Below are positions 1-64,000 of a DNA stretch of 64,000 nucleotides, piece after piece (position 1 is the first letter of the stretch; each line of letters opens with the position of its first letter). This DNA is from Antechinus flavipes. Lineage: Eukaryota. The position numbers and the translations under genes are program-made. The stretch is from contig NC_067401.1 in the NCBI RefSeq assembly GCF_016432865.1, forward strand, positions 479,818,001 through 479,882,000. The letters are read 5' to 3'. The notes below the pieces were generated by a model. The model saw nothing but the letters and a program-made list of their open reading frames with translations. It searched no databases and was not told the DNA's origin.

Positions 1-123
1 CCCATGGCTCTCATCATTTGGTGTGCTGACAGTAAAACTCATCCCTCTGGATAATAACTCACTATAGCAAATAATGAATTTGATTTATCCCAGTTCAAGA
101 ATAATCCTTTAAAATAATAATTA

Positions 124-265
124 GGGGCAGCTGGGTGGCTCAGCCCTGAAGTCGGGAGGCCCTGAGTTCAAATCTGACCTCAGACACGCAACACTTCCTA
201 GCTGTGTGACCCTGGGCAAGTCACTGAACCCGAATTGTCTCAGCCAAAAACAAATTAACAAACAA
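124..265 (+). mobile_element. Marsupial tRNA-derived SINE (WSINE1-like)
   Basis: ggggcagctgggtgg... head, gagttcaaatc B-box, core ctgtgtgaccctgggcaagtcac, A-rich tail. Confidence 0.75.
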
Positions 266-1210
266 AAAAAGGTAGTTTATGGAGGAGTTACAGACAAAAT
301 GAAGAGGTAAAGTAGGCGCCAGGAGAGGTAAATGTGAAAGAGCCGGGAGAGCAGAGTTAACAAGGAAAGTGCTTTTGACAATTATCAGTGGGAGTCAAGT
401 TCCCTAGTGGGCCGCACAGTGCTGCAGGGAGTACTCGGAGGGGGAGGTCTCCATTGCTTGGCTTTGGGAAGGTGAAAGATCCCAAGAGGCCTGGGGGTGG
501 GGGGGAGGAGTAAAGATAACAGGATTGGTGGGGGAGGGGGGGAGAGAAAGATACGCGGGCCTGGGTCAGATTTATAGGGCAACTTTAACCTTGCTGGATT
601 GAATACAGCTAAAGCGAGATTACCCAAGACCTCTCCCAGGGGTGGAACTGTAAGGTTAAGCTAATCCCCACCCGGCCCTTCCCTGCTGCCTGGGGGAGTA
701 ATCTTATCAGTGCTTGGGCTTTCCCACTTAGGGACCAGGGCCTCCCGGGAGGGCTTCTGAACTCTGGGAACATCCCCAGACTTGTGCCTCTTGCCCAGTC
801 TGGCCACCACCCTCCTCCGGTGCCCCAAAGAGCGCGCCCGTGTCCTCTCCTAATTTGGGGCTGTGGTAGTGAGGCTGCCCAGGCCACAAGTCCAGTCCAG
901 TTTAGTCACTTTCTAGGCTGCCATCCAGAGAAGGTGGCCGTTAATGCAGCCAGAGGCCTGGCTTCCCATGGGCCTTCCAGCACGGACTGGCCCTTGTCAC
1001 CCCGGCCCACCTGCCCGGAAGTGAAACCTCAGGGGCTTTAATGTGCCCTTCTCTTCCCATAAGCCATCTGGGCTATGTGCCATGGCGGCAAAGACGTTAT
1101 TTTGTCCCTTTTGATTAAGGGTCTCTTGGTGTTGACAGCTCCCCAAGTATGAGGGAGCCAGACTTTTATCAGTGACATCAGGAGGAACTTCTTTCCTATC
1201 CCACTGTGCT

Positions 1211-1335
1211 TTTCTTTTTTTCCCCTGAGGCCATTGGGGCTAAGTGACTTGCCCAGGGTCACACAGCCCGGAAGTGTTTAGTGTCTGAGCCCAAATTCGG
1301 ACTGGGGTCCTCCTGACTTTAGGACTGTCCACTGC
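1211..1335 (-). mobile_element. Marsupial tRNA-derived SINE (WSINE1-like)
   Basis: T-tract followed by ...ggggctaagtgacttgcccagggtcacacagc..., the reverse complement of the SINE at 124. Confidence 0.7.
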
Positions 1336-1946
1336 TTTTCTAATTGTCTTGACACCATTTAGGAGAAACCTTTTAGTTTCATGTGGGGGACTGTATATTA
1401 GTCCTGCTGTCTCCCTGCCCAGTCTGGCTCCCCCTCCGATGAGGGGGGATGGCCTCTTTGCCCAGTGCCCCCAGGGCACATGACCCCACAGGAACCCACC
1501 TTTCTCTAGGGGTACAAGTTTGCCAGCTACTCCCCTCAAAAGGGCCAATGCAAACACTGAGCCGCAGGGGCGGTCCGAGTGACAATAGGAGGGGATCACT
1601 TGTCGCCCCAGGCGGGGTTTGGCCCAGAGCCCAGGAAGGGCCAGCCTGCCGTCGGCTTTCTGCTAGCAGACCAGCCTGGGCCTGGAGTCTCCCCCGCAGC
1701 CTTCCCCGGGAAGCTCCAAGTTCAGCCTAGGACACCCAGCGCCAGGCGTCCTCGTCCTGCCCCGGGCAAGGGCCGCCCAAGCAATCTAGTTCGTGGCTTC
1801 CAGGCAATTAACCCGGCCGGGAGGGTCCGGCCCCGCCCAGGCTAGGGAGGCCCCAGCCTCCACCGTCCCCAAGGGCTCCTCCCCGACCCCTCCGCCCACG
1901 CCGCCCCCACGGGCAGTTAGACGCAAAACGGGGAGCTTCGGGAGGC

Positions 1947-1952
1947 TTTATT
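1947..1952 (-). terminator. Candidate polyadenylation signal of HPDL
   Basis: tttatt on + (AATAAA on -), about 560 nt downstream of the HPDL stop codon. Confidence 0.55.
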
Positions 1953-2510
1953 AGCAGAGGACTGAAGGTAAGGGCTGAGGCAGGGCCCCACCCCCAAGAA
2001 AGTGCCTTCCATTCCCCAGGGTCCCTCCCACTCAGCTTCCAGGAGGCTCCGGCTGCGGTCGCCACTCCCATGGCTTGGGGGCCCGGGCCAGGCTCCTGGC
2101 ACCAGCCTGTGCCAATCATCACACCGGGCCGGGTGAAGACCCCTCAGGCTAGGGAGTCAGCGACTAACCCGCAAAGGGCACTGGGGCTAAGGTTAGGAAG
2201 GGGAAGGCCCTTGGGAAGCATTTATCCCAGAGAAACCGCCAAGGGCCAAGTCCAAGGTCAGAGGAAGCGGCACTGGCATTTGAACCCGGGTCTGAGGAGA
2301 GAACAGAAGGCGGCGGCCCCCGTTTCTGGCAGAATTTCGGACGCGGCCCCTGCCTCTTCAGGTGGGAAAAGGCAGCTGGGCTGGCGCCCTTGGCTCGGGA
2401 GGAGGGGGCAAGGCTGCGCCCACAGGCCGGAGGGGGTTGGGCTTCTGCGGGGAGAGCGCTCCGGCGGCTGAGGCTGGCACCGAAGCGGGGGCAGCGAGGT
2501 CCAGCTTTCC

Positions 2511-3695
2511 TCAGCGGGGCTGGCGGGCCTCCTGGAAGCCGGCCATGTGCTTCTCCAGGGCCTCCCACAGGGCTCGGATGTTGCCTTGGCCAAAGCCCGT
2601 GGCCCCCCGCCTCTGGATCAGCTCCAGGAAGAAGGTCTCCTCGGAAAAGAGAGGCTTGGTGAACACCTGCAGCAGGTAGCGGGCGCCGTCCCCGCCCTGG
2701 CCGCCGTCCCTGTCCAGCAGGATGCCCAGCTCGGCCAGCTTCGCCACCTCTTGGCCCGCCGCCAGGATCTGCTCCACTTTGCCGGCCTGCCGGTAGTAGG
2801 CGTCCGGAGGGGTCACCAAGCGGCCGCCGGCCTCCGACACCCGACGGGCCGAGTCCAGGACGTCTCCCGTGTAGAGGGCCACGTGCTGCAGGCCCGGGGC
2901 CCCGTGCTGGGCCAGGAAGAGCTCGATCTGGTCCCGGGCCCCGGGCAGGCTGGGCAGGGACTCGCCCAGCACCAGCAACGGGGCCTGGCTGCCCGGGGGC
3001 GCCTGCAAGGAAGTCAGCCGCAGGCCCCCGGCCCGGCCGGCCCGGATCTCCAAGCCGTGCTCGGGGTGGTCATCGGCGGGGTCCAGGCTGAAGCGGCGGA
3101 AGCCCAGACACTCCTGGTACCAGCGCCGCCACGAGCTCGCGCTGCCCCGGGGGCAGGCCAGCGCTATGTGGTCCACATGGCTGAACCAGTGGCCGGGGCC
3201 GGGGCCGTCGGGGCCGGGGCCGTCGGGGCCGCCGCATCCCTGGAAGCCCGGCAGGAAGGGCCCCCGGTAAGCGCCCCGCTGCAGCAGCGTGTGGCTCAGG
3301 TTGCCGACCGGGGAGCGCACCACGGCGTAGGTGACGGAGCCCTGGGCGTCGGCCACGGCCCGGGGCTGCACCGCCACCTGGCAGCCCAGCTCCCGCAGCG
3401 CCCCGACGGCCCCCCGCACGTCCGCCACTTCGAAGCACACGTTGGAGGCGGTGGGCACGGCGTGCGCGGGGTCCACGTCGTAGAGGGGCCCCTCGCGGCC
3501 GTCCCCCGAGCCGGGCGCGCTCTCGTTCACCAGGAACACGGCGTCCCCGCTGCGCAGGGCCAGCTGGCGCCAGCCGCCGGTCTCCCGCACGGCCACGGGC
3601 CGGAAGCCGAAACAACGCTGCAGGTCCCGCGCCAGGGGCTGGCCGCGGGGGACGTGCAAGGAGATGTGGCAGAGGCGGCCCACGGGGGCGGCCAT
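2511..3695 (-). CDS. HPDL: 4-hydroxyphenylpyruvate dioxygenase-like protein, intronless, 394 aa
   Basis: [16 protein letters not shown] start; [17 protein letters not shown]; metal-ligand motifs [15 protein letters not shown] and [23 protein letters not shown]. Good Kozak context (gccgcccccgtgggc follows ccgccATGG). Single coding exon as in human HPDL. Confidence 0.97.
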
Positions 3696-3979
3696 GGCGG
3701 GTAGTGAGCTCCCCGTCTCCCGAGGGCTGCAAGCAGACGGCTCGGGGTCTCAGCGTGCGGGAGCAGAGGTCCTCCGTCTGCCGGGGGTCCGGCCTCCGGA
3801 GTGCCTTTGAAGCATCGGGAGGGGGCTGAGAGCGGCGTGAGAGCGGGGGTGGGGCCTGAGGAGTGGGGAGAGGGGCGGGCCGAGGGCTGCCCGAGGAGGG
3901 GGGAGTGAGGGCAGTGCAGGTGGCACGAAAAGGAAGGGGGGGAGGAGGTGGCGCGGGGAGGGGGGGCACAGGGCCAGGA

Positions 3980-4140
3980 AGCCCCGCCTGCCCCACCCTG
4001 AGCCCGCCCCGGGTCCGCCCCGGTCTAAATACCGCAGGAGAACGGGGGCCCGGGGAACCTGGGGGCCGCCTATCCACGGCGGCTGGGGCGGGGCTCCGGG
4101 GACGGCCCCGCACGTGCTCCGGCCGGAGTGTTCCCCGCCC
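3980..4140 (-). promoter_or_regulatory. Probable HPDL core promoter (CpG island, GC boxes, TATA-like TATTTA)
   Basis: ctaaatac at about 4024-4031 reads TATTTAG on -, with GGGCGG boxes at about 4006-4020 and 4086-4093, in CpG-dense sequence. Confidence 0.45.
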
Positions 4141-6289
4141 TCCTCTCCTCCGCCGGAAACTTTCCGTGTCGGTGCTGGAAGGGGCTGGAGCGGGCTGCAG
4201 CGTTCGGGCGAATGCGGGCTCGAACCCACCTCCCGCCGCTCTCCTGCTCCCTCCTCCGCGTGGGCTAAGCACGTGTCTCACGCACTCCCGGCCCCCGAGG
4301 TCGTCCATTTCCCGAGCAGACCTCCCCAGACCAGCCGGGAGCCCGGGGAGCGCCCCTTCCCCCGGGGGACCACCTCGAGCCCGCGCCCCTCCCTCCCCCC
4401 AGGTCCTCCGTCCCCACTCCTGGATGAGCACTCAGTCCCTCCCTTGTGCCCGGCACTGTGCTGGGTTCTGAGGGCGCTCGCACCGGAGCCAGGAGCTCTC
4501 TGAGCACCCAGGATGCCCAGCTGTGGGCTAACAGAGCAGACCTCTCTCGGTGGCCCCCAGAGGAGCTGGCGGCAGGGCCGGGCACAGAGGAAGCCGAACA
4601 GCTCCCGAGCCCCTGCGCGGGCATCTTAGTGCAGCTCCCGCCCTCTCGCCTTCCTTGGCAGGCTCCCCACACTTTCTGCTGAACCCCAGCCCAGAACCTC
4701 CGTCCAAGCTTGCCCCCCCTCCCTTCTTGTGGAATGAACTTGTGGGTCCCAAGATTTTACCTTAACCCTCCCGCATTTCCTCTGCCAGGCCCTCGGGTCA
4801 GGAGCAACCGGCAGGGATTTCTTCCTGAGCTCCATCCCATGGAGCCAGGACTGCTGGGAGCTGAGGCAGCCCCCAAGCCCGCTTAGCCGGGGAAAAAGCA
4901 GCCTCCCGGCCCTCAGAGCTTAGCGGGAGGCGGTATCCTGGAAGAGAGAAGGGGGCTTTCCATCAGGGTGGTCACCGGGACTCGGGGACCTTCTTGGACC
5001 CTGAATCACACACGTGGAGGAGGAGGCAAATTTAAGCCCCAGGATCACGGGTACAGATGGACACTTCCCTGCTGGCAAGATTCCTGCTGGTTTTACGGGA
5101 CTGTAAGGAGTTAATCCCCCCACTAAACTGTCCCCACCGCGTAACAGCCACCCTTGCTGGCTATCTCTCACCTGGGCTACTGTCACAGCTTCCCGATGGG
5201 TGTCCTTGCCTCAGGGTCCCCCTCCCCCCCATTCAGTTGCCGAAGTGATTTTTCTCTCAGGTCTGATCCGATCCCTCACTTCTCCATGAACTCTTGAGGA
5301 TCCCTTTACTTCCAGGATCAAACACAGCGTCCTTGGAATGAAAGAATCCTCTGATCTCTATCCAGTGTGGGTGAACATTAAAGGTCCTGAGCTTCCCATA
5401 GCTCCTCTGCCCAGCTCCAGAGGAGCTCTTCCCAGAGCAGCTGGGGCTGGATCCCAGGAGAAAGGCGATCTCCAGAACAAAGATCAGCTTTCCCGGGCTG
5501 CCATACACAGCCTGATCCCTGACTGTGTCAGGCTCGTGGTCACAGTATCCAGATCTTTGCCTTTACGGGTGGGAAGAGGGCAGAGAGAGGCTGGGAAGTG
5601 GCGTAAAGAACTAAGGCAGTCCAAATGGAGTCCGTGTTCATGAGCTGCAGTCTGTAGATCCCGTATTTTAATATTTTGAGTACTTTGTCTCATCCCTCCT
5701 GCACCATTTGAAAAAATTGCTGAGTAGGTTTACAACAGCTCCACTCTCCAGCCCATCTTTGACATGAGCTGTGTAACCCTAGGCAAGGCAAGTTAAGTCA
5801 GCAAGCATTTATTAAGTGCCTACTGTATGCTAGGTTCTGCACTGTGCATTGAACATACAAAGAAAGGCAGATAGTCCCTACTCTCAAAGTTCACCATAGT
5901 GAAGGGCAAGGGACAAGCTCTTTGAGAATCGATTTCCTCATCTGTAAATTAGGGGGTTGGTTGGCTGTTAATGTCCCCTCTAGATCGAATTCTTTCTTTT
6001 CTTTCTTTCCTCTCTCCTTTTTTTCTCCTTCCCTCCCTCCCTCTCTCTTCTTTTCTTCCTTTTTCCCTTCCTCCTTCTCTCTGCCTCTCTCAATAAAGTT
6101 CCTGAAGAGTGACATCATTTTTTTTCTTTGTATTTCCAGCACTTAGCAGAGTGCCTGGTACATAGTAAGTGCTTAATAAATGCTTGTTGATTGACACACA
6201 CACCCCCCCCCCCCGCAAGTGACATCATTCAACTCTCCCTGCAGTAAAGAGGACCTACCACCTCTCAAGCAGTCCAGGATGCTCTGAGA

Positions 6290-6620
6290 CTAATCTGTGG
6301 CTGGAAAATTCTTCCTGATAGAAAGCCTGAATCTGCTTTTTGCCTCAACACTCCCCATTGATCTTGGTCCTCCCCATAGGACTGACTGCACAGAACCAGG
6401 CTGATTGCTCCTTCCCAGAACAACTTGCCCTTTCTGAGGCTTCTTTTTTGTAACCAAGCTAAACATGCCCAGTCCTTTCCATCTGTACTCAGGCTCTTCC
6501 CCGTTCTAATCGCAAGCCCCTCAACATCCTGGCCACCTGCCTCTCGAGGGTTTCCAGTCCCTTAGTGTCCTTCAGTGACAATGGCAAAGAGCCCAGGACC
6601 CCCGGTGTAACCTGACCAGC
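6290..6620 (-). mobile_element. Degraded L3/CR1 LINE fragment
   Basis: ggaaaattcttcctga...aatctgct..., ctaaacatgcccagtcctttc and atcctggccacc resemble the antisense 3' region of L3/CR1. Confidence 0.55.
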
Positions 6621-7129
6621 GTCCAGGGCCGGAGAGGCAGCTTCTCTCGGGGCCTGGGGGAAGCAGCTCCTACGCCGCCCTCCAACAAGGATATGGTCAG
6701 CTGCTTGTTTACAGGCAGGGCGCCTGCACATCAGAGGCCAGAAACCCCAGGACACCCAGCTTGCCCCCAGGCTCCGAACTGTCTCACCAAGCCAGATCTT
6801 GATTTCAATTTCCAGAAACGGTTTTCTGGGCCTGTCGCTCCACAGGCCTTGGCCGGGCTCTCTGTCCACAGGTGATTCCTCAGGTGTCTTTCTGCGTGCT
6901 ACTCCTCCTTCCCAAAGCCTCTGAGTCCTACAGCAGCCTTGGTCCAGTGCCCAGAGAAGGAAGGCCTCTGCTCACCTGCACATCCTGATCCGGAGCACTT
7001 GGCTCACTGACCACACGGGTCCGGTCTGGGCCGGACAGAGAAGCAGCCACCGGGGGAACATTAACCGAGATGGAGGAGGAAGAAAGGCCACGCTCTAGCA
7101 TTTCTTCTCAAACCCACAGAGTATTTCAC

Positions 7130-7330
7130 ACCGTCAGACCTCATCCAGCCTGTATTTGAACAGGAATCCCCTCCAGTGATCGTCCAGACCATCCATGAGG
7201 GTGATCTTACTATGTCAATAGGAGGCCCAATTAAGGATAGGATAGTAGTGCTCTTTGCAAGGAAGTTTGTCCTGCCGGTGAGTTGCAGTCCGCCTCTTTG
7301 CAACTGACCCCGTGCTGGACAGGAGACTTT
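7130..7330 (-). mobile_element. Degraded L3/CR1 LINE fragment
   Basis: tcatccagcctgtatttgaa...aggaagtttgtcctg...gcctctttgcaact match the antisense L3/CR1 motif series. Confidence 0.55.
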
Positions 7331-9505
7331 TCCCGACAGCCGTGTACCTGGAATTGTCGGCATCCTCCAAAGGGCCAAATTGTCACTGGCTATGCTTTTA
7401 CTGCATTCAAATCTGAGTAAGAATCGAAATGTACCCCTTTTTCCTGGCCTTAGAGGTAAATGAATATTTACCTAGCAGAGAGAGCAGTTGCCTTTTTAAA
7501 ATTCACTTTTATTTTGAGTTCTGAATTTTCTCCCTACTGTGAAAGCCAGAAAACCTAAAACGTATCACCATTCAAAATAAATTGCATCCAGAAATGAAGA
7601 GAAAATTTTCTTCCATCTGCACGTCGAATCCATCGGCTCTCCATCTGCAATTGGGGCTGATCGGCACGTCCATCAGGGTCCCAAGTCCCTCAGAGTTGAC
7701 CATCCTTACAGTTATAACTAATGGACAATCAAAGTGAAAGTACAGATTTCATTTTGCTGAACTCCTCTTGTTATATGTTCTGTTCCTCCTCCTCCTCCTC
7801 TTGTTACATGGGATGTTCTTTCTGGGCTCTCCAGGCAGAAACAGTTTCTTTTAAAGAGGAGTTGATTTTTGGAAATCCAAAGTATTTTACTTTTGAAATT
7901 TGGAATACAAAATGCTTAAAATAATGAAGGTCTTTTAAAAATGTTTAATCTTCATAAACGGCGCTTTCCCTTGAAGGCTAGACAATCCAACAAACAACAA
8001 ATCGGGGCCAGATTTGTAGCAGTTGCTGATTTCTAAGAGGTAAATAAATGCTAATGGGAACATTTTACGTTGGGTTCTCCCAAGCTGGTGGGGAGGGGTC
8101 CCAGTCCCCATTAGCCCCATTAGTCATTCTCAATATCTGGGGAGTGAAGAAATGGCTCTGCTGCCCACCTACCCTGCCCTTTGTATACTTCCATGCTCCT
8201 TAAGGGTGCTTCCCTTTTTCAGATCCCTGAGATTCTAGGGCCATGATGGGCTGGAAGTAGTTTGGGCGGAATACCGCCATTCTTAAGCTGCCCGGAAGAG
8301 GAGAAAGCGTCTGTCTCTAAGCGGCTTAATGGCCCCACCACCACCTGGAGACAGGACCAGGGCTTTCCTGGCTCACAGTGTCATAGAGAACACTCGCAGA
8401 TTTAAGAGTCTGATGTTACAGACTTTCCCCTCTCGGGGAATGAGGCTAGAAAGGGCCAGCACCCAATCACCCCAGGCAGCCCGGCCGGGTTCTGAGCTGT
8501 CCGCCCGCCTCCGGCCGAAGAGGACCCTCGGGGGGGTGATGGAGCAGAAGAGCTTCCCATGAGGAGTAAGCAGGACCCTGAGCTCAGAGCTCGGGGTGGG
8601 GCGGAGAGGGCCCCTGCCCCCTGGGCTGGCCCGGGAATGCCCGCTCCCTCTGAGCCTGGGCTGGGGCGGAACCGGCTTTGTCTCCTTTGGGCCCAAGGGC
8701 TTCGAAGGTCACCGAGGTCCGCGGGGCAGCCGGAGGTGCGGGAACTGAGCCGGGAGGCAGCCGGCCCCGGACCGCAAGGTGCTTGAGCCAGGCCGGCAGC
8801 CGGGGCCACCTTGTCCTTTGGCCATCCTTGCCTAAGAACCCTCCCAGGTCAGTAGGGTCACACACACGTGAAGGCAAAGGCGACACCGGCAGCAGCAAGA
8901 CCTGTCTGAGCTGGCAGAACCGGACCGCGTGGCAGGGCTCAGCCCCAGAGTGTTTGTCTTCCCTGTTGTTTATTAACCGCCAAGTCATGGGGCTCGGGCC
9001 TGGGCAGACCCCATGGGTGACCGGGGTTCTCTCCCTTCTTGTTCCTGTTCACAGGTTTGGATGGTTATGCTGGTGGATTTTAAGACAAAACGTTAATTTA
9101 AAAAAAAGTCTCACATAGTAGGGCCGGGGCCCCGGTTCCTCTGGGCCAGCTCGGTCCGTGGCCGGCGTTCAGATGCCCTCATCTGAGGGATCTTGGGCAA
9201 GTCCTTCGGAACTTGCTTCCCTTTTCTGCCAAATCAAAGCCTTGTGGGCAGTCACGTCCAAGGGCCCCAGAATCCCGGGCCCCCCAACTGGAGCATTAAA
9301 AGGCTGGAAATTCCCGGCCCCGAAGGTGAGACAGGCTGACCAGGGTGAGCGTCAGGCTCCCCGAGTGCCCAGCTGTCCTCTGGGGCCCCACGGGCAGTGC
9401 CAGGCCAGGGGTCGGGTCAAAAAGCACTTCCTGGGTGCCCGGGGGTCAGAGCCCTTCGAGAGGGAGAAATAGTGCAGTGGGCGGAGAATTCACTGTCTGC
9501 GGGGG

Positions 9506-9640
9506 ACACCCGAACACACACACACACAGACACACATATGTACAGACACACGCACACAGATACGCTCTTGTGTGTTTCTACATGTGCAGAATCACAGGCA
9601 CACGAGGCCGTACACGGGCACACACGCCTGCACAGATCAT
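9506..9640 (+). repeat. Degenerate (CA)n microsatellite
   Basis: acacacacacacacagacacacatatgtacagacacacgcacac... Confidence 0.8.
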
Positions 9641-11117
9641 GCACAGAGTAATGGCCTCTGGCGCCCAGGAGGGCTGAGCCCCCGACCTGGACCCTTCAGC
9701 CGGACCCCTCCTCCCGGGGAGGAGCTGCTGGACACAGATAAAGCCCAGCGAGCAAAGGTCACCGCGGGGACCGCTGGCTGGGCTCCTGCTCTGTGGGACA
9801 GCGGCTGCAGAAAGGAGACTACACGACCTCAGGTGCGGTATCTGCCATCTGGGGAGACTGACTGGGACTGGGGGAGAGGAAGTTAAGGAACTGATGTGTC
9901 AGGGTTCATGAACTCCCCCAAATCTTTCTCTCTTTTACAAAATTTAATTACTTTTATTATAGCTTTTTATTTACAAGCTAAATGCCTGGGTAATTACTCC
10001 CCCAAATCCCGGTGGGCCTTGAGAAGACCTAGAACCTCAGATTTCCGGGGTTTTGGAGACTGTTGAGTCCGACCTGTTTGTTTTGCAGAGGAAACTATGA
10101 GGGCCAAGGTCACACAGCTCATTGGAAGCAGAGGCGAGATTTGAACCCTGGGCCTTGTGTCCCAGATCCAGACCTTTGTGCAGCTAGATCTGGAAGGACT
10201 GCAATTATATTCGGCTTCTGAGAGAAGCCGGGGAAAAGCCAAGAAAATGGGGGTCAAAATAAGTGATATTGAGTCTCTTTTAGGTGATGAAGTCTATTTT
10301 TATGTGAGAAAAGCCACTGTAGCTTTAAGGATCACAAGGGAACATTGAGTGCTTTAGGGGGGCCTTGCTGCCAGACAGCACTTGCTGATCTGGGGATCCT
10401 GTCCATTCTGGGACGCCCCCCCCCATCTGCCCCAAACAGGCTCCCAGGGGCCTTGGCTTTGCTCCGGCCCTAGAAACTTCCAGAGGTTCGGTGGGTGTCA
10501 GAGCTGGCGGGGAGGGGGCCTGCCCAGTCACCGCAGAGGCCCCCCCGAGAGGCCTGCTCTGTAGCCTCCCTATTCGGTGCCCATGATGCTGGCCGGGAAG
10601 AGGCCGGGATGGGGGGAGGGAGGTCCCAAAGACCTTGAGGGTGGGAGAGACCCAAGGGGGGAGGGGAGGAGGGCCCCCGCCCGTGCTGCCCTTCTGTTTG
10701 TCTGGAAGTGGGATGGAACAGCTGGGGACGGTCCGTACAAAGTCCTCTGTGGGGGCAGCTTCCCCTGCCAAGGACACCGGACACTGCCCCTCCTGGGGGC
10801 TAACCTGGGCCCTGAGTCCCGCCCGCTCACTGAGCCCGCGGAGGGGGAGGAAAGGCTGTCCGAGCGCCCGCTTTCTGTCCGGCAAATGGGGCTCATCCGT
10901 GGGCCGCCCGTGTCTAGCTCAGCTCTTCCCAACTTCCCGGAGGCCGGGCCCCCTTCGCGACCAACCCCTGCCCCATCCATCTGCTTCCCGAGGCTCGGAG
11001 GCCAGAGTGGGTCCGACAAACAGAACAGAGGCGGGGGAAGGGATCCGGATGGGGGGGCCGAGTTCAGACCAGCTGCGCACCCTGGCCAGCCACTTCTCCC
11101 TGTTGCTGCTTCTTCCC

Positions 11118-11850
11118 TGTTGGAATCTCTACAACTGTTAAGTCACCCGAGTTGGGACAGTAATTACCTGATTTAGCAGGGTCAGTATGATTGCTCTAAT
11201 CCTATAAGGAGGCAGAAGAAACAAGGCACTAATAGAACTGAGAAACAAGGCTTGTGTTCACACCTTTACTCACTGGGGTTCCCACCTTTGGGGGATTTCA
11301 GGGTTTAGGATGAGAGATCCGAATTCACACCTCCCCTGAAGCTCTCAGGGCCAGAGAGCACTCTGGGAGAAACCCATAATCCCTCTCTCTCGGATCCCAC
11401 AATTCCTCTCTCTCATATATAAGAAACAGAGGCTCAATTACCCGGGGAGTGGAGATGAATTTAGACTGAGAGGGGAGGGTCAAGTGAGTTCAGCCAGAAG
11501 CCCTCTCTGAGGGAGGAGTCTCACTGCGGAACACTGACTGGGGTCGGAGAGGAGCACTCTGGGAGTCAGAGCCAGAAGCCTCTCTCAGAGCAAGACAGAT
11601 TCACCTTGGAGCTGGCTCTGGAGGCTGAAGAAAGCAGAGGCAGAAGCAAAGGACAAAGCGGCAAGGAGAGAGAGAGGCCTCTAAGAAAAGGTAACCGGGC
11701 TGTGCTGGAAGGAGAAAGTAAAGCTTTGCATTTTGCCAGCTGGCTGCATTTTGGGTGATTTACTCTTAACTGAAACTAAGGCTGCCTCCAGAAAACCTCC
11801 CCCAGAAACCTGCTCTCCCAGAGAGAACCATCTTATTTTAAAAGAAAACA
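11118..11850 (+). mobile_element. Solo ERV LTR (dasyurid-type)
   Basis: TG...CA bounded block of about 730 bp with an internal TATA-like catatataag at about 11414 and a 3' end (ctgaaactaaggctgcctccagaa...gaaacctgctctcccagagagaac) I recall from dasyurid LTRs. No clear target-site duplication seen. Confidence 0.6.
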
Positions 11851-12929
11851 CCGCGCTTCCCCATCTGTCAAATGGAAAAGGGAATCGATGGCGCCGGTGT
11901 CTCTGCCAAGGAGACCCTGCGCGGGTTACGGCCAAAAAACAACACGTGGGGCTCGTGTGTCGTCCCGTGTGCCCTGGGAAGGAGATGTGCTCATGAACCC
12001 ATTTCACAGATGGGAAAACCGGTGCAGCTGACAAGGCGGGAATGATTCCCCGAGATTACTAAGTCTCTGAGGTGACCCGGACTCGGGCCGGCGGCTGGCG
12101 GTCTGGCTGTTTCGTAATCCATGAGATTCCTGGAAAAGCCCAAGGTCCACAAACATCCGGGCTGAGATGACAAAGCTCCGGAGGAACCTGGAGCACGTGC
12201 CTGGCACAAGTAAACAGAATTGTTGGAAGAGACAGAGGGACCAGGAACTTCTGTCAGAAGGGCCTCTCTGGCCTCGGCCGTTCCTTGGCTGGGCGACCCT
12301 TGACCTCTCTGTGCCAGTCTCCTCGTCCATAAAATGGGGACAACAGTCGGACCCAACGAGAACATTTTGCAAAGTGTCTCTCAGACTTTCTAAGTCTTGG
12401 GAATCCTGACGATGACGCAGCCGTTGGGAGAGCCCAGAGCCTGTCGGGGCAGGGAGACGTCCCGGAACACCGGCCGTCAGCGGGCAATTGGCACGGAGAG
12501 CTCCCGGTCCCATCAGAGAACGGGCGCTGGCGCAGGAGGAAGCCGGGCCTCGTGGTCAGACGTAGAGCGGCCGGAACAAGGGGAGGCCGGGGGCGCGAGC
12601 GGCTGCTCTGCGCCCAGGACTCCGGCTCCTCACTCTCAACCCGTCCTGCACTGGGCGGTCAAAGGGGTCTTCCTAAAGCCCTGCTATTGTTCTGTCCCTC
12701 CCTCCCCACCCCGGGAGCTCTAGGAGCGGCTGGGAAGGGAGATCCTGGGATCAAATGTTGGCCCCCACCTTGTGCAGCCCCGACGTCTCGGCTCCTCCCT
12801 GCCCTCAGCCTTCGATCAGCTCATTCCTACCCAACAGCGCGGTCCGGCCAGCGGGCTCCTCACTGCTTCTTCTTCCGCCCCCCTCGCCTTCGCCCCGGCC
12901 CCCCTCGCCTGGAAAGCTTTCGCTCATGT

Positions 12930-13225
12930 TGCTCACTCACTCGCTCACCTGTCACTCACTCACTTGCTCACCTGTCACTCACTCACTCGCTCACCTGTCA
13001 CTCACTCACTCACTCACCTGTCACTCACTCACTCACTCACCTGTCACTCACTCCCTGCAAGCTCAACTCGATGCCGGCTTGTCTCCCTTCTCATCCCTCT
13101 CCCCTTCCTTCCCCCTCCCCTCCCTCCCCCCTCCCCCTCCTCATCTGCCTCCCCTTCCTTCCCCCTCCCCTTCCTCCCCCCTCCCCTTCCTCCCCCCTCC
13201 CCCTCTTCCTTTTTCCTCTCCCCAG
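12930..13225 (+). repeat. (TCAC)n-type microsatellite followed by a polypyrimidine (CCCCT-like) tract
   Basis: tcactcactcacctg repeated over 12930-13055; C/T-only tract over about 13085-13225. Confidence 0.85.
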
Positions 13226-14327
13226 CCTCCGACCCTCTCCCCGCTTTCCCTGGCCGGGGTCAGAGGCAGTTGGGATTTTCCTCAGAGCTGGGAGGACAAG
13301 GTCGCTCGGGAAGGCCCGAGAAGCTGAGCCTGGCCTGGGAACAGGGCGCCCTTCGGCCTCCTCCCCCAGCCTCACACGGTCAATCTCGGGAGCCTGCCCT
13401 GGTGCTGGGGAAGGGGATCAGAGGCCAAATGCTTCTCGGAGCCTGGCGGGCATCTGTGCCAGGCTGCCAGGGACCCCCCCATTGCTCCCCAGGACCCGCA
13501 GCCAGAGGGGCGAGAGCTCCCCGGACTGAGGCAGGTCCACTGGGGGCAGCCCCAGAGCAGGCTCGGCTCGGCCCCATTGTCCGAGGCCGCCAGATCGCAG
13601 AGAGGAGTCAGTGCTGTCCAGCGGGAAAAGCCCAGGACCGGGGGGCAAAGGACCTGGTTTTATGGCAATTATCTCACACAATCTTAGGTCCCTCTTTTTT
13701 TTTTTTGGTTCTTATTCAGTCGTGTGGGACTCTCTGTGGCCCCATTTGGGGTTTTGTGGGCAGAGGTCCTGGTGTGGGTTGGCGGTTCCTTCTCCAGCCC
13801 ATTTAACAGATGAGGAAGCTGAGGCACACGGGGTGACGGGACTTGCTCCGGGTCACAGGGCTGGGAAGGGTCCCCCTGACTCCGGGGCTGGCGCTGTAGC
13901 CATTACCCAGCAGCCTCCCCGGGCCTCCCTTACCTTTTATCCCACGGCTGAGCGGGACGTAACATTGTCTGGAACCGAAGCCAGCTCTGTTTTGTTCAAC
14001 ATTAGTTCATGTAAATCTTTTCGAGCTTTTTTTTTTTCTGAGGCAATTGGGGTTAAGTGACTTGCCCAGGGTCACACAGCCGGGAATCCGGCTTTTCTAA
14101 AACCAGGCGCCCCTAATTCATAGAACAATGAACTTCCACTTCTTTCCTATTCAGCCATTCCCCAATTCCTCAGTCACTTCTTGGTGTTTACCTCCTTACG
14201 GTCTAACCCGGGTAGTGCCTCGTATTCAGCAGGTATCCAATTAGTGCTTATTGGATGAATGAGTGGGGGCAGAGGGAGGGTCTCTCGCACCCCCCCCCAG
14301 GCCCGTCACCTCTCTTCTCCCGCAGGG

Positions 14328-14533
14328 ATGGGGGCCCGAGGCCTCGCCATGGCCATCCTGCTGGGGCTGGCGGGGGCCGCCCTGGCCTCCAAGAACAGGT
14401 CGCGGATCTGCCAGCCGGCCCCGGCCTGGCAGGTGGACGGGGGCGTCTCCCCCATGGAGGAAGCCCTGGGCAACGTGACGGTGGTGGCCCTTCTCAAGGC
14501 CAGCTGACACTTCTGCCTCCTGCAGGCTGCCAG
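14328..14533 (+). CDS. SELENOP2: SELENOP2 coding exon 1 with in-frame UGA (Sec60) at 14505-14507
   Basis: Acceptor ctcccgcag|gg ATG; AAG GCC AGC TGA CAC TTC TGC; donor CCAG|gtgatg. Confidence 0.92.
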
Positions 14534-17504
14534 GTGATGGGCCGAGGGAGGGTCTCGCGGGGAGGGGGGACAGTGCCAGTCCTGGACTCGGGGGGCCGGA
14601 GGTCCCGGCTGGCCCTGGGCACGTCACGTCATCCTGTTTGCCTCAGTTTCCTCCTCTGCAAAACGGGCCGGAGGAGGAAATGGCCGGGGATCTGTTAGCA
14701 GAGCCAAGGGGCCCGGGAGGAAGAGGCAAAGGAGCCGAACTCCAGGCCCACCCGGGACTCCTCCCCGCGGGTGACATCCGGCCTCCTCATTCCGAGACCG
14801 CTCCCCATGTCACCAAATCTCATCGTAGGGAGGGAGCTCGGTGGGAGCAAGAGGGGATGCTCTCCATCGCAGAAACAGGGGGCTGCACCCTCCGAGGGCA
14901 GGGGGGTCACCACCCTCAGGGCGGCCCGTCCACTCAGGGACAGCTCTCAGTGGTTGGAAACCCTCCCGGGCCCCCAGGCTCAGTCAGCCAGCGCTCCCCC
15001 CTCCCCCCCCCCGGCAGCCTCTGCCTTCCCCACCCCAGACCGGCCCTCGGCCCACAGGAAGGCCCTGGGCACGGCGGGAACGGCGCCCCGACTCCGGAGT
15101 CTCCTGGCCCCTCCGAGCTGAGCCGCCCCCAGCCCCCCCCCCCGCCAGCCCCCGCACGCCCCTTTCTGCACTTGCCCCTGGCCCGTTCCCAGGCCCAAGC
15201 CAACAGTGGCTTTATTCCCTGAGAGGAGGGGGGAGGGACAAGAGTGGGCCGAGACAGCCGACCCAGAAATGGGCCCTCCCTGGAGAGGGAGCCCTCCCCC
15301 AGGCGGGGGCCCCTCTGCCTCCCCTCCCCACGGACTAGCAGCCCCTCAGCATCCCCGGGGTTTTGTCCGCCCTGACACACCTGGGCGGGAACAAGGTGCT
15401 GGTCCACTAGGACCACCAGAAATTCCTGGCTACTTCTACTATTCAAGACCATTTTACAGAGGAGGGAACTGAGGCTGGAGGGAGGAGGCTTTTAGCTCAA
15501 GGTCTCAAAGGTGAGCAAAGGCAGGGCTGGGAACAGCCCCCCCTCAGCCGCAGGCCCGGGACCCCGGCTCCCTTATCTCAAGGTCAAGGCCCCGTCGGCG
15601 GAGGCTCCGAGGGCCCGAGGGTGGGGGAAGGGGCCGCCCAAGGCCCCGCTAACGCGGCCCTTTCTCGCCCCCAGGATAGGCAGCCTGCAGGAGCGCCTGG
15701 CCCGCGCGGGCGCCGCCGGGGTCCGCTTCCTCATAGTCAACCACAAGTCGGCCGCGGCCCAGGCCCTGCACGGCGAGCTGGAGCTCCAGGCCCCCCGGGG
15801 CGTGCCCGTCTACAGCCAGCGGGGGCCCAGGCCCGACATCTGGGGGCTCCTCGGAGGGGCCAAGGACGACTTCCTGGTCTATGACAGGTGGGCCCGGGCC
15901 GGGCGCTGGGGAAGGGGGTGGGCAGCGCCGCCGTCCCGGAGTCCGGGCCCTGAGCTTCCCAAGGCCCGGGTAGCCCCCCGGGGCCGACCGCCACGCCGGC
16001 CCTCCCCCACTTTTCCTGACTTGGCAGAGCGTCCCGGACCCCTAGACTCTGCAGGCGTGAGAGTGGGCGGCGGGCACAGCTCCTGACCTGCTGGGTGGGC
16101 ACCTGCCCCCTCCATCCAATTCCTTGTATGACCAGGAAACTGAGGCCGGAGGCCAGGGAGCGGCAGAGGACCCGGGGCCACGGCAGAATCCGTACCCAAG
16201 CCCCGAGCCCACCCTGTCTGTCCCCCCAGGTGTGGCCGTCTGACCTTCCACATCCAGCTGCCCTTCAGCGCCCTGAGCTTCCCCTTCGTGGAGGCGGCCG
16301 TTCGCTTCAGTCACCAGAAGGATCACTGCGGGAACTGCTCTTTCTACCCCGCCCAGGTGAGACCGAGGGGCCGGGCTCGGGGGGTCTCGGGGGCCTTGGG
16401 GCCCAGCAAACGGCCTATTCCATGAGTGGGCAGTGGGCGAGGTCACGGGGGCGAGGTCACGGGGGCCAGGTCACGGGGGCGAGGTCACGGGGGCCAGGTC
16501 ACGGGGGCGAGGGCGCTGCTCTGCCCTTGTCTGGCCCTCGGGGGGTTCCTGGGTCCTGCGAGGTTGGAGGGAGGGAGAGCGGGGCTCCGAGCCCGGCCAC
16601 GCGGCTTTCAGAGAGGTCCAGGTCTCGCTCTGGGCGGGGCAGACTCGGGACCCCTCGCCACCTCCCTCCTGGAGACCCCACGCGAGCGCAGGCCTCCCCC
16701 TGGGCCTTGGGGGCTGTGAAGGCACAGATTTACGCACACGCTCCCAGGCAGGGCAGGAAAAGGTACCCGGTGCCAGTAAGGAAGCCTCCAGGCCCGGGGC
16801 TCTCAGAGCTGGTTTGGCCACTCTGCCCTGGCCCAGACCATCTACGCCAGCGGGGGAGCTCGTTCAGAGGCTCCGGGGCATCCGGGGCCGGCCTGGTGCA
16901 GAGAGGACTCAGTGGGGACCCCCGGTGGCCCCCCATGCCCGCCCTGGGCAGGGGCCGGGGAGGCTCCTTCCTCTGGGTCCCGGCAGAGGGCAGAGGCCAC
17001 GGCTCACCAAGGCCAGCCTCGCTCTGGCGCTGAGCAGCTCGCCAGGAAATTCTCTCTGGAAAGCCGGCATGGGGGTGAGCCCCTCCCTCCCCGGGCTGGG
17101 CCGAAGCTCCTGCGGATGGGAGGGGGCTCTGGAGTGGCCTGGGGGTCCAGCCCCCAGCCGCAGGCCCACTCCCCCCGGCCCCGGGGCCGCCTTTCAGGCC
17201 CCACAGACCCCCCCCCAGCTGGTGAGCGTGTGCCCAGCGGCCATCGGGGTGACATGTTTCTGTCCCGTTTCCTCTCCAGGTGAACGGCACGGACCAGGCC
17301 GAGTCGGCAGCCCAGTCCCCCAGCCTGGAAGGAGGGCAGGGGTCCCCGAGCAAGGGGCCCGGCCCCCACCGGCCGACTCTGCCGTCCGGCTCCCCTCCCC
17401 CGGCCCAGGCCCGTGGGCCCGACCGCAGCCCCGGCGAGCAGCCGCCTCCCAACCCCCCTCCCCACAGCCTGGAGCTGCTTCCCCACGAGCTGGCCGTCGC
17501 TTAA
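14328..17504 (+). CDS. SELENOP2: Selenoprotein P paralogue (SELENOP2/SelPb-like), single Sec, 256 aa, 4 coding exons
   Basis: Coding exons 14328-14533, 15675-15887, 16230-16356 and 17280-17504, all GT-AG with consistent phases (771 nt). Signal peptide MGARGLAMAILLGLAGAALAS; VTVVALLKAS-U-HFCLLQA; GAKDDFLVYDRCGRLTFHI; CGNCS. These are SELENOP N-terminal domain motifs. There is no His-rich or Sec-rich tail. SECIS and AATAAA lie downstream. Confidence 0.92.
14515..15696 (+). promoter_or_regulatory. Candidate Sec redefinition element (SRE) hairpin spanning the exon 1/2 junction
   Basis: CTCCTGCAGGCTGCC (14517-14531) is the exact reverse complement of GGCAGCCTGCAGGAG (15679-15693). The loop in the spliced mRNA is AG|GAUA. 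Confidence 0.65.
15675..15887 (+). CDS. SELENOP2: SELENOP2 coding exon 2 (213 nt)
   Basis: ccccag|G ATA GGC...GAC AG|gtgggc; encodes IGSLQERL...KDDFLVYDR. Confidence 0.92.
16230..16356 (+). CDS. SELENOP2: SELENOP2 coding exon 3 (127 nt)
   Basis: ccccag|G TGT GGC CGT...GCC CAG|gtgaga; encodes CGRLTFHIQLPF...CGNCSFYPAQ. Confidence 0.92.
16439..16510 (+). repeat. 14-bp tandem repeat (x5) carrying AGGTCA half-sites
   Basis: (g/c)aggtcacgggggc with AGGTCA at 16440, 16454, 16468, 16482 and 16496. Confidence 0.85.
17280..17504 (+). CDS. SELENOP2: SELENOP2 terminal coding exon (Pro-rich tail, TAA stop)
   Basis: cctctccag|GTG AAC GGC ACG...GTC GCT TAA; phase 0 matches the previous exon. Confidence 0.75.
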   Translation: MNGTDQAESAAQSPSLEGGQGSPSKGPGPHRPTLPSGSPPPAQARGPDRSPGEQPPPNPPPHSLELLPHELAVA

Positions 17505-17670
17505 CCTCCATGGGGGGCACGGCCGGCCCCCCCCCCGGCTCCCAACCCCGCCCCCCCCCGGCCACTGGCCCATTCTGGAGGGACCACCGAGGTGTCCCTG
17601 AGGTCGCGGTCACCATGGGGGTCTGCGTCCATCAAGGCCGGGCCTTGGCAAGCCCCGGACCTCACCCACT

Positions 17671-17755
17671 GCCCTCCCTCCCTCCATTAATGACGCCCGC
17701 AGTGCAACCCCGAGAAGCGGCCACGGCGGGCTGACGCCACGTAGGGAGGAGGGAC
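17671..17755 (+). promoter_or_regulatory. SECIS element (type II) in the SELENOP2 3' UTR
   Basis: A-UGA-C at 17690-17694; helix II GCCCGC/GCGGGC, A.G, GUG/CAC; unpaired AA at 17706-17707, 12 nt after AUGA; mini-stem CCG/CGG with AGAAG loop; 3' UGAC at 17732-17735; helix I between C/U-rich 17671-17685 and GGGAGGAGGGA at about 17744-17754. Confidence 0.9.
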
Positions 17756-17837
17756 GAAGAAGAGTCTGTCATCCACCCCCAGGGGTGACCACAAGCCAGT
17801 GGGGGCCCAACCAGTGCCGGGGGCTGGGGAAATGACC

Positions 17838-17843
17838 AATAAA
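17838..17843 (+). terminator. Polyadenylation signal of SELENOP2
   Basis: AATAAA about 85 nt after the SECIS. Confidence 0.7.
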
Positions 17844-18929
17844 CTCGGCTGCCTGCAGCTCCTCACTGGTCCGCTTGGGGGCTTTCGGGGGCCAGGTGGG
17901 ACCCCCGCACGTGGGGCCGGGAGGGAGGCAGGGGCCCCGGGACGTGCGAGTGTGTGTACGTGGGCGGTGTGAATGAGAATGCGAGGAGCCGCACCCACAG
18001 CAGAATCAGAGGGAGGCCCGAGAATGGGAGGGGGGCTTCCTGGAGGGGGCGGCCCTGGGAGGAGCCCAAGGTCACGGGTGACTCTCCTCCCCTGAGTTGC
18101 AGCAGCAGCAGGGCTGGACCCTAACCAGGAGCCCCTTCCGTGACTTTCTGGGGAGAAATAGGTCCTGCCCCTGGATGGGCCCCCTGGGAGTCCCCCACAG
18201 CCCCAGGCCTGGCTTCCTCGCCCCAAGCCCTCCCGGGATCGTCCCTCTGGGACAGAAGGCTGGCCAAGAGCTTCGAGTGCCGGGCCCGGGTCTCCCTGCC
18301 CACCAAGGGGCTCACACCAAGGGCCGGCTCTCAGCCCTGCTGTCCTTGCTCTGCCCTCAGCCATGGGTGGGGGGTGGGGGGACCAGCATGCCGTGATGAG
18401 AATGTGGGGGCTCCCAGCAGGAGCAGGAACCCCACAGCAACATCCCTGAAAGCCTCCCCTGGAATGCCTCTAGGGATGGGGAGCTCACTACCTCACCTCC
18501 AGAGGCAGCCCAACAGCTGGGGGTCAGCTCTCACTACCAGGAAGCTGATTCTGTATTTCCCCCTCCCAGGGGCTCCCTAGGGCCAAGCAGACAAGGTTAG
18601 ACCCCTCCTGGGGAGGACCCTTTGAGACCCCTTGAAGGTGGCTCTCAGGGTGACAAAAAGAGACTGGTTTTACACAGAGGATCAGGGTCTGAATCCTGCC
18701 TGACTCCTGGGGGCTCCTTCAGGGCCCAGTTTCCTCTTTGCACAATGAGCGGAGGAGGGGGGAAAGGGGGATCTGAACCTGGGACTTGGAGGCCTCTCCA
18801 GGGGCAGCCCCCTGCCCTCGAGCCTGGGATTGGTCCCAGGCCCTAAAAACCCTCCATTTACTTCCTCAACAAGCTTGAGCTCGCCGGCACCACCCTGTGG
18901 CCAAACATGCATCCTCAACAAAGGCAAGG

Positions 18930-19050
18930 GAACAGGCATTTATTAAGCACCTACTGTGTACCAGGCTCTGTCCTGAGCGCTCATGGCCCAGGAAGCAGGT
19001 GCTCTGATTATCCCCATTCTACAGATAAGGAAACTGAGGTAGCAGAGGTG
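18930..19050. mobile_element. L2/MIR-type fragment containing the first AATAAA downstream of UROD
   Basis: gcatttattaagcacctactgtgtaccaggc...ccccattctacagataaggaaactgagg; tttatt at 18939-18944. Confidence 0.6.
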
Positions 19051-19449
19051 GAGGAGCTTGCCTAAGCAGGCCTCCCTGACTCCCAGACCAGCGTAGGGGC
19101 CTCCAGGAGGGGCCTTTCCCACAGACTCCCTGGAGGATATCTCCCAGAACCAACCTCTAGGCCCCGTGGGGGGTCCTCTCCCAGATGCTATCTCCCCTCC
19201 TCTGGCCCCCTCCCTTCTCTAATCTTCCTCCCCCAGATGCCCACCACCCCACCCCCACCCAGCCTCCTCCCTCTGTCCACAGGGGCCCCCCCCAGGGAGT
19301 CGGCTCCGGGCAGGGAGTCCCCCTGCTGAGCTCCGGCCCCTGGAGGAAGGGGGAGTGACGGGGCCTCCAAGTGAGCGGGCCGGGCCGGGCTTCCTGGCGG
19401 GCGGACGGGCGGGGGGCGCTGAGACCAGTCCCGGGGGCGCGGGGGCAGG

Positions 19450-22631
<3,182 letters not shown>

Positions 22632-22679
22632 CGCGCGGACTCCACTTACTTCTGCGGGGTCTAGAGCAGCCCCGGCCTC

Positions 22680-22800
22680 CTCCGGAAGCCCTGCCTCCAG
22701 CCTTGTCCCCGCCCCGGGGCCCGGCCCCGCCCCCGGCCCCGCCCCGCGCCGCTGCTGGGCGGCGCCATGTTGATAATCACATGACAGGCCGGGCTTGGGC
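22680..22800 (-). promoter_or_regulatory. UROD TATA-less promoter (CpG island, clustered GC boxes, ETS, GATA, E-box)
   Basis: ccggaag at about 22682; ccccgccc repeats over 22707-22745; tgataa at 22771 next to tcacatga at 22777. Confidence 0.55.
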
Positions 22801-23934
22801 TCTCGGGGAGCCGGGGCTGCCCGGCCCGGTGCCTGCAGGACCCCTATCCTACCGTAAAGTGCAGAGCAGAGGCGCAGTAAAAGCGCCCAAGGGAGGAGGG
22901 GCGAAGTCCCCCCCATCACCTGGTACCGGAGTTGGCAGAGACTCGGGAGACGGCCTGCTTAGGGTCTCTCAGCGAAGAAGCCTCGGAGCTCCATCGTTAC
23001 CCGCCCCGGGACCTCAGTTTCCTCATCTGTAAAATAGGGCTAATCGGTGGCGCCTTGCCTCCGGCCCGTTTGCCGTTGGCTGTTTCCTTCTCCAGCTCAT
23101 TTTAACTGAGGCAAACAGTGACTTGCCCAGGGTCCCAGGAAGTGTCCGAGGCCGGACCCGAACTCGGGTCTCTGACTAGGGGAGCGCTGTCCCTAACGGG
23201 TCTCACTGCGCGGACTTAGCGGGGCTCGGTGGGAGATTCCTTGGCCCTCGCAGCTGCGCCCCTGGGGAGGCTCCGGGCACTCGCTCTGGCCCAGCAGCTC
23301 CCGGCTTTCTCTTTGGTCATCCATTTACTGCTAAGGACAGTGAAGGCTGCGGGAAGAGAGAGCCGGGAGGGGCAGAGGCTCCTGGGAAATACAGTAACAT
23401 CCGGAGCCTGTTGTCAACGAACACGGACTACGCGCTTACAGTTTGCCGCGGACCCGGCCGAGAGCTGGGAACACAAAAACGAGCGAAAACGAACTGTCTT
23501 GCCCTCGAGAGGCTTACATTCTAATGGGGGAGGGGAGATAATCCCGCCAAAGGGGGCTGCCAAGGTGTGGGGGAGGGGAGATAACCCCGCCAAAGGGGGC
23601 TGCCAAGGTGTGGGGGAGGGGAGAACCGCGCCTATGGGTGCGGGAGTCCAGGGAATGAGGAGGGGACTGGCCAGGGCCCTCCTGGAGTGAAGAGGGCAGA
23701 GGGTGCCGGTGAAGCCCTGGCTGGGGCAGAAGCAAGCTTGCACAGTGAAAAGCTTTCTGAGGCAGAAGAGGGGCTCCTGGGAGGAGACAGAGGGGGCCTG
23801 GAGCCGAGCAGCCTGGGAGGAAGCCCGGCATTTCCTCCGGAGGCAGAGGCAGAGTTTGAGGAGCCGGGGCCTTCCAGGTGGAGATGGGAGCCATGCAGTG
23901 GGTCCAGGGCAGTCCTGCACCCCAACTTTCTCTT

Positions 23935-24860
23935 TCATTTTTAAAATGCTTTTTCTTTTCAAAACAAGCATAATTTTCAACACTCACTCTTGCAAAGCCT
24001 TGTGTCCAGATTCCCTCCTTCCCCCTCCCCCTCCTCTAGAAGGCACGTGATCCAATATATGTTCAACATGTGCAATTCTTCTATACACATTGCCACAATG
24101 ATTGTGCTGCACAAGAAGAATCAGATCAAAAAGGGAGAAAAAGCAAGAAAGAAAATAGCAACAACAAAAGTGAAAACACTGTTAGGGTCCACCCTCAGTT
24201 CCCACAGGCCTCTCTGGGCGCAGACGGCTCTCTCCATCATAAGATCGTTGGAACTGGCCCCAATCATCTCATTGTTGAAGAGAGTCACTTCAGTCAGACT
24301 TCTTGTTGCCGTGGGCAATGATCTCCTGGTCCTGCTCACTTCCCTCAGCATCAGTTCCTGTCAGTCTCTGCAGGCCTTTCTGAAATCCTCCTGCAGGTCA
24401 TTTCTTACAGAACAATAATATTCTATAACATTCATGTACCACAATTTATTCAGCCATTCTCCCACTGATGGGCGTCCACTTGGTTTCCAGTTCCTTGCTA
24501 CAAAGGGCTACAAACACCTCACCTTTAGACTGTGGGGACTGAGTGTGGAGCACAACACAGCATTTTCACTCTTTTTGTTGTTTGCATTTTATTTTTTTCT
24601 CATTTTTTTCCTTTTTGATTTTTCTTGTGCAGCAAAATAATTATATAAATCTGTATGCATGTATTGGATTTAACATTCGTTTTTACCATGTTTAGCATAT
24701 CTTGGATTACTTGCCATGTAGGGGAGGAGGTGAGGGAAGGGGGGATTGGAACACAATGTTTTGCGGGGGCTAATGTTGAAGAATTATCCATACATATGTT
24801 TTGAAATTAAGAAGCTTTAATGAAAAAAAAAGGAAAAAAAAAAGAAAAATTTAAAAAACC
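23935..24860. mobile_element. L1 3'-end fragments (antisense about 23935-24500, sense about 24545-24860 with A tail)
   Basis: ttacagaacaataata...cacaatttattcagccattctccc...; A-rich tail at 24822-24858. Confidence 0.75.
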
Positions 24861-26037
24861 AAACACCTCACCTCTCTTAACCCAGCTTGAAGTCATCCAG
24901 GGAGAGAGTGTACTGTAAGACTCTTCATTTGGAAACTGAGAAGGCAGGAGTGGCGTGGCTGGCCTTGGTCCCAAAGACAAGTTGCAAGGCTGTGTGAATC
25001 CAAATTCAGATTCTGTCTATGTGTCCTTTCTCGTGTAATGATGATGATAAACGAGCATTTATTTATACTTAGTTCATCAAATCCTCTAGCGTCACCTCTT
25101 TGCCCAGCCTTGACTCTTTAAACTACTTTCAATTTTCAAATTTCAATTAAATTTTCAACAATTCACTCTAGAATTCTTCATCCCCATTGCTCCAGGTCAT
25201 CTCTGGGATATATGTATTATACATCTAACCAAGCATCATAGTGGACTGAATCAAGTCTTTTTAAAATCACTCCTGGGTCTGACTGGGCCCTCTTTGCTCC
25301 TCAACAATCCTTGCACTGCCCTTGCAGAGCCTGCCACAAATCTCCTCCTCTCCCTCGCCCACTTCCCCGCCTCGGGATTAAGACCCTCCTTGGGCCACGA
25401 CGTCAATACAGTAACCCCTCTCCCTGTCTTTATTCTTATAAAGATGTGGGTGACTTGACTCTAGTTAACCAAATCAGGTGGAAGTCTTTGAAATACTGAG
25501 TCAATTGATTAAAGATGTTAAATGATCTTTAATCCATTTGGAAGAAACGAAAGCCACAGCGGATGAAATAAAATAAATCTACACAAGAAGCGCAGTGGGA
25601 TTAAGGAGACTCTGTTGCACCCAATGGGGCACATCTGAAATTCAGACACACAAGTGGAAGGCCAGCTCAATCGTGGGAGCAGCTCTGGCCAACTTCTCCC
25701 GAGGGAATCGCTTGAGTACACAGTTATTGTGCTGCACAAGAAAAATCTGATCTAGAAAGGAAGAAAAAACCTAAGAAGGAAAACAAAATGCAAGCAAACA
25801 ATAGCAGAGAGTGAGGCTGCTGTGCTGTGATCCACACTCATTTCCCATCGTCCTCTCCCTGGGTGTAGATGGTTTTCTTCATCACTGACGAGTGGAACTG
25901 GTCCGAAGCATCTCATTGTTGAAGAGCCACGTTTGGCAGAGTTGATCTTTGTATAGTCTTGTTGGCCTCTATTTTCTTAGTAAAATGGGAGGTTCCTTGG
26001 GTGAGAGGGAGGGAGAGGGAGAGAGAACAGTTCCGAC

Positions 26038-26203
26038 CAGCCTCCGCGGGAAGTGAGACTGCACGGGGTCAGCCTCCGCGGGAAGTGGGACGGCTCGGGT
26101 TCAGCCTCCGCCGGGAAGTGGGACGGCACGGGGTCAGCCTCCGCGGGAAGTGGGACGGCTCGGGTTCAGCCTCCGCGGGAAGTGGGACGGCACGGGGTCA
26201 GCC
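26038..26203 (+). repeat. 32-bp CpG-rich minisatellite (x5) upstream of HECTD3
   Basis: cagcctccgcgggaagtgggacggc(a/t)cgggg/t units at 26038, 26070, 26102, 26135 and 26167. Confidence 0.85.
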
Positions 26204-27271
26204 AGACCAGGAGGATTGCCTCGCTGCAGGGAGAGCCCAGTTGAAGCTGACCAGATGGACGCTGGGACCCGCCGTGCCGGCTCCGGGAGCGGGAGCTCAG
26301 GCGGTCACGGAGGGGACGGCCATTCGGTGCTGGGTTGGCGAAGGAGGGAGGTCCGGTGCACGAGAACCTGAGCCTGTAAGCTCCTTGAGGGCAGAGAGCG
26401 GCCGTGCCTTCCTCTGTGTCCCCGCCACCCAGCCCAGTGCCCTGCACATAGTAGGCACTCAATAAATGCCTGAAGTTCTGCGCGTCAGGACCGAGGAGGG
26501 GAAGCGTGGGGGAGTCTCAGGGAAATGAACGAGCCGACGCTGCTTGGAGCCGTATAGAACGGGGAGGGTTTGGATCAAGGCTCCCCAGAGCATTGGGCAG
26601 TAACGGGGAGCCGTGCTGAGACTCTGGGGGGGGGAGATGGGATTAAGGAGGCTGCGAGGTGGGGGCCGAGACCAGGGCGGGGGGGAGGGAGAATGCGGGG
26701 GAGGGGGTGTCCCAGGGGACAGCGCCAGGATCTGTGTAAAGGGGAAGATCGGAATGGAAGAAACCTCAAAGGAAGAGGGGCTGCTGAGTGCTGGGGGGGG
26801 GGGGGAGGCTGAGGGGGCAACTGTGCAGTTCGCATCCAGGGAAGCCAGTGACTGAGGGGAATAGGAGGGGAAGGGGTCCGGCCCGAGGGGAGGGGACTGG
26901 CTGGGGGGAGGGAGGGAGGTGGCCGTCGGGGAGGGGGCGATGACGGCGTGTCAGAGGATGGGCTCCCCGCAGAGCCCCGGACTTGTGGGGTGCGGGGCCG
27001 CTTCTCTCGGAGCAGCCGAGTCCCGGCCACAAGTGGGGGCGGGACGGAGGAGCTGGGTTCCAAAGCGCTCGCGGCCGGGGGGCGGGGCCCTGCTTTGAAG
27101 GCTGCGGGACTACTTGGGGCAATACGGCCGGGCTGCGGCACTAGGCGGGTCATTACGGGCCGGCCTCCGAGGTCGCCGGCTCGGAGCTGTTTGGGGGCTC
27201 CGGTGGGTCGGAGGTTCGAGTCCCGCCTCCGCGCTCTTGCCCCGGCCGGCACCCCTTCCCCGCGCCGGGCC

Positions 27272-39427
<12,156 letters not shown>

Positions 39428-39596
39428 GCACCCCGGCCTGGCAGTGCCCCCAGGCAGTGTGGCACGGGCTCTGGCCTTCAGAGTGCCTCAGGACAGCAGC
39501 GAGTGCCTTCTCTCCCATGCCTCCGCCGGGGGCCGATGCCCTCCCCGTCCTTCTGAGGCTGGGCTGCTCCAGGGGGCTGGGAGGTGGCTCCTTCCC

Positions 39597-39602
39597 AATA
39601 AA
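39597..39602 (+). terminator. Candidate polyadenylation signal of HECTD3
   Basis: AATAAA 170 nt after the stop codon. Confidence 0.55.
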
Positions 39603-40892
39603 CCACTTCCCCGCTCTCTCGGGTCAGCTGTGGTTCCTTGGAGTCGTGGAGGAGGCAGGGGTCAAGCTCCAGCTGGCCTCGGGTGCCTTGGAGAGCTGGA
39701 ACCCCCCGGCCTCGGGGCCTCAGGAAGGCAGCCTGCTGGGGTTCTGCGGGGTTCTGGTGCTACCCGGCTTCCGCCTCAGCATCCCTGGAGCCCGGGAGAC
39801 TGCTGTGTCCCAACATTCAGTTGTAACTATCCCCACACAGGCTCCCAAGGTTCCTCCTCCTCCAGAGGAGCAGCCATCACTTCTTAGACTTTTCTTGGGG
39901 GTGGAGGTGGGGGCTGGAAAGAGGCCTGAAATCCTGCTTTGGGGATGCGAGCAGATGGAATCGTAACCCAAAGTATGACCTAGTTAGAGCCGGATCCTGG
40001 GCGTCTACTGGGGAAGCCTTATCCAGCAGCTCTGCCTTTAAGGTGCAGGGTCCCAACCTTTCTTGTGTCATGGACCCCCTTGGTGGGCGGACTCCTCAGA
40101 AGAACGCTTTAAAATTCTCTATATACCTTCCAGATAATCACAGAGAAAACTCACTATAGTAAAATGCAGCTGTTGTGTTAAAAACAAACAAACAAACAAA
40201 CAAAAACAAACTTCTGGGCCCGAGTTAAGAACCCTGCTTTAAGGGACTGTCCACTTGGGGCTTTTGGATTCTTTCCTGAGAGCACAAATTGGGGAGAGTC
40301 TGTTCTCACAATCAGGTCCTCCTCCCTTTTGTCTGTAGCAGGCTAGAAAAGAAAGGGCCTTGGCCATACTCTCGGAGGATGTGAGGTGGGTGGGCCAACC
40401 TTCCTCAGGATAATCTCCAGATTTTCAGCGTCCTTCCTAAATGCAGCCTCCAGATCTGAGCAGACTCCAGCTAGGAGTGGTCCGACTAAAGCTGGGGACT
40501 ACGGGGATGATGACTTCTCCCCTTTTTTCTTGGAGCTTGGCTTTTTATCAAGGGTTTCTTTGACCATTCCATCGTGCTGCTCATCAGGAACTTGTAGTGG
40601 AGCCGCTAAACACCCCCGATCTTTCCCCCATAAACTGCCGTCTCACTACACCTCCCTGATCCTGGGCTCGTAATGCTGATTGTTTGGGCCCAAGTGTAAA
40701 ACTTTACATTTATTCCTGCTGTGTTTAGTCTCCTAAGACTTTGATATCACTTTTATTTGTGTATTCTCCCACTTGATTACATATTCCCAAAGGGCAGGAA
40801 CTTAATGTTTAATATGATGGGGATCTTTACCTTATATGAGACTAATAGATCATATCCCCAAGGACCTGGCTCCAAATTCTCCCCCCCCCCTT

Positions 40893-41023
40893 TTTAAAAA
40901 ATATTTATTTATCTGTCTATTTTTTGCTAAGGCTAGGAAGTGTTAAATGTCTGAGGCCAGATTTGAACTCAGGTCTTCCTGACTTCAGGGCTGATACTCT
41001 ATCCACTGCGCCCCTAGCTGCTC
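40893..41023 (-). mobile_element. Marsupial tRNA-derived SINE (WSINE1-like, internally truncated)
   Basis: gctaggaagtgttaaatgtctgaggccagatttgaactcaggtcttcctgacttcagggc...atccactgcgccc ctagctgc. Confidence 0.7.
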
Positions 41024-44000
41024 CTTCCATCTGCCTTTTAGAGTTCTAGGGGTACCCCTGAAGCTGTGAGTGACGGTGGGGTACCTTGTCAATGCTATTG
41101 GCTTGAGCCCTCATTCTGGTGTGTTTCCTTCAATATCAATCAACAGTTTCCCCTTCTAGTTAGTGCCAATTGATACTTCTTCAGGATCACTGACACCATT
41201 AAAGACAGTATCAATCTGATCGATTAACATTAAGTAGCCTGCAAAAGCTTTTCCCCAGAATTAGCTAGATCAGAAGTACAAAAACTTCCTCTCAGCCCCG
41301 GGACGGGCTTTCCCACTTACAATCTCAATCCTTGGAGGAAAGGGGGGTTTACAACAAAAGCCAGAAAATGCTCTGGATTAGAGCACTTGGGTTCAGGTCT
41401 GGGCTTGACCATTTTACTACCAGATCACCTTTCTAGACCTCAGTTTTCTCATCTGTATAATGAAAGGGTCACAACTACATGACTTTCAGCTCTAAATCCT
41501 GCCTTTGGGGAGATGCTGAAGGGAGATATCTCCTTGTGGGAGTCAACCTTTTCTTAGCCATTTTTATTATGGTCAATAAATGGTGGCCATCATATGTTGA
41601 CTGAGTTCCATGACTAAGGGAGGTTGTGGCTTATAAAGACAAGGTTCTAGGTGTGGGATAGGGATATCAGAGCTGTGTAGTTAGTATTCTTGATGTTCTG
41701 AACAATTTTCCATAGCCCCGGATGATTTCTTAACCATGTTACCTCTCGAAGTTTTTTCAGCGGTGATTTTCATCCTTCAAATTGTTCGGGGTCTTGGTTA
41801 AATGTGGTTTTTGAGGGAAACTGGGAGAGCTCGAGCAGCTTCTTGATTTTACTCCGCCACCCCCATTATAATGCTTGAATACTATATAATTGAAGGCTGA
41901 GCATCCTCTCATGGCCAAAGGAGATCTCTTATGTGTCCTGCTCTTTGGGACGCCTCTTAGGGTTTTCTTGGCACTTATTGGAGTGGTTTGCCATTTCCTT
42001 CCCTAGTTCCTTTTATAGCTGAGGAAACTGAGGCAAATGGGTGAGGGACTTGTCCAGGGCTCACCCGGCTTGAGTTGGCTGTTAACGTAGGACTTCCTGA
42101 TTACGTGCCTGTGCCATTCCGCAGCCCAGCCAGAGGGGATACTGTGGCACTTTGAATATTATTCCACTCATGCAACAGCAAAGGCATGTGGTGATTAACT
42201 TCCCCGATGGCTCAGAGAGAGCTCAGGGACCTGCTGGACAGCCGTTTGCTGGATGATTAATGCAGTGACATGCTTCCATCGTGTAAGGAAGGCTGTCGGG
42301 GAGCATCTCTGTAACGTCTCAGGTATCATGTGAGGGACACAAAAGATATCATGAGAAAAGCACTTTGTAAACAGCAAGTCATCAAAATCCAGAACGATTT
42401 TTCTTTGTGGGGGACTGCCTACTACTGCTCAATGAGATGATCTCCACTTAACAATTCCAGGTGCCTTTGGAGCCACTGGTGTCTAGGAAGCTCCAGAGTG
42501 AAGATACAAATCCGTGGTGGGAAAGGCTCAGCTCTGTAAACAGTTTATGCCCTTGAGCCGAGTGCTGACCAGCTCTTAGCTCCATGTTCCTCTCCGCCAC
42601 CCCCATAGTAGAGTGTGAGTTGGATCCATGGCTTTGCCCTTTTTTGTACTAGCCAGTAAGAGCTTAACATGCTTGTTGTCTGCCCATCCTCCAGCGTCTG
42701 GTTTGACTTACAGGTTGGCTCACGCAATGAGTTCCAGCCTGGCTGACACGTGCTCCCGATACACAGCTGGGAAAAGTCCCAGAGTTCACGAGCTTGCTCC
42801 ATTCAGGACAGTTTTGCCATTCTGATGACAGCAAGGGAAACCACCAACACCAGATTCATGTGTTTACAGATCATTCCACACCCGATTAAAGAAGGAAATT
42901 TTCCTTTAATTCTCTTGGAAACACTAAGCAAATACCAGGGAACCATGTCAAAGCTTGTGAGAATCCCATTAGGCCGTTCCTGGGCTGGGGAACAAAATTA
43001 GCGAAACACCAGTGTTTGAGGCTGACATTTGGTTGATAAATTGGGCTCGCTGTCATCTCCCCTTTTTATCTTTGATCTGACAATCTGAAAACAATGATTC
43101 CTTTTCCAGTGGCTAGTCCTCAACCAGCAAGTGGTTAGGGGACAAGGGTCCTGTAGTGAGATGATGGGGTAGGCTCAGGCAAACTGCTGACGACCCTTAA
43201 AGGGTCTGTGAGAATTTTCTGGCCTCCCACGGGGTCCCCTTCCCAGCATCCTGTGGGAATAAGGAATGTGAAATAATCATGTAAGTAGAAACCTATGGAG
43301 TCATTTCATTAATTGCTTGGGATAGCTAATGGTTTTCATATTTATGTTGGTGAGGGCTGGAACAGATTCCAGGCTCAGCCTTGGTCTGATCTTCAGGGCC
43401 AGGTAGAAATAGCTAGGGTCCTTTGGAGGACCTTGACACCACAATTTTGGGGTTTGTAATGTTGAAAATCAAACAAAGCATAGAATCACAGAAAAAACTC
43501 CCAAAATTGGAATCCTATTATTTCTTTAACATATATATTATTTCATAGGTGGGAGTGCTAAAGAGTTGGACTTGAGTCTACTCTCCCCGGCACTGAAAGC
43601 TTGATTGAGCTGGGCCTCCTGTTTTCCCTCTCTGTTCGCTGTGGAATTTTTTCTTTCTTTGATTTTTTTTTTTTGTCAACCCTTTTCTCTTGCCTGAAAA
43701 TCCCTCACATACACCATAAAGAGCCAACAAAAAAGCAGAGCACCAAGATTTGTTGGGTGGGAAGTTTACTAACCACCAAATGTCATTTTATTTTCATATC
43801 ACATATGACTCAAGATTATGAAATAAGAATCATATCTACTATGACTCAAGATTAAGAAATAAAAGAGCCTGAGGACTTGTAGAAAAAATTGAAGCCTCAA
43901 CATTTTATACCAGAAACAATTTATTTAAAAAGAAAATCCAGGGACGCAGGAGAATCTCCAGATAATATAACAAAAGATGAAATGACTATTTCTTTACAAA

Positions 44001-44324
44001 AAAGGAAACAGCTATTCACTAGTATGGAAATATTCCAAATATGCTATTTGTGTGCAATTAGACTAGCCACTTGTAACCCCAACTTAGAAGAATAAAAAAG
44101 AAGATATAATCTGCTTCTAAACAGCTCCAACCTGACCTGCTTGAATACACATTGATACTAAAAAAATGAGAAAGAAATAAAGGAACAGAAATTGACACAG
44201 ACAATCAGTGTTTCCTAAGGAAGTTTAATTGATTTATTTAAATCATTTTTCACAATTAAGAGACCCAATGATTGTCTCAGGAAGTAAACATTTGATCTTG
44301 TTCATCAACAAGGGGCTGTACCGT

Positions 44325-44535
44325 AGATAGAACAGACACTGAAGTTAGGAAAAGCTGTGTTCAAATTTGATCTCAGAACTAGCTATTATCTTGGGCAAAT
44401 CATTTCACCCTGTTTGGCTCAATTTCCTCATCTGTAAAATGGTAAAATGAGCTGGAGAAGGAAATGGCAAGCCTCTCCAGCATCTTTATCAAGAATACCC
44501 CAAATGAGGTCTGAATAAGTTAAACACAACTGAAG
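44325..44535 (+). mobile_element. MAR1-type CORE-SINE with RTE-derived tail
   Basis: CORE ...cctgtttggctcaatttcctcatctgtaaaatg followed by gagctggagaaggaaatggcaagcctctccagcatcttt...acacaactgaa. Confidence 0.65.
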
Positions 44536-44854
44536 AAAAATGGCAAAACACACTTTTCAAGAAAATCTGGCATACAAAGATAAAGCAGATTAGAATAAAA
44601 ACACATTTGGATAATCTTACAGGAAAACAGATTATGAATTTCATCACGTAACAAAATAATGAGAAGAGATGGAGGAGAAATGAGTTTTTAGAAAGCTTAG
44701 GAAATGACCCAGTTCAGCTAGACTTAAGAACTTTTGAAAACTAGAAAAGATTATCCATATTACTGTAAGAAATTTCTCTTCATCAGAGATTGGGGAGCTG
44801 TCACGTTTGGAATCTAACTTTGTCCTTGGTGTGATACTTACATAAAGAAGCAAG

Positions 44855-45223
44855 AGCGCAGTAATGAACTGAACCAGCTACACCCAGCGAAAGAACTCTG
44901 GAAGATGACTATAAACCATTACATCGAATTCCCAATCCCTCTATTTTTCCCCGCCTGCATTTTTGATTTCCTTCACAGGCTAATTGTACACTATTTCAAA
45001 GCCTGATTCTTTTTGTACAGCAAAATAACTGTTTGGACATGTATACTTATATTGTATTTAATTTATACTTTAACATATTTAACATGTATTGGCCAACCTG
45101 CTATCGGGGGAAAGGAATGGGGGGGACGAGGGGAAAAAGTGGAACAAAAGGTTTGGCAATTGTCAGTGCTGTAAAATTACCCATGCATATAACTTATAAA
45201 TAAAAAGCTATTAAAAAAAAAAA
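44855..45223 (+). mobile_element. 5'-truncated L1 3' end with polyA tail
   Basis: ccagctacacccagcgaaagaactctgg...gtacagcaaaataactg...aataaaaagctattaaaaaaaaaaa. Confidence 0.75.
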
Positions 45224-46659
45224 GCAGGAGCACCATCAGACTTATTCTCTAGAGAAATTAAAGAAGAAACAGACCGATAGATATAAAACCATTTATATTG
45301 GCTCTTTTTGTGGTTGCCAAAACCTGGAAACTGAGGGGATGCCTATCATTTAGGGAACAGAGGAAAAAGTTATGGTATATGAACGTGATAGAATATGGTT
45401 TTGCCATGAGATAGTGAAGGTTTCAGAGAAGCCTGGAAGGACGCGGTAAATGGAGCCAGAGGGAAGTGAGCAGAAGCAGAGAATTGAGTTGCTAACAACA
45501 CTGTGAAGAAAAACAGTTTTGAAAGGCTTCAGCACTCTGGCCAGCCCAATTGCTGTCACAGCTCCAGAAGACTGACAGTGAAGCCCTGACCAAGTTCATG
45601 GATCCTAGGCAGAATTGGGGCAGATCCTGGAGAGCTCTGCACGGGCAGAGCGGGCGAGAGGGTGTTCGCCCCCAGGAGAGGGCGGACAAGATGGCCCAGG
45701 GCTCCCTCCTGGCCAGATGGAGAAGGAATGAGCAGGGATGGAGATGGCTTCTAGTTGCTAAGGAAACTTCAGCCTGGGGAGATGCAGGACCGGCATTTAG
45801 GGCCCTCTAGTGGGCAGTGGGGGGACTGGAGCATGTGGGGAGACCCGGGCTGGATATACGGGAGGGCCCACTTGGCTGGGGGATTGAACGTGTTGCCCCC
45901 TGGCGGAGAAATTGGTCAATTCCTGGTGCTGTTTGGCGCTTCTGTAGCCTTGCTTACACTAGGGCAGTGCCCCAGAGGGTCCCGGGACAGCCGCCGAGTG
46001 CCCACCCAGGGTGTCACACTAGGGGACTGCGGCTTGTGAGATGGGCTGTGCGAAGGGGGCTGCTCCGGAAGCCAGGGACAGGATGGGACGGAGGCCTAGA
46101 AGGTGCTGGCATCCTGTGCCCGGCGCGGAGTGGGGACTCGGTGAAGGCCGGAGGACAAGAAGGGAGAACCTGGGTGGGGGGAGAAAGCCACCTCTGGCTG
46201 CCCCTCTCCCTCCTCCTTCCCCCCTCCTCCCTTCCATCACTTCCACCTCCTCCTCCCGCTCCCCTTCACCTCCTCCTCTCCTCCGGGCCGGGCCGGCCTG
46301 AAACCCTGCCCCTTCCCAGGGGTTTCCTTTGGACCACCTGCAGGTCGGCGAGCGGGGCAGCTGCCCCGGAGGTAATGGGCTTCCCCTGACCGCAACTGGG
46401 GAGGGGCAGGCAGCGGGATGGGGACGCTGAGCCCTGCGGAAGTCGTGAGCTCCCCGGGCCAGCAGCTGCTTCCCCCGGGGAGAGCCGACTGCGGAGGACG
46501 GGTCTGCTCCCCTTGCTCCCTTGCTCCGGAGGCAGTGAGCTCGCTGTCCTGCAGGCTGCCTTCCCCCTGCCTCTATTTCTCCTCTTGCCTCCGAGCTCAG
46601 AGGATCCTTTGCTCGGCGCTCGTTTAGTTCTGCTTGGTCCTGGATCTTGGCTCCGCCCC

Positions 46660-46758
46660 CAGCCGATTGATGTGCGCGGACATCTCTGCGCAAGCGCAGT
46701 AACCGCGTGGCCGCCATTGGGCTGTCAGTCTGGCATGCGACTGAGCACTGGAGCAGAG
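46660..46758 (+). promoter_or_regulatory. EIF2B3: EIF2B3 CpG-island promoter and non-coding exon 1
   Basis: NRF1-like tgcgcaagcgca at about 46686, YY1-like ggccgccatt at about 46709, donor GAG|gtgaga at 46758/46759. The next exon has a short 5' UTR before the ATG. TSS not precisely placed. Confidence 0.6.
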
Positions 46759-46794
46759 GTGAGACTTGGGCGAGCGAGGGGGACGGTCTGTCTG

Positions 46795-47350
46795 TGAGAG
46801 CCCGGGGTCTCTGACCTGGGGGGCAGGGTCCGCACGTAGGAAGCCTCGGGGTCTCTGACATGGGGGAAGGGCCGTGTGTAGTGAGCCTCGGGGTCTCTGA
46901 CCTGGAGGGAGGGTCCATATGTAGTGAGCCCTAGCATCTCTGACTTGGGGGGATAGTCCGTCCGTAGGGGTCCCGGGGGCTCTGACCTGGAGGGATAGTC
47001 CGTCCGTAGGGGTCCCGGGGTCTCTGACCTGGGGGGATAGTCCGTCCGTAGGGGTCCCGGGGTCTCTGACCTGGAGGAATAGTCCGTCTGTAAGGGTCCT
47101 GGGGTTTCTGACCTGGGGGGATAGTCCGTCTGTAGGGGTCCCGGGGGCTCTGACCTGGAGGGGATAGTCCGTCCGTAGGGGGTCCTGGGGTCTCTGACCT
47201 GAAGGAGGAGAGTCAGCGTCTCTGACTGGGGGGAAGGTCCGTATGTAGGGAGCCCCAGGGTCTGAGACCTGGAAGGCAGATCCGTTGTAAGGAGTCTCGG
47301 GGTCTCTAGGGGAGGCAGGGTCAGTGTGAAAGCCCCAGGGTGTCTGACCT
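46795..47350 (+). repeat. Minisatellite of about 38 bp (about x13) at the start of EIF2B3 intron 1
   Basis: ggggtctctgacctgg(a/g)gggatagtccgtccgtagggg(t)ccc repeated. Confidence 0.85.
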
Positions 47351-48049
47351 GGGGAACATGGGGATGTAACATGAGTGGGTTTGGTTGTCCCAGCCGGCTC
47401 CCTCGTTTCAGTCCCGGCTGGGATGTGTCTGCCCGCCCCAGCCTTCCATGGTGCAAGATGTAGATGGAGAGAGCCGAGGGTGACGGTACCAGGTCTTGCA
47501 GAGAAGCAGGGACAAATGAGTTGGGCTGCCCTCGAAGAGACACCACATCCTGCCAGCCTCCCAAGGAAACCTCCCCTTGGGGCAAAGGACTTCTTGGCTG
47601 CTTAAGGCTTAAAATGGCATGGTGGGACCCCAGTCTTTGTGGGGCTTCTGTTAACTGGAGTTAATCTTGGGACAAAACCTAAAATTAAGCGGAATCAGAA
47701 AAAGTGGAATTTTAGCAGAGAGTTGAAGGAAGCCGGGGAGCCAGAAGGCAGAAATGAGGAGGGGGGGGGGTGTTTCAGGGGAAAATGCAGAGGTTTGGGA
47801 GAGAAATCTTGTGAGAGAAATGGCCAAGAGGCCAGTGTTGCTATAGGAGAGGGAGGGGGTGATGTAAGGTGTAAGAAAACTCAGGAGGATGGGGCAGATT
47901 ATGAAGGGCTTTAAAAGCCAAACAGGATTTTATTATTTGATCTTGGAGGTGACAGGGAACCACTGGAGTTTATTGAAAATGTGCATGTTTGTGTGACGCT
48001 AGACCTGTGATTTGGGAAGATCAGGGAAACCCATCAGACTATTGGAACA

Positions 48050-51000
48050 GTAGCCCAGGCATAAGGTGATGAGTGGCTCTTCACCCCCAGGTGAACACAG
48101 CTCATCTTTAATGTACAGTACAAAGTGAAGAAATAGGCTGGGGAAATGAGCAAACAACAAGAAAAGAACTTAACCCTCAAAAACTACTATGATGGTAGGG
48201 AAGAGCAACATAAACCAAGATATATACTCCAAAGAAGACTCTGAAACTAGCTACAAACAAAGTTTCAAAAAAAAAAAAAAAAAAGCTAATTGGACTTAAG
48301 GCCAACAAGAATCACTGGAAGAGTTAAAGAAATAGATAGATGTGGTAGAGGAAAAACTGGGAAAAGAAATGAGAATGATGCGAGAAAAGTATGAAGATAA
48401 AAGAGGCACACGTACAAATACTATAGGGAAAAAATACTTTTAAAAAACAGAACTGGCTTAATAGTAAAAGAGGCATAAAAACTCACTGAAGAAAAGAACT
48501 CCTTTAAAAGCAGAATTGGCCAAATTGAAAAAGAGATACAAAGACTCATTGAAAGAAATAATTTCTCGAATACAATATTAAATAGTAACGGTGATAGTGG
48601 GCAACATTGTTTTGCTCCTGATCTTATTGGGAATGGTTGCAGTTTGTCCCATTACATATGATGCTTACTGCTGGTTTTAAATAGGTACTCCTGATTATTT
48701 TAAGGAAAAGTCCATTTATTCCTATACTCTCAAGAGTTTTTAATAGGAATGGATGTTGGATTTTATCAAATGCTTTTTCTGCATCTATTGAGATGATCAT
48801 ATGGTTTTTGTTAATTTGATTATTAATATGGCCAATTATACTGATAGTTTTCCTAATATTGAACTAGCCCTGCATTCCTGGTATAAATCCTACTTGATTG
48901 TGGTGTATTATCCTGGGAATGATTTTCTGTAGTGAAATAAATAATTTCTTAAAAATTAGAATTGGGCACGTGTAAGCTAATGGCTCCCCAAAACTTCAGG
49001 AAACAAAACAAAATTAAAAAACTATAAGAGAAAAAAAAAGTAAAATGCTTCATTGGAAAAATGGTGGGGAAAAGAGATCAAAGAGATAAGGTTATTGAAC
49101 AACTCAAAAGCCATGATAAAAAAAAAAAAGCTAGATAGCATATTTCAAAAGATTATCAAGGAAAACTGCCTTGATTTCTTAAATCCAGAGAATAAAATAG
49201 AAATTGAAAGAATCCAATAATCACCTCCTAATTCTAGAGTTTCCATGTCAAGGAGAAAATTTTGCAAGCAATTAGAAATAACAATTCAAATATTGTGGAG
49301 CCACAGTTGGGAATTAGACAAAATTTAACAGCTTCCATGTTAAAAGAACAGAGGGCTTAGAATATATTCCAGAAGGCAAAGGACCTAGCATTACAAGTAA
49401 GAATAAATACCCAGCAAAACTGAATATAATCTTTGAATGGGGGAGAGGGGGAAGGGAAGAACATTTTTTTGGAAATAGAGAATTTCTAAGCATTTCTGAT
49501 GAAAAGACCCAAGCTAAATGGAATTTGATATTCAGGCAGAACTCAAGAAAAGCATAAAAAAGTTAACATGGAAGAATAACCATAAATTGTTATATCATGG
49601 GAAGATGATACATGTAACTCCTAAGACTCTTATTATTAGAGCAGTTTGATAGTCTCCAGAGACCAAGGACATGGTTGTTAATTATTTTGGGATGATCTCC
49701 AAAAAAAATTCAGGAATAAGACAAAGGGTTGCCTTGGGAAAAAGAGCAAGGGAAAGCTAGAGTGGGGAAATTTTTCTCACATAAAAGAGCCTTGCAAGGA
49801 AGAGCTTTTATAGCTGTGGGCTGGTGTGGGATGCAATGCTTGAACCTTATTCATCAGAATTAGTTCAAAGACAAACATCTGTCTTAGCTAATAGAGAAAT
49901 AAGAGGGGAAGGGAAATAAGAGATGAGGAGATGATAAAAGGAAGAGTGGATTAAGGGAGGCAGTCAGAAGCAAAACAGACTTTTGAAGAGGAAAGGATAA
50001 AAAGATAAAGAAGGATAAATAGAAGAAAATAGAATGGTGGGAAATGTAATCACCATGAATGTGAATGGGATGAGCCAACCCATAGACTGGAAGCAAATAC
50101 AAGAATGGATTAGTAAACTAAGTCCAATGACATGTTGTGTACAAGAGACTTGTAACAGAAAATCACACATAGAGTTAAAGTAAAGGGCTGTAATAGAATT
50201 TAATATGCTTCAGCTGAAGTAAAAAGGCAGGGATAGCAATCATGACCTCAGACAAATCAAAGCAAAAACAGACCTAATTAAAAGACCTAATCAGGGAAAC
50301 TACATTTTTCTAGAAAGTACTATAGACAGTGAAATAATATAAAAAATTTTCACAGTAAATTTCATTAAGGCCTCATTTTTCAAACATATAAGGAACTGAG
50401 TCAAATTTATAAAAAATAAGAGCCATTCCCCAATTGATAAATTATTAAAGGATATGAACAAGCAGTTTTCAGAAGAAATCAAATTTGTCTGTAGGGAAAA
50501 AATGGGAAAAAATGCTCTAAATTAAAGTAAGGCAAATTAAAACAGTTCTGAGGTGCCATCTCACTCTTATGACATGCATATATACCCTTTGATTCTGCCA
50601 TACCCACTACTACTGTATCCCAAAGAAGAGCAAAGAAAAAAGGAGTACCTATAATGTATAAAAATATTTATAGCATCTCTTTTTTTATGGTAAAAAAGGA
50701 TTGAATATCAAGAATTGCTTCTCTAATTGAGGAATAGCTGAACATATGGTGTGATGGTGATGGAATATTCTAAGAAATGGCAAGGGTGAAGAGTGATTTC
50801 ATAAAAACATGTCAAGATTCATATGAACTAATGCAATGTGAACAAACTATACACAGTAACAGCAGTGCAGTAATAATGACCAAATGTGAAAGTCTTGGCT
50901 ACTCTGCTTAATACAGCAATCCAAGACAATTTCAAAAGAATCATGATAAAAAATGTTGTCGTCTTCAGAGAGAGAATGATGATCTCCAAATGCATAATGA

Positions 51001-51100
51001 AGTATAATTTTACTTTTTTTTCCTTTGTTTTATGCCATGGCTAATATGGGAATATATTTTGCATGATTTCACGTGTATAATTGATTGTAGCCACAAAATG
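48050..51100 (+). mobile_element. Old degraded L1 (ORF1/ORF2/3' remnants) with a nested antisense L1 fragment at 48567-48933
   Basis: A-rich sense remnants (gaaagaatcca..tcacctcc, catgaatgtgaatgggatga, ccattccccaattgataaa). The nested fragment is antisense ORF2-type sequence (gcatctattgagatgatcatatggttttt). Confidence 0.65.
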
Positions 51101-52526
51101 TAGGGAAGATAGGGGACAATAGCTAGCAGAGATGGATGGATCAGATGTGGGGAGTTTTAAGATTGGGGGAGACATGGGTGTATTTGTGGGCAATAAGGGA
51201 ACATCTCGGAGATTGGGAGAGATCAGTGCTCAGTAAGAGAACGAGGATGACAGGTGGGCAGTCTGCTGGAGAAGAAGGAAGGGAAAGGAAGGGAATCACT
51301 TGTACGTATTTACCTTGTCCAGGAGTGAGACCACCTCTTTATGTGATAGGAGGAATCTGAGTGAAACAAAGAGGGGAGAAGAGGGAACTCCTGGCAGATG
51401 CCTTGGTTTTTCCTGTGAAACAGGCAGATTTCTCAGCTGAAAGGGTGGGGGAAAGGGGGAGCCATGGAATGTTTGAGGAGGGATTAGAAGACTTGGAAGA
51501 GCTGCCATGCTGATTGAGAGAATGAGTTGAATTGAGAGAGATGGTAGAATTGCCGAGCAGCAAGGAGGGCCCATTTGAAGTTATATAACAAATATATGTA
51601 TTGGACCCAATAAACATAGTTTTATGATTTGTGTTCAATAACAAATGTTAAGGATGAAAGGCAGCAGAAAATGAGTGATCCAGGATTGGAGTTTGGCAAG
51701 GCAAGATCTTTGACAGAATAATGGGGCAAAGAATTAAGATAAAAGCCCAGGGTATTGGGGAACTGGTTCTGCAAAGGGTCAAGATGGGGAAGGGACTATA
51801 TGGTTGAGACTCATGATGGAAAATGCTGTCCACTTCCAGAGAATGATGAGGTCTGAATGCAGAATGAAGCATGCCATTTTCACTTTGTGTGACTTTTCCC
51901 TTTTGTTCTGTTTATTTCGCAGCATAGATAATGTGGAAATATGTTTCCATAGCTGCTGATTTATAACTTATATCAGATTACTTGCCCTCTTGGGAGTGGG
52001 GGAGAGGAAAGAGAGGAAGGGAGAAAAATCTTATAAAAAATGAATGTTGAAAACTATGTTTATGTGTGATTGGAAAAAATAAGATAAAATAAAAAATAAA
52101 ATACTATTTATAAAAAAAAAAAAAGGAATTGTGAGGTTGAAGGTTTGAAGATAGATGCAAGGCATAGGGGAGGTAGAAAGGCAGCACTCTGCTCAGATAA
52201 GGGAATATTCAGAATTCGTGACCATGGAAGTGGTACCATGTGGGTGATGGCAAGTCAAGACTCTGGCCATCTTTGAATCTGGCCATTTGAGGTCATTTGA
52301 AATAAGTGAATCGAGGGAGTGGAAGGTGAGGATTTTGGAGGTTAAGGGACTGGTCCAGGTCATCCAGCGGAGACAGGATTCCAGCCCTAATCTTCTCCTA
52401 ATCCTGGATGAAACTTTAAAGCCCAGTGAATCCTATGAAACTTTTTGCTATTTCTCAGACTGAGTTTCTGGGCTCACAGATGGGTGAAAGGAAAACTGTG
52501 TTTTCATCACAAACGGGCCCTGCTGA

Positions 52527-52751
<225 letters not shown>

Positions 52752-54689
52752 TGAAGGGTTGGTGAGCACAGAGGGAGCTTCAGAGGTGGCTGAGTCACAG
52801 ACAGGGAGGCCAGCGCAGAGCGTCAGGAAGGCCTGTTGGAGGCCTCTGAAATGCCCTGCTATCTCCTGGTTGGAGGCTCGGACAGCCACAAGCTTAGGAG
52901 TTGGGGCACAAATCAAAGTTTGAGCAGTGGAGTTTCCAACTTCTTGGTAATGGGGATGAATGGCCCCTCAAAGTGAGGCCATTGTTCAGAGGCAGCTGGG
53001 CCATGCAGTAGTGAGAGCCTGAAGTCAGAACGGGCGGTCCTGGGTTCAAGTCTGGCCTGAGGCTCCTGTTTACTTGGGGACTATCCAAGTCACTTTACCT
53101 CTCTGACTTGGTTCCTTCATCTATAAAATAAAAACCTCACAGGGTAATCCTGAGCATCAAATGAAATAAGTAAAGCACTTAGTGCAGTATAAGCATTCTT
53201 TAAATATCAGCTGCTTTTATTAGTATGATGGTAATGATTACCAGCTGTGTGTAACTCTAGGCATGTCATCTCTGCCTGACTCAGTTTATTCAGCTGTACA
53301 GTGGGAATAACAGCACCCACCTTGAAGGATTGTTGTGTCCCCACCTTAGTGAGTAGCTCAGGGCTCTGGCCCAGGCTATCAGAGGCAGGATTTGAACCCA
53401 GGTCTTCCTGGCTCTGAGATGAGCTATCTGTGCACAATTGCATGCTGGCATTCACCCTCCTTATACTAGTAATGGGGAAAACAATCCCTTTGTGCTCTCC
53501 CTGGTCAGACTGAGCTCTCATGGGCAGGTTGGAGAGTGCCGGGGTTCACTGAGCAGCATGGGTTCTGGCCAGATGATGTTGGGAGTTGTGGAGAAAAGAA
53601 GAGACTCAGGAAAGATGTGGCAGTTCTTCAGGGATTCGAGGGGTTGTCATATGCAGGGGGTGTCACCTGTTGTTTGTGGCCCCCAAAGGCCCCTGGAACT
53701 TGGGGAACTACACAGGGTCAAAGTGAAGCTTTAGAGAAGACTTCCCTTCCTCCCAGCTGTCCCAAGTGGAATGCTGGCTCCTCCAGGGAGAGTCTGTGAG
53801 ATGGAACTCTAAGGGAAGCACTTTTGGTCAGTCCTGTCATTAGGAGAGGGCCCTGCCCAAGGCTGGAGGGAATGGGGTTAAAGATTGGAGGAGGGAGGAG
53901 TGACCAGAGGTCAAAGGGAGAGTGGAAGCTGCTGTGGCTGTCTCCTCAGGGACCTGGGAAGCCGGGAGACCAGTGGCCAGGGTGTTGCATGTAAAGGACC
54001 GGGGCAGTTCCTGAGGGATGTGGGAAAAGCCAGGGCAGAATCTTCCAGAGCGCTGCTTTCTTCATAGAATGAATCATCTTAGAGCGGTCATTTGCAGCTT
54101 TAAAGAACCATTGAATTTACTAACCCAGATTGCTTTTTTCTCTTCCTTTCATTCCTTCAACACTGGGGGAAATGGGAAGGAGAGAAGGGGCCGCATAGGG
54201 AATCCCAATATATGAGCATAAGCAAACAAAACAGATCCTGGCATTGGCCAGGGGCAAACTTGTATGTTGCCTTCTGCCCTGAGGTCCTCCCCTCTCTGTC
54301 AGGAGGTGCTCCCTCTGATAGCCATCTCTAGGGATGAGAAAGTGGCTTTTGGAGATAACAGCGAGCGGGACCGCTGCTCTGGACCTATGAGTAGGGTTCT
54401 GACAGATGTCTCTGGGCCTAATGCAGATGGTGGCTTTGCAGCCAGCCCTTTCTGCTTTGCTTATGGAAATGTTTATGTTCATCAGTGTTTGTCCAGTGCA
54501 GAATGACAAAGAGAACTGAACAGCTCTTAAACGATCCTGCTTGTTTGTAGGCTGAGAAGTCGGGGTATTTATCCAAGTGAGACTCTCACACTCCAGTGAC
54601 ACTTACAATGGGATTAAAATCTGGGGAAAATAGCTATCTGTTGTTTAAGAAAGTGACTGCAGTTTTTTTTTCCCTCCTTTTTGTGACAG

Positions 54690-54832
54690 AGGTCATTGTG
54701 GTGACGTCCAAAGATGTGCAGAAGTGTTTGCCGTATACAGATTTCAAGATGAAACTCGATGTGGTGTGTATCACGGATGAGGCCGACATGGGGACAGCCG
54801 ACTCCCTGCGCCATATTTCTCAGAAAATTAAG
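54690..54832 (+). CDS. EIF2B3: eIF2B gamma, second coding exon; the gene continues beyond the window
   Basis: gacag|AG GTC ATT GTG...; [48 protein letters not shown]; donor AAG|gtagga. Confidence 0.95.
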
Positions 54833-57261
54833 GTAGGAGACCTTTTTTCTTTGACATTCATTTTCACTCTGCCGTATACAGTCTTTTAAGAATTGTTTCT
54901 GCCTGGTGAGTCTGTAATCCTGCTGCTGCTGACCTTGTGAGTGACTTTGCTGGTGACTAAAATGGCCTTCTGTCTCATGGACAAAAAAGCCTGGAAGATC
55001 AAGGAGTTTTTAGCTTGCACCACAAGCATCAGAAGTGAACGCTATTAGAGAGTAGTTAGTCAGTGTTTTATGTGTAGGGGAAGAAAGAGGCAATAGGAAA
55101 GCTGACCATGATTTTGGTCATTTCACAAATTGATCACTGGATTTACGTCAGCGAGTAGAGTAGAATTCTGAAAAAATGTGCAGCTTCAAGCCAACCTCTT
55201 TTCTGTTCTTTCTTTCTGAATCTTCCCCTTTTGAGGCAGCCTCTGATTGAGCTGAAGTTTGCCTCTGTACGTTGCCATCTTTTGTTTCAAGTTCAATCCT
55301 TAGGGACTTGGTTAGCTAGAACGATTAGTCTGAGTTGTAAAGAAGCTTCCTCACCATCTTTCTGGTGTGTTTCCATGACTTCTAATTGAAAATTAGGGGT
55401 ATCCTTGGGTATTGTTGGCTTGAGGACCAACAATGGACATAACTTGCTCGGTCTAGTCCAAGGAAATGTTGATGGTCCTTATACCGTCTCCCAGTCAAAC
55501 CTCGAGTTTAGGAGTATTCTCTAGTTATTGAGAGTGACTCTTTGATGATGTGTCTTGACCTCCACCAGCATGCTTCTCTTCAAGATGATTAGTTGAAAAT
55601 CATTATAAGTCGGTCGGCTTTAAGTAGCTTTTAGAAAAGGATATATTTACTAAGGTGGTACAGTAAGACAAGTTGGAATGAAAACATCTCCCCAGAAGTC
55701 TGTGTTCTACTCCTCTGCAAGTACATACCTAGTACTGGGGAAAGTGGGCTCGGGCTTAGAGATGCTATATGGCGAAGGGGCAACACATTTGCTTAGTTGT
55801 CTTTTCTCTCATTTGTGGGATGCTTAGGTTTCTTTCAAACATGGGGAGTCAAGATCTAGTCTGTTGGCTTCCAATGTAGAAACTCCAGTCAGCTGCTGCC
55901 ACCCAGGACAGGTGATTGAAGGATGGTGAAATGATGGGAATTCCAATGTGCTTGGGAGCTTTTGAAGCTTGCAAGGTCCTCCCAGTCTAACCAATCACAG
56001 TACATCACAGATAATGTGAATTTGTGGCTTTCTAAGTCAGTGTGCTCCCTGGGATCAAGTACTATTTGAGTTTACTATTGATGGGGTGAACTGACTTCAG
56101 AAAAAATTCGTGAGATTCAGTGAGGAACAAATTGACCCTGTAGAATTATCTTGTTCTGACAGAGCTGTCCTGTACTGTCACCCATAGTTACCTTGCACAA
56201 CCTGGAGATTAACCTGTAGACATCAACTCCCAGGCTGTCTTGTATAAACAGAATGATCATGGACTCCAGTCTCTTTGGGAGTGAAGGTTGCTATCGGGGA
56301 CCTGGTCTTTTTCTGGAGTCCATTCACCCCATTCTTATCTTAGTGATCTCAGTTACCGTCTCTATGCAGATGATGCCCATAGCTAGATAGCTGTAACTTC
56401 TCTCCTCATCACCAACATGAGGCTTCCCCAAACAGGATGCTAAAGGGGTCTCTGACCCTATGTTAGCCTGTAAGGTGGGGGTCAGGGAGCTGTGGAAGAG
56501 GCCCCTTTGTCAATAACTTCAGGACCACTTAGGGTCTCCCCCTTGCTCCCTGTTCTCTCATCAGCTTTCAGGACTTCAGCATTTGGGTTGACTCCCCTCC
56601 TCTGCCTTTACTTTTGCCCCTTTGGCCCAGCCCAGAGTCTCACCTCAGATCTCCTCCCTTCCTGAGATTAAATCTCCAGCCACATGAGAAGTGTTTCCTT
56701 CTACCTGGGGTTCCCTGCCCTTTCTCCTTTCCCCTCTCTCCCTTACAAGAACCTTTTTCCTCTTACTGTGACCTTTGCCCCTTGACCTCTTCCTCTGTGT
56801 CTTGGCCCCCAGACCTATCCTTGACCACTAGGGTTATTTTTCATTTGACTGCTTCACTGACCATACAAGCCTTTGTCCTCCTGTTTTTCTGATTCTCATC
56901 TGAAAGTCATCATCTTTGGACAACAACGTCACCTGTCTCTTTTCTTGCTTCAGCTCGGTCCTGCTTCAGACATTCCCCCCCCCATCCTTCCCCCATACAC
57001 TTAGAGCTTCTCCATCCTAAATAGATGTGATACCATGCAACTCCTTTTTAAAGAGGGGTTAGGAAATGTTCTCTAGCATTAAGTTTTTCAAAGCCAAACT
57101 CCAGGAAATTTAATGTATTCCCTTCCTTTGGTGATTTTGTGAAATATTTAAAAAAGAAGAAATGATGGTGGGGGGGCGGGGGGACAGACAGGTGCTCTTC
57201 CTTCCTTCAGGTTCTCCTAACAAATAGGCAACTTGTTCTACTTTTGGAAATAATTAGCATT

Positions 57262-58120
57262 TTTAAAAACAATTTTTTTTTATTCTTTCTTTATGCATGG
57301 ATAATTTTACAGCATTGACAATTGCCAAACCTTTTGTTCCAATTTTTCCCCTCCTTCCCCCCATCTTCTCCCCCCAATGGTAGGTGTTAAGTTTGTTAAA
57401 AGTATAAATTAAATACAATATAAGCATACATGTCCTAACAGTTATTTTGCTGCACAAAAAGAATTGGACTTTGAAATAGTGTATTATTTGCCTGTGAAGG
57501 AAATAAAAAATGCAGGTGAACAAAAATATAGGGATAGGGAATTCTATGTAATGGTTCTTAGTCATCTCCAGAGTTCTTTCCCTGGGTATAGCTGGTTCAG
57601 TTCATTTCTGCTCCATTGGAACTGATTTGGTTCATCTCGTTGCTGGAGATGGCCACGGCCATCAGAATTGATCATCATATAGTATTGTTGATGAAGTATA
57701 TGATGATCTCCTGGTCCTGCTCATTTCCCTCAGCATCAGTTCCTGTCAGTCTCTCCAGGCCTTTCTGAAATCCTCCTGCTGGTCATTTCTTACAGAACAA
57801 TAATATTGCATAACATTCATATACCACAATTTATTCAGCCATTGTCCAATTATGGGCATCTACTCAGTTTCTAGTTTCTTGTCACTACAAAGAGACCTGC
57901 CACAAACATTCGTGCACATACAGGTCCCTTTCCCCTCTTTAGTATCTCTTTGGGGTATAAGCCCAGTAGAAACACTGCTGGATCAAAGAGTATGCACAGT
58001 TTGATAACTTTTTGAGCATAGTTCCAAATCATTCTCCAGAATGGCTGGATGTATTGACAATTCCACCAACAATGTATTAGTAGTGTCCCTGTTTTCCCAT
58101 ATCCCTTCCAACATTCAGCA
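57262..58120 (-). mobile_element. L1 3' end (ORF2 C-terminus and 3' UTR), antisense
   Basis: T-rich tail at about 57262-57290; ...gctggatcaaagagtatgcacagtttg...ccttccaacatt. Confidence 0.85.
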
Positions 58121-58559
58121 ATATAATTGACATTTTTTAAAAACGCAAGCTTTAAAAAAAATTCTAATTAATTTTGTCTTTCTTTTATATATTCTATTTC
58201 TATAGTTCCAGTGGTAAAATGTCAGCACTTTGAAGGCAGGCAGATAGGCAGTGACTTCCATTTCTGTCTCTGTATCCCCACCTTACAGTGCCTGTCCAGA
58301 ACCAGGTTTGGGGAGAGATGGATGAATGGATCCCTGGTCCTTGACTTGGCCAATGTGAATGAAGGTCCTGCCTCTGACTGAGAAGCCCCCCTGCTTCCTC
58401 CCTTTTCACTCCAGCTGAATCCCTGGACCCTTTGGGCCCCAGGACACCAGGTGGTAACTGTGGATTTGCTGCCATCCACTGGTAGTCTAGGGTACCTGTC
58501 CCTGGTGTCTAGTGTCAGATTGTTGGTCTTACATTCTAATTCAAGTTTCTGTTTCATTG

Positions 58560-59860
58560 GCTTTTTCTAGATCGTGCTTTAGAGCTGCACAAAGACAAGT
58601 CATACCAAAGAAGAACTAGAGCTCACTATTGACTACAAAATAGAAAATTTGGTTATATCAAATTGAAAAATTTTTGTACAAACAAAACTAATGCAGACAA
58701 GATTAGAAGGGAAACAATAAACTGGGAAAACATTTTTACAATCAAAGGTTCTGATAAAGGCCTCATTTCCAAAATATATAGAGAATTGGCTCTAATTTAT
58801 AAGAAATCAAGCCATTCTCCAATTGATAAATGGTCAAAGGATATAAACAGACAATTCTCAGATGAAGAAATTAAAACTATTTCTAGACATATGAAAATAA
58901 GCTCCAAATCATTATTAATCGCAGAGAAATGCAAATTAAGACAACTCTGAGATACCACTATACACCTGTCAGATTGGCTAGAGTGACAGGGAAAGATAAT
59001 GGGGAATGTTGGAGGGGATATGGGAAAACAGGGACACTGATACATTGTTGGTGGAATTGTGAACACATCCAGCCATTCTGGAGAGCAATTTGGAGCTATG
59101 CTCAAAAAGGTATCAAAGTGTGCATACCCTTTGACCCAGCAGTGTTTCTACTAGGCTTATACCCCAAAAAGATACTAAAGAAGGGAAAGGGACCTGTATG
59201 TGCCAAAATGTTTGTGGCAGCCCTGTTTGTAGTGGCTAGAAGCTGGAAAATGAATGGATGCTCATCAATTGGAGAATGGCTGAGTAAATTGTGGTACATG
59301 GATGTTATGGAATATTATTGTTCTATAAGAAATGACCAGCAGGATGAATACAGAGAGGACTGGCGAGACTTACATGAACTGATGCTAAGGGAAATGAGCA
59401 GAACCAGGAGATCATTATATACCTCAACGATACTGTTTGAGGATGGATTCTGATGGAAGTGGATCTCTTCGACAAAGAGATCTAACTCAGTTTCAATTGA
59501 TCAAGGATGGACAGAAGCAGCTACACCCAAAGAAAGAACACTGGGAAATGAATATAAACTGCTTGCATTTTTGTTTTTCTTCCCGGGTTATTTCTACTTT
59601 CTGAATCCAATTCTCCCTGTGCAACAAGAGAACTGTTTGGTTCTGCACACATATATTGTATCTATACTGTGACATATTTAACATATATAGGACTGCTTGC
59701 CATCTAGGGGAGGGGGTGGAAGGAGGGAGGGGAAAAATTGGAACAGAAGTGAGTGCAAGGGATAATGTTGTAAAAAATTACCCTGGCATGGATTCTGTCA
59801 ATAAAAAGTTATCAAAAATAAATGAATAAATAAATGAATAAAAATAAATTAAAAAAAAGA
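58560..59860 (+). mobile_element. L1 3' end (ORF2 C-terminal remnant, 3' UTR, A-rich tail)
   Basis: ORF 58929-59453 reads QIKTTLRYHYTPVRLA...CWRGYGKTGTLIHCWW...LLGLYPK...CSSIGEWLSKLWY, the L1 ORF2p C-terminus. Confidence 0.9.
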
Positions 59861-61133
59861 CAGGTCATAAATACTTGGAATCATGATGCCAAGGACCTTC
59901 TGGACTGCCCAGAGGGTGCTGGCTGCAAGTGAGGGTTTAATGCCTCAAGCACCCAGACTTATGCCTCTTGGTGTGGCTGAGTACTTACTTCCTGATCAGT
60001 CAGCCTCAGCTCTGGCATTCTCTGCTTTGGAGGCCCCTTATAACCCTGAGCCTGAGAGCAGGCCTAGACTCAGCTAGCTATTGTAATGGGCCCATTATTT
60101 GGGAGAATTTTCCTTGCTCTTACATGTCCAGGTGCCAGAGGCTGGAACTTAGTCTGCACCTCCTGAGGTTTCTGATTGTATTTTGTGAGGGGAAGTGGGT
60201 GCCTTTTGTCCTGTGTTTCTGCTGAGTCTTTGTCTTCTTGGAGGTCTGATGCTCTTTGGCCCTTTATCCTTTCTGTGAAGTGCTTGAAATTGTTAATGTG
60301 CATAAGGAACTGGGAAAGAGGAAAATGCTTTCATATTTTAGAAGTATTTTCTAAAACACCTGCACAGATTCAACCCAAATAGGAGAAAGGAACCTAGATT
60401 CTTTTATTTCTCCTTGGTGTAGGCTTCTTCCTTGTTGAAGGAACTCAGGATGCAAGTAAGACATATTTAATCTATATCAGATTACTTGTTGCCTTGAGGA
60501 GGGGGTAGGTAAGGAAGGGAGGGAGAAAAACTTGGGACACAAAAGTCTTACAAAAATGAATGTTGAAAGCTATCCTTACATGTATTTGGAAAATAAAATA
60601 CCATTGAAAAATTTTAAAAAGAATACAAGCAAAGGTAGAAATGGGCATCAAGCTCTCCTTGGGAATTGGTGAGTTATCTTCTTCTGATTAAAAGCCAATA
60701 TTTGTAAAAACAAAACAAAACAAAACAAAAACAAAAACCTTGTGTTTCAGGGCTTGCCCCTAAGCCTGGCTAAGATCACATGTTGTGGGGCAGGGAGGTT
60801 CTGTCAGCTGTAGTGATAATGCAAGGGGTTTTAGCCTGAACTCTGCTCCCAGTTTGCTCTGAGACTTTTCCCTTCTCCCAAACATATATTTAAAATGGAC
60901 AAGATTGATTAATGAGCTGAACTGCCTTCTCTATCAAGATTTCCCAGAGATCTTCAGAATCCTCCTGACAAGGCCCCTTTTCAGAGAGATCCCAATTAAC
61001 ATCATTTCACAAGTTTTTTCCCCAGCTTTCTCTTGATTGTAGAATCCTTGCCTGTGGGGAGAGGGCCCCCCACTGTTATCTCACCTCTACTGTCTTTGGA
61101 ACACTACACATAGCCCTGATAATGGCCTTGGGT

Positions 61134-61148
61134 CCACCAGGGGGCAGC
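61134..61148 (+). promoter_or_regulatory. Consensus CTCF motif in EIF2B3 intron 3
   Basis: CCACCAGGGGGCAGC matches CCASYAGRKGGCRS with no mismatch. Confidence 0.55.
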
Positions 61149-61940
61149 ATGAGAAGCTGCCATGAATGACAAGCACAGGCTTTCTCCATTCCACCGTCAG
61201 TAGCAGTGCTCCCTGGTGTGACGTGCTTGGCTGCAGGGTGCTGGGGTTCCTTTGCCTCGGCTGAGGTGTTAGTTCCAACCAGGGTGGCTGTCATCCCAGA
61301 CACCCTCAATTCAGCTTAGAACAGGTGCATCTAGTTCAGATCAGGGTTTCCACCGTCCATTCCTTTGCTGGCAGGAAGGGAGAAGGTGAAAAGAGTAAAA
61401 CTAAGAGTACTGGGGAAAGAGCTCTGTATTTAAAGTGAGAAGAACTGGGGTCCTGTCCTGACCATGCTGCTTCCTCATAGTGTGATCTTGGGTGGGTCAC
61501 TTCCCAGCTCTGGCTGGGATTTCATGTCCTTGTGTAAAGTAGAAGGATGCGCTTTAAACTTCCCTTCCAGTTCTAAGTCCCATGATGCTGTCAAGAGCAG
61601 AGAAGAGTCTCTGCTCCATCTCCCTTCCTGTTTTGTTATAACTACATTATTTGTCCATCCCTGGAGCCATTGTCCTCAATCTCTCCTCCCTTTTATGACT
61701 GATTTTGAGACGTTCATCTCCATTCGGTGCTTCTGCTTCTTTCCTTCTCACTCTCTTCTTCACTCTTTGTAAGTCTGACTTCCAAATTCATCATTCCATA
61801 GAAACTACTCTCCCAAGTTTCTGACAATTTCTTAATTGTCAAATCTACTGATCTTTTTTCCATTCTCAATCTTCTTTAGTTCTCTGTAGTCTTTGACCCT
61901 AATGGAGTCAAAGACAGGATTCAGGGAAGACTCGATAGAA

Positions 61941-62142
61941 CCCCACTTCTGGATACTCCCTTTTCTTTGGGAACACTATCAGTTCCCCCACTTCTGGATA
62001 CTTCCTTCTCTTTGGGAACACTATCGGTTCCCCCACTTCTGGATACTCCCTTCTCTTTGGGAACACTATCAGTTCCCCCACTTCTGGATACTCCCTTCTC
62101 TTTGGGAACATTATCGGTTCCCCCACTTCTGGATATTCCTTT
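61941..62142 (+). repeat. 45-bp tandem repeat (x4.4)
   Basis: ccccacttctggatactcccttctctttgggaacactatc(a/g)gttc at 61941, 61986, 62031, 62076 and 62121. Confidence 0.9.
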
Positions 62143-62574
62143 CTCTCCAGGGGTTTCTGTGATACTAATCTCTTCTGGCTCTCCTACCTACTAGACTATT
62201 CCTTTCTCCTTTGCTGGACTTTCATGCAGGCTTAACCTTGTAACTGTAATCCCCAAAGCTCTGGGCGCTGTTCTTTCTATATATTATTTCATTTGGTGAT
62301 CTTCTTAGCACCCACGGATTCCATTATCTCTATGCAGATACCTCCGATTTGTTTAACAGCCCCATCCTCTTTGTTGATCTCCAGTTTTTTTCCCAACTAT
62401 CTGTTGTACATTTCAAACTGCTCCATGTGTGAAGAAGAAGGGCAGGAAAAGACCCATGAAGGACAAACTGAAGGAGGGCCTTTGGGGTAAGGCACCATGG
62501 TTTACATTTTACCCTGCAGGAAGGGAATTCAGCAAAGCCTTTATTATTAGAGATTGGACTAAATAAGCCATCAC

Positions 62575-62765
62575 TGAGCTTCTTCAGAAAAAATCCCCAG
62601 ACTCAGATGGATCCAAAAGTAAATTCTTCCAAATATTTAATGAGCAACTAATCCCAGTGCTGTGTAAACTATTTGAGGAAATGGGGCAAAGAACAAGCCC
62701 TACCAAATTCCTTTTATGACACAAATATGGTGCTGATACCTAAACCAGGAAGAGTGAAAACAGAA
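62575..62765 (+). mobile_element. Internal L1 ORF2 fragment embedded in old L2-like sequence
   Basis: Encodes ...[18 protein letters not shown]..., an L1 ORF2p motif. Confidence 0.65.
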
Positions 62766-64000
62766 ACAGATTTCATTAAACGTGTTCTTCCTACCTTTCC
62801 AGACTGTTCTCATGGTCTCTCCTTTCTTTCTCTCTCCCTCTCTCTCTCCCCTTCCTCCTTTCCTCTCTCCCTCTCCCCCCTCCAGCCAAACTGGTCTACT
62901 TTTTGTTCTCTGTGTACAACATTCCATCCCCCACCTACATATGTTTGCACAGACATTTCTGGGCCCCCTTCCCTTCCCTTGGAGTTTCTCATTCTTTTCC
63001 AGACTCCACACAAGTGTAATCTTCACAGGACCTTTCCTGATCTTGCTGGGTTTTGGTGCGATTCCCCACTTCCCTACCCCAAATTACTTTGTAGAAATGA
63101 TTTTTCTTTATGTCTGTGCACATTTATTCCTAGCAGAATGTCATCTTCTTTCCTCAAGCCTTAGATCTATTTTATTTTTTCCTTTGTATTCCCACTGATT
63201 AATATAGGACCTCAGATGTTAAAAGTGTTTTAAGAAATGCTAGTTGAATGAAATTAAGCCACCCGACTTTCTAAAGTTGGGGCCACAATTTTGGGAGCGA
63301 CCATAGATTAAATACGTGTGATGTAAAGCCCAGAAGATGAGGCTGCTTGTTTCAGACTCCATGGCACCAGTGTTTCTGGGGACCATGCTAACACAGTCTA
63401 ATCAATCACATAATTTTATACCCTGCCCAGGTACCAAATTTCAGTGAAATCTGTTAAAAATTACAGAAGATCCGCTCATTTAAATATGCGTTGGCTGTTG
63501 TTTTGTTTCAACCTGGCAGACAGAACCACAAAACAAAATTAAGATGTTACTTGATACCCTTTAGGAATGTTTCACGTTTCATCGAAATTGGTCAATTCTT
63601 TAGAAAGCGATTGTGGGAAAAACAGAGAATGTGAAGTGGAACTTGATTCCAGTGACAGATCTTATTTCCTATAGTAGCAATCCAAGATTTTAAAACAAAC
63701 AGAATTCTGAAAATCAAATAGGCAAGGAGTTTTTACCTAAGAGAAGTTATAGATGGGATTTAGGATTAGGAGGGACTTCAGGAATTATCTAGTCGACTAC
63801 CTCTTTTCCCCAGTTCTGAGGACTGCATTTTATTTACATTTGATACATTTTTGTGAGTGTCTTTTATTTTTATATCATATATAATTACCGATGTATGCTC
63901 CATCTCCTGCCTCTACTGACATCACTCCTTAATTGAAAAAAATAAAAGAGCAAAAAGCCCTAAACGAGCTAAAAATCAGGTCAGCGGGAAAAGTCAGACA

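Follow-up and report, generated by a model that had tools for sequence, protein, structure and literature searches.

A putative selenocysteine redefinition hairpin assembled across an exon junction in the SELENOP2 mRNA of Antechinus flavipes

The mature mRNA of a selenoprotein gene of Antechinus flavipes is predicted to fold, shortly downstream of its Sec-encoding UGA, into a perfect 15-bp hairpin the arms of which are encoded in two different exons. We put at roughly two in three the probability that this hairpin is the Sec redefinition element (SRE) of the SELENOP2 (SelPb) mRNA, corresponding to SRE1 of the paralogous gene SELENOP. The intron that separates the arms lies exactly 26 nt past the UGA, in a position that, according to the literature, is shared with SELENOP; the hairpin is therefore read as a paralogous SRE. 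In addition, a short spacer places it 3' of an in-frame Sec UGA, it is a stable predicted stem-loop of the mature mRNA, its pairing is conserved with compensatory changes in a small sample (n = 8), and it occupies the same place relative to UGA1 and the conserved intron as SRE1. All coordinates (Table 1) refer to the 64,000-nt stretch of contig NC_067401.1 that was analyzed (positions 479,818,001 to 479,882,000; hereinafter, the window).

Identity and annotation of the gene

Judged from its sequence, the gene carrying the hairpin is SELENOP2/SelPb of A. flavipes, as the earlier note had proposed. The protein comparison matches exon 2, at 100% identity, to 'selenoprotein Pb-like [Antechinus flavipes]', and PF04592 (the SelP_N domain) matches named selenoprotein Pb of marsupials, birds, reptiles, and fish; all homologs listed in the search are SELENOP2, and none is SELENOP (SELENOP1). 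The features of this class are all present, namely, the SelP_N domain, a single Sec in a UxxC motif, no Sec-rich tail, and a non-placental vertebrate as the source. The gene model comprises 771 nt and 256 amino acids, with a single in-frame TGA (codon 60); at the aligned position, seven other Sec species likewise have TGA, and two frogs have TGC or TGT. The exon boundaries are a donor, TGCCAG/gtgatg, after position 14533 and an acceptor, cccccag/GATAGG, before position 15675. The public annotation of A. flavipes SELENOP2 leaves out the Sec exon, which is likewise skipped or mis-spliced in the public annotations of the Tasmanian devil and several other species.

A candidate SECIS was found by eye and by folding (-37.5 kcal/mol, z -2.6), and 86 of its 91 compared bases are identical in Sarcophilus. 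Rfam scans of the window, run at the gathering cut-off and then with E values up to 10 over 13-26 kb, detected neither SECIS_1 nor any other family; in one fish ortholog, SECIS_1 gave only a sub-threshold match.

Table 1. Features of the SELENOP2 gene and of the hairpin, in window coordinates
Feature	Position	Strand	Basis
Sec exon, coding part, with ATG at 14328	14328..14533	+	gene model
Possible lower helix, 5' strand GGCCAGCT, takes in the U of UGA	14498..14505	+	RNAalifold consensus
Sec-encoding TGA, codon 60 of SELENOP2, U-H-F-C redox motif	14505..14507	+	gene model and alignment
9-nt spacer CACTTCTGC from UGA to stem, last two bases able to lengthen the stem	14508..14516	+	fold
5' arm CTCCTGCAGGCTGCC, codons L L Q A A, 2 nt short of the exon end	14517..14531	+	sequence
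AG, final two exon bases, 5' part of the 6-nt loop	14532..14533	+	gene model
Intron, phase 2, GT-AG, 1141 nt, parts the two arms in the genome	14534..15674	+	gene model
Second coding exon	15675..15887	+	gene model, exact protein match
GATA, first 4 nt of the following exon, 3' side of the loop	15675..15678	+	gene model
3' arm GGCAGCCTGCAGGAG, codons G S L Q E	15679..15693	+	sequence
Possible lower helix, 3' strand, codons R L A, sharing positions with the two extra pairs of the upper stem	15695..15702	+	RNAalifold consensus
Third coding exon	16230..16356	+	gene model
Last coding exon, TAA stop at 17502-17504	17280..17504	+	gene model
Candidate SECIS, AUGA at 17690, apical AA, 3'-side UGAC	17672..17755	+	fold and conservation
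AATAAA polyadenylation signal	17838..17843	+	sequence

A hairpin formed by spliced exons

The two arms are 100% complementary and are separated by 1147 nt in the genome; the hairpin, with 15 bp and a 6-nt loop (AG/GAUA), exists only after removal of the intron. The arms lie in different exons because the ancestral phase-2 intron sits 26 nt past the UGA. Thus, the exact reverse-complementary 15-mers that the earlier note had described, about 1.15 kb apart and with the splice junction inside the loop, are all there, the position of the junction being confirmed by the exon boundaries. The stem starts 9 nt past the Sec UGA or, with two further pairs (G14515-C14516 with G15695-C15696) that leave one C bulged, 7 nt past it. 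RNAfold reproduces exactly this alternative, which had also been foreseen, and the SRE-like spacing from the UGA was borne out; the spacer itself is almost invariant between species. The 36-nt hairpin has a predicted free energy of -33.3 kcal/mol (RNAfold), and when the whole mRNA is folded, all 15 pairs form with probabilities of 0.69-1.0.

In shuffles of the window, 0.03 chance matches to the 15-mer are expected, and only 9 inverted repeats with an exact 15-nt seed and arms within 2 kb were found in the 64 kb, mostly transposon copies. A third near-match to the arm, at position 46546, lies in non-coding sequence and was taken to be a chance occurrence.

A coding sequence, however, can bring complementarity with it. 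On a rival reading, the conserved helix that follows UxxC would require residues of the L/Q/A/G/E type, the codons of which happen to be mutually complementary, and with GC-rich codon usage a perfect stem could arise by chance, as a by-product of the protein sequence that has no function itself. The amino acids alone already predict 9.4 (uniform usage) to 11.1 (usage of the gene) of the 15 pairs when synonymous codons are redrawn, and the palindrome CTGCAG (Leu-Gln) is present in both arms. Nevertheless, all 15 pairs are reached with P = 0.0002 under uniform redraws that keep the protein, and with P = 0.0014 even under the GC-rich codon usage of the gene itself. Together with the comparative evidence below, this leads us to regard a mere by-product as unlikely.

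Conservation among SELENOP2 orthologs

The Sec-encoding set consists of eight sequences from about six lineages: Antechinus, the Tasmanian devil, two birds, the alligator, a probable reptile, and two fishes. Of the cells in the register of the Antechinus hairpin, 81% pair, compared to 30-48% in registers slid by 1-3 nt, a control that is biased by the tested structure having been taken from one of the eight sequences. The observed pairing was reached by 9 of 5000 shuffles and the covariation score by 4 of 5000. RNAalifold recovers the same register from the four non-mammalian mRNAs alone, that is, without any marsupial sequence, which speaks against a by-product hairpin.

Both sides have changed at five pairs (15/44, 16/43, 20/39, 23/36, and 24/35), for example, from C-G to A-U at 15/44 and from U-A to C-G at 16/43. 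In the alligator, pair 20/39 changes from G-C to A-U through two synonymous substitutions, CAG>CAA and CUG>UUG, a purely synonymous compensation that counts against a by-product. Furthermore, none of the eight Sec forms departs from G at +17, C at +26, or G at +41, all of them third-codon bases, even though the encoded residues differ (L/K/T/M/Q and A/N/R/H); paired bases stay fixed while the protein changes. Conservation and covariation, the absence of which the earlier note had named in advance as grounds for abandoning the element, were thus found: across the Sec-encoding SELENOP2 of jawed vertebrates, the pairing keeps its register and shows compensatory substitutions.

What did not survive the comparison is the notion of 15 perfect pairs as a general feature. 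The Tasmanian devil has 14, with one uncompensated C.A mismatch, the other Sec species have 10-12, and the wombat protein, the non-dasyurid marsupials having been assessed from protein only, allows at most 12. The stems of the orthologs range from about -14 to -33 kcal/mol; under GC-rich usage, those of the alligator and of one of the fishes (fish B) are not significantly above synonymous shuffles, and one bird has a different local minimum-free-energy fold, with a core pair probability of 0.06. The restriction of the perfect stem to Antechinus and the lack of significance in several species are what a by-product would lead one to expect. On the alignment, the perfect 15-bp stem is the dasyurid-specific extreme of a commonly weaker stem, and stems in part from GC-rich codon usage.

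The RNAalifold consensus contains, in addition, a possible lower helix. Its sequence is conserved but shows no significant covariation and is also kept in the frog Cys forms; therefore, no function is claimed for it.

Decay of the stem in Cys-encoding frog genes

The two frog homologs in which Cys replaces Sec, a single conversion event, have GUC and GUA at +17, and one has CUC at +41; this synonymous decay, exactly at the core positions, is hard to square with a hairpin that merely follows from the protein. Their hairpins have energies of -9.6 and -6.0 kcal/mol (P = 0.14 and 0.69 against synonymous shuffles), and the core pair probability is 0.04-0.05. The Cys gene of Spea retains the intron while having lost the core of the stem, and the stem is therefore tied to the UGA rather than to splicing.

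The same observation bears on a role in translation or mRNA fate instead of recoding efficiency, such as pauses that help the thioredoxin-like domain to fold or to be translocated, or a modulated decay of mRNAs on which ribosomes have terminated at the UGA. A stem of -33 kcal/mol is strong enough for slowing ribosomes, and although under 50 nt separate the UGA from the junction that follows it, two further downstream junctions could trigger nonsense-mediated decay (gene model; PMC5133445). However, the Cys forms, which share the protein domain and the secretion route, have lost the stem, which points to a role tied to the UGA, and SRE1 of the paralog affects recoding in reporters devoid of the native protein context (PMC5727441). 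We hold such a role to be distinctly unlikely.

The hairpin and splicing

The earlier note had further suggested that the arms hold the two splice sites together in the pre-mRNA, which would aid removal of the 1.1-kb intron, or that Sec insertion depends on correct splicing. In the latter case, the element would serve as a license, perhaps in concert with an exon junction complex placed beside the UGA. In an equilibrium fold of a 1321-nt pre-mRNA segment, the long-range helix is indeed kept (pair probability 0.66-1.0), and barring the first arm from pairing costs 16 kcal/mol, with the same result in Sarcophilus. Each of the five genomic loci (Antechinus, Sarcophilus, alligator, a bird, and Spea) has its intron precisely 26 nt past the UGA, a strictly conserved position, and a role of the exon junction complex or eIF4A3 at this junction has been speculated on (PMC5133445).

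The suggestion nonetheless fared poorly. Its support is an equilibrium fold, which takes no account of folding during transcription or of proteins on the RNA, and the helix so predicted extends into the 5' splice site and the polypyrimidine tract and would more likely hinder splicing. Pairing of the intron ends that would continue the exonic helix was considered and dismissed as generic pairing of G-runs with pyrimidine tracts: cross-combinations with the ends of other introns are equally strong, and the shuffle P is 0.07. The intron at the shared position measures 945 nt in Sarcophilus, 399 nt in Spea, 119 nt in the alligator, and 108 nt in the bird; the orthologs with introns of 108-119 nt have far weaker stems, so that bridging cannot be the conserved role. 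Licensing would add little, since intron retention truncates the protein anyway, and intron-less SELENOP constructs still recode UGA1 (PMC5133445). The loss of the stem core from an intron-containing frog gene counts against both versions, and we judge either of them to be very improbable. Equally improbable, in our assessment, is the broader model in which the intron would have been kept because splicing joins the SRE arms and leaves an exon junction complex on the spacer beside the UGA. In this model, splicing would act as the license for Sec decoding throughout the SELENOP family, and in the pre-mRNA of dasyurids the perfect duplex would, in addition, hold the 1.1-kb intron out as a loop.

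Proposed role in Sec insertion

The hairpin is best read as an extension of the mechanism already known from SELENOP. With the Sec UGA in the ribosomal A site, the 9-nt spacer would bring the foot of the stem to the entry channel for the mRNA, where the intact helix may slow the ribosome or disfavor the action of release factors, and the SECIS/SBP2/eEFSec/Sec-tRNA machinery could thereby gain time for Sec insertion. The stimulatory effect of the SELENOP2 hairpin is a proposed one; its homology to SRE1, likewise, is suggested by its position and by the published description of that element.

On this reading, a type of recoding helper that has been proven for SELENOP, in the form of SRE1, would also operate in SELENOP2, the older paralog with a single Sec, and the element would predate the duplication of the gene at the vertebrate root. 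The series of stem strengths among the orthologs, together with the decayed stems of the frog Cys genes, provides a natural test of whether stability tunes Sec insertion. The element, moreover, is present only after splicing, at a junction the conserved position of which the literature had already found puzzling.

Comparison with known recoding elements

SRE1 of SELENOP, found by comparative mRNA analysis and shown in 2017 (Mariotti et al., Nucleic Acids Res) to stimulate Sec insertion, lies just downstream of UGA1 and overlaps it, within 51 nt after the UGA (construct of codons 41-76); when it is disrupted, recoding drops by 20-50%, and compensatory mutations bring recoding back (PMC5727441). 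Both elements comprise lower and upper stem parts, which in the SELENOP2 consensus are a lower helix including the U of the UGA and an upper hairpin, and both genes have the same intron 26 nt past the UGA, which is conserved, ancestral, and common to SELENOP and SelPb (PMC5133445). Therefore, SRE1 of SELENOP very probably spans the same junction as well, and the spanning is not peculiar to SELENOP2. The two differ in the host gene, SELENOP2 being a single-Sec gene with one SECIS that is absent from placental mammals, and in the perfect 15-bp stem of Antechinus, which is probably much more stable than a typical SRE1.

The SRE of SELENON is, similarly, a hairpin that lies only a few nucleotides past a Sec UGA. 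About 6 nt separate the UGA from its stem, and the whole element is contained in one exon. The gene and the sequence are unrelated, and in Antechinus the spacer is 9 nt (7 nt with the extended stem) and the arms are in two exons. The SELENON (SEPN1) element (Howard et al. 2005, 2007; Maiti et al. 2009) inhibits termination and stimulates Sec insertion, with the stem, the loop, and the spacer each being important, according to the summary in PMC8704476.

Stimulators of stop-codon readthrough and of -1 frameshifting have in common with the SELENOP2 element a stable helix shortly after the recoded codon. This helix is located some 6-9 nt past that codon, at the mRNA entrance of the ribosome. Unlike the SELENOP2 element, such stimulators, the downstream ones for readthrough being mentioned in PMC8704476, act with ordinary tRNAs and have no need of the SECIS machinery.

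A splice-assembled hairpin downstream of the Sec codon of SELENOP2

In Antechinus flavipes, the first two coding exons of SELENOP2 (SelPb) carry 15-nt arms that are exact reverse complements, lie 1147 nt apart in the genome and are brought together by splicing into a hairpin just downstream of the selenocysteine (Sec) UGA. Arm 1 stops 2 nt short of the donor site and arm 2 begins 4 nt past the acceptor, so that the spliced loop is the 6-nt AG/GAUA (slash, exon junction), as previously read from the sequence. The arms are in frame, the codons for L L Q A A pairing codon by codon with those for G S L Q E. In RNAfold, the 36-nt hairpin has an energy of -33.3 kcal/mol and shows the same two-pair stem extension over a bulged C that the earlier note had described; in the whole-mRNA fold, all 15 pairs have probabilities of 0.69-1.0. 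The observation of a splice-assembled 15-bp hairpin is thus confirmed.

The 64-kb window has only 9 inverted repeats that contain an exact seed of 15 nt and span <=2 kb, most of them transposon copies. When synonymous codons were redrawn with the protein fixed, the probability of 15/15 pairs was 0.0002 under uniform usage and 0.0014 under the GC-rich usage of the SELENOP2 gene itself; yet the amino acids alone lead one to expect 9.4-11.1 of the 15 pairs, so the perfect stem is unusual but builds on a strong inherent pairing tendency. A copy of arm 1 with one mismatch (GTCCTGCAGGCTGCC, 46546-46560), non-coding and near a CpG-rich stretch, is read as chance.

Features of the SELENOP2 locus (window coordinates)
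Feature	Position	Strand	Basis or details
Coding exon 1	14328-14533	+	gene model, GT-AG introns
Coding exon 2	15675-15887	+	gene model, GT-AG introns
Coding exon 3	16230-16356	+	gene model, GT-AG introns
Coding exon 4	17280-17504	+	gene model, GT-AG introns
Single in-frame TGA, codon 60, U-H-F-C motif	14505-14507	+	gene model
Arm 1, CTCCTGCAGGCTGCC	14517-14531	+	sequence
Arm 2, GGCAGCCTGCAGGAG	15679-15693	+	sequence
Possible 8-bp lower helix including U of UGA	14498-14505 with 15695-15702 (-7..0 with +49..+56)	+	SELENOP2 consensus fold
SECIS-like element	~17672-17755	+	AUGA at 17690, apical AA, 3' UGAC
AATAAA	17838	+	downstream of SECIS-like element

The gene and its annotation

The gene model, built from the window sequence, has a 771-nt coding sequence for 256 amino acids with one in-frame TGA. 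The exon 2 product matches 'selenoprotein Pb-like [Antechinus flavipes]' at 100% identity, and the gene belongs to the SelP_N family (PF04592); SelPb/SELENOP2 relatives occur in marsupials, birds, crocodilians, turtles, squamates, amphibians and fishes. A paralogue of SELENOP with a single Sec, SELENOP2 was lost in placental mammals, and its Sec was converted to Cys in both frogs and sharks (bioRxiv 10.1101/2025.05.29.656587 / PMC13134290). The public models (proteins P0001, P0003, P0006, P0008 and P0009) are wrong at the Sec exon: the Antechinus protein begins in a spurious intron-1 exon (MAGDLLAEPRG...), splicing bypasses the TGA in that of the Tasmanian devil, and in the models for possum, opossum and owl, intron sequence stands where the exon should end. 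The SECIS-like element (-37.5 kcal/mol, z = -2.6 in the fold; 86 of 91 bases the same in the Tasmanian devil) was not detected when the window was searched with the Rfam SECIS model.

Intron 3 contains a short tandem array (16436-16512; ~5 copies of a unit of the GGTCACGGGGGCGA/GGTCACGGGGGCCA type). In the brushtail possum (Trichosurus), a URO-D (PF01208) gene lies ~4 kb downstream of the SELENOP2 locus on the opposite strand; UROD may lie at the matching position of the window (~19.4-22 kb), which would suggest conserved synteny.

Conservation and covariation among Sec forms

Orthologues came from genomic sequence of the Tasmanian devil (L001) and alligator (L008), from Logan transcript contigs with taxon labels assigned by protein similarity (fishes L002 and L009, bird L003-5, probable reptile L006), and from L010, a 14.8-kb JGI metagenome contig (Ga0065711_1043343) with a complete bird-like SELENOP2 gene including introns, presumably bird DNA that entered the sample from a host or the environment. 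Frogs provided Cys homologues (L007 and Spea bombifrons L011). The alignment is free of gaps because the codon count from U/C to L-[QR]-[ED]-[RK]-L is equal in all sequences.

Pairing in the Antechinus register (+12..+26 with +33..+47, U of UGA = 0)
Sec form	Pairs	Energy (kcal/mol)
Antechinus	15/15	-33.3
Tasmanian devil	14/15	-28.6
Bird L003	12/15	-20.1
Bird L010	12/15	-19.1
Reptile L006	12/15	-20.3
Alligator	11/15	-14.8
Fish A (L002)	11/15	-18.1
Fish B (L009)	10/15	-14.0

Orthologue conservation and covariation, which the earlier note had listed among its checks, favoured the hairpin. In the Antechinus register, 81% of cells are paired over the eight Sec forms vs 30-48% with the 3' partner slid by 1-3 nt, and both sides change at five pairs; column shuffles matched the observed pairing in 9 of 5000 cases and the covariation score in 4 of 5000. 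Two single events stand out: the marsupial CUG/CAG becomes ACG/CGU in fish A, two compensatory pairs that replace L/Q with T/R, and CAG/CUG becomes CAA/UUG in the alligator, a compensatory change that is synonymous on both sides. All eight forms share the same third-codon bases at +17 (G), +26 (C) and +41 (G), while the encoded amino acids vary around them (L/K/T/M/Q at codon +15, A/N/R/H at codon +24). RNAalifold recovered the same register from four non-mammalian mRNAs with no marsupial sequence, so that the test is no longer circular through having taken its structure from Antechinus. Between the Tasmanian devil stem and that of Antechinus there is a single synonymous difference (GCC for GCT), and it is not compensated. 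In the wombat, judged from protein only, the sequence H F C L K Q A A S I G N L Q E permits at most 12 of the 15 pairs; the perfect stem is thus a dasyurid extreme, and the hairpin itself is older and weaker.

In the two frog genes, TGC and TGT replace the UGA, and synonymous choices break the invariant core (GUC or GUA at +17; CUC at +41 in Spea). The frog hairpins (-9.6 and -6.0 kcal/mol) do not exceed the stability given by redrawn synonymous codons (P = 0.14 and 0.69), with core pair probabilities of 0.04-0.05. Since Spea retains the intron (399 nt) at the unchanged position and core pairing is gone, the stem seems to go with the UGA and not with the intron; this is suggestive only, because a single conversion event is seen in two lineages. 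Conservation, covariation and loss in the Cys forms together support the hairpin as a putative Sec redefinition element (SRE) of SELENOP2.

Splicing and the family intron

It had also been proposed that the arms bridge the splice sites in the pre-mRNA or that splicing licenses Sec insertion. When a 1321-nt pre-mRNA segment is folded at equilibrium, the long-range helix does persist (probability 0.66-1.0), and the fold loses 16 kcal/mol if arm 1 is barred from pairing; the same helix is predicted in the Tasmanian devil. However, stems are weak in species with 108-119-nt introns, frogs have the intron and no stem, a helix that masks the 5' splice site and the pyrimidine tract should impede splicing rather than promote it, a retained intron would truncate the protein anyway, and SELENOP constructs without the intron still recode UGA1, the first UGA (PMC5133445). 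For these reasons, we consider both ideas highly improbable. Retention of intron 1 would give the frame AGG UGA (14532-14537), an immediate stop from the donor-site GUGA that also occurs in the Tasmanian devil and one bird. In the pre-mRNA fold, the exonic helix extends into the ends of intron 1 (G-rich start 14534-14557 with its own pyrimidine tract 15653-15677); the 5' ends of other introns pair with this tract equally well (-43.7 and -48.2 vs -46.2 kcal/mol; shuffle P = 0.07), so we dismiss this complementarity as a specific signal and regard it as generic G-run/C-tract pairing.

Nor is the junction-spanning layout a special device of SELENOP2 in Antechinus: it is very probably inherited by the whole SELENOP family. 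There is strong conservation of the exon-intron junction that lies 26 nt 3' of UGA1, SELENOP and SelPb have their intron positions in common, and an exon junction complex would adjoin the UGA (Open Biology 2016, PMC5133445). The TGA-to-donor distance is exactly 26 nt in the window, and the TGA/Cys codon-to-donor spacing is the same in the 4/4 other genomic loci read.

SRE1, an SRE of SELENOP, was described from 131 vertebrate SELENOP mRNAs within codons 41-76, directly downstream of the first UGA and partly overlapping it; mutation of the lower stem reduces recoding by up to 50% and of the upper stem by 20-30%, and compensatory mutations restore it (Mariotti et al. 2017, PMC5727441). From its position and this published description, we infer that the SELENOP2 register is homologous to SRE1; no SRE in SELENOP2 is described in PMC5727441, PMC5133445 or the other literature searched. 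Like SRE1, which overlaps the UGA (PMC5727441), the possible lower helix beneath the upper hairpin includes the U of the UGA. This helix is conserved from fishes to marsupials, with a C.C mismatch in dasyurids; we claim no function for it because it shows no covariation among the aligned orthologues and persists in the frog Cys forms.

Comparison with known recoding elements

With a UGA in the A site, ~9-12 following nucleotides lie within the mRNA channel of the ribosome. The SELENOP2 stem, which starts at +12 (+10 with the extension), would therefore stand at the channel entrance, where it may favour SECIS-directed Sec insertion over termination. The SRE of SELENON and the stimulators of readthrough and frameshifting have the same geometry. 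SREs are known from SELENOP, and the SELENOP2 hairpin would add a further member of the same kind.
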